From positions 32,001 to 96,000 of the forward strand of contig JBGCEP010000027.1 in NCBI GenBank assembly GCA_045106415.1: a DNA stretch of 64,000 bases, written 5' to 3'. A program made the position numbers and the translations under genes. Below are positions 1 through 64,000 of this stretch, in pieces. Below the pieces are notes generated by a model. The model did no database searches. It had not been told where the DNA came from and was given only the letters and a program-made list of their open reading frames with translations. This stretch comes from Oligoflexales bacterium (GTDB taxonomy: Bacteria > Bdellovibrionota_B > Oligoflexia > Oligoflexales > Bog-1112). Position 1 is the stretch's first letter; each line of letters begins with the position of its first letter.

Positions 1-780
1 GAGTTCATACCTTCTGAGTTCCGTCCTCGAGGTTTTTTTTCTCACCCTCTCAATCTTGCTTATTCAACCTTAATAGGTTGGCCCCTAGCGCTCAGCCTGT
101 GGTTTAGAAAAAAAGATCTACGCAACACCCTTTTTCTTTTCGCTGTCACGACAATTCTCGCATTAACAATGTCTCGTACTGTTCAGGCTGTCGCTCTATG
201 CGCTGGAGTTTGGACTTTGCTCACTTTAGTCACCCCAAGTTCTAGAAAAAAAGTTCTTATAGGCGGACTCCTTCTTACCAGTATCATCCTTATCACCCCA
301 AACCCTATTGGACAAAAATTCATCGAAACATGGACTATTGGACTAGACCGTCATAGTCATTACACTTTCGATCGTATTGCTTTTTGGGATGTTCATTGGC
401 ATATGTTCCAAGAGCAACCACTCATCGGGCATGGAACATTACAAAACAATCAAACAAGACTCCCTTGGTATGCTTTACGCGGTTTACCAAATTTTAGTAA
501 ACCGTACCCAGCACACAACATGTATCTCCAGTTTTTAGTAGAAGGGGGACTTATTGCAGGATCCTTATTTCTATTATGGATCGCATCTATCTATAGAGAC
601 ATCTCTAAAATAGTTAACTTCAATCACAAGAATATTTGCTTTATCACCTGGACAAGTTTTGTATTTGCAGCAATGACACAAAACGCTTTCCAAGACAGCA
701 CTGTGCGTTTATGCCTTAGCCTCTTACTGTGTTTTATTGCTCTCACTCTCAAATATCAGAAGAACTCATCTCAACGATAG
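1..780 (+). CDS. O-antigen ligase (WaaL/Wzy_C) family membrane protein, 5'-truncated by window edge
   Basis: Frame is open from base 1 (EFIPSEFRPRGFFSHPLNLAY...). Has T-x-SR (TMSRT), 'R..FW...W.MF...PLIGHG' and 'AHNMYLQ..VEGG' motifs; multiple hydrophobic helices. Confidence 0.8.
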   Translation, partial: EFIPSEFRPRGFFSHPLNLAYSTLIGWPLALSLWFRKKDLRNTLFLFAVTTILALTMSRTVQAVALCAGVWTLLTLVTPSSRKKVLIGGLLLTSIILITPNPIGQKFIETWTIGLDRHSHYTFDRIAFWDVHWHMFQEQPLIGHGTLQNNQTRLPWYALRGLPNFSKPYPAHNMYLQFLVEGGLIAGSLFLLWIASIYRDISKIVNFNHKNICFITWTSFVFAAMTQNAFQDSTVRLCLSLLLCFIALTLKYQKNSSQR

Positions 781-846
781 ATAACAGCTCACCTCGAAAA
801 TGGCATCATCACCACTGAGTCGCAAACATCTGTTAAAATAGAAACG

Positions 847-1602
847 ATGTTTAAAAAAGAGGTGGGCAAAATGATTGCTATATTTCCAGAAATTTGCGCT
901 GAGACAGATCCTTGTAAAGTTGCCCAACTCGCTCGTCAATACTTTATCCTTCGCCCTCACACAGTTACACCCGACTTAGAAGCTATGGTCCTACGCTGCG
1001 GACTTAAACTCTCTTATCAACATCTAGACACTCAAAACACAAAAGCTATTCTTGCCGTTAAAGATGATAAAGGTCGTTTTGAAGGCGCCATACTCATTCA
1101 AGAAACCGTCTCTCTAGAAGAAAGACCCTTTCTTTTAACCCACTGTTTAGGCCTATATTTTCTAAAAACTTTGCCATCTATTGCCAGAGGTGATTTTAAA
1201 ACCTGTGGATACAAAATCATCCATTCACCACTCGAACACTATATTCAGCAGGGCTTCAGCGATATTGATGAGCAACAAGCTTCTCGCTTCTCTAGCGAAA
1301 TTTTATTACCAGAAGATAAAGTACAACGAGCATTTAAAAAAATAAATAATATTGAATCACTAGCTTCTTTCTTTCGAGTTTCACCTTTGTGTATGGAGCG
1401 CCGCGTCGTTGAATTAGGACTCACTTCAGCTTCAAAGCACTTATCCCTAAAAAGCACATCATCACCGGCACCTCGACAACTCAAGATGACCGTTCAACGC
1501 CCAGCTAAGCAACAGCAGCCCTCTAAACAGCAACAATCTGCAGCATCTTTGCAACGAATTAGAGCTCTTGCTCAGAAAATAGATCAATCCGTAAAGACAT
1601 AA
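847..1602 (+). CDS. ImmA/IrrE (peptidase M78)-like protein with degenerate zinc motif
   Basis: 'ERPFLLTHCLGL' aligns to R.RFTLAHELGH and 'EQQASRFSSEILLP' to E..A..FA..LL.P. 'LASFFRVSP' helix follows. HExxH is replaced by HCLGL. Confidence 0.65.
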   Translation: MFKKEVGKMIAIFPEICAETDPCKVAQLARQYFILRPHTVTPDLEAMVLRCGLKLSYQHLDTQNTKAILAVKDDKGRFEGAILIQETVSLEERPFLLTHCLGLYFLKTLPSIARGDFKTCGYKIIHSPLEHYIQQGFSDIDEQQASRFSSEILLPEDKVQRAFKKINNIESLASFFRVSPLCMERRVVELGLTSASKHLSLKSTSSPAPRQLKMTVQRPAKQQQPSKQQQSAASLQRIRALAQKIDQSVKT

Positions 1603-1693
1603 CCCCCTATTCAGAAAGAGTATAAAAGAAATACTATTTTTTTATGAATTTTCCCTCCAAATCGTCGACACGGTTCTTACTACAGGAGGGCTT

Positions 1694-2041
1694 ATGCAAG
1701 CTAGGCGTCCATGGCAAGACAAAGAACGCAGATCGAATAAAAGGTACTCTCTATCTGGTGTTATGCCCGGCAGAATACAACTTGAAGCAACGAGTCATGA
1801 CCTTATCTGTAAACCTCTTGATTTAAGTTCAGGGGGGTTAGGGCTGATTTCATCAACATTTATGAAAGTTGACGATAGGCTTGTGTTGTTTTTTCGAGAT
1901 AAAAGAATCATTCTCATTGTCCAATGGGCTCAACCAGATTTTGCAAAATCTGACTCATATAAATATGGACTCTGCCTTGGGGATAAGTCTCTAGATTTAA
2001 TAGAAATTTTCATAAGTGCTGGTTGTTTGAAAGAAGATTAA
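1694..2041 (+). CDS. PilZ domain protein (c-di-GMP receptor candidate)
   Basis: RxxxR (ERRSNKR) and DxSxxG (DLSSGG) motifs; RBS aggagg upstream. Confidence 0.8.
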   Translation: MQARRPWQDKERRSNKRYSLSGVMPGRIQLEATSHDLICKPLDLSSGGLGLISSTFMKVDDRLVLFFRDKRIILIVQWAQPDFAKSDSYKYGLCLGDKSLDLIEIFISAGCLKED

Positions 2042-2102
2042 AAAGTCGTCGAACTTATATTTTCATAATTTATACCGATCTGAATAGCAATAATAACGTC
2101 GA

Positions 2103-3242
2103 GTGTTTTTCATGCTATTTAGAAATATGTTATTTCTAAAAATAACATTTGCTATGTACATATTTTCTCTTACGAACATGTCTTTTTCACAAGACTTGGA
2201 TAAGCCTATACATATCTATACATGGCATAAAGTTCATGGTGCATCTTTTTATGAGGGTGTGATTTGGACTTCAAATGGACCTCAAACTTTTCAGACACAA
2301 GAAGATCATATTTCTATCGATATACCTGCTAAAGTTTATGTAAAAGCGTTCACATTGTCAGGCATACCTTTTGTTTCATTACCCCAAGTGGTACACACCA
2401 TGAGCTTTCGCAGAATCGATAAAACTCAGTTCATTAAAATACCCGTACTAACACCGCCCCCCCCAATAACAACTTCTTCTTTGTCTTTAACCCAAAAAGA
2501 ACAGGCCAAGAAAAAGAAGAAAGAAGAAAAAGAAGAAATTATCAGACTTGAAAAAGAACAAAAAGCAGCTTTTAACCATGAACCTTTTCGTTTTTTAAGA
2601 TTACATACAGGTTTAGGTTCAAAAAAACTTGATATAACCGGAGATGAGATCGAATTTTCAGGACAAAATGGTTATTTTTCTATTGGGTTTGAATTTTTCT
2701 CAAAACTATCAAAAAAACACTTTTTTCGAACAGCACACCAAATTCATAATTTTTCAATTAAAAAGAAAAATGAAAATTCTGCAACTACAACAACTGAGAC
2801 TATTCAAAACAAAGATCATAGCTTTGAAATACTTTCTCACTGGTATATTGATTTCACTCTAGGTATAGAATTTTCTACTTACCCTAGCTTAGTAGTCAGC
2901 CATGCGCAGACAGGAAGTCTAGATTTACAAGAGAATTATCAGTCCACATACCTGCTTGGTTTGGAATGGGCGAAAGAATTTTCTGAAAAATTTAGTTTTC
3001 GCTTACTTGGTCATATCTCTCGCGACATCTCCTCGAAATTTATGCACACTACAATTAAATTTCGAACATATTATGCAGTATCACCACTTTTTCAGATATA
3101 TTCATCTTTAGAAAACCACAAGAAAACAAGTGATTTTCTATTAAAATGCCCAAATGGGTCTGAACTCTCAATTTGTGGGAGTAACACAAAGGGCACAACT
3201 CAATTTTCTGAATTAGATATCGGAATTGGATTTCATTTTTAG
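2103..3242 (+). CDS. Hypothetical secreted/outer-membrane beta-barrel protein (start uncertain)
   Basis: Signal-like N-terminus, Pro/Lys/Glu-rich linker, amphipathic strands, C-terminal 'DIGIGFHF' BAM-type motif. Confidence 0.55.
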   Translation: MFFMLFRNMLFLKITFAMYIFSLTNMSFSQDLDKPIHIYTWHKVHGASFYEGVIWTSNGPQTFQTQEDHISIDIPAKVYVKAFTLSGIPFVSLPQVVHTMSFRRIDKTQFIKIPVLTPPPPITTSSLSLTQKEQAKKKKKEEKEEIIRLEKEQKAAFNHEPFRFLRLHTGLGSKKLDITGDEIEFSGQNGYFSIGFEFFSKLSKKHFFRTAHQIHNFSIKKKNENSATTTTETIQNKDHSFEILSHWYIDFTLGIEFSTYPSLVVSHAQTGSLDLQENYQSTYLLGLEWAKEFSEKFSFRLLGHISRDISSKFMHTTIKFRTYYAVSPLFQIYSSLENHKKTSDFLLKCPNGSELSICGSNTKGTTQFSELDIGIGFHF

Positions 3243-3363
3243 GTATTTCTTACCTATTACAGCTAGAAACAAAGAAGAGCGTAGGAAAATACTAAAACCT
3301 TATGGTAAGGTATATGTTAGGATTGAAGGGTCTTAAAGCCAAAACATCATAAGGAGCTCGATT

Positions 3364-3801
3364 TTGGTCAAGAAAGCAAAGAAAAAAGCGACGAAGAAAG
3401 CTGTCGGTCGCCCACGTAAAAAAACAGCCACAAAGACAACGGCTAAGAAAACTACAAAAAAAGTTACTAAGAAAAAAACAGCTAAGAAAGCTGCTAAAAA
3501 AGTAACTAAAAAAATCACTAAGAAAACGACTAAAAAAGTTACAAAGGTAGCTAAAAAAGTCACTAAGAAAAAAACGGCTAAGAAAGCTACTAAAAAAGTA
3601 ACTAAAAAGGTCACTAAGAAAACGACTAAAAAAGTTACAAAGGCAGCTAAAAAAGTCACTAAGAAAAAAACAGCTAAGAAAGCTGTTAAAAAAGTAGCTA
3701 AAAAAGTTACTAAGAAAAAAACAGCTAAAAAAGCTGTCAAGAAAAAAACTAAAAAAGCTTCTGCAGGCCGCAAAAAAACAAACGGTTCTAGCAAAAAGTA
3801 A
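3364..3801 (+). CDS. Histone H1-like lysine-rich nucleoid protein with AT-hook-like motif
   Basis: TTG start after aaggag RBS; KKTAKK/KKVTKK repeats; GRPRK near N-terminus. Confidence 0.75.
   Translation: MVKKAKKKATKKAVGRPRKKTATKTTAKKTTKKVTKKKTAKKAAKKVTKKITKKTTKKVTKVAKKVTKKKTAKKATKKVTKKVTKKTTKKVTKAAKKVTKKKTAKKAVKKVAKKVTKKKTAKKAVKKKTKKASAGRKKTNGSSKK
3457..3744 (+). repeat. Intragenic tandem repeat: two 96-nt (32-aa) units plus two partial units
   Basis: KKVTKKKTAKKAAKKVTKKITKKTTKKVTKVA / KKVTKKKTAKKATKKVTKKVTKKTTKKVTKAA / KKVTKKKTAKKAVKKVA / KKVTKKKTAKKAVKK. Confidence 0.85.
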
Positions 3802-3806
3802 AGCTT

Positions 3807-3830
3807 CTGGGGTCATTTCTATGGCCCCAG
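3807..3830. terminator. GC-rich hairpin between convergent genes
   Basis: ctggggtcat-ttct-atggccccag, 10-bp stem with one G-U pair; no clear U-tract. Confidence 0.45.
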
Positions 3831-3834
3831 CCCC

Positions 3835-4860
3835 TTATGATCCTTTCGGGTCTAATGCCTTTTGGATTCCTTCACCAATAAAATTAAACATTGTAATGGT
3901 CAACACCATTACAATGAATGTTGAAAGCATGATCCACCAACTATCAAGGTTTGATTTACCTTGAGCCAGCAGTTCTCCAAGGCTTGGTGTTGGAGGTGGC
4001 GCCCCTAACCCTAAAAAATCTAATGCTGCCAAACTTGAGATTCCACCTGAAATACGAAAAGGAAAAAATGTAATCACAGGGGTCAATGCATTTGGTAAAA
4101 TATGTTTCATCATCACTCGAAAACGAGATGCTCCTAAAACAGATGCTGCTTGAACATATTCAAATTCTCGAGCTCTCAAAAATTCTGCTCGAACATAGGC
4201 AGACAAGCCCATCCACCCCATAAGAGTCATAATACAAAGCATCATACCCAAGGACGCCTCAAAAAGAGATGTCATGATAATCAAAATAAAAAGCTCAGGA
4301 AGCGATGACCACACTTCTGTTAGGCGCTGACCTAGCATATCAACACGCCCTCCAAAATATCCTTGAATAGCTCCAGCAAAGACACCTAAAAATGATGAAG
4401 AAATCGCTAAAAAAAGACCGAAAATCACTGATAATCTAAACCCAAAAATCAATCGAGCCAGAACATCACGCGCTCGATCGTCCGTACCAAGGGGATGTGA
4501 CAAGTCCGGTGGCGATGGAGCAGGATGATCTAAATTCAAATCAATATCTGTTGGGCCATAGCGCACGATCGGCCAAACCACAAAGTTAGGTGATTGATTC
4601 ATCGCATCATAAATCTCAGGTTCTTTATAATGAGTCTCAGTTTCAAAGAAACCTCCAAAAGTTGTTTCTGGGTATGAGACTAAAACAGGGAAATAAGCTT
4701 GACCATTGTAATAAGCAAAAAGCGGCCTATGGTTACATAAAAAATCACCAAAAAGTGAGATTATTAAAGCAAAACTTAAACCACAAAGACTTATAAAAGC
4801 TCGCTTTTGTTGATAAAAAATATAAAATCTTTTTTTGGACAGCTCGGAAATAGTGATCAT
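3835..4860 (-). CDS. yejE: Peptide/microcin C ABC transporter permease (YejE-like)
   Basis: 'YPETTFGG.FETE..Y', 'LGTDDR.RDVLARLI.GFR.S', EAA loop 'RAEFLRAR..EYV.AA..LGA'. Confidence 0.85.
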   Translation of the reverse strand: MITISELSKKRFYIFYQQKRAFISLCGLSFALIISLFGDFLCNHRPLFAYYNGQAYFPVLVSYPETTFGGFFETETHYKEPEIYDAMNQSPNFVVWPIVRYGPTDIDLNLDHPAPSPPDLSHPLGTDDRARDVLARLIFGFRLSVIFGLFLAISSSFLGVFAGAIQGYFGGRVDMLGQRLTEVWSSLPELFILIIMTSLFEASLGMMLCIMTLMGWMGLSAYVRAEFLRAREFEYVQAASVLGASRFRVMMKHILPNALTPVITFFPFRISGGISSLAALDFLGLGAPPPTPSLGELLAQGKSNLDSWWIMLSTFIVMVLTITMFNFIGEGIQKALDPKGS

Positions 4861-5903
4861 AAAGAATCTTTCTCCTCAAAACTAATCCTTGGATCAATCC
4901 AAACGTACATAAGATCACCTAGAAGATTTCCAATAATGTATAACATTGAAAAAATGAATAAGTTTGCCATCACAACAGGATAATCTCTTCGAACCACAGC
5001 CTCCCAAGACAAGAGCCCTAAACCATCTAATGAAAACAAAGATTCAATAAGCAAAGATGATCCAAAAAGTATTGTTAAAAAACTTCCCGCAAACCCTGTA
5101 ACCAAGGGAATCATTGAATTTCTGAATACATGCCTCCAAATTACCTGCCTCTCCTTTAAACCTTTCGCCCTAGCCGTTAAAGTGTATTGTTGACGAATAT
5201 TTTCAATGACTGAGTTACGAGTCAGGTTAGTCATAACAGCAAAACTACCGATCGTCATGCACGTCACGGGTAAAATAAGATGATGCAAATAATCTAAAAT
5301 CTTTCCTGATAAGCTCAAAGTTTCAAAGTGGTCTGATGTTAAACCTCTTAAAGGGAAAAAATCCCAAAAACTTCCTCCTCCAAACAATACCATTAAAAAA
5401 ACTCCAAGGACAAAACCTGGGATGCTATATCCTACGAGGACCCAGGCTGTGGAGATCACATCAAACAAACTCCCTCTCTTTAACGCTTTCATCACTCCTA
5501 AAGGAATACAAATAAGATACGTAAGAAGAAATGAAATAATTCCTAAAGATGCAGACACAGGCATTTTTTCTGCAATCAAAACAGAAACTTTCTTGTGATA
5601 AAAGTAAGATTCACCAAATTGAAAAGTAAATAGCTTATAACACCAATCCATAAACTGCTTATGAATAGGTTTATCAAAACCATAAAGCTTTTTGAGAGCC
5701 AAAATCTGATCTTCAGTGATACCTTGTTTATAGCTGTCAGAATTTTGACCCGATACTTCACCTCCAGATCCATGAATCCGTGATTGTATCGCCTGTTCAA
5801 CCGGTCCCCCTGGAACGAGCTGAATAAGACCAAAAGTAAGTAATACCACACCAAAAAGAGTAGGTATCATAAGTAGGACACGATTTAGGACATACCTTCC
5901 CAT
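4857..5903 (-). CDS. yejB: Peptide ABC transporter permease (YejB-like)
   Basis: 'R.LLMIPTLFG', 'PGGPVEQ', 'YGFDKP', 'FPLRGL.S', 'TARAKGL', 'DPRI.F'. Confidence 0.85.
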   Translation of the reverse strand: MGRYVLNRVLLMIPTLFGVVLLTFGLIQLVPGGPVEQAIQSRIHGSGGEVSGQNSDSYKQGITEDQILALKKLYGFDKPIHKQFMDWCYKLFTFQFGESYFYHKKVSVLIAEKMPVSASLGIISFLLTYLICIPLGVMKALKRGSLFDVISTAWVLVGYSIPGFVLGVFLMVLFGGGSFWDFFPLRGLTSDHFETLSLSGKILDYLHHLILPVTCMTIGSFAVMTNLTRNSVIENIRQQYTLTARAKGLKERQVIWRHVFRNSMIPLVTGFAGSFLTILFGSSLLIESLFSLDGLGLLSWEAVVRRDYPVVMANLFIFSMLYIIGNLLGDLMYVWIDPRISFEEKDSL

Positions 5904-5920
5904 AGAACCTCTTTTATCTT

Positions 5921-7720
5921 TTAGTGTTTATCTTTTTTTTGTTTTGCCCACATCACATCAAGGTACAACAAAGGTGATAAATACGGAGGAAGAACCTCTG
6001 GCCAATCATACTTATCCCAAATAGCAATTCTTTCATAATCAATATGCCAATTATGAACAGCTATATGAGAATGATAAAGAATTCGATCTAAAAGGTGCGT
6101 ATAAAAGATTAAATCTTCTTGTTTAGTCGTGTAGATGAGACTGTGTACAACTTCATCTATCGCTGGATTCTTCAAACCCATTACATTACGAGAGTATTTT
6201 TCATCTGCAGCATCAGAATGCCAAAAACTTTTCTGTTCATTACCTGGTGATAATGACTGACCTAAGCTATAGACGATGACATCAAAATCTCTTTCCTGAA
6301 CTTTTTTTTGATAAACAGACCGATCTTTAATATCAATCTCCACTTTTACGCCAAGACGTTTTAAATTCTTAGCCCATGGCTCAATCACTCTTGCCATAAC
6401 AGGCGAGGAAAGAAGCATTGAAAAAGATAAGGGGCCTTGTGAATTCGTTAAAACCCCATCCTTAATTTGGTAGCCAGCATCTTTTAAAAGAGCGTGAGCT
6501 TGTCTCAACCGCTGTCTATCATTCAATCCGTTACCGAGAGACCCCATAGCACTGTTCCATGATTCTTCTGGGACAAATCCTGGGAATTTTTTAGCTAGAG
6601 ACTGCAGAGCATCTTTTTCTTTTAGAGTCACTTGTCCCCTTGCTGCAAGTTCCGAGTTCTCAAAAAAACTTTTGTTTTCTTTATACTGCCCATAGAAAAG
6701 AGTTTTATTGGTCCACTCGAAATCAAAAGCTAAAGCCAAAGCTTTTCTTACTCGAATATCTTTAAATAAAGGATTGCGTAAATTCCAATGGAATGCCTGA
6801 GATCCTCGAGAGTTTTCATGCTTCCATTTTAATTTACGAATAAGTCCTGACTCAAATTTTTTACCATCAAGATCATTCGCCCATACTCGAGAGTTATTAC
6901 ATACATAAAAATCAAACTCTCCTTTTTTAAGGCCTTCCACTAGAGCTGTCGTATCCCTGTAGTATGTAATAACAATTTCATTAAAATTATAGAGACCTCG
7001 AAAAAAGGGTTTCTCATTTCCCCAAAAGTTTGGGTTTCTCTGATATTCAATCGACGAACCTCTTTTAAAATCTTTTACAACATAGGGTCCAGATCCAATA
7101 GCTTTTCCTGAAAAATCTTTGCCAAAACTTCCTTTACCATAAATATGCTTTGGCAAGATCGGAAGTTCCATTGTGATCATTGGAAGTTCAGGGTTGACCT
7201 TATGAAAAAAGAATTTAATCCTTGAATTATTCACTTTTTCAATACGAATAATGTCTTGCCAATAAGATCGATACCATGGTTGCACTTTATCTGATTGGAA
7301 CAATTCAAGACTAAAAATAACATCTTCAGCTGTGACAGGATGCCCATCTGAAAATTTAGCATCTTCATATAAATCAACTGTTAAAGATTTGTGATCTTCT
7401 GCTACTAAAAAATTTTTCCCTAAAGACGGGTAGTTCACAGCAGGGTCATCAAGCACAGATTGTCCCAGGGTTTGAAACACCAGGTGATTTAACAATATAG
7501 CAGCCAAACCTTTTGGGGCATATGGATTTAAAGTATCAAATGTTCCTTCTTGACCTACTTCAATACGACCACCTTTAGGTGCATCAGGATTCACATAAGG
7601 CAACGCGATTAAATCTTTAGGATGTTTAGGTGTTTTACGGATACCAACACCATTCCACCCATAGGCTACTGACACCCACATAAGACCCAATATTTTAAAA
7701 AATTTCACGATCACCTCCAA
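5921..7720 (-). CDS. yejA: Peptide ABC transporter substrate-binding protein, family 5 (YejA-like)
   Basis: 'YVNPDAPKGG', 'GTFD.LNP', 'GSGPY', 'D.RVR.AL..AFDFEW.NK.LFYG.Y', 'SPGNEQ..FW.S'. Confidence 0.85.
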   Translation of the reverse strand: MEVIVKFFKILGLMWVSVAYGWNGVGIRKTPKHPKDLIALPYVNPDAPKGGRIEVGQEGTFDTLNPYAPKGLAAILLNHLVFQTLGQSVLDDPAVNYPSLGKNFLVAEDHKSLTVDLYEDAKFSDGHPVTAEDVIFSLELFQSDKVQPWYRSYWQDIIRIEKVNNSRIKFFFHKVNPELPMITMELPILPKHIYGKGSFGKDFSGKAIGSGPYVVKDFKRGSSIEYQRNPNFWGNEKPFFRGLYNFNEIVITYYRDTTALVEGLKKGEFDFYVCNNSRVWANDLDGKKFESGLIRKLKWKHENSRGSQAFHWNLRNPLFKDIRVRKALALAFDFEWTNKTLFYGQYKENKSFFENSELAARGQVTLKEKDALQSLAKKFPGFVPEESWNSAMGSLGNGLNDRQRLRQAHALLKDAGYQIKDGVLTNSQGPLSFSMLLSSPVMARVIEPWAKNLKRLGVKVEIDIKDRSVYQKKVQERDFDVIVYSLGQSLSPGNEQKSFWHSDAADEKYSRNVMGLKNPAIDEVVHSLIYTTKQEDLIFYTHLLDRILYHSHIAVHNWHIDYERIAIWDKYDWPEVLPPYLSPLLYLDVMWAKQKKDKH

Positions 7721-7864
7721 ATATGCTTTTTTCCATTTTAACTGATCCTGCGTGGAGTTTCTTGTTTCACTAGCATCTATTGATTTTTATTTACAAATCG
7801 CATTTTATTTCTCATAAAACTTAAATAAGACATATATAAAGAAAGATATTCTGATAAGATAGAC

Positions 7865-7900
7865 CTCATACCTATGAGACTTATGAGACCTATGAGACCT
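7865..7900. repeat. Short 9-nt direct repeats (cYtatgaga x3) overlapping a ctcata-cc-tatgag palindrome
   Basis: cctatgaga cttatgaga cctatgaga at 7871-7897 in the divergent intergenic region. Confidence 0.6.
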
Positions 7901-7910
7901 AGAGAGATAT

Positions 7911-8948
7911 ATGTTGTCTACTATTTTAAATCTTATAAAACTAGTCATGTCTAGCTTTATTCGTCAAATTCGTTATCAAGTCATTCGAGAAAGCTCTATT
8001 TTTTTCAGCATGGCTATTTTTTTATTATTAATTCGATATATTTCACAAGATTTCCTAAACAAAATACTCCATCAAATATCAGCACCTATGTATGAACAAG
8101 CGACAACTCTATGGGTTTATTCAGTCATGATTATGAGCTCATGGGGTCTACGATTAAGTTTTACAGAGCAATCCATAAGCCAGTTCGCTAGCTTTTATTC
8201 TACTCCTAAAAATCCACTTTTCTTTTTTAAGATTCTGGAAAAATTCATCATACCCTTGTTGATATTAATGATTATCGGATCTTTACTAGGACTTTCTTTT
8301 CAGTACAGTTTTCATATTTCTTATCTTTTCATTTTATGCCTTTGTATTTTATATATCCCGAAGCATACACGATCGATTCACGGACTTCCTTTTCACCCTT
8401 CAAATACAGCTATAGGTACTCAAATAAGATGGAGACTATCTCAAATCATCAGATCTGAATGGTCTCAAGTCAGCCTTCTTCTATTTACAATGATTATTCC
8501 TTGGATTCTTTCTAATTATCCAAAACTTTACCAGCAAGCCCTATGGGTGTGGGTTCTCAGTTTTGGCTACGCACTCGTCATTATCAAGGGGATGTCACAA
8601 GCTCTTAAAAACTCTCATTTTGAAAAAACAGCTGGTCTTTCTCATGTCACATGGCTTTTCAGTTTTGAAATTACAATTCTCATTTTATCTCTTATACCAA
8701 GCAGCCTTATATTCTACGCGACACAAAACGCACACTTATGCTTCATCATGCTTGCAACTCCATGGCTTGTTCCATGGGTTCTACTGCAACTTGATGGAAA
8801 ACGACCTGCACTTGTGATACCGAGCTTATGGTTGTGTTCAATTTTTTGGTCAACAGCCCTTCTCGCACATCCTGCTTTTATTATCTGTGCTTTTCCAATT
8901 CGAGCTTTTGGATACCAATCACAACATGATCGATTTTACGGAGCTTAA
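7911..8948 (+). CDS. Polytopic membrane protein, probable ABC exporter permease
   Basis: About 10 hydrophobic segments; directly upstream of an ABC ATPase. Confidence 0.6.
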   Translation: MLSTILNLIKLVMSSFIRQIRYQVIRESSIFFSMAIFLLLIRYISQDFLNKILHQISAPMYEQATTLWVYSVMIMSSWGLRLSFTEQSISQFASFYSTPKNPLFFFKILEKFIIPLLILMIIGSLLGLSFQYSFHISYLFILCLCILYIPKHTRSIHGLPFHPSNTAIGTQIRWRLSQIIRSEWSQVSLLLFTMIIPWILSNYPKLYQQALWVWVLSFGYALVIIKGMSQALKNSHFEKTAGLSHVTWLFSFEITILILSLIPSSLIFYATQNAHLCFIMLATPWLVPWVLLQLDGKRPALVIPSLWLCSIFWSTALLAHPAFIICAFPIRAFGYQSQHDRFYGA

Positions 8949-8950
8949 AA

Positions 8951-9637
8951 ATGAATATTTCTGTTAAAAAACTTGAAAAGAAATATCCTGAATTTCAACT
9001 TGGCCCTCTTAACTTTGAGTGGGAGCAAGGCCAAAATATTGTGATTATTGGTGGCAATGGCGCTGGAAAGTCAACACTCTTTCAAATTTTAACTGGCCAA
9101 AAAAGCTATGATTGCGGACAAGTTTATATCAACAAGCAACAAATGACAACTCATTCTCACGAACTCAAAAAAAGCATTGGGTACCTCCCACAGAACCTTA
9201 CTCTTCCACCATGGTCAACGCCTCTCGAGGTTCTCAATTATGTCCGCCACCTCCACAGCTCAAAACAATCAGCCAATGAACTACTAAAAATATGGGACTG
9301 CCATGAATTTGCAAATAAACCCCTCAACATGTGTTCCCACGGTATGCACAAACGTGTTGGATTAGCTCTTTGCACAATACATGACCCAAGCATCCTTATT
9401 TTAGACGAGCCTTTTTCTGGCTTAGATCTCTACCATCTCAAGACATTGCACCAGCTTTTAGAAGCAAGACATTCGCAAGGTCTCATGACTATTTTAGCAA
9501 CACACATCGCTCCCTATGCAGCCCGTTATGCGCAACAAGCTTGGCACATGAATCAAGGGTCTCTTACTCAAGTCAAAACATGGCCAACACTAACAACAGA
9601 TAAAAAAATAACCCTTATGGAAGAAACTTTCTCATAA
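8951..9637 (+). CDS. ABC transporter ATP-binding protein
   Basis: Walker A GGNGAGKS, Q-loop GYLPQ, signature variant CSHGM, Walker B LILDEP, H-loop ATH. Confidence 0.9.
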   Translation: MNISVKKLEKKYPEFQLGPLNFEWEQGQNIVIIGGNGAGKSTLFQILTGQKSYDCGQVYINKQQMTTHSHELKKSIGYLPQNLTLPPWSTPLEVLNYVRHLHSSKQSANELLKIWDCHEFANKPLNMCSHGMHKRVGLALCTIHDPSILILDEPFSGLDLYHLKTLHQLLEARHSQGLMTILATHIAPYAARYAQQAWHMNQGSLTQVKTWPTLTTDKKITLMEETFS

Positions 9638-9664
9638 GAGTCACCTAAAATCATGATCAAAGAT

Positions 9665-11704
9665 CTATAACTTTTTATCTTTTCCTTTAGCTAATTGTTC
9701 TGCTTTTAATTTTTTCAAAAGAGGAACTTCAACAATATCTACTTTTTTCTTCTTCAACACCCGAATATAATCTGTTGCTATTCTTAACGATTCTTGAAGG
9801 TAAGGGTCATCTGGTAAAGATTCAACAACTTCATCTGTTGGCTGTTCTGCTTCTTTATTGTCTTTCTCACTGTGAGAGTCTGTATTTTTTTCTTCTTTCA
9901 AAGAAACTTTTGTTCGAGCTTCTTTATCTTTTCGGAACTCTAGAATAGCTTCTCGAATCTCCGCAAAGTTTTCATCTTGATCAACTCGATGACTGCTAAC
10001 TTTTTTCAGCTCGGCAACATATGGGGTTACTTTATGATAATTGGGGTATTGAGCAGGTGTCGTCACATCCCATTCTAAAGCATGCTTATAATGCTCTTCA
10101 CCAATTTCCAGCTCATTTGCCATTGAGGGTAGAACAATATCTGACTCGACACCTCTTAGTTGAGTGCTATCTCCTGAGGGTCGATAAAATCTACGAATTG
10201 TAACTTTCAGGGCTCCCATATCATTTTCTAGATCATGAAGATTTTGTACTGTCCCCTTCCCAAAAGTATGGTCCCCTCCAACAATGAGTCCTCGTTCATA
10301 ATCTTTAATAGCTCCAGCAAAAATTTCACTAGCACTTGCAGACTGCCTATCAACCATAACAAGAAGGGGTCCGTCATAAAAACTTTTCCCTCCATCTTGG
10401 TCATAACTGACATGAGGCTTCTCTTCTTGCCCTCCTTTAATTTGTACAACAGGAGCTTTATCAACAAAAAGCCCAGCTATATTAATAGCTTCATCAAGAC
10501 TCCCCCCCCCATTAGAACGCAAATCAACGATCATGCCATCAATTTTTTGCTCTGATAGACTCATCATTTCTTTCCACACATCTCTCGAAGAACTTCTAAA
10601 ATTCTCTTGTCTCGCTTGACGGCCTTCAAAATCTATATAAAAAGAAGGAAGTGAAATAAGGCCTATTTTGTAGGTTTCTTCCCCTACTTTTGTGTCATAC
10701 ACTTTCGAGCTTGCAGCTCTATCTGCTAAAACAATCTTTTCTCTCACTATAGCAATCTGATGATTCTTTTTACGCCCCTCATCTCGCCGAATATGGAGCA
10801 AGACAGTGCTACCCCCGGGGCCTCTTATCAACTTAACGACATCTGGAAGATACATATCAATAACATCAACAGGCTCCCCTTTAGCACCTTGTGCAACCGC
10901 TACAATTTTATCTCCAACTTTAAGTTGACCTTGGCGCGCAGCTGCTCCACCTTTCACAATGCTCGAAACAGTTGTTAAACCATCATCAGAGTGAAGGACT
11001 GCGCCAATACCTTCTAGAGAAAGTCGCGTATTAATTCTAAAATTATCAAGTTGTTCGCGACTATAATAGCTTGAATGAGGATCTAAAGCTGTTGCTATTG
11101 CATTAAGTAATGTGCTGTATGTATCGTCAGTAGAGAGCTCAGATGTTCTTTTTCGAAGAAGTTGAAAACGCTTTGCTAATTTTTCACGTATTTTTTTATC
11201 ATCCGACAAAGCTTCTTTTAATTGGCGATATTGATACTTAACTCTCTTTCTCCAGCGATCCTTAAGTTCTTTAGAATCTTCAGCCCATGTCACAACATCT
11301 CTATCAATAACCATGTATTCATCAAGTGTAAAATCAAATTTTCTCTGGATCAATTTATCAATATCAGCCTGCCTTTCTTCAAACCTTTTCATATAAACAC
11401 GCACGACATCGTCAACATTATGGCACCTGACCTGTTTAATATCTTTGAATAGAGTCGGCACATACTGTTTCTGAAATTTTTCAATATCTGATTTTAGAAA
11501 ATACAATTTTCCAGGATCCCAAGCTTTGATATAATTATCCAGAGCTTTTTTAGCTAAGTCTTCATTAAACTTTTGCTGTGAAATGTGAAGTTCCAATGTC
11601 CGATCGGAAATTTTTCGGACATGACCACAGGTAATCCCTTGAGCTCTCTGTGTGGAGCCCCACAAAAAACATAGAACTATAAGAGAGCAAACTCGGTTCG
11701 TCAC
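9665..11704 (-). CDS. prc: Carboxy-terminal processing protease (S41, Prc/Tsp)
   Basis: 'DPHSSY', PDZ 'GIGAVL', 'DLRSNGGG', catalytic 'SASASEI', 'TFGKGTVQ'. Confidence 0.92.
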   Translation of the reverse strand: MTNRVCSLIVLCFLWGSTQRAQGITCGHVRKISDRTLELHISQQKFNEDLAKKALDNYIKAWDPGKLYFLKSDIEKFQKQYVPTLFKDIKQVRCHNVDDVVRVYMKRFEERQADIDKLIQRKFDFTLDEYMVIDRDVVTWAEDSKELKDRWRKRVKYQYRQLKEALSDDKKIREKLAKRFQLLRKRTSELSTDDTYSTLLNAIATALDPHSSYYSREQLDNFRINTRLSLEGIGAVLHSDDGLTTVSSIVKGGAAARQGQLKVGDKIVAVAQGAKGEPVDVIDMYLPDVVKLIRGPGGSTVLLHIRRDEGRKKNHQIAIVREKIVLADRAASSKVYDTKVGEETYKIGLISLPSFYIDFEGRQARQENFRSSSRDVWKEMMSLSEQKIDGMIVDLRSNGGGSLDEAINIAGLFVDKAPVVQIKGGQEEKPHVSYDQDGGKSFYDGPLLVMVDRQSASASEIFAGAIKDYERGLIVGGDHTFGKGTVQNLHDLENDMGALKVTIRRFYRPSGDSTQLRGVESDIVLPSMANELEIGEEHYKHALEWDVTTPAQYPNYHKVTPYVAELKKVSSHRVDQDENFAEIREAILEFRKDKEARTKVSLKEEKNTDSHSEKDNKEAEQPTDEVVESLPDDPYLQESLRIATDYIRVLKKKKVDIVEVPLLKKLKAEQLAKGKDKKL

Positions 11705-11842
11705 AAAATCCTCCCCGTTAAATCAGCAGATGGAACCATAAATTAAGCATCGGGGTATCACGACGAGATCTTAAACCGCAAACTTTGCCGATACGCTTAT
11801 CACTTCTTGCCTTCACCATTATTAACCCGAACTCTTCGCGTT

Positions 11843-11869
11843 TCAAGACTCAATCATTACAGCCGATAA
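11843..11869 (+). promoter_or_regulatory. sigma28/FliA-like promoter
   Basis: TCAA-N15-GCCGATAA, about 20 nt upstream of ATG 11890. Confidence 0.7.
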
Positions 11870-11889
11870 GTCTATTACGGAGGTTAGAC

Positions 11890-13497
11890 ATGAGAGAGCA
11901 CCACGTTATATGGTTAACTCGCAGGCCTGTTAAAGAGAGAGCAGAAGAATTACTCCGCTATGGTTATAAAGTCACATTTTGTCAAAACATCGAAGATATT
12001 TTAAAAATTTTCGAAAAACGACGCGCTGGCATCATTATTATTTCTGATGATATCGAATTTGGTTACTCCTGGGTAGAAACTTTAACACATCACCCTGAAA
12101 CTCGGGCCTCAAGGTTCATCTTATCACTAGAACAACAAAATACAGGTTTATATGAGTATGCGGCAAGCTATAACTTTCGAGATTTAATCCCTTTTTCAAT
12201 ATCTAACAAATCTTGGTGTCAAAGATTTATCTTTGCAGCGTCCACATTAGCCATAGAATCACCACAACCAACTCATGTTCTTGGTGTGCAACAAGTTGCA
12301 AAACTGAATCTACCTGCTCGAATTATTTGGATATCTCCCAACATGATCTGCCTGGAAGGCCAAATTCAACCACCAATTGGAAGTATCATTCGTATTGGTG
12401 GCGCTATTGCTCAGACACTTGGACTTAAAGTCATCACAGGCACGGTTCATCGGATCCAGCACCGACATCTTTATTACCGCTTTTCAACTTCGATTCTTGT
12501 TCATTGGCGATGCCCTGCAACACCACAAGCAAAGCAGGCTCTCCATCACCTACATCAGAAAGATCTTGGAAAACGTTTCAGAGTTCTGCTTGTCATGTCT
12601 TCTTCACACAATAGGCGCACAATAGCAAATCGTTTAAATAGCAAATACTATGAAACACACTCACTATTACGCATGAAAAGGCTTGTCCAAGAAGTTAACT
12701 TTCTTTCTCCTCATGCTATTTTTATAGAAGCTCCCCTTTGCCGAAAACCAGAATTTGAACAAATGATGGCCGTACTCGATCATGACACCCCTATTTTCAT
12801 TCTTGGGTCTCCTCAAGAGGCTGGCGTCGACAGCACTCACATCACTTTTCTTCCTCATATACCTGCAAACCCTGGGGCATTATTTGGTAGTGAAATCTCT
12901 GATCAATCTCACAACGGCAAAGATGCTATTTACCTACAACCACATGATGAAGCATCGTTTGCAAAAATTATTCTCCCAACTCATATCACTGGAGTTCATC
13001 CTGAGCACATAGAATTTTCCTTACCTTTTAAAGTAAATTCTTTTGCTCTCGCTTATATGGTCAGTCCTTTTCTACACACAACGTCACAAAGAGGTCTCTG
13101 GCTCAAAGTTACAAATATTGCGCCTCACAATACAGAAAATAAAAAAATGCATTTCAAAGCATCTGCACACCTAGCTGATTTATCTGCGCAAGAAAAATAT
13201 AATTTAGGTACAAAATTAATTCAATTTTATGAAGAGCAGCTTCATTATGATTGGGATAAGCCTGAAAATTTCAGCTTACCTGAAGTTCAGCCTGTCATAA
13301 AAAAGAAACCCACTAAACTGCCCCCTAAAAATGGGTCTTTATTAAAGAATCTTAAATATTTATTTATATTTTTAGCTATTAATCTATCTGTTTACACCAT
13401 TTTTTCTTTAGCCCTACCCTATCTAAGAGAAAGCTTTGAAAAATCAGGATCTGTCTATACAGATCAAATTAAAAAGTTTCAAAACAGAAGTAAATAA
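11890..13497 (+). CDS. Hypothetical protein with two (pseudo-receiver + PilZ-like barrel) modules and a C-terminal TM anchor
   Basis: ATG 11890 follows ggagg. REC-like 'HHVIWL...GIIIISDD' and 'RVLLVM...AIFIE'; PilZ-like 'PARIIWISPNMICLE' and 'PTHITGVHPEHIEFS'; TM 'YLFIFLAINLSVYTIFSLAL'. Confidence 0.55.
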   Translation: MREHHVIWLTRRPVKERAEELLRYGYKVTFCQNIEDILKIFEKRRAGIIIISDDIEFGYSWVETLTHHPETRASRFILSLEQQNTGLYEYAASYNFRDLIPFSISNKSWCQRFIFAASTLAIESPQPTHVLGVQQVAKLNLPARIIWISPNMICLEGQIQPPIGSIIRIGGAIAQTLGLKVITGTVHRIQHRHLYYRFSTSILVHWRCPATPQAKQALHHLHQKDLGKRFRVLLVMSSSHNRRTIANRLNSKYYETHSLLRMKRLVQEVNFLSPHAIFIEAPLCRKPEFEQMMAVLDHDTPIFILGSPQEAGVDSTHITFLPHIPANPGALFGSEISDQSHNGKDAIYLQPHDEASFAKIILPTHITGVHPEHIEFSLPFKVNSFALAYMVSPFLHTTSQRGLWLKVTNIAPHNTENKKMHFKASAHLADLSAQEKYNLGTKLIQFYEEQLHYDWDKPENFSLPEVQPVIKKKPTKLPPKNGSLLKNLKYLFIFLAINLSVYTIFSLALPYLRESFEKSGSVYTDQIKKFQNRSK

Positions 13498-13520
13498 CTA
13501 AGATTTTATAGAACATTATT

Positions 13521-14225
13521 CTAAAACATCTCTCGGCGCGCAAATAAAACACCTGCGGAAAGTCCATCTTGATTACGCATAATTTCTGCACCCCAAAGTG
13601 GATTATGCTCTAAGGTTTTTTTAAGAGAAAGTCTTATTGTTCTTTCTGTCATCTCATCAAGACAACCATCAAGTGCAGCATAACTACGCACGTTCTCTTT
13701 ATCTAATAAGTTAAGAATCTTTGAAAAAAAATTCTCTAATACTTTCTCTCGCACGATCAGCCCAGCACATGTTCGAAAAGGTTGCCACCACCAATATGGT
13801 TTTTCACAGACACATAACCCACAGCGCAACGTTATAATTTGAAAAGATTTCTGCGGGAATATAAAAGGTTCATTATTGTCTTGACGATAAAAAGAAAAAT
13901 TCGGTGGATGAGGATAAGTTCTAGAACTTATCGGATGAATATCGGTTCCCACAACCTCTAATTCAGAAGGATTAAACAAACCTGCTAAACGAATAGGTGA
14001 GAGGTCTCCTCCTATGGATAAAGCCAAAATTTTGTGAATACCATACAAACGGTAAAAATGACGAACATCTGCAGAGTGCGCAAGAGGCATAAGAGACATC
14101 GACCACAGCTTTTTTAAAGATCCAAAACGTTGTGTAGAGTCGCTTTCTTTTTTAATTTTTTCAGAAGGGTTTGACTCAACAACAGCTGTACAGAGCAATA
14201 AATAAAAACATAGTAAAACCTTCAC
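13521..14225 (-). CDS. Class I SAM-dependent methyltransferase-like protein with hydrophobic leader
   Basis: GTG at 14225 with gagagga RBS; 'LALSIGG', 'VVGTDI', 'RQD...PF.FP.KSF.II' motif series. Confidence 0.45.
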   Translation of the reverse strand: MKVLLCFYLLLCTAVVESNPSEKIKKESDSTQRFGSLKKLWSMSLMPLAHSADVRHFYRLYGIHKILALSIGGDLSPIRLAGLFNPSELEVVGTDIHPISSRTYPHPPNFSFYRQDNNEPFIFPQKSFQIITLRCGLCVCEKPYWWWQPFRTCAGLIVREKVLENFFSKILNLLDKENVRSYAALDGCLDEMTERTIRLSLKKTLEHNPLWGAEIMRNQDGLSAGVLFARREMF

Positions 14226-14235
14226 AGAAATCCTC

Positions 14236-15303
14236 TCAAACAGCCCAAATTCCGTCGATGAATAGACCCACACCTTGTTTATGGTAGCTAGCATTAAACT
14301 CAGGGAGAGATTGACCATCATCTCCATAAATACCCAAAAAACCAACCCTAAGCCCATGCCCAGGTTCGCCGAGTAATGAATAAATAGCCAAAGCTGTATA
14401 TGGAATTCTATCTAAGTTTACAAATGCGTTTTCAGAATAAGAAAGCGTTCTATGTCGTAACGCTACACCAATTCCTGTCATTTCTGTCCGCAAATAAATA
14501 TCTAAATAATCTCCATGAACAGGGATACCTTCTTCACTTTCTGGACCTCCTTCACCTGCTTGTACAACCATAAAATCAATATCGATTTTTGCTGGGCCCG
14601 CCCAAAAATTTCCACTCACACCGTAATGACCTGGTATATAAATAGAAGACGAGCCCTCTATAGTCGTACCGTCTGACCCTATTTTCTCAAAACGTCTTTG
14701 TTTATTTCCTGAGCCTTGTCGAAAATAAAAACTCCCACTCCACTGATTCGAGCGCTTTACAATAGCAATACGCGGTGTATATAAATTTGCATCCTCTATT
14801 TTTGTTTCAGATGAAATCGCATTTGAGGTTTGTTTTTCTAACTCTGACCCTGAATAGCTATCATGCAACCCCAGAGCTATTTCCAAACCTTTAGGATTAA
14901 CAAAAGTATAATCAACAGCTGTATCTAGCCTTAGTACTTTATTTTCTACAGGAGATTTCGGGGGTTGTTCTTCTTCTTTTTTAATAACCTGGTGAAAAAG
15001 CTCAATCGCCACCCTCAGACCACCTGTACCTAAGAATACATCCTTGCCGCATGCAAAATAGTTGGTAACCCGTCTATCAAAAAACTTTGTCCCAGGGGGT
15101 GTTGTTTCAATAGATTGATCGACACCTAAGCTTTCAAATTGAGACCAAAAATTCGATTGTTTTTCATAATTTAATAACTGAATGCCTCGACGTTGTCCTA
15201 AGACATCTTGAATATCAGATGATAAAAGAGGCCAAGAAAAAAAGGCGCAACAAAACAGCATTATACATATCGTTTTTAAAAATTCCGCCTTAAACAAAGC
15301 CAC
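14236..15303 (-). CDS. Hypothetical secreted, probable outer-membrane beta-barrel protein
   Basis: Signal peptide; alternating beta-strand pattern; RBS ggagg. Confidence 0.5.
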   Translation of the reverse strand: MALFKAEFLKTICIMLFCCAFFSWPLLSSDIQDVLGQRRGIQLLNYEKQSNFWSQFESLGVDQSIETTPPGTKFFDRRVTNYFACGKDVFLGTGGLRVAIELFHQVIKKEEEQPPKSPVENKVLRLDTAVDYTFVNPKGLEIALGLHDSYSGSELEKQTSNAISSETKIEDANLYTPRIAIVKRSNQWSGSFYFRQGSGNKQRRFEKIGSDGTTIEGSSSIYIPGHYGVSGNFWAGPAKIDIDFMVVQAGEGGPESEEGIPVHGDYLDIYLRTEMTGIGVALRHRTLSYSENAFVNLDRIPYTALAIYSLLGEPGHGLRVGFLGIYGDDGQSLPEFNASYHKQGVGLFIDGIWAV

Positions 15304-15374
15304 CTCCTGGTTATACCCAGCATCATTGCAGCTCTATCATAGCGATCACTTTTCTTTTTGTCATGAAGGGATCT

Positions 15375-16427
15375 TTAATTTTCCTCTGGAAGAATTATTT
15401 TAAAACTTTCATCAATAGCAAGTTGAATCCCAGAGGTATAATTTTGCCCATCAAACTCACAATGCCCGAAGTCATCTTTAATTTGATTTGTTTGCGGATT
15501 TTCCACAGCTCCCAATGCTCCTAATGCTTGCTGATATGCAGCAACACTTGCTTCAACAGAACTACGAATATCTGCTCTTCCCACCTCATTTGTACTTTCC
15601 CAATGCAAACGATAAGTCTTTAAAAAACTCTCTCCATCTGGAGATGAAAAATCAAACTGCGGAGCTCTACCACCACACATCATGAAAGCACCCCCTGTCT
15701 TATACTTAGCGCCATATAGTGGAATAAAGGCACCCGTCATAAAGTAAGACCCTCCCGACACTGTTGAAAAATAAATACGATCAAGGTCAATATTGTATTT
15801 TTTCAACAGTTCATTTTGAATCAATTCATCAACATATAGAGCAAAGTTTTGTCCATCTCTATTCCAACTTGTGCCTTGATTAGGAGAACGTACTGTCACA
15901 CCAATCAAATTATAGCGTGTCTCCACATTTGGAAAATCAGTATACCCTCCCCCACCATCTCCATGTAGATGAATATGCAAACCATAAACTTTTTGAGAAA
16001 CATCTTCTGGTGCATTAATTTTATAGGTACTGGATAAGTTATTACTAGAGTCAAAGCTGACTTCATTCATTCCTGTCAGCCCTCCCTCTCCATTTGAGGA
16101 TATGATAGGATCTTCAACCATCTCTTCTTCAACAGCAACCTCTGTTTGTTGGTTTTCTTCTATGGTATCGTTTTTTTCATTTTCTATCTCAATTGATTTA
16201 TTCTTAGTTTCCGTTTTCTTTCGCTTCGAAGAATTTTTTTCAACATCACGGCCCTTCTGTCTTGAAGATAAATCTTGCTCGATACGTAAAGTAGAATCCT
16301 CACTCTCGAAAGAAGATGTTTTTGTTGCCACCTGACTTGATTGGGAAGATAAATCTGTCACACCACAACTTAAAAGAAAGACACAACTTAGATTTATTAT
16401 AAAAGATTTCACGAAACACCCACTCAA
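15375..16427 (-). CDS. Lipoprotein with alpha/beta-hydrolase-like domain
   Basis: Lipobox LLSC; acidic/Ser linker; 'HLHGDGG' oxyanion-type loop, nucleophile elbow 'TVSGGS', late 'GHCEFD'. Confidence 0.6.
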   Translation of the reverse strand: MSGCFVKSFIINLSCVFLLSCGVTDLSSQSSQVATKTSSFESEDSTLRIEQDLSSRQKGRDVEKNSSKRKKTETKNKSIEIENEKNDTIEENQQTEVAVEEEMVEDPIISSNGEGGLTGMNEVSFDSSNNLSSTYKINAPEDVSQKVYGLHIHLHGDGGGGYTDFPNVETRYNLIGVTVRSPNQGTSWNRDGQNFALYVDELIQNELLKKYNIDLDRIYFSTVSGGSYFMTGAFIPLYGAKYKTGGAFMMCGGRAPQFDFSSPDGESFLKTYRLHWESTNEVGRADIRSSVEASVAAYQQALGALGAVENPQTNQIKDDFGHCEFDGQNYTSGIQLAIDESFKIILPEEN

Positions 16428-16454
16428 AAGAAGACATGACCATTGACAGTATCC

Positions 16455-16481
16455 GTATCGGTTTTCAGGTCAAACTCTCAA
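16455..16481 (-). promoter_or_regulatory. sigma28-like promoter candidate
   Basis: TTGAG-N14-ACCGATAC on the minus strand upstream of the lipoprotein. Confidence 0.4.
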
Positions 16482-16926
16482 ATATTTATCTTAAACGCTT
16501 AAAATTTAAGAAGATAAAAGAAAATATAAAGTAAGATTTACGAGATCATAAGAATAAATTTTAAAAATTAATCAAAAAATTTAAGAGCTAAATCGTACTT
16601 TATTGACATCAAAGCTTCCATAATCAAGCAACTGTATTATTTCAGTAATATTCTCTAATTCTTGTGCCCTGACTTAAAAAATCCTAGTCACAACCTCTAT
16701 AAGACATGACACACCGCAACTCTAAAGACTCTACTTTTCATATCACTTGATGTCGATCAGCAAGAAATACATAACCATATAAAGAAGATAAAATGGTTCA
16801 TCAAAAACCTCAAACAAGCAAAAAAAATCTTATAATTTCATTTTATTCGTGAAGAAAAACAGCATAAAAAGGTTGATTTCAAAATCATATATGCCAGAAT
16901 AAAACAAAACAATCTAAGAGGATCTC

Positions 16927-17610
16927 ATGAAAAAACGACTACACCCTCAATGGATAGACTGGATCGGTGACGAATTCAAAAAACCTTACCTTAAAAGTCT
17001 TTTTGAATTTTTAGATAAAGAAACAAAAAATCAAAAAACTATTTTTCCTGAACCTGAAAATATTTTTCAAGCTCTCAATTCAACTCTCCCACAGCATACC
17101 CGGGTAGTTATTTTAGGCCAAGACCCGTATCACGGTCCAGGACAAGCACACGGACTTTCATTTTCGGTACTTCCCGGAATCAAAATTCCACCTTCCTTAA
17201 AAAATATTTACAAAGAACTTAACGAAGACCTTGATATCCACCCAGCCTCTCATGGATATTTATCTTCATGGGCTGAGCAAGGTGTTCTTCTTTTAAATTC
17301 AGTACTCACTGTGGAAGAGTCTCAGGCTGCATCTCATGCAGGAAAAGGATGGGAGACCTTCACGGATAGGATCGTTCACGAACTCAACGAAAGAAAAGAA
17401 CACCTTGTCTTTTTCTTATGGGGGAGCTACGCACAAAAAAAAGGAGCAACGATCAACACAGATAAGCATCTAGTGATACACTCCCCCCATCCCTCTCCCC
17501 TTTCAGCATACCGAGGATTTTTTGGTTCAAAACCTTTTTCTAAAACGAATACATACCTCAAAAAGCACAATATGCCCCCTATTCAATGGGAAATCCCTGA
17601 AACACTATAA
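16927..17610 (+). CDS. ung: Uracil-DNA glycosylase, family 1
   Basis: GQDPYH, 'PPSL.NI.KEL', 'VLLLN..LTV', HPSPLS. Confidence 0.97.
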   Translation: MKKRLHPQWIDWIGDEFKKPYLKSLFEFLDKETKNQKTIFPEPENIFQALNSTLPQHTRVVILGQDPYHGPGQAHGLSFSVLPGIKIPPSLKNIYKELNEDLDIHPASHGYLSSWAEQGVLLLNSVLTVEESQAASHAGKGWETFTDRIVHELNERKEHLVFFLWGSYAQKKGATINTDKHLVIHSPHPSPLSAYRGFFGSKPFSKTNTYLKKHNMPPIQWEIPETL

Positions 17611-18894
17611 AAACCTTCCTACTAACGAAGAAGATTTCATTTTTTTTGCTTCGTCTTTTAATTTCAGGAGATCACAGTTTTGAATTCCTGCTTTTAAGCA
17701 TTTTTCTTTTTCTTCTTGAAATGAAGTTGCAAAAATCCCAGGGTCATCACTCCCTAAGCACAAGAGGACATCTTCATCTATAAATCTTGTAATTGGATGG
17801 TGAGCCAAAGAAGCGATCCCACCCAGCATCATATTTGAAGTAAGACACGTTTCAATCACTGTTTGATTTTTTCGTATTAAAGAAAAAACAGCATTCTGAA
17901 ACCTATTAAGATCTTCTTTAACTTTTTTGTCATAAACCTTTTCAAAAAAACCTGGCAGATAAGCAATTTCATGAAGCTCTTTTAGAATATCTTTTCGACT
18001 GAAAAAATACCCATGCTCCATCAAAAGGGTTTGATTTTTTAATAGCCACAATAAATGGAAACGCCATTCTTTATAAGACTCAAGCATTTTAAGTGGCAAA
18101 GATTGAGGGTTGAGCCCTAGATATGTCGCATGACCCATCCTATGTACCCCTATAAGGGAGGCTTCAGCTATCCTGCGAACAGACGAGTGAGGGCTTAATG
18201 TGAGGCTCGTTTCTCCAACATGATACAGTATAGCTAAAGCATTTTGAGTATCATCATTATCTTTATGGACCTGATCTAAGAATCTTTTTTTTTCATGGGG
18301 GGGCCACTCTTCTTCAGCTCCACAAAAATCAATTCCCGTTAAATATTTTTTCAGAGTAGAATCAGCTGATTTTTGCCAATTTTTAATCCACTCATATTGT
18401 TTTTTTAGATACCTATGATCTCTCGGTAAAGAAATCGCTAACGTTGGTGTAAAATTTTGACTCACAACCCTAGCGAACTCCCTTAATAGGTCATTAAGAT
18501 AAGACTCTGCCTGTTGCTCACTCACTCCAGGTGGCAACGGCATACGAAGCTCAACATGCGATAAATACTTCTCTTGCTCAATTCTTTCCAACACACAACG
18601 CGCGACAGCACTAGCATCAAAAACAGCTGGTAGCACAGCAATCATCAGGTTAAAGCAAGACTGAAAACGACTAAAACTTCCTGGGGAAGTAAATAAAAAA
18701 TCTTCCTTTAAAAGACCCTCATGACTCTTTAACCAATAATTTTGCCATTGTGGTTGTCGGCCCCAAGCTTGCATATACTCACGCTCATACCAGCTCAGGC
18801 GATCCATACGTTTTCGCCATCTTGATTGCCCTAATTCATACACATCAGATGAGGTCAGGTAACCATATAAATGGGCATGAAGATCGATATCCAT
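17605..18894 (-). CDS. Adenosine/AMP deaminase family protein
   Basis: DLHAHLYG, HVGE, 'RMGHA', 'ETCLTSN', 'GSDDP'. Confidence 0.85.
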   Translation of the reverse strand: MDIDLHAHLYGYLTSSDVYELGQSRWRKRMDRLSWYEREYMQAWGRQPQWQNYWLKSHEGLLKEDFLFTSPGSFSRFQSCFNLMIAVLPAVFDASAVARCVLERIEQEKYLSHVELRMPLPPGVSEQQAESYLNDLLREFARVVSQNFTPTLAISLPRDHRYLKKQYEWIKNWQKSADSTLKKYLTGIDFCGAEEEWPPHEKKRFLDQVHKDNDDTQNALAILYHVGETSLTLSPHSSVRRIAEASLIGVHRMGHATYLGLNPQSLPLKMLESYKEWRFHLLWLLKNQTLLMEHGYFFSRKDILKELHEIAYLPGFFEKVYDKKVKEDLNRFQNAVFSLIRKNQTVIETCLTSNMMLGGIASLAHHPITRFIDEDVLLCLGSDDPGIFATSFQEEKEKCLKAGIQNCDLLKLKDEAKKMKSSSLVGRFL

Positions 18895-18903
18895 AACACC
18901 ACC

Positions 18904-20526
18904 TTAAAAAGTCAGTTGAATATCTTTTGCAACAAGGGACACACTGGTTTTACCTTGCCACTCATTGCGACTGGGCTGCACCAAGAATTGCGCTTTAGAT
19001 CCAGGGGTCGGATCAAGCACTTCGTGAAAAAACATTATTTTACGTCCACTCTGTGTCCATAAAGCTGTATGAGTGGGTTTTTGTGTTTTTCGATCTTTAT
19101 AATGTTGCACTTTTTGAATTTCAGCGTTCAAACAAAATTCAGGGGCTTCAAAACCATGACCAAAAGGCCTCAGACTATCCAAAGTCTCTAACAGAGTTTC
19201 ATCTAAAAGGTGATCTGGTAACAAACAATCATATGAAGCTCGGCTCTCCCACAAAGCTATATCTTTCTGTTTTTTCTCTTGTCCTATTTTTTGTAATTTT
19301 TCCATGAGTGGTTTTTCATTTTCAGGAAGAAAAGAAAAACCTCCTGCTGCTGAGTGACCACCAAATCCCACAAAATACTCTTTGCACTGAGACATCATGT
19401 CAGTCACGTCTAAATCAGGGATGCTACGAGCAGATCCTCGACAGATATCAGCTCCTCTATGAAATAACCAAACAGGTTTCCAAAGTTCATCAGCCAGACG
19501 GCCTGCTGCGATCCCAACAACTCCAGGATGCCAGTCTCCACCTTGAAAAACAATCGCCTCTTCTGACTTCGTGGCTGCTTGTGCTTTTGCTTCTGCAACG
19601 ATACGTTTCTGAAAAACCTTTCTTTTCTCGTTGCACTCTTCCATATGCTGAATCAGTTCAGATGGATCCTCAGATAAAAAAGCTTCAACCACGGCATTTG
19701 CATCTTCTAAACGTCCCACAGCATTAATACGAGGCCCTAAACGAAAGCCCACATCTTGTTCTTGAACACCCTGGACTTTACATGCTTCTAAAAGTTTTCG
19801 TAACACAGGACGACGACTCTTCATTAAAGTCTTCACCCCTGTTTGAACAAGTCTATGATTCACCCCTCCCAGAGGAACGACATCACAAATTGTTGCCATA
19901 GCAGTAATTGCTAATAAATCCGACCAGACCTCCAGAGCAACCTCGAAGTCTTGCCCTAAACGCCGCAGTAACACAAACGTCACACCACAACCGCACAGCT
20001 GTTGATACATAGGATCTGGATGAGTTTGAGGGTTTAAAATAATACAATCAGGCATATTCTCAGATTGTATTTTATGATGATCGGTACAAATAAAATCAAC
20101 ACCTCGCTCACGGCACCATTGAGCTTCTTCATTTGCTGTAATCCCTGTATCCATAGTCACAACAATATTAGCCTGCTGTTCCTCAACAAGGTAACGAACA
20201 GCGCTTAAGTTAACACCGTAGCCTTCTCTTTGACGGTGTGGGATATAGTGGATATAATTTTTAAAGCCAATCGCCTGAAAAAACCAAATCCAAGACACAC
20301 AGCTCATAGTTCCATCAACGTCATAATCTGCATACAGTGCAATTCTTTGATTGTTTTGAATACCAGTCCGTATTTTTTGGTAAGCATCTTCTAGGCCGAA
20401 ATTGCCATAATCGAGCTGCCCTGCTGGTTGAAAATTTCGGTTTTTCTCAATGATTCTTCGAACATCTTCATAATTCTGAGGAATTTCATTTGATCGTGAA
20501 AGCCAATGTTGATATTTTTGCCCCAT
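18904..20526 (-). CDS. recJ: Single-stranded DNA exonuclease RecJ
   Basis: DYDVDG, 'R..EGYG', D.G, TDHH, 'PRINAVGR', 'RGSARS', 'GGH..A.G'. Confidence 0.92.
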   Translation of the reverse strand: MGQKYQHWLSRSNEIPQNYEDVRRIIEKNRNFQPAGQLDYGNFGLEDAYQKIRTGIQNNQRIALYADYDVDGTMSCVSWIWFFQAIGFKNYIHYIPHRQREGYGVNLSAVRYLVEEQQANIVVTMDTGITANEEAQWCRERGVDFICTDHHKIQSENMPDCIILNPQTHPDPMYQQLCGCGVTFVLLRRLGQDFEVALEVWSDLLAITAMATICDVVPLGGVNHRLVQTGVKTLMKSRRPVLRKLLEACKVQGVQEQDVGFRLGPRINAVGRLEDANAVVEAFLSEDPSELIQHMEECNEKRKVFQKRIVAEAKAQAATKSEEAIVFQGGDWHPGVVGIAAGRLADELWKPVWLFHRGADICRGSARSIPDLDVTDMMSQCKEYFVGFGGHSAAGGFSFLPENEKPLMEKLQKIGQEKKQKDIALWESRASYDCLLPDHLLDETLLETLDSLRPFGHGFEAPEFCLNAEIQKVQHYKDRKTQKPTHTALWTQSGRKIMFFHEVLDPTPGSKAQFLVQPSRNEWQGKTSVSLVAKDIQLTF

Positions 20527-20650
20527 GTTTTTTCCTCATTTAGCACTCAAAAAACAGGGACATCATGACAGAGGATTCAGGCTCAGACAATACAATCATA
20601 AAAAGCCTTCAACTATAAAGTCACCATCACCTCAAAGAACATATAAACTT

Positions 20651-21517
20651 CTAGAGTCTTGAGCATGACTCTAGAATATCAATATCTGAAGACATTGTTG
20701 AAGCCCTAGAACCTCTTTTCACAAAGTTCATTAAAAGATTCGACACTTGCCGGAAATCAGAGGGTATTTTAACCATAAAAAGTGTCCTACTATCAGAGTG
20801 TTCGGATCGTTGTTTACAAAAAGAACCATAGCCAAACCCCCAAGGTGAAGCGACTTCATACGGCTTCTCCCTAAAATGTGAGGCCATCGCTCCTTCAGGC
20901 CTTGGCCTCAGACATTTTTTCTCCAAAAAACCTTGTCTACTTACATGAAAATGATAATCACCAGCTCTTATATCTTCAGGTTCTTCGTATTTATAAGCAG
21001 CAAAACCTATTCCGGTGTGCAATGGAAAAAGAGCACGTCGAGATTTATACCGTCTTCCTAATGGTGTTTTCATAATCTTAGTTTGATATCCACACGTCAA
21101 AGCAAGGCCCAACCCAAACGTACACCCTCGCCTGGTGACACTCTGTACTTGCAGTTTTTTTCGTTGAAAAGAAAGCAGCTGTAGCACCTCAGTGTAACGA
21201 ACATCTTTTTGTGACAGGTTTTTCAAAAATTCAAAATGCGCACCACGAGGGCTCTCTATTCCCCTAAAATCTTGCAGCCGTTTAGCACAAGAGTTTGCTG
21301 CTGCTTCATATGAGGTCCGCGTATCGACAGTCAAAAAAAGATACTCCAAACCAACACGGACAGATTCTCCTTCATCGTACTGGTCTTCAATCATTTCAGC
21401 CGCACATTCAAGCAAATCGACATAATGAACATCCGCTAAAGCGGATGAAGCATCAGCGCCAATAGCAACAGGTGAAAACCAGAACATATAAAAATAAAAA
21501 ATATATTTTTTAAACAT
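20651..21517 (-). CDS. Hypothetical secreted protein
   Basis: Signal peptide MFKKYIFYFYMFWFSPVAIG; no family recognised. Confidence 0.55.
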   Translation of the reverse strand: MFKKYIFYFYMFWFSPVAIGADASSALADVHYVDLLECAAEMIEDQYDEGESVRVGLEYLFLTVDTRTSYEAAANSCAKRLQDFRGIESPRGAHFEFLKNLSQKDVRYTEVLQLLSFQRKKLQVQSVTRRGCTFGLGLALTCGYQTKIMKTPLGRRYKSRRALFPLHTGIGFAAYKYEEPEDIRAGDYHFHVSRQGFLEKKCLRPRPEGAMASHFREKPYEVASPWGFGYGSFCKQRSEHSDSRTLFMVKIPSDFRQVSNLLMNFVKRGSRASTMSSDIDILESCSRL

Positions 21518-21670
21518 AAAAAATCCACACTTGCGATATCGCTAGAGTGGACTTATAACACAAGAACAAAACATTTTGTTTACTGTGTCTGTTATTTCTT
21601 TATAAACTTAACTCAAAACATCAAAGATTTTTAAAACATCTCAATTTTTCTAATGAAATTATAGAGTTTT

Positions 21671-23068
21671 TTATAAAAGCTGTTGGACACGGTTCAAACC
21701 ATTTAAAGCTGCCACTCGATAAGCTTCTGCCATAGTTGGGTAGTTAAAAGTTGTATTCACAAAATATTTTAACGTAGCTCCAGTCCCCATCACCGCTTGG
21801 CCAATGTGTAAAATTTCAGAGGCATTTTCACCGAAACAATGAATGCCATAAATTTCGAGTGTTTCTGGATTAAATAAAATTTTTAACATTCCTACTTTTT
21901 CTCCACAAACATGAGAGCGAGCAAGATGTCTAAAAGCAGAGTGTCCTACTTCGTAAGGAATTTTATGATGAGTCAGTTCTTCTTCTGTACGTCCAATGCA
22001 TGAGATTTCAGGAATTGTATAAATTCCTGAAGGAATATCTGTTGCTAGCTCATCTTTTGATGTTGGGTCAATCATATGGTTCGCTGCAAAACGCCCTTGG
22101 TCATATGCAGCACTTGCTAGGTTTGGGAAGCCCGTGACATCTCCAACTGCATAAATATGTTCTAAGTTTGTCTGGTAATGTTTATTGACTGGAATCACAC
22201 CTCGGTTCTCAATAAGTTGTACTCCTATTTCTTGCAGCCCCATATTTTGGGTGTTTCCACTACGCCCCATCGCAAAAAGAGCCACATCAGATCGCATAGT
22301 TTTGCCCGACTCGAGTTGAACCACCACTCCGTCGTTCTCTTTATAAATCTCGGCAACAGATTCATCATGCCTAATCAAAACGCCCTGGTCTCTTAAGTGA
22401 TAAGCCAAAGCATCAACAATCTCATCATCCAGAAAGCTCAGTAATTTTTTACGAGTATTCATCAGATGAACCTTAACCCCAAAAGCTCTAAAAATAGACG
22501 TATACTCACAGCCGATCACACCAGCTCCAAGGATTGTGATTGATCGCGGGTGCTTCGACATTGAAAGAATGGTATCAGAATCAAAAATACAGCTATCATC
22601 AAATGGAATATGGCTAGGCCTATAAGGCTTTGATCCCGTTGCTATTAATATTTTATCCGCTCGTAAAAGTTCTTCTTGGCCATTTTGGTTTTCGACACAA
22701 ATCGTGTGCGAGTCCACAAACTTTGCAGTCCCCGAAATCACCTCAACATTATTTCTAGCATAATGACCAACATGAACAAGAGCTTGTTCATGGCTAACTT
22801 TACGAGCTTTTTCTAACATCTGAGGCCAACGGACAGATTGGACACCTAAATCAAAAAGTCCCTCACGCCGAGCAACGACGACCCCTTTGGCCAAATGCCG
22901 CAAAGCTTTAGAGGGTATCGTCCCGTAATGAGCACAAGCACCTCCGACTTTGCCTTTTTCTACGACAGCAACTTTTAGACCGTGTTTCGTAATAGTCATT
23001 GCAGCCCCCTCTCCTCCGGGACCACTTCCTACGACAAGCACATCAAACTCTCGAAGCCTCTGACTCAA
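21671..23068 (-). CDS. sthA: Si-specific soluble NAD(P)+ transhydrogenase
   Basis: [10 protein letters not shown], '[13 protein letters not shown]' (CxxxxT), 'DSDTIL', C-terminal '[20 protein letters not shown]'. Confidence 0.92.
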
Positions 23069-23130
23069 CGAATCCTCCCATTATGATGATGGGTTCATTC
23101 TAGCTTATGAGTTCTTCTCATGCACGGTTC

Positions 23131-24858
23131 TCAGCTAGGAAGATCTTCTTGTTCTCCCATAGCCCGCTGCAGTGCTGCAAAAGAGCCACCCTTTGCTATC
23201 AATTGCTCCCAACTTCCCGCTTCAACAACGCTACCTTTTTCAATCACTAAAATTTGATCACAAAGCTGTATAGTTTTAAGGCGATGAGCAATAACAAGTA
23301 GAGTCTGATTTTGTTTTTCTAAAATCGATTGCAGGTATTCCTCACTCTGCGGATCGACGGAAGAAGTTGCCTCGTCTAGAATCAGAAAAGAAGACGGCTT
23401 CATAAGGGCTCGAGCAAAAGCCACAATCTGTCTTTGCCCCTGAGAAAGGTTATCACCCCTTTCCCGAAGAACCGTCTCAAAGCCATTCGGCAAACTTTCT
23501 ATCCAAGAGCTTAAATTAAGATCAAAACACTTTTTTCTTAAAGTCACGTCATCATATAAGCCCAAAGGATCCAAATTAAATTGCAAACTCCCCTGAAACA
23601 GGACAACATCTTGCGGAACAACAGCAATTTCTCGGCGAACTGCAGCGACATCTAAATCTTTAAGATTTTGTTGCCCCCAACAGATATCTCCATCAAAACC
23701 TTCGTAGAGCTTCAAAATCAACTTCGCAAGGGTTGATTTACCACTTCCAGTTCGCCCCACAATTGCAACAGATTGCCCTTGTTTTAATTCAAACGAAACT
23801 TGATTTAAAATCTTAGGACCATCACCATATTGAAACGAAACATTTTTAAAACTTAATTGGCAATTCGAGCCAATAAGAGCTTGATCCCCTTTCACAAATT
23901 CTTCGTGATCAAATAAACCATAAATTCTCTCTAAAGCAGTCAAAGCACTCTGCAAAGAGGCAACCAACGACCCTAATTGCTTCAACGGCAAAAACATATC
24001 TTGTTGATAACGTACAAACGCAATCAAAACACCAGCGCTCATATCAAAGGAGAGAACATCTGCAAGCAACCACAAACTCACGCCCAACGTCACAGCAAAA
24101 CCACCATCTAAAACAGCAAATAAACCTGCATCAAGAACAACAGATTTCATTTGTGCATTCCGATAATCTTCTGCTCGTTCACGATACCAAGTAGACACCG
24201 ATGTTGCCGCAGCTAAAACCTTAACCGCAACGACTCCATATAAAGCTTCTTGTGCAAAAGCATGCATCACAGCTATTTTTTTACGCGCCAGAAGAGTCGT
24301 CTTTCTTAGCATTACACTAAAAAATCTTACAATAAAACCAAAACATAAAACCCAAAAAAGAGAGATAAACATCAACCTGTGATCTAACCACCATAGCCCT
24401 AAAAGGCAACCTAGTAGCTGTGTTAAGTCAACAATAGCATTCAATAAACCAGACCCTATAGACTCACTCAATTGGTCAAAATCACTTGTTGTTCTGGTCA
24501 CCAAAGTCCCACTTTGAGTGCGGTCATGATACGACAGACGTAACTTCAATAGATGTTGCATCATCTTTTTTCTAAGATCTCGAATCACGCAAAAAACAAC
24601 TTTACCACTTGCCACAGAACGGATCAGTTGGGAAAAAAAACGAATAAAAACCAAACCCAACATCAGCGATCCAACTTGCATCACAACATCAAGTTCACCA
24701 GCTAAAATTCCTTGATCAATCACATATTGCAATAATAGGGGTTGAATACTCACCACTACAGCACTTATTGGGACCATAGCCACCGTCAAAAAGATAAGCA
24801 TCTTATAGTGACGCGCATCATTCCATAGCCTAGAAAACAGAATAAAATCACGTTTCAT
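23131..24858 (-). CDS. ABC exporter, fused TMD-NBD (heterodimer subunit B)
   Basis: Six TMs, GRTGSGKS, LSQGQ, LILDE, IAHR. Confidence 0.9.
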   Translation of the reverse strand: MKRDFILFSRLWNDARHYKMLIFLTVAMVPISAVVVSIQPLLLQYVIDQGILAGELDVVMQVGSLMLGLVFIRFFSQLIRSVASGKVVFCVIRDLRKKMMQHLLKLRLSYHDRTQSGTLVTRTTSDFDQLSESIGSGLLNAIVDLTQLLGCLLGLWWLDHRLMFISLFWVLCFGFIVRFFSVMLRKTTLLARKKIAVMHAFAQEALYGVVAVKVLAAATSVSTWYRERAEDYRNAQMKSVVLDAGLFAVLDGGFAVTLGVSLWLLADVLSFDMSAGVLIAFVRYQQDMFLPLKQLGSLVASLQSALTALERIYGLFDHEEFVKGDQALIGSNCQLSFKNVSFQYGDGPKILNQVSFELKQGQSVAIVGRTGSGKSTLAKLILKLYEGFDGDICWGQQNLKDLDVAAVRREIAVVPQDVVLFQGSLQFNLDPLGLYDDVTLRKKCFDLNLSSWIESLPNGFETVLRERGDNLSQGQRQIVAFARALMKPSSFLILDEATSSVDPQSEEYLQSILEKQNQTLLVIAHRLKTIQLCDQILVIEKGSVVEAGSWEQLIAKGGSFAALQRAMGEQEDLPS

Positions 24859-26485
24859 AAAGGTGATCTTTCATAAGACTATGATCATGCAGCCTATAAA
24901 CAGTTTCACATTTTTTCAATACAGATTCCCTTGAAGAAACAATCAGCACACTGGCACCTGTTGCAAAAATATTATCCATAAGTACTTGGCTTGTTTTTTC
25001 ATCAACCGCTGACATGACATCATCAAAAATAAACAACTCAGGCTTTCTTAAAAAAGCCCTTGCAAGAGCAAGTCGCTGCCTCTGCCCTCCAGATAGACGA
25101 ACACCGTCTTCACCAATACGAGTATCCCAGCCGTTCTCAAACTCTTGGATATCTTCTAAAAATGAAGCTTTTTCAGCAGCCTTCAAACACTCAGTGTGCT
25201 CTGCTTTATAACCCCACAAAACATTTTCCCGTATCGTACCAGAAAACAAATGAGTCCCCTGCAGCACGTAGCCTATGCTCTTTCTAAGTTCACATGGTTC
25301 TAAGGATAAAACGTCTTGCCCTTTATAGAAAACTTTACCTACTGGAGGGTCATACAGTCTTGTCAAACAATGCAAAAGAGTTGTTTTCCCTGATCCGATT
25401 TCTCCATAAATACCAACACAGCTGTTCTTATTTACAGAAAAAGAAATATTTTCAAAAACAGTATTCACACCCCACTTATGAGTTAAACCACATACTTCAA
25501 GAAGCGGTTCAATAGGGGCCTTTCGTCTACTTACAAGCTGTTTTTCTATAGGTGCATCATGAATAACATGTAACCTCTGCAAAGCCACTTGAAGACGTTG
25601 ATAAATTCCAAATAAAATTCCCATAGCAGTCAGAGGAAACGCAAGCAATGCTATAAATTGATCAAAAGCAAGAATATCTCCTACCGTTAATCTCCCCTGC
25701 AACACGAGATATCCCCCATACCAAACGATCAAAACTTGCGCTAACTGTGCAAAAAGTGTCATGAGAGGATAAATAATACTGTTGAGCATGAGGTCTTTCA
25801 TCTGTGCTTGGTATAGACGCTCTGTACTTGCACCATTTTGACTAAGAAAGCTCGCTTCCAATTGACATGACTGAATCACTTGCACATGTGAATACATTTC
25901 CGTCACACCATCTGAAATTTTCCCTAATGCTTCTTGTTTTTGTTTTGCAGCTACAAAAACAAATGGAATACCAAGACGCCCCACAACCAAAATACAAAAG
26001 ACAGGAATTAAACAGACGGCTGCTAACTCAAAGCTCACCTGAAACATCTTATACAGCGCCTGACTCGCCAGTGCGCTCAAATTAAAGAACTGCAAGACTC
26101 CAAATGCTAAAAACACTCGGACATGATTCACATCATTTGAAAGCCTAGACAGCAAATCGCCACGCGTATGAGATTCAAAAAATGAAAGCGGTAAATTCAA
26201 GAGCCTCGTAAACAAATTCGACCGCAAATCCGTCTCAACACAACGACCTGGCCAAAAAAAGAAAACTCTAGAAAAAAAACGAAAGACAACAAGGAGTAAA
26301 CCTAACGCAACAATAGACTGAACTTCACAACTTTGAACCTGTGTGCATTGCTCTATTTGATTTACAATTTGGGAGATAGCTACAGGAATAGAAACAGCCA
26401 GCCAAGCTGTGAACAAAAGGGATCCGAAGCCTAGGACGTACCAATACCAGTACGGAAGCACAAAACTTCGGACCCATTTTTCCAT
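24848..26485 (-). CDS. ABC exporter, fused TMD-NBD (heterodimer subunit A)
   Basis: GEIGSGKT, LSGGQRQR, degenerate Walker B 'FIFDD' and H-loop 'VSSR'. Confidence 0.9.
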   Translation of the reverse strand: MEKWVRSFVLPYWYWYVLGFGSLLFTAWLAVSIPVAISQIVNQIEQCTQVQSCEVQSIVALGLLLVVFRFFSRVFFFWPGRCVETDLRSNLFTRLLNLPLSFFESHTRGDLLSRLSNDVNHVRVFLAFGVLQFFNLSALASQALYKMFQVSFELAAVCLIPVFCILVVGRLGIPFVFVAAKQKQEALGKISDGVTEMYSHVQVIQSCQLEASFLSQNGASTERLYQAQMKDLMLNSIIYPLMTLFAQLAQVLIVWYGGYLVLQGRLTVGDILAFDQFIALLAFPLTAMGILFGIYQRLQVALQRLHVIHDAPIEKQLVSRRKAPIEPLLEVCGLTHKWGVNTVFENISFSVNKNSCVGIYGEIGSGKTTLLHCLTRLYDPPVGKVFYKGQDVLSLEPCELRKSIGYVLQGTHLFSGTIRENVLWGYKAEHTECLKAAEKASFLEDIQEFENGWDTRIGEDGVRLSGGQRQRLALARAFLRKPELFIFDDVMSAVDEKTSQVLMDNIFATGASVLIVSSRESVLKKCETVYRLHDHSLMKDHLYET

Positions 26486-26511
26486 GACATACCGCTTATG
26501 GAAGTGGTGTT

Positions 26512-26540
26512 AAAACCTTGAAAAAGACATCCAAGGTTTT
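26512..26540 (-). terminator. Hairpin/terminator downstream of rplX
   Basis: aaaaccttg...caaggtttt inverted repeat. Confidence 0.55.
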
Positions 26541-26545
26541 TCTGA

Positions 26546-26869
26546 TCAAACAGTTTGACCAGATGCTTTTGCAAAGCGAACTTTTTTATCATCCTCAACC
26601 CTGAAACCAAGACGAGTTGGCTTACCAGATTTAGGATCGGCGAACGCCACGTTGCTGATATGTATAGACATAACTTTGTCTACGATTCCACCAGTTTGGC
26701 CACCAGTTGGTTTTTGGTGACGCTTGCGAACGTTTACACCACCAACGAAAACTCTTGATTTTTCAAAATCAACGCGATCAACGGTTCCGCTTTCGCCTTT
26801 GCAACTACCTGCAACAACCACGACCTTATCACCCTTACGGATGCGCGTTTTTTGAATAGCGTCTGACAT
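26546..26869 (-). CDS. rplX: 50S ribosomal protein L24 (uL24), stand-alone
   Basis: KOW 'IRKGDKVVVVAG..KG..G.V', 'V.GVN..KRHQKP', 'IHISNV', 'TRLGF'; RBS aggag. Confidence 0.95.
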   Translation of the reverse strand: MSDAIQKTRIRKGDKVVVVAGSCKGESGTVDRVDFEKSRVFVGGVNVRKRHQKPTGGQTGGIVDKVMSIHISNVAFADPKSGKPTRLGFRVEDDKKVRFAKASGQTV

Positions 26870-27218
26870 TGACTGCTCCTACGCGTCTTCTTATAGACTA
26901 CAAAATCTTGCCATCCATCGACAAGATAGGTGGCATTTGTACACGACAGAATCAGCTAAGTCAAGATAGATAATCGGGCTATCTACTACGATGAGAGATT
27001 GGGACAAGATTCCTTATTAAAAACGATAAGATAACAACACCCACATACTCACATCACATAAATCACATACCTGAGCACTTTATTCACAAAACAGACTCAG
27101 TAAAATCAACCCCACCAACGGTAAGCAACTTTTGAGCCTGATCATCATTGAACACGCTAAAATTTAAAGCACAGAGTTTAGTGACGTTTTAAGACAAAGA
27201 AACCTCATGAACCCTACT

Positions 27219-27569
27219 TTATAGGTTCTTACCATCATGAGCTCTTACCTCAAAATCTTTCCATTCAAAGTCTTCTAAGCATCTGACGTTAATGCCCATT
27301 AGCTTATTTCCTTCTTTGTCCTCCCCACACGCGAAAGTCTCTATCCCACATTTTTGACAAAACTTGTGCGTTAATTTTTTTTGACCGAATTGATATTCCG
27401 ACATTCTTACCTTTTCTTTTTCAAAATGCACAGATGAAGCTGGTATAAAAATCCACAATGAACCAAGTTTATGGCAAATCGTACAGTTGCATTCTAAAAG
27501 AGATGTGATTTCTGTCTCAAACTGAAACGCAACTTCACCACAATGACATCGACCTTTAAAAAGAGACAT
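27219..27569 (-). CDS. GFA (glutathione-dependent formaldehyde-activating)/CENP-V family zinc protein
   Basis: GRCHCG, CNCTIC, FCQKCG, 'INVRCL'; ATG 27569 with aggag RBS. Confidence 0.9.
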   Translation of the reverse strand: MSLFKGRCHCGEVAFQFETEITSLLECNCTICHKLGSLWIFIPASSVHFEKEKVRMSEYQFGQKKLTHKFCQKCGIETFACGEDKEGNKLMGINVRCLEDFEWKDFEVRAHDGKNL

Positions 27570-27711
27570 AAAAACAAACTCCTTACAAAATAAAACCAAA
27601 AATGTCTAAATCAACAAATAGTTACAGACACCAAATCAAGCTTCAACGGATTCACTCTCATCACTTTTTTTGATATGATAAAACCATCATTTTTAAACCA
27701 AGGTATGCCAT

Positions 27712-29433
27712 ATGTTAAAAAAAATTTTGTCATTATTATTTATTTTTGTAGGTCTACCTTGGAATCTTTACTCACAAGGCCTATTCAATCTCAATCGTCA
27801 TAACGACCGTGATGTTCAGCCCTCTGAGGTTGTTCATTGGTCACCTGATAATATTACAATGATATCGCAAAACACTGGTGAACTGCGAGTCCGCCTACAA
27901 ACAGATCATGATTTCACTTTATACCAAGACCAGCTAAAATTTAAATCAGCAGACGGTTTTCCTATAACCCCTAAATCTCACCCTGTACCGAAGAAAGTCC
28001 TCGATCCAATATCTGGAGAATATAAAAATGTCTACGACGATGGTGACTTTGTATTAGAGGTCAAAATACCAGACCACACAAACAGTTTTCCTCTTGCAAT
28101 ACGCTATATTAGCTGCACTTCAAAGATTTGCTTGTTCCCATACACAGAAAACCTGGATATTCCAGTGATAAGGGAACACAAAAGAGCACAAACTCAAAGC
28201 ACATCACCACTAAAAAGCTACTCTTTAGAACAAGGCCTCTTACAAAAATTTGAAGCTTCACAAAAAAACTTCACCATTCTCCTTCTCATCGCGTTATTAG
28301 GTGGCTTATTAACGAATCTTACTCCTTGCGTTTATCCTATGATCCCCATAACGATTCGCCTTCTTTCAACACAAACGCGAAAACCTTTATTAGGGTCTTG
28401 TGCTTACGCTTTGGGAATCATGACAACATACACAGCTCTTGGTTCTATTGCCGCAGCCACTGGATCCCTGTTTGGATCCTTTATGGCAAACCCTTGGGTC
28501 AACATCTTTTTATCGGCTCTCATGTGCCTTCTAGCTTTTACAATGCTTGGCCTTTTCAACTTCAACGCTTTTCAGAACTTTGGGAATAAGGTTGGGCAAG
28601 GAAAAAAGGGGATACAAGCCGCATTTTTTATGGGAATCGGAGCTGGATTTATTGCTTCACCATGCACCGGCCCTATTTTAGGTGTTTTGCTAGGATATGC
28701 CGCAACACAAAACAACATCATGGAATCAACAGCTCTCTTAATTACCTATAGTTTTGGATTTGCAATTCCTTACGTCGCCCTAGGTAGCTTTGCTGGAAAA
28801 ATGACCCGCATGCAAGTTTCTGCTTCTGTGTTTTCAATTGTCAAGATTCTTTTCTCAGGGACTATGTTTGCTTTAAGCTTTTATTACCTACGCATTCCTT
28901 TGTATCAAGAATTGTCTCTTCTTGCGCCTTACTGGGCACACATTTGTCTCATTTCAGGATGCTTTGCAGCAAGCATCATCCTTGTGATCATTAAATCAAA
29001 CAAATCATCATTCCTTATGAGCTTAGCAGCTCTTTCATTAGGACTGAGTTTGTTCAGTATGACCCGACTCTCTTTTTCAAAAAACCATAATAATCTTTGG
29101 CTAAAAAATGAAAAAATTGCCCTTGAAACTGCAAAAAATGAAAACAGGCCATTACTGATCGATATGTGGGCAGAGTGGTGTGAATCTTGCAAAAAAATGG
29201 ATGCAACTACTTTTTCTTCTGAAGAAGTCATCAATTATTTTCAGAAACATCACTGGGTCCTGTTAAAACTAGATCTAACACAAGACACTCCAGAAACTCA
29301 AAGTATTCAAAAGCGCTATCAATTAGCTGGGCTTCCAACTCTTATTTTTCACTTCCCTAATGGACAAAAAGAATCTAAAGCAGGTTATTTATCAGATAAA
29401 GATCTTCTAGAGTATCTAAAGGAGATCAAATGA
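27712..29433 (+). CDS. dsbD: Protein-disulfide reductase DsbD
   Basis: N-domain C...C (CTSKIC), 'LTPCVYPMIP', 'ASPCTGP', thioredoxin WCESC. Confidence 0.9.
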   Translation: MLKKILSLLFIFVGLPWNLYSQGLFNLNRHNDRDVQPSEVVHWSPDNITMISQNTGELRVRLQTDHDFTLYQDQLKFKSADGFPITPKSHPVPKKVLDPISGEYKNVYDDGDFVLEVKIPDHTNSFPLAIRYISCTSKICLFPYTENLDIPVIREHKRAQTQSTSPLKSYSLEQGLLQKFEASQKNFTILLLIALLGGLLTNLTPCVYPMIPITIRLLSTQTRKPLLGSCAYALGIMTTYTALGSIAAATGSLFGSFMANPWVNIFLSALMCLLAFTMLGLFNFNAFQNFGNKVGQGKKGIQAAFFMGIGAGFIASPCTGPILGVLLGYAATQNNIMESTALLITYSFGFAIPYVALGSFAGKMTRMQVSASVFSIVKILFSGTMFALSFYYLRIPLYQELSLLAPYWAHICLISGCFAASIILVIIKSNKSSFLMSLAALSLGLSLFSMTRLSFSKNHNNLWLKNEKIALETAKNENRPLLIDMWAEWCESCKKMDATTFSSEEVINYFQKHHWVLLKLDLTQDTPETQSIQKRYQLAGLPTLIFHFPNGQKESKAGYLSDKDLLEYLKEIK

Positions 29434-30968
29434 GGCGATATATTCTATATGTTGGATCTGAGGAACAATTGCAGCTCACACGTGCAAGTTTATCACGGCT
29501 CGGAGCTCATCCTCACCAAGACTCTGAAGTCAAAAATGATGGCTTTCAACTCAAACATAAACAGCTCCCTAATTTAGAACTCATCATTCACCTCCACAAC
29601 GAAAACTCAAGTATTTCAGCTCATCTTCAAAAAAATCCAATTGATCTCATGATTTATGATGAGCGCAAAGGTTTCGAAGCCATTCAAGCACTTCATAAAA
29701 TACGTGATGACATACTCAACTTATCTCGATTATGGGGACCTGATTTTCAACTGCCCATGGGCCGCATTTTAGCCATATTAGAAGACACTCCAGACTCTGC
29801 ACATCGATCTTTTGTATTAGGCCGAGATCACGTCAGAGATGTTATCGCCGGGCCTAAAAGCATGACCCCTATTCTTTTATGGATAGCTCGTATTTTCCAA
29901 AATGACTTAAAGCCAGAGGAAAACAAAGTTGGTTTAGCGCTAAGTGGCGGTGGTGTGGAAGGGTTTCTTTTTCAAGTCGGCTGTTTATACGCACTCTCAC
30001 AATCATTAAAAGAAAGGTCTATTACCCATCAAATTGACTTTTCATCAGGGATGAGCGCAGGGTCCATTCTTACAACACTGCTTGGTGCGGGATTACCAAT
30101 AGAAGAAGTCGTTAAATCTATTCGAGGCCAGCCTTCTCTACTTCCACCCTTACGGGGAAAAGATCTTTATGATATCGCTGGAAAAAATATTGCAAAACAT
30201 GTTTTTAAAAATACCTTCGGCCGTCAATCACTTCAATTATCACAGTGGCCAAACAAAGCATTTCAATCAATACCAACAGGATTATTTGAAGGAAATGTTA
30301 TACGAAAATATATCCAACAAACGCTACAAAAACTCGGCTGTGAAGACAGCTTTCACCTTCTTAAGAACCCCTGTTTTGTTGGAGCTACAGATCACGATAC
30401 ATTTGAACATACTGTTTTTGGCTTAGACCCTTGGATGGACGTTCCTGTTTCTGAAGCGGTCAGAGCATCTTGTGCGATCCCTCCTTTTTTCACTCCTGTC
30501 TCTCTTGGTGGTCGATTTTTCATTGATGGACAAATCACAAAAACATGTAATTTAGAGTTACTTGTCCGCCAAGGGTGTCGACTTATTCTTATCGTTGATC
30601 CTGTTCAACCATACACACATATTGAAGCAGGAACGACCGAACGCCAAGGAGGCGGCTTCTCTCTTATTCAAACAATAAAAACCCTCATCTATACCCGTTT
30701 TCAACAAACTCTTATTCACCTTACAGAGCGTTACCCTGATGTTGACTTTGTTGTTTTTCAGCCTTGGGAAGAGTGCGCAGAACTTATGTCTGGATCTCCA
30801 ATGAAGTATCGTTTGCAGCAAAAACTTGTCGACTTCGCATACCAAGGTACACTCCGAAGGTTACGCGAAAGACATCATGTTTATCATGAAAAATTTTCAA
30901 AATACTCATTTTCCCTCATTGATCAACAATCTCTTCTTGAAACAGAGCGAAAAGGTATCCTTTTATGA
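29430..30968 (+). CDS. Patatin-like phospholipase with N-terminal receiver-like domain
   Basis: ALSGGG, GMSAG nucleophile, 'AVRASCAIP..F.P', 'IDG'; N-terminal 'PIDLMIYDE'. Confidence 0.8.
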   Translation: MRRYILYVGSEEQLQLTRASLSRLGAHPHQDSEVKNDGFQLKHKQLPNLELIIHLHNENSSISAHLQKNPIDLMIYDERKGFEAIQALHKIRDDILNLSRLWGPDFQLPMGRILAILEDTPDSAHRSFVLGRDHVRDVIAGPKSMTPILLWIARIFQNDLKPEENKVGLALSGGGVEGFLFQVGCLYALSQSLKERSITHQIDFSSGMSAGSILTTLLGAGLPIEEVVKSIRGQPSLLPPLRGKDLYDIAGKNIAKHVFKNTFGRQSLQLSQWPNKAFQSIPTGLFEGNVIRKYIQQTLQKLGCEDSFHLLKNPCFVGATDHDTFEHTVFGLDPWMDVPVSEAVRASCAIPPFFTPVSLGGRFFIDGQITKTCNLELLVRQGCRLILIVDPVQPYTHIEAGTTERQGGGFSLIQTIKTLIYTRFQQTLIHLTERYPDVDFVVFQPWEECAELMSGSPMKYRLQQKLVDFAYQGTLRRLRERHHVYHEKFSKYSFSLIDQQSLLETERKGILL

Positions 30969-31603
30969 AGCATCACATCACAAAAGAAGATATTAAACTT
31001 TTTCAATACTGGCGTTCTTCTTGCTCATGGCGTGTTCGATGGGCTTTACGTTTAAAAGAAATCCCTCACGAAATTAATTCCGTGAACCTAAAAAATGGTG
31101 AACAAGAACAAAAAAAATGGTTAGAAAAACACCCTGGAGGGCTACTCCCTCAGCTTCACTACAAAGATAAAATTTTAAGTCAATCTCTTTCTATTCTTGA
31201 GTGGCTAGAAGAAACGCACCCTACTCCATCCTTACTTCCAAGAGACTCTCTAGAAAAACAAAAAGTAAGAGAACTTTGCCATATTATTGCTTGTGATACT
31301 CAACCTCTACAAAATCTCCGAGTTTTAAAAAAATCACACGATCAAAAAAAACATGCTTATACATGGATACATAAAGGTCTTACAGTATTCGAATATTCAC
31401 GGGATAAAAAAGATTATTTTTGTTATGGAAATCAAATAACAATGGCAGATCTTTGCTTTGTGCCACAGTGGTATAATGCCCTAAGATTCGATATAAAAAA
31501 AGAAGATTTCCCATTATTGCACGACATTTATATCCGTTGTTTAAAAACAGAACCATGCTTTTTATCTTCACCTCAAGAACAACCCGACGCTATGAGTTCA
31601 TGA
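30965..31603 (+). CDS. maiA: Maleylacetoacetate isomerase (zeta-class GST)
   Basis: 'YWRSSCSWRVR.AL.LK', 'QSL.I.E.LEE', 'D.QPLQNLRVL', 'QPDA'. Confidence 0.9.
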   Translation: MKHHITKEDIKLFQYWRSSCSWRVRWALRLKEIPHEINSVNLKNGEQEQKKWLEKHPGGLLPQLHYKDKILSQSLSILEWLEETHPTPSLLPRDSLEKQKVRELCHIIACDTQPLQNLRVLKKSHDQKKHAYTWIHKGLTVFEYSRDKKDYFCYGNQITMADLCFVPQWYNALRFDIKKEDFPLLHDIYIRCLKTEPCFLSSPQEQPDAMSS

Positions 31604-33356
31604 TCTTATCAAAAACGCTTCGAATATCTTGTATACTAACCGGCTTTGTTAAAAAATCATCCATCCCTGACTCAAAGCACTTCTGCTTGTTTTCATCAAG
31701 AGCATGTGCGGTTAAAGCAATAATTTGAGATTGGCAGCCTTGTTCTCTTAATTTTTGAGTTGCTTCATACCCATCCATTATTGGCATAAAACAATCCATA
31801 AAGATAACGTCGGCCTGGTTGCTGTTATAAATAGAAATAGCCTCTTCACCGTTCGCCGCAGTTAAAGCCTCAATATGCAAAGATTTAAGTATTTTAACCA
31901 TAATTTTCCGATTAACCATCTCATCATCCACCACAATAACTTTATTCATAGGGGTTCCTTTCAACTCAGAAGAACTACGACTTCTACGAATATCATTCAT
32001 GCTCTGATTTATAATGTCAGACAATAGTATTTGAGAATGAAAATTCTGAATACAAATTTTTTCTATATCGATAGCATCATTAGGATCATGATTTTCATGA
32101 CATAATACAAAAAGATCTTGCTTACTCTGATCTATGTTTTTTAATTCCGTACACCTTGTCTTTAAGCCTAAAGACTGAAGTTGTTTTTCCATAATACTTA
32201 ACGCTGAATCTTTCATTCTATATTTCACCTGAATAGAGTCAATATCAAATGAATCCTCAAAATCTTCAAATAAAAAACTAGGTTGAACTGTAAACCAGAA
32301 AAGAGAACCTTTTCCTCGACGAGAGCTCATTCCACATTTCCCACCTAAAAGTTCTGCTGTTTTTTTACATCTAATCAAACCCAGACCTGTTCCTCGAAAA
32401 GATTCTTTATCATGCTTTATTTGTGAGAATGGATGGAAAAGTTTTTTCTGATTTTCACTAGAAATCCCACACCCGGTATCTTCAACCCCTATATAAAGTT
32501 GCTTTGCTTGATTCATATTGACTTCAACCGTAATAAAACCTGATTCTGTGAACTTAGATGCATTACACAATAAATGATGAATATTTTGCTGTACTTTATT
32601 ACGATCTATCATCACTGTTTTAGGTACTTTTTTATTCACAATATCTGCACATATAATTTTAGAATCTATGGTTCTAGAAAAATTCATAACCACATTTCTA
32701 ATAAAATCTCGAATCAAAACTTGTTCTTCATTCACTTTCACTTCATTTGATTCAATTCTAGAGATTTCAGAAATATTATTCATAATATGTAAAATTCTTT
32801 CTGCACCTCCTTGAATCGTTGCTAGCATTTTCCTCTGCTCACAATTTTCAACTCTATCCTCTAATAAACTTGACATACCCGTAATTGCATTTAACGGTGT
32901 TCTAATTTCATGACTAAATTGAGCTAAAAACTCGCTCCTTTTTTTCTCTGATGCTTTAATTTCCTTCAACACAGAAGCTCTTTCTATAGCAAAAGAAATC
33001 ACCTTATTTAAAAAATAACTACTATCTAATTCAGATTTTAAGACAAAATCTTGAGCTCCTTCACGGATAGAAATAACCGATAAATGAGATTTACTTTCAT
33101 CACTTAATACGATTATTGGAATGTTTGAGAACTCTCGAAAAATAAGGTTAAAGCATTCTAAACCTTGATTTTTTTCTGTATCTAAATCGCACAAAATGAC
33201 ATCAATATCTTTATAGTCCAGCATAGTCAAAGCATCTCTAACCTTATCTACTTGATAAAGCCTGAAAAGGTCACATAATAAAGATTGCTCAATATTTTTT
33301 ATACTGCGCGCTTGATCGCTGAGCAATAATACATGAGTGCTTTTCTTATTCGCCAC
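31590..33356 (-). CDS. Cytoplasmic hybrid histidine kinase (REC-HisKA-HATPase-REC)
   Basis: H-box FSHEIRTPLN, N-box NASKFT, DTGCGI, GTGLGL; REC domains at both ends; GTG 33356 with gagggg RBS. Confidence 0.9.
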   Translation of the reverse strand: MANKKSTHVLLLSDQARSIKNIEQSLLCDLFRLYQVDKVRDALTMLDYKDIDVILCDLDTEKNQGLECFNLIFREFSNIPIIVLSDESKSHLSVISIREGAQDFVLKSELDSSYFLNKVISFAIERASVLKEIKASEKKRSEFLAQFSHEIRTPLNAITGMSSLLEDRVENCEQRKMLATIQGGAERILHIMNNISEISRIESNEVKVNEEQVLIRDFIRNVVMNFSRTIDSKIICADIVNKKVPKTVMIDRNKVQQNIHHLLCNASKFTESGFITVEVNMNQAKQLYIGVEDTGCGISSENQKKLFHPFSQIKHDKESFRGTGLGLIRCKKTAELLGGKCGMSSRRGKGSLFWFTVQPSFLFEDFEDSFDIDSIQVKYRMKDSALSIMEKQLQSLGLKTRCTELKNIDQSKQDLFVLCHENHDPNDAIDIEKICIQNFHSQILLSDIINQSMNDIRRSRSSSELKGTPMNKVIVVDDEMVNRKIMVKILKSLHIEALTAANGEEAISIYNSNQADVIFMDCFMPIMDGYEATQKLREQGCQSQIIALTAHALDENKQKCFESGMDDFLTKPVSIQDIRSVFDKIMNS

Positions 33357-33366
33357 AACAAACCCC

Positions 33367-33720
33367 TCATCGACGCCATTCAGATTGCAACTGAACCTTT
33401 GTTTCTTTAAATACATTCTGTACGTTAAATTCTATTTTATTAGCTTCTCCACTTTCTGCTCCTTGATTTTCAATATCTGCAAAAATACACTGCAGATCAA
33501 CAGCTCCAATATTTGCGCAAAGACCCTTGAGGCGATGAGCATAATATTGGATTTTTCGTTCATCATTCGCAGAAATAGATTGATATAACTCTTGAAAAAG
33601 AGGGGGGCTTGTATCTAAAAAAATATCAATAACTTCATTTAAAAACGAATTTTCTCCATCGTCTTCATCATTAAGTAAAGATAAATTATTAAGTACATTA
33701 TCATCTAAAACATTTTTCAT
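33367..33720 (-). CDS. Hpt phosphotransfer protein
   Basis: 'AHRLKGLCANIGA' Hpt motif. Confidence 0.9.
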   Translation of the reverse strand: MKNVLDDNVLNNLSLLNDEDDGENSFLNEVIDIFLDTSPPLFQELYQSISANDERKIQYYAHRLKGLCANIGAVDLQCIFADIENQGAESGEANKIEFNVQNVFKETKVQLQSEWRR

Positions 33721-34424
33721 TATCCAACCCCTTCTTCTATTGACAAATAAAGGCCCTTGTTCCTTTGACTATTTAAGACAACTCGACTTCCAGAATCCGC
33801 AAGAATTCTTCTCAATGAGCTCACTTGCCTATCTAAATTATTATCTGTAACATGGTTAATCCCCCATAACTTTTTTCTCAAAAAATCCCTATCAACAAGC
33901 ATGCCTTTTGCTTGCATTAAAGCTTCCAGTAAATTTACTGACATTGGTGACAGTGGTTGAGATTGAGATTGAGAAAAAATAGTCCGACGAGAAACATCCA
34001 ACGTAATATCAAAGAGCTTCACAAGATTTTTTTTCTTTTTTTCTTCTAGTTCTTTTGCTCTAATTTGAAAACGCGTTCTTATCTCTAAAGGGTTTAAAGG
34101 TTTCTTTAAAAAATCATCAGCCCCAAGGCCCAAAGAGTGACTTAAAATTTCAACATCATCACTAGCCGTCATGACTAAAAGAGGAACATATGGCCACCTC
34201 TTTCTTAAATCTGGTATAACATCATACCCTTTCGTGTTACCTGATAAGTGAACATCAATAAAACATCCGAGTGGTTGTAGCATACTTGATTTTTTACAAA
34301 GACCTTCTAGAGAGGAAAATGGCAATGAAGTCACTTGAGTTGATTTTTGTATAATTTTATAGACAAGTGGATCATCATCTAAAGTTATAGTGTATATTTT
34401 TTCCATCATCTTAGGCCCTAACAC
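33720..34424 (-). CDS. OmpR/PhoB-family response regulator
   Basis: REC (LDDD, FIDVHL, MTA, GADDFLKKP) plus winged helix 'LWG....DNNLDRQVSSLRR.L'. Confidence 0.88.
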   Translation of the reverse strand: MLGPKMMEKIYTITLDDDPLVYKIIQKSTQVTSLPFSSLEGLCKKSSMLQPLGCFIDVHLSGNTKGYDVIPDLRKRWPYVPLLVMTASDDVEILSHSLGLGADDFLKKPLNPLEIRTRFQIRAKELEEKKKKNLVKLFDITLDVSRRTIFSQSQSQPLSPMSVNLLEALMQAKGMLVDRDFLRKKLWGINHVTDNNLDRQVSSLRRILADSGSRVVLNSQRNKGLYLSIEEGVG

Positions 34425-34425
34425 A

Positions 34426-34878
34426 TCAAGAAATTAAAGGATTTTTCGTTAAGTATTTTGAAAGGTTTCCTTTATAATGAGCTGTGTGTTTTTGAACCTC
34501 CCAAACCACAGCTTGATAACCAATCGACTTAGGAAGAAATTTTCTCACACAACTTGGTAGTGCTCTTTTTTTATCTAAATCTGACTCGCTTACAATAATG
34601 ACAGGGAGCTGAAAATCTAGAGCATCAATATAATCTGCAATTTCAATACCGTTGACACAACTCACACCTAAATTGATATCAATAATAGCCCCATCATATT
34701 TTCCTATAGCTCCTACAGATCCAAGATCTTCTAAAGACTGAAACCAATCAAGACTCAACCCTTCTTGCTTTGCAACTCTGTCAATAATTGTTGAATAAAC
34801 AGGATCATCATCGACTAATAAAATTCTTTTCGGTTTTATCTCACTCGTCACATCTAAGCTCTTATCTTCCATGATCAC
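34426..34878 (-). CDS. Single-domain response regulator
   Basis: LLVDDD, AIIDINLG, NGIE, 'IIVS', K conserved. Confidence 0.85.
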   Translation of the reverse strand: MIMEDKSLDVTSEIKPKRILLVDDDPVYSTIIDRVAKQEGLSLDWFQSLEDLGSVGAIGKYDGAIIDINLGVSCVNGIEIADYIDALDFQLPVIIVSESDLDKKRALPSCVRKFLPKSIGYQAVVWEVQKHTAHYKGNLSKYLTKNPLIS

Positions 34879-34899
34879 CTCCTAAAAAATCACAGCGAC

Positions 34900-35430
34900 C
34901 TAATGCTGATCTGAAACTTTTTTATCAATTTTTTCATGAATTTTAGATATATCAAAAGCTTCAAAAACCGCCTCCAAAACAGCGTACGGCCCTAGATCTT
35001 TATGTACAAACTCTCTAATCATAGTTGGCCATTGTTTTGTTTCTTTTTGTTCAGATTGACTCACTAAAATGACAGGGATATCGATATTTGATAATGACTC
35101 GAGGTAGTGAGCCATTTCAAACCCCGTTACAGAACCCAAATCATAGTCAATCACAGCAACATCAAAATCTTGATCTTTTGGAAATTCTTCTACTGTTGAA
35201 ATATAAGTTAAAAAAACAGAGTTCTGTGATGCAACTCGCTGCATAATGCGTCCATAAACCGGATCATCATCAACAAGTAAGACATGCGGAGCCTCTTTGA
35301 GACGACAGGCCAAATTAAGCTCTTCACGATCACTACTGGATCGGTCACGATAAAAGCTTAAACTCTTCTCTTCCCTCACAGGCTCTGACCCTGCGCCAAT
35401 AAGACTTGCGTAGAAAGATGAACCTTTCAT
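34900..35430 (-). CDS. Single-domain response regulator with N-terminal extension
   Basis: LLVDDD, AVIDYDLG, TGFE, 'ILVS', K conserved; RBS aggagg. Confidence 0.85.
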   Translation of the reverse strand: MKGSSFYASLIGAGSEPVREEKSLSFYRDRSSSDREELNLACRLKEAPHVLLVDDDPVYGRIMQRVASQNSVFLTYISTVEEFPKDQDFDVAVIDYDLGSVTGFEMAHYLESLSNIDIPVILVSQSEQKETKQWPTMIREFVHKDLGPYAVLEAVFEAFDISKIHEKIDKKVSDQH

Positions 35431-35951
35431 ATAAAGACCTCCTTGAGATACTGAAAACCAGCTGAAGTCACCGCGACCCAGCAGGCCTTTGATGTTTCGA
35501 CAATTAAAGATATAAAGTTTAGCTAATACAGTGATTTATAAAACAGGACGAAACGTAACAACTATGATAAGTTCTTCAAAAGAAACAAGAAAAAATAAAA
35601 TAAAAAAATAAACCTGAACATATTTTCAGGTTCTTTAGGAAACAAAAAAAAATTCCATGACTCAATATTGGTAGAAATTCATCATTCTTCTAAAAAAATT
35701 CCTCTTCTCCAATGCGCATGACCTCAGATAAGACGATAAAAAATGCAAAAAGATTTCTCAAAAAAAATCCCTGAACAGAAAATGCTTAGACTGTTCTCCA
35801 CTTATAAATAAAATTTACGACAGAAAATACGTCATGAACTCTCTAGCTAAGCATACTCACTCATATGCGATTATTGTAATAAATATGAGAAGATAAATAA
35901 AAAGGATTCAATTTTAAAACACGATGTTTTTAAAATAATTAATTAATTTTT

Positions 35952-37400
35952 TTACTGACTTTCTGGTAAATTTTGTTTAGTTTTTTTCTTAGGTTTCCCG
36001 ATTACTCCGTTCGGAAAAAGTTTATTTAAAGCATTAAATGCTGCAATTTTATAACCTTCTGCTAATGTTGGGTAATTGTAAACCATATTCACCATATCTT
36101 GCGCCACGCCATCTTTAAGCATAAATGCTAAGCCAATATGGATAAGATTACAGGCATCAGCCCCAACAATGTGAATCCCCAGCAAACGGCAAGTTTCTTC
36201 TTCAACAAGTATTTTTAAAAGGCCATGAGAATCACCTCTGATATACCCTCTTGCAATTTCACCGTAAGTTGCCCGACCCACAACATACGAAATGCCTGCT
36301 TGTTTCGCTTCACTTTCCGTCATACCGACCATGGAAAGTTCAGGTATTGTGTAAACACCAACAGGAAAAAGTTTAGGAAAAGTGTCGAGTTTCACACCGA
36401 AAGCATGACAAGCCATATGCCTTCCTTGTTGAAAAGACGTCGCAGCTAAGGCTGGCGGACCAATGGCATCACCAGCGGCGTAAATATTAGGAATTTTTGT
36501 TTGAAAAGCGTCATTCACTTCAATTGCACCACGATTATTCACATCAATTCCAACTTTTTCAAGCCCTAGCCTCTGACTACAAGACACTCGACCCGCTGCA
36601 AAAAACAAAACCTCTGAAGACAATATTTGGTCACCCACGTGGACAATAACCCTAGGGCCTTCAGTATCGACTTTATCCATTGCATGACCAAGAACAAATT
36701 CAATTCCTAATGATTCCATTGTTTTTTGAAGCTCACCCCCAACCTCAACATCCAGATATTGTAAAATTCTCGAGCGTGAATCAATAATAGTTACTTTGGT
36801 TCCAGCAGCAGCAAAAATACATGCATACTCACAACCAACAACTCCTGCACCATAAATCAAAAGCTCTTTAGGGACGGTTTCAAGATGTAAAATTTCATCA
36901 GAATCAACAACTCGCCAGCCATCAAAGGGAATGTCCTCTGGTCGCCTTGGCCTCGACCCTGTAGCTATAAGAGTATATTTCGCTTCAATGACATAAGGTT
37001 CTTCTTTCGATGGGATCACTCGAACACTATGCTGACTTTCAATTAATCCATAACCTTGGAGGATATCAATATTATTATTCTGTAAATGCTTATGAAGTAA
37101 TGATTCTTCTTGGGAAGCAACTTTTGCAGCTCGCCCGAGAAGCTTCGTTGCATTCAAATCCTCAACAATTCTTTGAACCCAAACCTCACCAACATGGCCA
37201 CGGATGCTATGAATTGTCGCAAGAGATTCACGTATGGTTTTTGAAGGCAGAGTTCCTGTATGAACCCAACATCCACCTATTTTTCCTGGCATTTTTTCAA
37301 TGACACAAGACTTTTTACCAAGCTTTGCTGCTTGCACAGCAGCATAAATCCCAGCTGGTCCACTGCCTATAACAACAAGGTCATAACTTTTGTTTTGCAT
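35952..37400 (-). CDS. sthA: Second soluble NAD(P)+ transhydrogenase-like flavoprotein
   Basis: GSGPAG..AA..AAKLG, 'GGCWVHTGTLPSKT.RE', 'DSD.IL', 'YNYPTLAEGYK.AA.NA.N'. Confidence 0.8.
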   Translation of the reverse strand: MQNKSYDLVVIGSGPAGIYAAVQAAKLGKKSCVIEKMPGKIGGCWVHTGTLPSKTIRESLATIHSIRGHVGEVWVQRIVEDLNATKLLGRAAKVASQEESLLHKHLQNNNIDILQGYGLIESQHSVRVIPSKEEPYVIEAKYTLIATGSRPRRPEDIPFDGWRVVDSDEILHLETVPKELLIYGAGVVGCEYACIFAAAGTKVTIIDSRSRILQYLDVEVGGELQKTMESLGIEFVLGHAMDKVDTEGPRVIVHVGDQILSSEVLFFAAGRVSCSQRLGLEKVGIDVNNRGAIEVNDAFQTKIPNIYAAGDAIGPPALAATSFQQGRHMACHAFGVKLDTFPKLFPVGVYTIPELSMVGMTESEAKQAGISYVVGRATYGEIARGYIRGDSHGLLKILVEEETCRLLGIHIVGADACNLIHIGLAFMLKDGVAQDMVNMVYNYPTLAEGYKIAAFNALNKLFPNGVIGKPKKKTKQNLPESQ

Positions 37401-37497
37401 ACAGCCTCCCTTCTTTAGTCATCGACGCAATGAAGGCTTCTCTTAAATTTATGAACAAAAACTGTGCTAGAATGATAAACACACCAACGCAGAGCTA

Positions 37498-38574
37498 ATG
37501 CCTATGAGACTTAGTCACATCTTCCAAAAAGGGCGGTCTCAAACTCCGCCACCTAAAACATACCGCCCTGGCCACCCTCTTTCCCACCGGAGAGAAGCAT
37601 GGCTCGCCGGCCTTCCTGCACATGTTGAGCTCAACCACTCAGTTCACGCCCCAACGATTATTGCTATCGGTGGAGGAAAAGGTGGTGTTGGGAAAAGCAT
37701 CTTAAGCTCAAATCTTGCTGCTCGTCTTGGGCAAGCCGGACACAAAGTTTTACTCACAGACCTTGATATTGGCGGTGCTAACCTGCACACATATTTCGGC
37801 ATTCCTATGCCTCAGAAAACTCTTGCTGATTATATTTTAATGGGCCAAGGCTCTTTATGGGATACCGTCATTCCAACAAACACCCCCAATGTACACCTTG
37901 CTCCTGGAGGGCGAGATGAATCTTGGTCTGACGCTTCAGATTTTGGGGCTGGGGCTTTCTTAGGTTTCTGGGACTCTATACTCAACGCAAAAGAAGAAAA
38001 AAACTTCGATTTCATTATCATTGACCTTGGAGCTGGAACTCAAAAACACACAATCGATTTTTTTACAGCTGCACATCTCGGTATTGTTACAGTTTTACCA
38101 GAGCCAACTTCGATAGAAAATGCCTACTCTTTCTTAAAAGCCACACTCTGGAGACTCATTGAAAATGCAGGTATTCGCATGCATTCATGCGCTGTTGCCG
38201 ATGAGCTCAAAGATCTTCTCTTTTCTCCAAACCCTAAAAATCTCAGTTCAAGTGTTGAACGCCTTAAATCACAAGCTCACAAACACCCAGAGCTCATCAA
38301 ACATATCTTCACAAGCTTAGAAGGTCGCAACATTGGGTTTATCGTAAATCAAATACGCACACAGCGAGATATTGACATAGGCAGATCCATGGAGACAGTC
38401 TGCCATACTTACTTTGGTTTTCAAACGACAGCTCTTGGATATTTAAACTATGACGACGCTGCCTGGAAATCCTTACGCAACCGCCGGTTACTAGTCACAG
38501 ACTTCCCACATGCTATTCTTGCAAGGCGTATCACAGAAGTTTCTGGAAAAGTTCTCTCAACCCTAGGCTATTAA
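37498..38574 (+). CDS. MinD/FlhG(FleN)-like P-loop ATPase
   Basis: Deviant Walker A GGKGGVGKS, 'D.D.GGANLH', 'DLGAG', 'PEPTSIENAY.F.K'. Confidence 0.85.
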   Translation: MPMRLSHIFQKGRSQTPPPKTYRPGHPLSHRREAWLAGLPAHVELNHSVHAPTIIAIGGGKGGVGKSILSSNLAARLGQAGHKVLLTDLDIGGANLHTYFGIPMPQKTLADYILMGQGSLWDTVIPTNTPNVHLAPGGRDESWSDASDFGAGAFLGFWDSILNAKEEKNFDFIIIDLGAGTQKHTIDFFTAAHLGIVTVLPEPTSIENAYSFLKATLWRLIENAGIRMHSCAVADELKDLLFSPNPKNLSSSVERLKSQAHKHPELIKHIFTSLEGRNIGFIVNQIRTQRDIDIGRSMETVCHTYFGFQTTALGYLNYDDAAWKSLRNRRLLVTDFPHAILARRITEVSGKVLSTLGY

Positions 38575-38588
38575 TATAAAGGGTATTC

Positions 38589-39380
38589 ATGTCAAACGTA
38601 GAAAAAGATTATTACTCCACTCTTGAAGTCGACATCAACGCAACTTTCGATGATATTCAAAAATCTTACCTCAAACTAAAAAACACTTACGTCAGCAGCA
38701 ACCAAGCCTTATATAGCTTGATGTCACCAGAAAGCATTCAAAGTATCGTTGAGCAGATCGATCAGGCCTATGAAGTTCTCAGCAACCCGGCAAGTCGCTC
38801 CAAATACCATGAAACCTTATCGCTTGACGAAGAAAACACACTCGAGCCTCAAGAAATTTGTGAGCAGCACAACACCCTAGATGAAAAGAGTCTCTCTGGC
38901 CCTCATGACATCATCGACTGGCTTCCAGACCCTATGAACGACACCATGAACCTCACAACCTTAAACTCTGAAGATCTCAAAGAGAATAGCAATCATGGCG
39001 TTCACAGCGAGAACTTTTCAACATCTATTTCATTCCCAAGAGAGCTCTTAGCTGTTTCAGAGCAGGCACAAGAAAAAAGCTCAGATATTCAGCGCATTCT
39101 TTCAGGTGAAGACCTCGCAGACGGCCGCACCTACCAAATGATTAGAGAGCAGCTTCTCATTTCGAAACAAGAAATCTTCGAGAAAACTCAAATATCAAAC
39201 TATTACATCAAATGCCTGGAAGAAAATGACTTTGACCTTCTTCCTCAAACAGTGTACCTAAAAGGGTTCTTAAAGGGTTACCTCAGTTATATTGGTATTC
39301 CTGATATTCAGACAACCGTTCATGCTTATCTATCGAGATTTCAAATTTGGTGGGACAACAAAAACGCTCTTGGTTCATAG
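38589..39380 (+). CDS. J-domain-like (no HPD) plus RodZ-type helix-turn-helix protein
   Basis: 'DYY.TLEV..NA...DI.K.Y', 'I..AYEVLS.P..R..Y'; C-terminal 'TQIS..YI..LEE.DF..LP..VYLKGFL..Y'. Confidence 0.75.
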   Translation: MSNVEKDYYSTLEVDINATFDDIQKSYLKLKNTYVSSNQALYSLMSPESIQSIVEQIDQAYEVLSNPASRSKYHETLSLDEENTLEPQEICEQHNTLDEKSLSGPHDIIDWLPDPMNDTMNLTTLNSEDLKENSNHGVHSENFSTSISFPRELLAVSEQAQEKSSDIQRILSGEDLADGRTYQMIREQLLISKQEIFEKTQISNYYIKCLEENDFDLLPQTVYLKGFLKGYLSYIGIPDIQTTVHAYLSRFQIWWDNKNALGS

Positions 39381-40327
39381 AAACATACTCGGGACCCCCA
39401 GAACGCTGTGATCAATGGTTAACAAAACACACTGGTCATCGACGAAGTTTTGTTCAGCGGTGGTTTCTTTCCCCCGGCGTATATGTCAATCAAAAACGCG
39501 TAAAAGCATCACATAAGCTTCAAGGTGGTTCTCAAGTTGAAATTTTCACTCAACCCAAGCTAGAAGAAACAGCTCTTCACCTTGAACCCATTCCAATGGG
39601 TCTTGATATTCTATTTGAAGACGAGCACCTTATTGTAGTCAACAAACCTTCTGGGTTATCTGTACACCCAGGAGCAGGTGCTCCAGTTCCCACACTTTTG
39701 CACGGGCTTCTTGCTCATGGGCTTCAAGGTGGAGATAGTAGCCGCCCAGGTATCGTCCACCGTCTTGACAAAGACACAACTGGAGCCATTGTTGCTGCTA
39801 AAAATGTAGACGCTCACGCCAAACTTTCCATACAGTTTGCTGAAAAGACAAACCAAAGACAATACCTCGCATTACTCGATGGAACTCTCCCCACTGATCA
39901 TATTTGCGTCGAAAACCACCTTTATAGAGACCCAAAAAATCGCCTAAAATTTTGCTGCGCTCCTGAAACAGATAAAGGCAAATGGTCTTCTTCATTTTTC
40001 CAAGTGAAGAAAACATATGCACATACGCTCAGTCTTGTTGAAGTCACTTTAAAAACAGGCAGAACTCACCAAATCCGTGTACACAGCGAACACCTAAAAG
40101 CACCCATCATCGGAGACCCTTTATATGGTCAAAGTAGAGATTATCCTCACAGTCTCCCCCAAAACCTCCGTGCACTTTTAAAACCAAACCGTCAAATGCT
40201 GCATGCTCGCACTCTCGGCTTTCAACATCCCGCAACTGGCGAGACCTTAATCTTTCACGCCGATCTCCCAAAAGACTTCAAACATCTCCTTGATCGACTT
40301 AAGCCTTTTCAGTCTGATACTGAATAA
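39347..40327 (+). CDS. rluD: RluA/RluD-family pseudouridine synthase with S4 domain
   Basis: 'VNKPSGL.VHPG', 'GIVHRLDKDTTG', 'TGRTHQIRVH', 'GDPLYG', 'QMLHA..LGF.HP'. Confidence 0.88.
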   Translation: MVGQQKRSWFIETYSGPPERCDQWLTKHTGHRRSFVQRWFLSPGVYVNQKRVKASHKLQGGSQVEIFTQPKLEETALHLEPIPMGLDILFEDEHLIVVNKPSGLSVHPGAGAPVPTLLHGLLAHGLQGGDSSRPGIVHRLDKDTTGAIVAAKNVDAHAKLSIQFAEKTNQRQYLALLDGTLPTDHICVENHLYRDPKNRLKFCCAPETDKGKWSSSFFQVKKTYAHTLSLVEVTLKTGRTHQIRVHSEHLKAPIIGDPLYGQSRDYPHSLPQNLRALLKPNRQMLHARTLGFQHPATGETLIFHADLPKDFKHLLDRLKPFQSDTE

Positions 40328-40343
40328 GGTATGAATAGAGGAC

Positions 40344-41345
40344 ATGTATCTAAAAATTAGAATTCATAGGCGAGTTATGCTGAAGTCTCCAGAAACCTCT
40401 ACACACTCAAACAAAATTATTTTTGGTCTTTTTCTTATTTTTAACCACACAGCATCGTTCGTATGCGCTGAAAGCAGCATAAAAAAATCAGAATCCACCC
40501 AATACGAAGAATCCTTTCTTTTTATAAATATCGACAAATCCCAACGCAGTGCAACCATTCAAACTCTTCCTTCTCCTGAAAATCCAAGTCACCAAGCAAC
40601 ACTGCATTCATTTACAGTATCGTTTGGCAAGTCCCAAGGAGACAAACAAAAAGAAGGTGATAATAAGACCCCTGAGGGATTATATTTTGCCCGCCCTCAT
40701 ATTTCAGGAAAAAATCTCCTCCAATCTAAATACGGGCCCCAAGCCATTCCTCTCAACTTTCCAAATCCTATTGATAAATTTCAGAAAAAAACAGGACACG
40801 GAATCTGGTTACACGGAGCTGGTGATGATCGAAGAATGGATAAAATTTTTGTCACAGAAGGGTGTGTCGCTTTCTACAATAAAGACATGATAGAAGTTAG
40901 CCAATTTATCAAACCATACCAGACCCTTGTCAGCATCAGCAAAACAGCCTCCACTGTAAACACCCAAAAAAGCATTGCCGCATTACATCAAAAAACCCTC
41001 TCTTGGCTGCATGCGTGGCGCACCCGAGATCTTGAGTCTTACTTTTCTTTTTATCACCCTGATTTCAATGGAAAAGGAAAAAATCTAAAAAAATACAAAG
41101 TTTACAAGTCTCGTGTTTTCAGATCTTACAAAAAAATAGCATTAAATATTGAAGATTTACATATCATTACACATGAAAAATACGCTATGAGTATTATGAA
41201 CCAAGACTTTCGTGGTGACCAACGCTTTACATCTGAAGGCCGAAAAGTTTTATACTGGCTGAAGACCAATGGAGTATGGCAGATTATCAGAGAGTCTTTT
41301 AATCATCGACGGTTTATACCCACTCGGTTAGAAACGTCGATATAA
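40344..41345 (+). CDS. L,D-transpeptidase-fold peptidase with C-terminal NTF2-like domain (Csd6/Pgp2/Bd1075-like)
   Basis: 'GDK..EGD.KTPEG.Y', 'LNFPN..D', 'GIWLHG', 'TEGC'; C-terminal 'W..AW...D...Y..FY..DF' and 'G.K.LY......W.I..E'. Confidence 0.8.
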   Translation: MYLKIRIHRRVMLKSPETSTHSNKIIFGLFLIFNHTASFVCAESSIKKSESTQYEESFLFINIDKSQRSATIQTLPSPENPSHQATLHSFTVSFGKSQGDKQKEGDNKTPEGLYFARPHISGKNLLQSKYGPQAIPLNFPNPIDKFQKKTGHGIWLHGAGDDRRMDKIFVTEGCVAFYNKDMIEVSQFIKPYQTLVSISKTASTVNTQKSIAALHQKTLSWLHAWRTRDLESYFSFYHPDFNGKGKNLKKYKVYKSRVFRSYKKIALNIEDLHIITHEKYAMSIMNQDFRGDQRFTSEGRKVLYWLKTNGVWQIIRESFNHRRFIPTRLETSI

Positions 41346-41386
41346 CCCATCGTTCCAGAGTTGATAAACACAAGAAGGAGAACCTA

Positions 41387-42364
41387 GTGACAGTTCAAAA
41401 AAAGTGGATCAGCCTTATAGTGCTAGGACTCACGTCCTTTGCTTATGGAAAAACTCTCTACCGCCACAACGGCGATAGTGTCACCCTTGAAAGCCTCAAC
41501 CCATCTCTGCAACAAGCTTACTATGAAGCAGAAAAAGCACACTATGACGCTTTAAGTGAAATCGCAGAGCGAGATGCATATGACCGCTACCTCAAAGACC
41601 TCTCTAAAAAGAAAAACAAAACAGTTGAGCAGGTAGAAACAGAACTTTTCGCAGCATCAGCAAGTGATGCTGATGCTAAGGCATGGTTTGATGAAAACAA
41701 ACACCGCCTAGGTGGGCGCGATTTTGATAAAATCAAAGGTGAAATCAAAACTTTTTTATCCTACCGCTTAAAAGAAGACGGTAGACATAAAATCATTGAA
41801 GATTTAAAAGAAAAAAAACAATTCTCAATGGCTTTAACAGCACCACAAAGACCTACTTTTAAAATCACAACAGATGGTTTTCCAAGCCGTGGCCCAGCAA
41901 ACGCAAAGGTCAAAATTGTCGAGTTCGCTGACTACCAGTGCCCACATTGCCAAAGAGCCGCTGAAGCTGTCAAAGACACTCTTAAAAAATTCCCTAAAAA
42001 TGTTAGTATGACTTTCTTGGACTACCCCATCAATCACTCTGGAATTTCTCGCCTTGTCGCTGAAGGTGCTGCATGTGCTCAACCTCAAGGAAAGTTCTGG
42101 GAATACCATGAGGAAGCTTTTGATAGCCAAAAAACCCTCTCAAAAGACTCACCTCTTGAAATTGCAAAAAAAGTGTCATTAGATGAGAAAAAATGGCAGC
42201 AATGCATGGATAGCGGTGAGGGTCGAAAAGTTGTCGAAGCTGGAGAAAAAGAAGCCGAACGCCTAGGCATCAGCGGAACTCCTACCATTTACATTAACGG
42301 TATTAAAATCGCAGGCTATGATCCCAAAGTGCTAGAAGAAGAGATCAGCAAAGCTTTAAAGTAA
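41387..42364 (+). CDS. DsbA/thioredoxin-family protein with N-terminal helical domain
   Basis: GTG after aaggag; 'VEFADYQCPHC', 'GTPT.YING'. Confidence 0.85.
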   Translation: MTVQKKWISLIVLGLTSFAYGKTLYRHNGDSVTLESLNPSLQQAYYEAEKAHYDALSEIAERDAYDRYLKDLSKKKNKTVEQVETELFAASASDADAKAWFDENKHRLGGRDFDKIKGEIKTFLSYRLKEDGRHKIIEDLKEKKQFSMALTAPQRPTFKITTDGFPSRGPANAKVKIVEFADYQCPHCQRAAEAVKDTLKKFPKNVSMTFLDYPINHSGISRLVAEGAACAQPQGKFWEYHEEAFDSQKTLSKDSPLEIAKKVSLDEKKWQQCMDSGEGRKVVEAGEKEAERLGISGTPTIYINGIKIAGYDPKVLEEEISKALK

Positions 42365-42388
42365 AAATTTTCTCCACACCACCTTTAT

Positions 42389-42421
42389 AGCCTCCGGCCA
42401 CAGCTGCCTGGAGGCTTTTTT
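42389..42421 (+). terminator. Rho-independent terminator
   Basis: agcctcc...ggaggct followed by a T-tract. Confidence 0.75.
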
Positions 42422-42445
42422 ATATGCCTTAGGCAAAAACGTTCT

Positions 42446-42472
42446 ATCAGCCTTTTCCTTATCGACCGATAA
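42446..42472 (+). promoter_or_regulatory. sigma28-like promoter candidate
   Basis: ATCAG-N14-ACCGATAA upstream of the FliG-domain gene; -35 element is weak. Confidence 0.4.
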
Positions 42473-42479
42473 GAATGAC

Positions 42480-44687
42480 GTGGAACTCGAAAGGCATAGA
42501 ATGAGACTTCGACGTTATAACAGCATAGCTATATGGCTCTTCTTAATTGCTATTTCTTCCAGCCGTTTGTTTGGTGCTGGAACAAAGCAAGAAGATCAGC
42601 AAATTCGACAAGAAAGTATTGCTGAAATCACAAAAACAGTCACACCACTCCTACGAAAGTATTGTAGCGATGCATGCCAACTCATTCGAGTCGATGTTGC
42701 AATCGACCACGCTCTACAAGAATCAAACGAACTTGGATTTGAAGGAGAGCAATCTCCTGAGAGTCTAGCTTATGTTGAGAAGGTTACTGTTTCCATTCAG
42801 GTAGACAGTAGAGTCACAAATTCTAACAGAGAAAGACTCGGAAAAATTCTCAATCATCACATAGAAAGCACAGGCCTACCAGCTGAAGTCAGCTGGGTTC
42901 AAATCGAACTTCCGCAAATTGGAGAATCTGCCGAGCTTGCTCAGAAACTCATCAATAAACTCCGCGCTCGAATCTCACGCTCAGTAGAAAACGTCATACA
43001 AAGCTACTGCCCTGAACAGTGCCTCTTATCAAATGTTGATGTTGATGGCCACCTTATTTCGCCAGACGAGGCCTCTGGCTTGAACCCCAGGGAAGTGATT
43101 CGCTCATCCTCAGGAAGAGGGTTTCTAAAAATTGACAGATCCAATGTTCTTATTACTATGGATAGGACACTCGGTGGAGCTGGGCGAGAACGGATTTTAA
43201 ACCTCATACAAGCTCGGACTCGATTTGTAAGCAATCTAGAAGTTGATACAAACATAACAGACTTTCCAGAGTCTCACACTGCTCGTCAAGAACGTATCAA
43301 CTCAGAAGCTGATGACCCTTATGGGCTGGAAAAACTTCGACGAGTTCTTACTTTATTCAGAGACCTTGCGGGCACGCGAGAAATTATTTCTTCTGCTAGC
43401 CATGAAAGTGAAACTGAATCCTGGATGGCTTGGCTGGGACTTCTCAGCGCAATAGCCTTAATTGGCGGCATTACCTACCAGCTCAACAATGCGAAACGTG
43501 ACGCTGCTGCGCTACTTGCTGAACCACAGACTGGGAAAAGCGAAACAGAAAACTCAGAAGTCGGTGATGAAATCCGCAAAGAGCTCAACCTAAGAATAAG
43601 AAACCAAGAAGTTCGAAAAGAACTCATAGATCTTTTCACCGAAGCCCCACGAGTTGCAAAAGAAACTTTTTCAAGGCTTCTGCAAGAAGATGGGGTGGAA
43701 GAGACTGCAAAATATGTCCACATCTTTGGAAAAATGGTCATTATGGACCTCTTGAACGATCCGAACCTACAAAGAGATCTTTATGAATTAACCGAGTATT
43801 ATCACAAATCCGATTTCGTTTTTACACTTGAAGAAGAGTGGAAGCTCTTGTCCTCGTTAAAAACACGAGTCACAGCTAGTGAAATACGTGTTCTCGCAAA
43901 AAACACAATGGATCAATTTGAATTTTTAAATCGATTAGATGCAAGTCAAATTTACAACCTTGTCGCGGATGAAAAACCGCAAGTCCAAGGTATCGTACTC
44001 ACACAAGTCGACCATAAACAACGCCGAACCGTATTCGACATGTTTAAAGGTGATGAAAAAGTTGCTCTTATGAAAGAGCTCTGTCGAGCAGATGCGATCC
44101 CTAAAGAATACCTTCAGAATGTCGCAAAAGCTCTTGGCCGAAAAGTCTTATCCAAACCAGAATTCGACACACAAAACTTAAGATCGAGTGACGTCTTACT
44201 AGATCTACTTGAAAAAGCATCTTTAAAAGAACAACGAGCCCTGATGACCAATCTCACTGAAACAAATCCTGATGCCGCACGAGCGATCAAATTAAAACTT
44301 GTTACCATCGAGATGTTACCTTTCTTAAAAGATGGACATCTCCTTGAGGTCATTATGGGCCTTGAACGTGAAGATCTCTTAACCTTCCTCAAAGGCGCAG
44401 ATGAGCACATTCTGGAGCTTCTTCTCTCACACGTACCGCAAGAACTTGCTGACAGCTGGCTAGAAGACTTAGAAAGCATTGCTTCTGTCGACGACAGTAA
44501 ATACCGCCTCGTCGAAATGATGGTCCTTGGGCGAGTCAGAAACCTCGCATCAAATGGCGCATTTAACTTGCTTGATATTAATGAGATGCTGTTCGCCGAA
44601 GCAAATGATAATTCAAATCAAGGCCCTTCACAACAGGGCCCTGATGATATGAATCTCGGCTTGAGTCCTATGAACCTTATTGCCTAA
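42480..44687 (+). CDS. Membrane-anchored FliG-domain protein (FliF-FliG fusion-like)
   Basis: Signal peptide, two repeated Cys-pair periplasmic domains, TM (aa ~315-333), FliG-M 'FEFL...DEKPQ', FliG-C 'FLKGA...WLEDLE'. ATG 42501 is an alternative start. Confidence 0.75.
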   Translation: MELERHRMRLRRYNSIAIWLFLIAISSSRLFGAGTKQEDQQIRQESIAEITKTVTPLLRKYCSDACQLIRVDVAIDHALQESNELGFEGEQSPESLAYVEKVTVSIQVDSRVTNSNRERLGKILNHHIESTGLPAEVSWVQIELPQIGESAELAQKLINKLRARISRSVENVIQSYCPEQCLLSNVDVDGHLISPDEASGLNPREVIRSSSGRGFLKIDRSNVLITMDRTLGGAGRERILNLIQARTRFVSNLEVDTNITDFPESHTARQERINSEADDPYGLEKLRRVLTLFRDLAGTREIISSASHESETESWMAWLGLLSAIALIGGITYQLNNAKRDAAALLAEPQTGKSETENSEVGDEIRKELNLRIRNQEVRKELIDLFTEAPRVAKETFSRLLQEDGVEETAKYVHIFGKMVIMDLLNDPNLQRDLYELTEYYHKSDFVFTLEEEWKLLSSLKTRVTASEIRVLAKNTMDQFEFLNRLDASQIYNLVADEKPQVQGIVLTQVDHKQRRTVFDMFKGDEKVALMKELCRADAIPKEYLQNVAKALGRKVLSKPEFDTQNLRSSDVLLDLLEKASLKEQRALMTNLTETNPDAARAIKLKLVTIEMLPFLKDGHLLEVIMGLEREDLLTFLKGADEHILELLLSHVPQELADSWLEDLESIASVDDSKYRLVEMMVLGRVRNLASNGAFNLLDINEMLFAEANDNSNQGPSQQGPDDMNLGLSPMNLIA

Positions 44688-45591
44688 GGCTCACGTCACT
44701 TTTTCGAGTTCCTTCCACAGCAATATGTGAAGGAACTTTTTGATTTTCAGTCATCTCTGTTGTATTCACATGAGACATCGCTTCTTGCAGCTGAAAATTC
44801 ACAAGAGAGCGCGGCGCCCAAAAAACTTGCGATAGCTCTTGCGCCAAGTCTCTCCTAGGATTGACATCAACAAGAGACTGCATCAATTGCGGCATAGGTA
44901 CCAATAAAGCTGCTGTAAAGAGCATTTTTTCATACTCCAACATCTCACGGTCCAATTCACCCAATTCAGGAAATTGTGAGCGCTCCGCTTCAAATACAAT
45001 TCGAGCTAAATCTCGAACCATGCTCATACGAGCATGAGCCCTGATATCTCCTTTACGGACCTGCAAAGTGTAGTGCCCCGGTTTGGTTCTTAAAACTCTC
45101 GTCAAACGATCAAAAATATCGGCCGTTTGCGTTTGAATAAAAGAAAAATAACGGAACACTTCAGGCAAGTACAAAGGCGGCGTCTGCGCTTCAGCTCTGC
45201 CTAAAAGATCATGCACAAAATTCAAAACTCTCGTCCGAGTCGGCTGTAGCTGTGAATCCACACACTCCAGAACTTTCTTTCGAATCTGTTTTTGCGCACT
45301 CAACTCTGTGTACTCATACCACGCTTCATCTAAAGTGATATGCCCCACTGCCAAGTCATGAATCAAGCCAATATCTGTGACAAGCCCATGAGCTAATTTT
45401 TCGAGAGCGAAAATAGAACGGACATTCTTTTCCCCTCGTTTCCAGTGACTACAGTCTGAGGGCGAAAAACCTAAAATCTGCCCTACTTCTTGATCATGAA
45501 CTTTGCGATCAGATCTCAAGACGAGAACCTTATGGCAAAACTTAAACAACTGCATAGAACTAGGGAACTTAACCGAACCCGTACGCCTCAT
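44677..45591 (-). CDS. XRE-like HTH fused to a degenerate ImmA/IrrE-like domain
   Basis: HTH 'DQEVGQILGFSPSDCSHWKRGEK'; 'ARMSMVRDLAR' at the HELGH position; 'EYEKMLFTAALLVP'; RBS ggagg. Confidence 0.6.
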   Translation of the reverse strand: MRRTGSVKFPSSMQLFKFCHKVLVLRSDRKVHDQEVGQILGFSPSDCSHWKRGEKNVRSIFALEKLAHGLVTDIGLIHDLAVGHITLDEAWYEYTELSAQKQIRKKVLECVDSQLQPTRTRVLNFVHDLLGRAEAQTPPLYLPEVFRYFSFIQTQTADIFDRLTRVLRTKPGHYTLQVRKGDIRAHARMSMVRDLARIVFEAERSQFPELGELDREMLEYEKMLFTAALLVPMPQLMQSLVDVNPRRDLAQELSQVFWAPRSLVNFQLQEAMSHVNTTEMTENQKVPSHIAVEGTRKSDVSLRQ

Positions 45592-45784
45592 GATCCCTCC
45601 AGAAGTGGATGAAGCAACTGCTCAACAAATACTCTAAAAATGAGAACTTACCGATCACTATAACGACCGAGACGGTATGGGTCAAGTCCGAGGGGTGACA
45701 TTTCTAACTCTTATAACTCACTGTCTTTTTATAATAATTTTCTAAATCACTAAATACGAGATGGAAGGTAAGGCTTTCTAAAGT

Positions 45785-46312
45785 CTACCGACGCTTCAAC
45801 AGTAACTTAGAAAGAGGGGTTCCAACCGTTGTATAAAAAACAAGATAATAAAAAAAATAGCTCCCTCCCCCTAAAAAAATAATATGGCCCCATGAAGACA
45901 AGTCCCATAAAAAGGCTATTTTATCTTTTATGACATGATGGTCAAAACCAGTAAAAACCCCGACCAAAAGGGTGCAAGCCCACGCTAAAAAACCTAGAAA
46001 AGCTATGAAAAAAGTATCAGTAAATAGCAAAGACAGTACATAAAAAAATCTCATTTTTTTATGTACATCTGGATCTTCATCACGAATTTTTGATTTTTTT
46101 TTGTGTAACGTTATATCTTTATCTTGCCGGCCTACAGGCTCTTCTAAAAGCTCTGGAAGTTGAAGTGATGGCTTCTGTACAGTCTGACATTGTGCAGATT
46201 TTGAGATTAAAGCAGCTCGCCCTAAACCCACGCCGGGGGACAAGGCCTTTAAGTCTTTGAGCTGCAAGGTATCCGCTCTTTGTAAGCATGATTTTTTCAA
46301 AAGACTGTTCAT
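45785..46312 (-). CDS. Hypothetical membrane protein (two C-terminal TMs, RDD-like)
   Basis: Hydrophobic segments 'LLFTDTFFIAF...' and 'YFFYYLVFY..VGTP'. Confidence 0.5.
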   Translation of the reverse strand: MNSLLKKSCLQRADTLQLKDLKALSPGVGLGRAALISKSAQCQTVQKPSLQLPELLEEPVGRQDKDITLHKKKSKIRDEDPDVHKKMRFFYVLSLLFTDTFFIAFLGFLAWACTLLVGVFTGFDHHVIKDKIAFLWDLSSWGHIIFLGGGSYFFYYLVFYTTVGTPLSKLLLKRR

Positions 46313-46325
46313 ACATTCGATTATA

Positions 46326-46652
46326 CTACGAAATCATCATAGAGTCCGTGTCGAATTCTTCAGCACTCAACTCTTGTGTCGAACGATACAGTTCTTGCTG
46401 CCTTTGGCGTGTACGCTTTTGGTCTTCTTTTGTGGGTCTTTCTTCAACACGATACGAAGAAACAACTCCCTCGATTGCTTTCATCGCAGCGTCGAAGCAC
46501 TCATCTGAAAGCTTATGCAAATCTCGTCGAAGCATTAATATTTGGGCGTTTCGAACAGATAAACGTCCCATTTCAACCCGTGTTTGCTCCACCCGATCAA
46601 AATACCAACTCAACTCATGGATGGTCGCTTTATTTTCAAAATTCGCGTACAT
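46326..46652 (-). CDS. Hypothetical helical protein
   Basis: RBS aggag before ATG; co-directional with the downstream membrane gene. Confidence 0.6.
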   Translation of the reverse strand: MYANFENKATIHELSWYFDRVEQTRVEMGRLSVRNAQILMLRRDLHKLSDECFDAAMKAIEGVVSSYRVEERPTKEDQKRTRQRQQELYRSTQELSAEEFDTDSMMIS

Positions 46653-46849
46653 GAAAGCTCCTTAATGATCCCTTCGGAACATGTCTTTGAGTTTCAATAG
46701 ATATTTTTTTCTTGTTAAGTTCTGTAAAAAAGGAAACTGTACATCTCAATTTTTTCAATTTTCTAGACTTGTTGTACAAAAGAGGCTATGTCAGAGTCCA
46801 GGCGTTCTTTTTCAAGGACTTTAATCTTCAGACCAACTTAGGAAAGAAT

Positions 46850-48286
46850 ATGCGAACTCTTTTCGTCCGAAACTCCCTCAGTGGCAAACGAGAACAAATC
46901 GTACCCATTCAACCTGGACATATTGGACTCTACGCCTGCGGCGTAACCGTCTATGACGATTGCCACATTGGGCATGCCATGCAAGCGATTTTCTTCGATG
47001 TGATGCGCCATTATCTTGAGTTCGCAGGCTATAAAGTCACCTATGTACGTAACTATACTGATGTCGATGATAAAATCATCCAACGCGCTCAAGAACGTAA
47101 CATGTCGCCAAAAGATCTCGCTGAAACCATGATCAAGTCCAGCGAAAACGACATGCTTGCATTAGGGGTTACTCCTCCAACCCACGCACCAAAAGTCTCT
47201 GAAAGCATTAACGACATTATTGAGCTCATTGAGACGCTCATTCAAAAAGACGCAGCTTATTCTGTTCAGGGTGACGTATATTACAGGGTTCGTTCTAAAA
47301 AAGACTACGGAAAACTCTCGAACCGTCACATTGATGATTTGCGGTCTGGAGCTAGAATTGCTCAAGGCGACATTAAAGAAGACCCTTTAGACTTTGCATT
47401 ATGGAAAGCTGACACAACAAAAGACGCGAGCTGGAAAAGTCCTTGGGGCCAAGGACGGCCAGGGTGGCACATTGAGTGCTCAGCAATGTCTCATAAAATT
47501 CTTGGCCCACAGTTTGATCTACACGGTGGTGGGCGAGACCTTATTTTTCCACATCATGAAAATGAAATCGCGCAATCAGAATCTGCGCATGGTTGCCAGT
47601 ACGCTAAATACTGGCTTCATTCTGGGCTTTTAACCATCCAGCATCAAAAAATGTCTAAAAGCCTTGGGAACTCAATCACAATTCAAAAATTCCTAGAACA
47701 ATGGCCCGCTGAAGTTCTAAGAATTGCTTATCTTCATAATCACTACGCTTCTAATGTTGACCTGAGTAATGAAGTCTTTTCAAGATGCTTACGAAAACTC
47801 ATTTACGCATATGAAACTCTTTGTCGCCTTCACGTATCTCTTAAAGACACCCCTAAGTCAGAAGGGTTGGCTGACACCGAAGAAGAGTTTCACAAATGCA
47901 TGAGCGATGACTTTAATACACCTGTCGCCATGAGCATTGTGAACCAATCTCTAAAATTAATAAATCGTTTACTCGCTAAAAAACCAACTCCAGAAAATAT
48001 CAAAATTCTCAGCCAGCACGCACACACCTTAAAAAGTATAGGCCAAGTTCTTGGGCTTTTCCAAGCCGAGCCACAAAGCTTTTTAAAAACCTTAAGAGCA
48101 AGGCTACTCTCTGAAATCGGCCTCCAAGAGGCTGAAATTCAAAATAAAATTTCAGAAAGAAATCAAGCGCGATCTGATAAAAATTGGGCTGAAAGCGATC
48201 GTATTCGCGATGAACTTCTTAAACACGGAATCCTTATCTGTGACCACCAAACAGGCACAACCTGGAGTGTCCAACCAGAAGAATAA
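46850..48286 (+). CDS. cysS: Cysteine--tRNA ligase
   Basis: '[13 protein letters not shown]', '[12 protein letters not shown]', 'FPHHENE', KMSKS; true start ATG 46850. Confidence 0.97.
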
Positions 48287-48289
48287 AAC

Positions 48290-48346
48290 TAGATGAGTCA
48301 TAAAAAAAGCCAGATGTTAAATCTGGATTTTTTTATGACTCATCTA
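48290..48346. terminator. Long near-perfect inverted repeat / bidirectional terminator between cysS and greA
   Basis: tagatgagtcataaaaaaa-g-ccagat-gttaa-atctgg-a-tttttttatgactcatcta; 25 of 26 positions pair. Confidence 0.8.
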
Positions 48347-48357
48347 AATCGTTAAAT

Positions 48358-48840
48358 TTAATAGTGTATAGAAACCACTTCAAATTCTCGAAGACCTTTC
48401 GGTGCTTTAAACTCAATAGGATCACCAATCATTCGACCCAACAGCGCTTTTGCAAGTGGAGAACTAATAGAAAGTAAGTTTCTTTCAATATCAGCCTCTA
48501 AATCACCAACAATACGATACTCTTTCTCTTCTCCTGAATCGACATCTTCTAACTTGACGTAAGCCCCAAAACGCACTTTATCGCTATTGTGCTCACCGTC
48601 AGAGTTTTCAATAACTTGCGCACGTGCAAGTTTATCTTCAAGCTCTGCAATGCGTGCCTCAATAAGCCCTTGGCGCTCACGAGCAGCATGATACTCAGCG
48701 TTTTCTTTTAAATCGCCATGTGAACGCGCTTCAGCAATAGACTCAATAACAGATGGACGATCTTCAACTTTTAACCGTTTCAACTCGACAGTCAAAACAT
48801 TATGACCCTCGCGAGTTAACGGGACAGATTCAACACTCAT
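48358..48840 (-). CDS. greA: Transcription elongation factor GreA
   Basis: 'AR.HGDLKENAEYHAARE.QG', 'IS..SPLA.AL.G'. Confidence 0.97.
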   Translation of the reverse strand: MSVESVPLTREGHNVLTVELKRLKVEDRPSVIESIAEARSHGDLKENAEYHAARERQGLIEARIAELEDKLARAQVIENSDGEHNSDKVRFGAYVKLEDVDSGEEKEYRIVGDLEADIERNLLSISSPLAKALLGRMIGDPIEFKAPKGLREFEVVSIHY

Positions 48841-48871
48841 TTTTTAAACCTCTTCAACTTTACAGCGCCCC

Positions 48872-50275
48872 TTAAAAACTATGAGTCGCAGAAAAAGCAA
48901 ATGTTGAAGAAACAGCTTCAATATCTTGAATCACTGAATCTCCAAGTTTCTGTGCCTTTCCGCTTCCTTGTTGGAACACTACACCAGCACCAATTTGACT
49001 ATTCGGTTGCACCCACGATGCAAAAAGAGAGGCACCGCTATAATCAACATGATCATTTTGACCTGCATATTGCTCACTCACTTCCGGTCTCGCATCATTA
49101 TTTGTAAAGATACCGACTCGTACCGGAACCGCTGGCACCACATAGTACTCCATACCTGCCGCTGCATTCAAGACCTGATTTCGTTCGTAGTAATAACGAT
49201 CCTTAGCAGCACCCCCATCTTGAACAGCAGCAAAGACTCCTTCTTTCTCTCCTTTAGACGCTGTTGTGAGAATAACATCTGTCGTCACAAGCAACCTTGT
49301 GGAACCAAACCATGCCACACCAGCTCTTAATTCATCTGGATATTTCGACCCTAAAGGATTGCTAGACTCTGATTCAATAAGGGTTCTTTGAATACCAGCT
49401 GTACTCTTCGTAGGTATCATTCCACCATTTGCTTCTTCAACAGACGTATTATCAGCGGAAACTAGCTGGAGATTAAGGCCCTCTGTCGCCACATCATACA
49501 GTTGACTGACATAGGCTCCTCCGATTTTTGCAGTCAAACCGAGGGCAACATCTCCAAAAACATACTGAGCACCAAAAACAGGTTGGATTGCCATAGCACT
49601 TAAGGATTCTCGTACATTCAAAGCGCGACGCGTGTAATTATTTGTACATGATTCTGACTGGCTCACATCCTGATAAACCTGTGTCAACTCATCAATCCCA
49701 TAATAGTTCAACCCAAAACCTAAAGAGAAATTATTCGAAATTCTATAACCAGCTCCAGCCGCATACAATGAGGTTGTCGCTTTTTGGTTCACAACTCGAT
49801 GATACCGGTGAAGAAGGTTTGAACCACTTGTACCATCATCACAGGTTCTTGAGCTCAACACCTGAGCCTCATTCTCTTTAATCAGATCGTTCTGCTCTTT
49901 TTGCTCCCCATCAAGAGTCATAATCCCAAAAGCAAACACAAGACCTTTTTCAATATGATCCAACTTATTCAACCCTCCAAAGAAAGACGGCAGGCTCCCT
50001 CCGCTTTCTTCGACAAAGTCTTTACCTGCAATTGTGCCCTTATATGTGACTGTTCTGCTGTAGAGTGCGTTAGCAGAACCTGAAATATCGTTTGAAAGTG
50101 CAAAAGCCAAGCCTGCTGGGTTATAAAAAACACCAGAGGCATCATCAGAAACACCAACAAACGCGCCTCCTAGGCCAATCGCTCTATCTCCAATCAAAAC
50201 ATTTGAATAGTGGTATTGATCAGCCAGGGCCTGAACAGGAACACTCAATAACAGCATCAATAAAACATGGTGCAT
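48872..50275 (-). CDS. FadL/TodX/OmpP1-like outer-membrane transporter
   Basis: Signal peptide; 'GDRA.GLGGAF..V.DD.S..FYNPAGLA'; C-terminal Phe. Confidence 0.7.
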   Translation of the reverse strand: MHHVLLMLLLSVPVQALADQYHYSNVLIGDRAIGLGGAFVGVSDDASGVFYNPAGLAFALSNDISGSANALYSRTVTYKGTIAGKDFVEESGGSLPSFFGGLNKLDHIEKGLVFAFGIMTLDGEQKEQNDLIKENEAQVLSSRTCDDGTSGSNLLHRYHRVVNQKATTSLYAAGAGYRISNNFSLGFGLNYYGIDELTQVYQDVSQSESCTNNYTRRALNVRESLSAMAIQPVFGAQYVFGDVALGLTAKIGGAYVSQLYDVATEGLNLQLVSADNTSVEEANGGMIPTKSTAGIQRTLIESESSNPLGSKYPDELRAGVAWFGSTRLLVTTDVILTTASKGEKEGVFAAVQDGGAAKDRYYYERNQVLNAAAGMEYYVVPAVPVRVGIFTNNDARPEVSEQYAGQNDHVDYSGASLFASWVQPNSQIGAGVVFQQGSGKAQKLGDSVIQDIEAVSSTFAFSATHSF

Positions 50276-50302
50276 AGCTCTTCTCCGTATGGTTGTTTGA
50301 AA

Positions 50303-51286
50303 TTATATTTTTGTGTTCTTTCTAGATTGAGGAAGAACTTTATAAAACTGTTGATATCTTTCTTTACCAATCGCACCCACCATTTGATGAGCTTTCATGC
50401 TTCGCAGTAGTTTTACAATTTTACGTTGTCGATTGATCACTGTGGGATGAGTTTTCTCAAGAGTTTTAAGTTTCGTATGTTTTTTACCTTGCTCTAAGCG
50501 CTGTAAAAAATGCAACATTCCTTTTGGCTCATAACCCGCTCGAATAGCATACTTGACCCCTAGCTGATCGGCCTCATACTCTAATTTTTGATCAAGCCCT
50601 TTTTCCAGAATAACTGACATACCCGCAGAGGCTGCTTGAAGTAAGCTAAGACCTGTTCCAGAGGAGCCTGAAAGATATCGAGCGAGCTTATCACCTGTTG
50701 CTGACTTTTCAGCATCAGGACGTTTGCGAACACGCATCGAGTATGGCTTTCCTTTTTCATTTTTCTTTCTGCTATCTAATTCTTTTGCTTGATCTGTTCT
50801 TTCCTTTTCATCCATTGACCGCAAAGTATCAAACATATGACGACGGCCAACATGGGCAACCTCATGCCCCAGAATCGCTGCTAATTCAGCTTCTGTTTTA
50901 ATCTTTTTCAACGCTCCAAGAGTAATTAAAATATACCCTCCTGGGCATGCAAAAGCGTTCACAGCTTCCGTATCCAAAATAGCAAACATATAGCGACGCT
51001 CAGGAGCATCACTGTAAGTGCCTATGTAGTTTCCTACTTTATTTAAGTATTCAACTGTCGAACGATCACCATAAGTTCCATAATACGTAAGGAGACGGCC
51101 AGCCATATTACGACCAATTTCAACCTCTGCTTGATATTCTTCTACTTTTTTCTGCAACGCTTTCTTTTGGCTAGAAAGTTTCACTTCAGAAGCACATCCT
51201 GCTCCCAAAGTTGCTACCAAAGCAGCAATGCAAAAAATATAAAGATCGTTTTTTTTGAACCGAAACCGCATGCAAGCCTCATTCAT
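50303..51286 (-). CDS. M48 family metallopeptidase lipoprotein
   Basis: Lipobox GAGC; 'NAFACPGG', HEVAH, 'E.EAD..G...A..AGY.P', THP. Confidence 0.88.
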   Translation of the reverse strand: MNEACMRFRFKKNDLYIFCIAALVATLGAGCASEVKLSSQKKALQKKVEEYQAEVEIGRNMAGRLLTYYGTYGDRSTVEYLNKVGNYIGTYSDAPERRYMFAILDTEAVNAFACPGGYILITLGALKKIKTEAELAAILGHEVAHVGRRHMFDTLRSMDEKERTDQAKELDSRKKNEKGKPYSMRVRKRPDAEKSATGDKLARYLSGSSGTGLSLLQAASAGMSVILEKGLDQKLEYEADQLGVKYAIRAGYEPKGMLHFLQRLEQGKKHTKLKTLEKTHPTVINRQRKIVKLLRSMKAHQMVGAIGKERYQQFYKVLPQSRKNTKI

Positions 51287-51433
51287 CTCAAATAGCTATA
51301 TAGAGATATTGTATTGCGTGGCTTTCAAAGGGTGTGAGGCAAAAAGTAGTCACTTTTAATCGCTGAACTTATTAAATCCAAAACAAATGCACTGTCAAAA
51401 ATAACCTTCGCCACCGCACACTAGGTTTTCACA

Positions 51434-51468
51434 AAAAAACCAGTAACCTCAATTGTTACTGGTTTTTT
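51434..51468. terminator. Rho-independent terminator (bidirectional form) after the SH3 gene
   Basis: aaaaaaccagtaac-ctcaatt-gttactggtttttt. Confidence 0.75.
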
Positions 51469-51497
51469 AAAAATCGTTTATTTATTGGATAATGCCG

Positions 51498-52007
51498 TCA
51501 CTTAGCTCTTTTCTCAAGTTCTGCAAAAACCATATTTTCATGTTTTTTTATGTCCTTACGAGAAAGAACGACATCTTCCATATTATAAACATGTCTGAGA
51601 TTCGGCTTAACATTTCCAGCAAATGCTGTTTCCTCACTCTCATCCAAACCTCTCACACCCATCACAGCAGATCTTTGTCGATTGTTACCAGCATCATTTT
51701 CATCACGGCCTTGTTTCACAGCCTCACGAATCGCCCCAGCAAGACCATCCTCTTCTTTAGAGACCTTATGCGTCACTTTCGTGATAGATATATAAGCAAT
51801 TGCACCCTTCACTTTAACTTGCCAATACATCCCCTCTCTTTCAACACTATCTAAAGTGTCGCCCTTTTTAAGGGTCTGTACCACAGGCGATTTTTTGCTT
51901 GGCTTTGAATACACCAAAGCTTTTTTCTTCTTAACTACAACAGTACCGGCATACAACGGACTGACCATCCAAAACGCTAAAAAGCTTAAAGTTATCAAAT
52001 TTTTCAT
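51498..52007 (-). CDS. Secreted SH3b-domain protein
   Basis: Signal peptide; 'P...S.VV..L.KGD.L......G.YW.V.....AYI'; C-terminal 'GVRGL'. Confidence 0.75.
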   Translation of the reverse strand: MKNLITLSFLAFWMVSPLYAGTVVVKKKKALVYSKPSKKSPVVQTLKKGDTLDSVEREGMYWQVKVKGAIAYISITKVTHKVSKEEDGLAGAIREAVKQGRDENDAGNNRQRSAVMGVRGLDESEETAFAGNVKPNLRHVYNMEDVVLSRKDIKKHENMVFAELEKRAK

Positions 52008-52211
52008 AATAAGCCTCCTTCAGACTTCATAAGCCACTTCGACCTCACACAGCAAAGCCTTGAGCCTTATGTCTTCACACCTAAAAAACAGCATGAATTC
52101 AAAGAGTTCTTCATTGAGTATCATGAATGATTCAAAGGTGAGAATATAGAGACTCAGAAGAACCTCAAATTCCATGAGGCCTTCTAAAAAGAAAAAACAT
52201 ATGAATTTCAA

Positions 52212-53417
52212 TTAAGTAGGGGGCATAAGCCGAACAAAGGTTTTTTTCCCTTTTCGAACAACCACACCTCGCTCGGTAAGATTCACCTGGCTATTTGGGT
52301 CGGTTTGCTTTTCACCATCAAGGTGTATCCCTCCTTGTTGAACAAGCCTTCGCCCTTCCCCTTTTGATGGGACCAACTTGGCTTCAACAAGAAGGTCCAG
52401 CAAAACACCTGACGTCACTGAAACAGTAAACTCAGGAGCACTCTCCCCATCTTTTTTGCTAAAAAGCTCACGTGCTTTCTTAGCCAGGTCACTAGCAATC
52501 TCAGCACCATGAACAAAACTAGTGACAGCTTCCGCCAAAGATTCTTTTGCTTTGTTAAGAGTTGCGCCACCCTCTTTTGTAAGGTCTTCAACAGTCTCCA
52601 GTGAGAGATCTGTTAACCATAACAAACACTTCCGCACAACCTCATCTTCAACATTTCGCCAGTACTGGTAAAAATCCCATGGAGATGTAAGCTCTGGGTC
52701 CAGCCAAACAGTTCCTTTTTCTGTTTTTCCCATTTTGCGGCCATCAGAGGTTGTTAAGAGAGGCACAGTCAATACAAAGCTCTGTTTTTGATCCATTCTC
52801 CTTATAAGATCAACACCTGCCAGCATATTGCTCCATTGGTCATCGCCACCCATTTGGACTGTAAGATCATACTGGCGGTTCAACTCGCGAAAGTCATACG
52901 CCTGCAAAAGCATATATCCCATTTCAAAAAACGTCAGCCCACTTCCGAGACGAGCTTTAAAAGCTTCAGCTGCTAACATTTTGGAGACTGGAAAGTGGCT
53001 CCCAACTTCTCTCATAAATTCTAAAAAGTTGAGTCCTGACAACCACTCAGAATTATTTACAAATTGACCTTGCCCTTCCCCTAGCTGCAGCACACGAAGA
53101 AACTGTGCCGTTTGGCATGCGATATGCTCCTGCACCTTGGCATCGTCTAACAACTGTCGCATTTCAGTTTTCCCTGAAGGATCACCAATACGCCCTGTAC
53201 CACCACCTAGAAGGACAACAACTTTATGTCCGCTTTGCTTCCATCGTTTCAGAGCCATCAAAGGCAACAAATGCCCAGCAGTTAAACTCGGTGCTGTGGG
53301 GTCAAAGCCAATATAAGCACTACGAGGTTGTTCCTTCATATGCTTTTGAAGTTCTTCTCGATGACTTATTTGAGCCACCATTTCTCTTGCTTCCATTAAC
53401 TCAATAAAATCAGTCAT
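52212..53417 (-). CDS. tyrS: Tyrosine--tRNA ligase
   Basis: 'Y.GFDPTA.SL', HIGH variant TAGH, 'Q.GG.DQW.N', KMGKT, C-terminal S4. Confidence 0.96.
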   Translation of the reverse strand: MTDFIELMEAREMVAQISHREELQKHMKEQPRSAYIGFDPTAPSLTAGHLLPLMALKRWKQSGHKVVVLLGGGTGRIGDPSGKTEMRQLLDDAKVQEHIACQTAQFLRVLQLGEGQGQFVNNSEWLSGLNFLEFMREVGSHFPVSKMLAAEAFKARLGSGLTFFEMGYMLLQAYDFRELNRQYDLTVQMGGDDQWSNMLAGVDLIRRMDQKQSFVLTVPLLTTSDGRKMGKTEKGTVWLDPELTSPWDFYQYWRNVEDEVVRKCLLWLTDLSLETVEDLTKEGGATLNKAKESLAEAVTSFVHGAEIASDLAKKARELFSKKDGESAPEFTVSVTSGVLLDLLVEAKLVPSKGEGRRLVQQGGIHLDGEKQTDPNSQVNLTERGVVVRKGKKTFVRLMPPT

Positions 53418-53507
53418 GCCTACCTCGTATACTTGCGTTCACACGAGGCTGCTACATACCATATTTAAGAAGCAAACGCTGCAATCTATACTTCATCGGA
53501 GAAATTC

Positions 53508-54062
53508 ATGCCTCTTCTCACCGAGCTCCCTAAGCCTGTCCTCTTTATAGGAGCTGCTCATTCAGGGAAATCCATTTCCGCTATGGACACTATGAAAAAA
53601 ACACAAGGAGCTGATATTATAGGAACTTGTGACCCCGCAGACCCTTTCTTCACAGAAAAAATCACCAATCTAAAAAAATTTCGTCCCTCGACTTGGTCGA
53701 GTCACGACTCTGCCACAAACCTTCTTCAACAACTTTCTCAATGCCAGCATTCACAAATCCTCATTGACTCAGCATCTCAATGGTTAGCTCACATCGCACT
53801 TTCAAGTACAAAAGAACACTATGAAGCCATTGATCAAGAGATAAAAGAGCACGGCCTTCAACTCGCACAAACCATCGTTGACATGTCCGACGCAAAAAAC
53901 ATAACAATAACAACAGCTGAAGCTGGCTACGATTTTTCACCACAGAACCCTGTTTCTCGAATATTGAGAAATAGAATTTGCGAACTCAATAAAGAACTTG
54001 CACGAATTTCACGTTCCGTTGTCCACGTAGTTGCAGGTATCCCCCATGTCATTAAAAAATGA
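53508..54062 (+). CDS. Adenosylcobinamide kinase/guanylyltransferase (CobU/CobP)-like, divergent
   Basis: P-loop GAAHSGKS, 'RP..W', 'LIDS...WL', 'LN..LA.....V..VVAGIP'. Confidence 0.7.
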   Translation: MPLLTELPKPVLFIGAAHSGKSISAMDTMKKTQGADIIGTCDPADPFFTEKITNLKKFRPSTWSSHDSATNLLQQLSQCQHSQILIDSASQWLAHIALSSTKEHYEAIDQEIKEHGLQLAQTIVDMSDAKNITITTAEAGYDFSPQNPVSRILRNRICELNKELARISRSVVHVVAGIPHVIKK

Positions 54063-54139
54063 TTCGGCAAAACATTCACCTCCAGAGAGGTGGCACACAA
54101 CCGATAGGTCTACCGTATGGATAGAACAAAGAGCTTCCA

Positions 54140-54988
54140 ATGTTAGCCAAGGTATTTCAAAACTTATGCACCGCCTTCTTTCTCGTTGGTTGCACCTATT
54201 CCAATGCTCCAAAAATACAAGTTTCAGTCGACAACCTCCGAGAAAAAAAACAAATTCAACGCGTTCTTGTGCTCCGCAACCCATTTCTACCTGAACACAT
54301 TACCCATGAGCAACTTGTCGATCACGCCGACAGGACTTGGCCAGAAAGAAATGTCAAAAATTCTCTACAGATTGAAATCTTATCTGAAATTCACATGAGT
54401 CAATTTGCACAAATTATGCCATTAGAATGGTATCGAGAATTAAAAAACAACCCTTCTGAATGGGAGGATTCTCAACAAGAACAATATCAATCAATACATA
54501 CACCAGATCCTTTACTACTCAAAAGACAGCACAAAACTCAAGGAAACGCACAGATTCAAGATCCAAGAATTCTGGTCCAAGGTGTAAAAAATGAACATGA
54601 AATACTTTATCATTTAAACTCTTCCTTTGAAGAAAAAAACTCTGAAAAGATATTTCAAATTTTCGATCAAGAAAAAAAATTTTTTGCAAATATCGCTCGT
54701 TTAAATACATGGATGTTTCAAAAACTCGATGTGGATTATTTAGTTCTTATTGATATTAACGGTGACGAAAAAGACTACAATGCAGGCAAAAAAGTTTTAT
54801 TTCGAGTGACTGTCATCGATTCAACGACAGGGTGGATCCGGGCTTCATTGACTTTACCTATACGCCAAGGGACACTTGAAATGCCGTTTCCTTCACGACT
54901 TGCTCTTGTTTCAACTAGAGCCTTTGACGAACTTCGCGACTTCGAGGATTTGATAGAACTTCCAGAGATAACCTCAGCTGAACCCTAA
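54140..54988 (+). CDS. Hypothetical lipoprotein
   Basis: Lipobox LVGC. Confidence 0.55.
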   Translation: MLAKVFQNLCTAFFLVGCTYSNAPKIQVSVDNLREKKQIQRVLVLRNPFLPEHITHEQLVDHADRTWPERNVKNSLQIEILSEIHMSQFAQIMPLEWYRELKNNPSEWEDSQQEQYQSIHTPDPLLLKRQHKTQGNAQIQDPRILVQGVKNEHEILYHLNSSFEEKNSEKIFQIFDQEKKFFANIARLNTWMFQKLDVDYLVLIDINGDEKDYNAGKKVLFRVTVIDSTTGWIRASLTLPIRQGTLEMPFPSRLALVSTRAFDELRDFEDLIELPEITSAEP

Positions 54989-55199
54989 GCCTTCAAGCGA
55001 TAATTAACAAAAATGACATAATTCTAATCCTACAATATTACAAAATGCACTATCTTTGATTCCTAAAAACAAACTTTAGGACAAATTTTTAGTAAAACCA
55101 ATATCTCTATTTTTAAACAGGCTTCAGCCAAAGACTTGCTCATTCTTGACGATTTGAGTTAGAAGAGTTTATGGTGTTTTTACAAAATCTGAGGCTGTT

Positions 55200-56177
55200 A
55201 TGAAACGATTCTTGACTCTTGTATGGATTTTATTTTCAACTTCTTTATTCGCAAAATCCAAACAAGAAAAATACAAACTTGAACAAATCAACACTCTCAT
55301 TCAACCACTCCCTCATCATCAAATTTTTTACCATTGGACTCGGCCAAACAAAGCAAAACGACTTGTTTCGCTTGGCTATCTTTCAATCCCTCGCTTTCAG
55401 GTCACTATGCACGTTGGAACGAAGCTTGATAATTTAACACTCCACGCTGGTCGAGGGATGTATATCTCTGAGCGTTACGACAATTGTTCAAAATATGGGG
55501 ACACCCTCATCGAAGTTCATGCAGTAGCTGGCACGCCTTACCTAGATCTCACACACCCTCAAACAAAAAAAAATATGCAAAGACTAAACATCAAACGCCG
55601 TGATGTCTTTACGCTAAACCCAAATGCACTCATTCGTTTTGACGAGACTCATCAATGGTGGGTCATAAAAACACGTGAAGGAATTTCTTTTGCAAATTTC
55701 CATGAACCTGATGTTTTTCGGCTTTTACGAAGTTATCGAAAATTCGTAAAAAAAGGAGACACCCCCGAAAATTACTCTCAAATACTTCCCATTTTAAGAA
55801 GAAACGTTGTCACCCAACGTGAGGGAATTCGAAAACTCACAGAACAAGAAGCTCAACCCTCTCTTCAACCTTCACCGCCCCAGAGCCTTTACCTTTGGCG
55901 AGCAGACGCTAGTTGTGGCTGGTATACAAAAAACTATCATCTCGTACAAGATGACATCTCTGATGATTTTTGCCGAGATCAACGCCAACCGACATACTCA
56001 TGGCACAAGGGCAATTGTCGCGAAACCGTAAGAGGTTATCCTCAAATCATAATTAAAGAAAGCGTAGACTCAAGACATTGCCCGATAAGATTTAGGCATA
56101 AAGGACGTTGCGCAAAACTTCGTGGAAATGAAATTCGTTATATCAAAGAATCTTATTGCCAAAATGCAGGTCTCTAA
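55200..56177 (+). CDS. Secreted protein with ADP-ribosyltransferase-like (H-Y clade) domain and Cys-rich C-terminal repeats
   Basis: Signal peptide ending LFA; 'FYHWT', 'GRGMYIS', 'SKYG.TLIEV'; three Cys-pair repeats. Confidence 0.5.
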   Translation: MKRFLTLVWILFSTSLFAKSKQEKYKLEQINTLIQPLPHHQIFYHWTRPNKAKRLVSLGYLSIPRFQVTMHVGTKLDNLTLHAGRGMYISERYDNCSKYGDTLIEVHAVAGTPYLDLTHPQTKKNMQRLNIKRRDVFTLNPNALIRFDETHQWWVIKTREGISFANFHEPDVFRLLRSYRKFVKKGDTPENYSQILPILRRNVVTQREGIRKLTEQEAQPSLQPSPPQSLYLWRADASCGWYTKNYHLVQDDISDDFCRDQRQPTYSWHKGNCRETVRGYPQIIIKESVDSRHCPIRFRHKGRCAKLRGNEIRYIKESYCQNAGL

Positions 56178-56191
56178 AAAAAGGCACAATT

Positions 56192-57403
56192 ATGAAATAC
56201 TTTTTTTCACTACTCACTTCCATCATTGCTCATAATTCATTCTCCTGCCCAGAAGTTTTTGAAAAATGGCCATTGGAGTGTGAGATTCACGACCGCTACC
56301 AAGCCGTAAAAGAAAACTTTGACCACGAGTTTGATTTAGACGTTAGGTTTCTCACTGAATATAGAACAATTCGCCTCATTCCAAGAGCTCTTATAAGCCA
56401 AGTGAAACCGACCTCCGTCCAAAATCCATGGGATTATTATCAAGATCCTCTCTCTTGGCAGTATTGGGAAAAAGGTTCACATTTTATGGAGTCACTCGCG
56501 ACAGAATTGTCGAATTCAAATCAAAACTTCAAACTGATGCATCTTCAACACCTTCATAAAAAGCTCATTGATAAAAAAAGAATAATCATGGGAAAGAGCC
56601 GATACATCCCAGGAGCCAAGCCAGGAAAACTTCGCGCTTGGCACAGTATTTTCCCTAGTGTCATCGCTTTTGCACGAGATCAATTTGATAGCCCACTATC
56701 ACCAAAACAATACGCATATCTCAATAACTATGATATCAAAGATCAAAATGACCGATCTGTTCTTCGTTTACGCTCAGGACTCAGCACTCAAGAAGGACAA
56801 CTCGCTGTTCTCTATTATTTAGAAGCTCATCGCATAGAAGGTGTGCTCCGTCATAAAATTAAAGAATTTAATAAATCATGGCGTGCTTTAAAAGCCAACG
56901 ATACGACACAAAATATTTCACCCATTGAACTCGCAGCGACTTTTCAAAAAACTCTTATTTCTATACATCCATTCCATGAGGGGAACGGCCGCGTCACACG
57001 TTTAGTTGAAGATACAATCTTGACCTCTTTCGGGCTCCCTTATGTACCAAGCGGTGACCTCACTGATGATTTACTCGATCCTATCGAACAATACGCAGCA
57101 AAAACACGTACAGCTCTCCTTAATCTCGTCCAATCCTTAGAAAACTGCCTTAAGCATCACCGAAGATCAAAACTTACACAACAACCCGTCCCACCCATGT
57201 GTAGAACACTTTATCACTCGAATCCTTTTGATACAGCTCAGGAACAAAAAGAAAGGCGCCTTATGCGCCTACGTGTCTTAAAAGCTCTACCTAAAGATCA
57301 AGAACATCCTCTTGGGACCACGGGCCAGAAAAAAGAGTCTTGGAAAAATTTTATAATCAAAAAATGGAAATCACAGCCTTCTTTCTCAATTTTAAAAAGT
57401 TAA
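56192..57403 (+). CDS. Secreted Fic-domain protein
   Basis: Complete Fic motif HPFHEGNGRVTR; 'LH..L' and 'PG.LR' upstream motifs; signal-like MKYFFSLLTSIIAHNSFS. Confidence 0.85.
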   Translation: MKYFFSLLTSIIAHNSFSCPEVFEKWPLECEIHDRYQAVKENFDHEFDLDVRFLTEYRTIRLIPRALISQVKPTSVQNPWDYYQDPLSWQYWEKGSHFMESLATELSNSNQNFKLMHLQHLHKKLIDKKRIIMGKSRYIPGAKPGKLRAWHSIFPSVIAFARDQFDSPLSPKQYAYLNNYDIKDQNDRSVLRLRSGLSTQEGQLAVLYYLEAHRIEGVLRHKIKEFNKSWRALKANDTTQNISPIELAATFQKTLISIHPFHEGNGRVTRLVEDTILTSFGLPYVPSGDLTDDLLDPIEQYAAKTRTALLNLVQSLENCLKHHRRSKLTQQPVPPMCRTLYHSNPFDTAQEQKERRLMRLRVLKALPKDQEHPLGTTGQKKESWKNFIIKKWKSQPSFSILKS

Positions 57404-57430
57404 AAACAGAGGAAGAGGGCCACAATAAAA

Positions 57431-58114
57431 CTAGCGATTTGCAATCACAAGTCTGCAAGCTCCAAATAAAAAAGAAACCTGCTCAACACTCTGAAAACCT
57501 GCCTCTCGAAGTTTCAATTCAAGAGCATCCGCAGAATTAAAATCTTCTACACTTTTAGGCAAATAACGGTAAGCACTGCTATCACTCAGAGCACCACCAA
57601 TACGCGGCAGAATTTGATGAAAATAAAACTGAAAGAAACGACTCAGCATCCCTGATTTTGGCAAGAAAAACTCTAATATCAATAAACGCCCACTTGATGT
57701 CAACACTCGGTGAAACTCACGAATTGCTTTTTTCTGATCAACCACATTACGCAAGCCAAACGATATAGTCACACAATCAAAGCTATGTGGTGCAAAAGCT
57801 AAGGCTTCTGCGCTCATCGTTTGTAAATCAGCAACAATATTATGTTTTTTCAGCTTCCGCTCACCGAGAGCTAACATTCCTTTTGAAATATCAACTCCTT
57901 GCAAATGCGACGTTTGATTCGATGCTGCAATCAAAACATCAGCAGTACCTGTTGCCACATCTAATAGTCGTGCATTTTTGGGAATGTTTCGTATAAGGTG
58001 ACGACGCCATCGGCGATCTTGTCCAGCACTCAAAATTAAATTTAACATATCATAGCGAGGAGCAATTTTATCGAACATGCCCGCAATTACCTGCTCACTT
58101 TGAGGCTTTACCAT
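57431..58114 (-). CDS. menG: Ubiquinone/menaquinone biosynthesis methyltransferase
   Basis: 'MFD.IAPRYD.LN..LS.G.D..WR', 'LDVATGT.D', 'FGLRNV', 'AY.YLP.SV'. Confidence 0.92.
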   Translation of the reverse strand: MVKPQSEQVIAGMFDKIAPRYDMLNLILSAGQDRRWRRHLIRNIPKNARLLDVATGTADVLIAASNQTSHLQGVDISKGMLALGERKLKKHNIVADLQTMSAEALAFAPHSFDCVTISFGLRNVVDQKKAIREFHRVLTSSGRLLILEFFLPKSGMLSRFFQFYFHQILPRIGGALSDSSAYRYLPKSVEDFNSADALELKLREAGFQSVEQVSFLFGACRLVIANR

Positions 58115-58211
58115 GCGTGTACCCTTTCAAAAAATCATAGAAAACAGCATATGTAGGATATGCGGAAATAGACCTGTTTGAAAGAAGTGTTTTGCATTTC
58201 ACTTATAAAAA

Positions 58212-58472
58212 CTAACTTGCACCTTGATCAGTAACTTTTTCTAATTGTTTACGAATCAAATTTTGGCAAAAATCTGCAAGAACCACAGGATCCTCACCAT
58301 GACAGATCAAAGACCCAAGACGATGGGCCATTAAACCTGAAATTTCATGAGGCTGAGTTCCTGCCATCACACAGTCTAATATCCATTCGTCAAGCTGATC
58401 AGCAAAATTTTTCATCCTAAGAACATCTTCAGCTTGTCGTCGATCTTGCGGAAACTGAATCACATCACCCAT
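58212..58472 (-). CDS. Small hypothetical protein
   Basis: ggagg RBS; N-terminal 'MGDVIQFP'. Confidence 0.6.
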   Translation of the reverse strand: MGDVIQFPQDRRQAEDVLRMKNFADQLDEWILDCVMAGTQPHEISGLMAHRLGSLICHGEDPVVLADFCQNLIRKQLEKVTDQGAS

Positions 58473-58500
58473 CACTTCACCTCCTGTCTTTGACACAGCC

Positions 58501-64000: not shown

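Follow-up and report, generated by a model that had tools for sequence, protein, structure and literature searches.

FliG rings with a MotAB drive have, to our knowledge, been described in flagella only. The window (the whole stretch of 64,000 nucleotides analyzed here) raises the question of what a protein that joins FliF-like ring-building domains to a FliG part does away from any flagellar locus. An earlier note, written from the letters alone, had described this protein as a FliF-FliG fusion with altered torque residues and as a candidate non-flagellar ring or rotor. The open reading frame 42480-44687 (+) has 735 codons when counted from GTG 42480, from which all residues are numbered here. 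The true start is probably ATG 42501, because the database record of the protein has 728 aa, matching this ATG, with GAAAGG 6 nt 5' of it and a sigma-28-type promoter motif ending at 42472. The features of the locus are as follows:

42389..42422, + strand, intrinsic-terminator-like hairpin with U-tract, 3' of the upstream dsbA-like gene (fold -16.7 kcal/mol)
42446..42472, + strand, putative sigma-28 (FliA)-type promoter, ATCAG-N14-ACCGATAA (consensus match only)
42501..44687, + strand, gene of the two-RBM FliF-FliG fusion (728 aa from ATG 42501; 735 from GTG 42480)
42501..42578, + strand, predicted signal-peptide-like N-terminal segment (hydropathy peak 1.67)
42579..42914, + strand, periplasmic unit 1, RBM3-like, residues 34-145 (Cys62/Cys66; invariant GF in the insert)
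42921..43268, + strand, periplasmic unit 2, split ring-building motif, residues 148-263 (Cys177/Cys181)
43314..43385, + strand, conserved family-specific helix DPYGL...TREII before the membrane, residues 279-302 (helical in the model)
43422..43478, + strand, single transmembrane helix, residues ~315-333 (model and hydropathy)
43593..43913, + strand, FliF-C-like helices (372-402, by position only) and FliG-N-like domain (403-478), from the model alignment
43914..44153, + strand, FliG middle domain with EKPQ for EHPQ (Pfam PF14841, 39.7 bits, cut-off 25)
44250..44570, + strand, FliG C-terminal domain with acidic torque helix E655, E662, D663, D671 (PF01706, 46.9 bits, cut-off 23.3)

A homologue search scored 7999 candidates, of which 213 matched at E<=0.001. 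The 120 matches listed are 40-78% identical and near full length, and the few named ones among them belong mostly to Oligoflexales or Bdellovibrionota. Searching from a distant member returned more full-length relatives, several of them named as Bdellovibrionales, Oligoflexia or Bacteriovoracia. The architecture of the fusion is confirmed as a predicted signal peptide, two FliF-RBM3-like domains, one membrane helix and a full FliG with its N, M and C domains, much as the earlier note had read it. An AlphaFold model built from 119 sequences (mean pLDDT 85.6, pTM 0.40) has two units of the order helix-strand-insert-strand-helix-strand; a membrane helix follows, and the cytoplasmic half is helical. 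With this model as the Foldseek query, full-length FliG ranks first (E 2.6e-9) and FliF second (E 1.6e-5). The N-terminal hydrophobic segment, predicted as the signal peptide, is found in 90/119 family members. An internal hydrophobic peak above 1.6 is present in 119/119 (median 2.6); it is weak in the protein of the window (1.62 at residues 314-332), where the model places the single helix that the note had proposed. The preceding family-specific helix has invariant columns at D279, P280, L283, L286, L290 and T299.

Homology between the two periplasmic units, as claimed at the outset, is confirmed by a profile-profile probability of 97.9% (E 3e-13) over 105 columns. The cysteine pairs are kept in 118/119 (C62 and C66) and 119/119 (C177 and C181) family members. 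Both units match FliF RBM3 by fold: unit 1 aligns with that of Vibrio (VIA-align; 8z5v, Z 11.1, rmsd 3.2, 100 aligned) and unit 2 with that of Salmonella (7d84, Z 10.4, rmsd 2.3, 96 aligned), although the C-terminal domains of cation-diffusion-facilitator (CDF) proteins tie with this match (Z 10.3, ~80 aligned), so that the RBM3 assignment by fold alone is not unique. Direct HHalign comparison of either unit with FliF profiles, made from single sequences or from 20-23 sequences of the clade, gave nothing significant. A link in sequence runs through relatives with one RBM: unit 1 matches the periplasmic domain of one-RBM FliG fusions with a profile probability of 98-99% (77% against the classical subset alone), and the classical one-RBM fusions match RBM3 of the clade's FliF at 94% (E 1.4e-7). 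The FliF homology of the two units is thus seen by fold and via the one-RBM relatives only. Pfam YscJ_FliF_C is matched by 3/17 scanned relatives, one of them above the cut-off, and the ESM Atlas leads for the periplasmic part all stay below the threshold (FliF-C cluster 0.85).

Other parts of FliF are absent. In the AlphaFold model, the inserts of the two RBM units are ~17 and ~21 residues long, too short for a collar of the FliF type; the long beta-collar insert was not found in the fusion, FliF spanning ~200 residues of which ~100 are aligned. Pfam PF01514 (YscJ_FliF; TM1-RBM1-RBM2 region) has no match in the fusion protein and is not among the 25 families listed for 54 fusion members; its sole match in the genome of the fusion (G000) is the gene on contig C30. 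A complex prediction with three copies of residues 34-265 scored 0.40 against a mark of 0.42.

The cytoplasmic half has the domains of FliG, as the earlier note had proposed from a by-eye alignment. Pfam FliG M and C domains are found in 54/54 members, and the N domain is recognized by structure. The middle domain (Pfam span 489-558) aligns with 4fq0 (Z 13.7, rmsd 1.6) and the C-terminal domain (591-697) with 1qc7 (Z 13.0, rmsd 1.8). Over residues 403-697, the model matches FliG 4-323 with Z 14.4 and 289 aligned, the large rmsd of 12.9 being due to inter-domain angles. The FliG-N segment gave no significant HHalign match to sequence profiles of the clade's FliG-N. The FliF-C segment (372-402) is helical and in the right position, and its profile match to FliF-C of the clade is in register and non-significant.

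The residues of the torque interface are changed in a consistent way. On an ungapped alignment to Salmonella FliG, R281 corresponds to E655, R297 to D671 and MFxF to LVTI, which bears out the substitutions first noticed by eye. The R281 position is Glu in 119/119 fusion sequences and acidic in 53/54 of a deeper set. The D288 position is Glu and the D289 position Asp/Glu in 119/119, and the R297 position is Asp/Glu in 106/119. As family motifs, EKPQ stands for EHPQ, RS for the Gly-Gly hinge and LVT[VI] for MFxF. In contrast, canonical FliG proteins of the same clade keep Arg/Lys at 281 and 297, EHPQ, GG and MFxF in 23/23 cases. Most classical one-RBM relatives retain Arg or Lys at 281, and the recoding is therefore lineage-specific.

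The earlier note had seen no stator genes nearby. This holds for the window, but not for the genome, in which we found a dedicated stator pair and envelope partners at two further loci:

G000:C4:94764-96240, stator pair MotA*/MotB*
C10 15588-16265, X0, envelope partner found in this genome's taxonomic order only
C10 16330-17553, X1, LpoB/TolB-N/FlgT-type domain and 8-stranded barrel
C10 17513-18292, X2, TPR protein with a lipobox-like Cys
C10 18289-19116, X3, envelope partner found in this genome's taxonomic order only

In all five inspected loci of family f18 that reach that far (L097, L098, L099, L104, L106), the genes form one operon, X1-X2-motA*-motB*-fusion. The metagenome locus L168 has the order X1-X2-fusion-motA-motB with a divergent X0. 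X2 follows X1 in 34/34 loci, and MotA* of contig C4 has 43-46% identity to its orthologues in the f18 operons. The other MotA pairs of G000 (on C30, C10 and C70) are not the operon partner. MotA* is of the PomA/MotA type, and the pair stays under the equivalog cut-offs of the named flagellar stators. In a 34-sequence tree, the fusion-linked stators group with flagellar MotA/PomA, apart from ExbB/TolQ, and MotA* forms its own branch (support 90/71). The MotA of L168 is placed elsewhere, with the stators of one-RBM modules, and misses the Arg motif; stator partners have thus been exchanged. The X1 model combines an LpoB/TolB-N-type domain (4q6l, Z 10.4) with an OmpA/NspA-type 8-stranded barrel (Z 16.6). 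By sequence, X1 matched nothing in PDB or NCBIfam and nothing noteworthy in Pfam, and the ESM Atlas gave nothing useful for X0.

The stator changes mirror those of the rotor. The E. coli pairs are MotA R90 with FliG D288/D289 and MotA E98 with FliG R281 (PMC12505986). The R90 position of MotA* is Arg in 35/35. The assignment of E98 depends on the alignment: in the ungapped register, this position is non-acidic in 35/35 with Arg/Lys three residues further in 33/35, whereas a gapped alignment to Vibrio PomA puts E102 of MotA* there, a Glu in 13/35. The channel Asp of MotB* is kept in 29/29, and its plug and OmpA domains score above the cut-off. Since rotor and stator both retain one of the charge pairs and have both given up the other, the sequences read as a recoded interface: the changed torque residues look like a private interface with the dedicated stator, not a lost one.

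The earlier note had suggested profiling for co-occurring MotA-like genes, and such profiling did reveal joint inheritance of the fusion with the stator pair and envelope partners. The sample comprised 86 genomes with a completeness of >=90%. The fusion occurs in 55/86, all 55 of which have MotA* and X1, though these genomes are kin and the counts are therefore not independent events. MotA* is present in 57/86 and X1 in the same 57, the two extra genomes without a fusion match being 90% drafts. The remaining 29/86 are without all three unlinked loci (fusion, MotA* and X1); 20 of them keep FliF and canonical FliG, and nine have neither. The 20 with a flagellar rotor belong to seven genera, two of which also have module-positive members (one genome, G038, has a partial FliF only). 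X0 was found in 43 genomes and X3 in 39, all within the 57 and none in f18. Unlike X0 and X3, the 457-aa gene that neighbors X3 and was taken as a control also matches module-negative genomes, and it was for this reason not counted as part of the module.

The genome of the fusion (93.8% complete) carries its own canonical FliF and FliG, an outcome that the note had named as a check, and the fusion is therefore an extra. Contig C52 carries canonical FliG and C27 a second, diverged FliG; FliF belongs to a C30 operon that contains no fliG. FlhA, FliP and FliA were each found once and FliMN_C proteins twice (one the size of FliM, one the size of FliN), and this genome gave no second export gate or C-ring set (extra FlhA, FliP, FliM or FliN). 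With RBM folds in the periplasm, FliG_M and FliG_C matches and a separate canonical FliG, none of the three findings that the note had listed as speaking against it was made. Among the nine genomes without FliF, none has the two-RBM fusion, and this form is thus never apart from the flagellum in this class. The one-RBM fusions of G006 (93% complete) and G018 (96%) adjoin motA, motB and a TPR gene, and G006 also carries an X1-like gene; FliF, canonical FliG, FlhA and flagellin were not found in these two genomes (positive control G013). A plasmid search returned ordinary FliG only. A cultured strain, Oligoflexus tunisiensis Shr3, has the fusion as well as MotA* and X1; its description gives it as non-motile in culture (PMC5154148).

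Upstream of the fusion, the hairpin 42389..42422 (z -2.87; equally stable shuffles 1/200) is absent from the list of a simple terminator scan, and its stem has a bulge. Judged by its sequence, it separates the fusion from the dsbA-like operon. The usual upstream neighbors in 46 named loci and the window encode a MinD-like ATPase, a DnaJ/HTH protein, an RluD-like protein, an L,D-transpeptidase and a DsbA-like protein. These conserved genes were rejected as module parts because of the terminator-like hairpin and the fusion's own promoter motif. The sigma-28 motif TTAAG-N14-RCCGAT (score >=11/13) is found in 18/43 upstream regions of fusion orthologs, a set that includes some near-identical kin and leaves out four further loci with short flanks or fragments. 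Shuffled upstream regions contain it 0.3 times on average (at most 2), and the upstream regions of 14 neighboring gene families contain it 0-2 times each. It is also enriched upstream of X1 (7/28 loci, shuffles 0.2) and not upstream of motA* (2/28).

We propose, with a probability of roughly 0.6, that the fusion is the one-chain rotor of a stand-alone, unswitched, non-flagellar rotor-stator motor that is coupled to the outer membrane and encoded in three loci. This reading brings together the observed domain order, co-inheritance, operon linkage in relatives, reciprocal charge changes and promoter motif; the ring, its rotation and its output we infer. The fusion would be exported by Sec, with a disulfide stapling each RBM. 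Its copies would pack side by side into periplasmic rings, with one helix each spanning the membrane, while FliG-M/C would stack into a cytoplasmic cog ring. MotA*/MotB* units, presumably held on the peptidoglycan via the OmpA domain, would pass ions via the invariant Asp42 of MotB*, and the invariant Arg92 and the Arg/Lys103 of MotA* would push the all-acidic torque helix. The His of EHPQ and the Gly-Gly hinge of FliG serve FliM binding and switching. As both are gone and there is no second FliM/FliN set, the rotor would turn one way, without chemotactic switching. Since the RBM1/RBM2 cuff and a second export gate are missing, the motor would export nothing, and its work would pass via X2 and X1 to the outer membrane.

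An unlikely alternative is a non-rotary energy transducer or envelope sensor, in which the ring is static and the turning stator strains or gates an outer-membrane partner in a TonB/Tol-like or Zorya-like manner. The nature of X1 fits such a role, given that a membrane-embedded protein would resist free rotation and that its periplasmic domain has a TolB-N/LpoB fold, and the neighbors inspected include no filament, rod or other rotating load that co-occurs. The strong conservation of the FliG ARM stacking domains and of the acidic torque helix speaks against a static ring, however, as does a MotA* of the flagellar PomA/MotA type instead of ExbB/TolQ. When Zorya models were run on seven proteins, only MotB* was matched, by the generic ZorB/MotB models, with no match to ZorA, ZorC, ZorD or ZorE.

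Less likely still is an optional accessory of the flagellar motor, such as an outer second rotor ring, a clutch or a bushing of a sheathed flagellum, with MotA*B* as extra stators. This was our first reading (24/29 flagellated against 0/11 non-flagellated relatives have the fusion), and it was demoted by the stator and partner profiles. The absence of the two-RBM form from all genomes without FliF agrees with it, and so does the weak Foldseek match of the X1 periplasmic domain to FlgT (E 3e-3). Flagellar genes are also scattered in G000, fliG lying apart from fliF, and the three MotAB pairs of B. bacteriovorus are regarded as flagellar (PMC11323537). On the other hand, the 20 genomes that keep FliF and FliG do without all three loci, the one-RBM relatives occur in genomes without detectable flagellar genes, and the rotor charges would be expected to repel the Glu of an ordinary MotA. 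The sigma-28 motifs before the fusion and X1 also count for an accessory. The same motif is the FliA attack-phase promoter of Bdellovibrio, though, where it is a global attack-phase signal (PMC3627812), and in G000 it precedes 66/2142 ORFs, the top scorers of which are largely lipoprotein-like by eye. The motif therefore marks a phase, not a flagellar part. Finally, it is very improbable that the fusion is a FliG paralogue in decay, or a membrane protein whose metal-binding domains are CDF-like and whose resemblance to FliG is only remote: the low score against the fliG equivalog TIGR00207 (67.4 bits, far under the cut-off of 226.7) and the CDF tie in fold score point that way, but hundreds of records show an intact, full-length family, which has many invariant residues, is co-inherited with a stator and has a profile link to FliF RBM3 through its relatives.

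We thus retain the stand-alone rotor-stator motor and compare it with known systems, of which the fusion is not a member: it is neither FliF nor FliG, nor part of a second flagellum, nor a Chlamydia-type fusion, nor Zorya. It would work like the FliF-FliG-MotAB core. With the flagellar FliF and FliG rotor driven by MotA5B2/PomA5B2 it shares the RBM3 fold, one membrane helix and the FliG N/M/C order, along with the acidic D288/D289 positions, the MotA R90 position, the MotB Asp, the plug and the OmpA domain. It differs in being a natural single chain without TM1, RBM1 and RBM2, with two short-insert RBM3-like units and Cys pairs, in the changed R281, R297, EHPQ His, Gly-Gly and MFxF, and in its own stator, outer-membrane partners and inheritance apart from the flagellar genes. 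Zorya ZorAB and the Ton/Tol/Agl-type 5:2 motors are likewise ion motors outside the flagellum with envelope partners; we know of no FliG ring in these systems, and the stator of the module, unlike theirs, is flagellar-type. With a TPR protein and a small barrel, X2 and X1, the module is reminiscent of the Agl-Glt gliding machinery.

Engineered FliF-FliG fusions form rings and rotate (PMC7355467; PMC4768692). The Chlamydiaceae likewise have a natural non-flagellar protein in which a FliG part is joined to two RBM-type domains; that fusion of ~330 aa has two membrane helices and FliG-M only, with a proposed injectisome role (Bergeron, 2016; PMC4768692). Set against that account, the protein of the window differs in its 728 aa, its full FliG with a torque domain and its dedicated stator. 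A literature search of open-access main texts gave no description of this module. New here are the scattering of the module over three loci, its joint inheritance, the reciprocal change of charges, the link to sigma-28 and a host in culture.

The job of the motor is the weakest step of the proposal, and we regard it as doubtful: it may perform mechanical work on the cell surface in the sigma-28-controlled motile phase, for example by moving or remodelling outer-membrane components during surface contact. The case illustrates how such a machine hides, with its genes on three contigs under flagellar annotations, and the module can be tested in O. tunisiensis Shr3. If the proposal is true, bacteria would have a motor of a new kind, a rotor-stator pair that stands on its own; such a pair would bear on the origin of the flagellar motor and provide a natural orthogonal rotor-stator pair for testing the rules of torque generation. 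Taken jointly, and at somewhat less than even odds, the findings may describe a minimal ion-driven rotary motor of one ring protein, one stator pair and an outer-membrane coupling, without rod, filament, export gate or switch, the charges of which were recoded to run beside the flagellar motor without cross-talk. It would belong to a multi-phylum superfamily, possibly a living model of the rotor-stator core either before it was united with type III export or afterwards, and would power attack-phase surface activity in Bdellovibrionota-like bacteria.

The genes that flank the two-RBM FliF-FliG fusion and its co-inherited stator gene motA* include a pair of HTH/IrrE-like paralogues, one at each site, a label given by eye and from weak Pfam matches for both:

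window 44677-45591 (-), HTH/IrrE-like gene beside the fusion
G000:C4:93733-94620 (-), HTH/IrrE-like gene beside motA* in the source genome

The copy next to motA* is retained at 14 of 21 loci, and no such gene was seen next to the fusion at the other loci. A DsbA-like gene (window 41387-42364) accompanies the fusion at 28 of 47 loci, mostly immediately upstream of it. The two may be functionally linked: four periplasmic cysteines are conserved in the fusion. Elsewhere in the window, a single run on the reverse strand (48872-52007) encodes an SH3 protein, an M48 peptidase and, judged by eye, a FadL-like barrel. The top-scoring sigma-28-type sites of the source genome mostly lie 5' of genes that appear lipoprotein-like by eye, not of flagellar genes.

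Relatives also encode a second module type, built on a one-RBM fusion of 550-590 aa that is embedded among about ten conserved genes for exported proteins (loci L091-L095 in genomes G029, G028, G024, G032, and G020). The three of these loci with enough sequence to show it have a divergent motA/motB pair. Further one-RBM fusions, 554-755 aa long, occur at L250-L256 (G006, G018, G002, G079, G024, G030, and G013), with MotA adjoining the fusion in six of the seven. At least two module types coexist in several genomes.

Besides the fusion, the source genome has the following flagellar and FliG-type loci:

G000:C30:53539-59417, flgB-flgC-fliF-fliH-fliI-fliJ-like operon
G000:C52:21908-22903, canonical fliG, orphan
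G000:C27:146227-147237 (L002), outside the window, second, diverged FliG of 336 aa (196 bits to the fliG equivalog model TIGR00207, under its cut-off)

The operon on C30 contains no fliG; in genomes G041 and G042, fliG adjoins fliF. Since another FliG-sized match is also present in the majority of flagellated relatives, the class seems to have two FliG paralogues per genome, with the fusion not counted.
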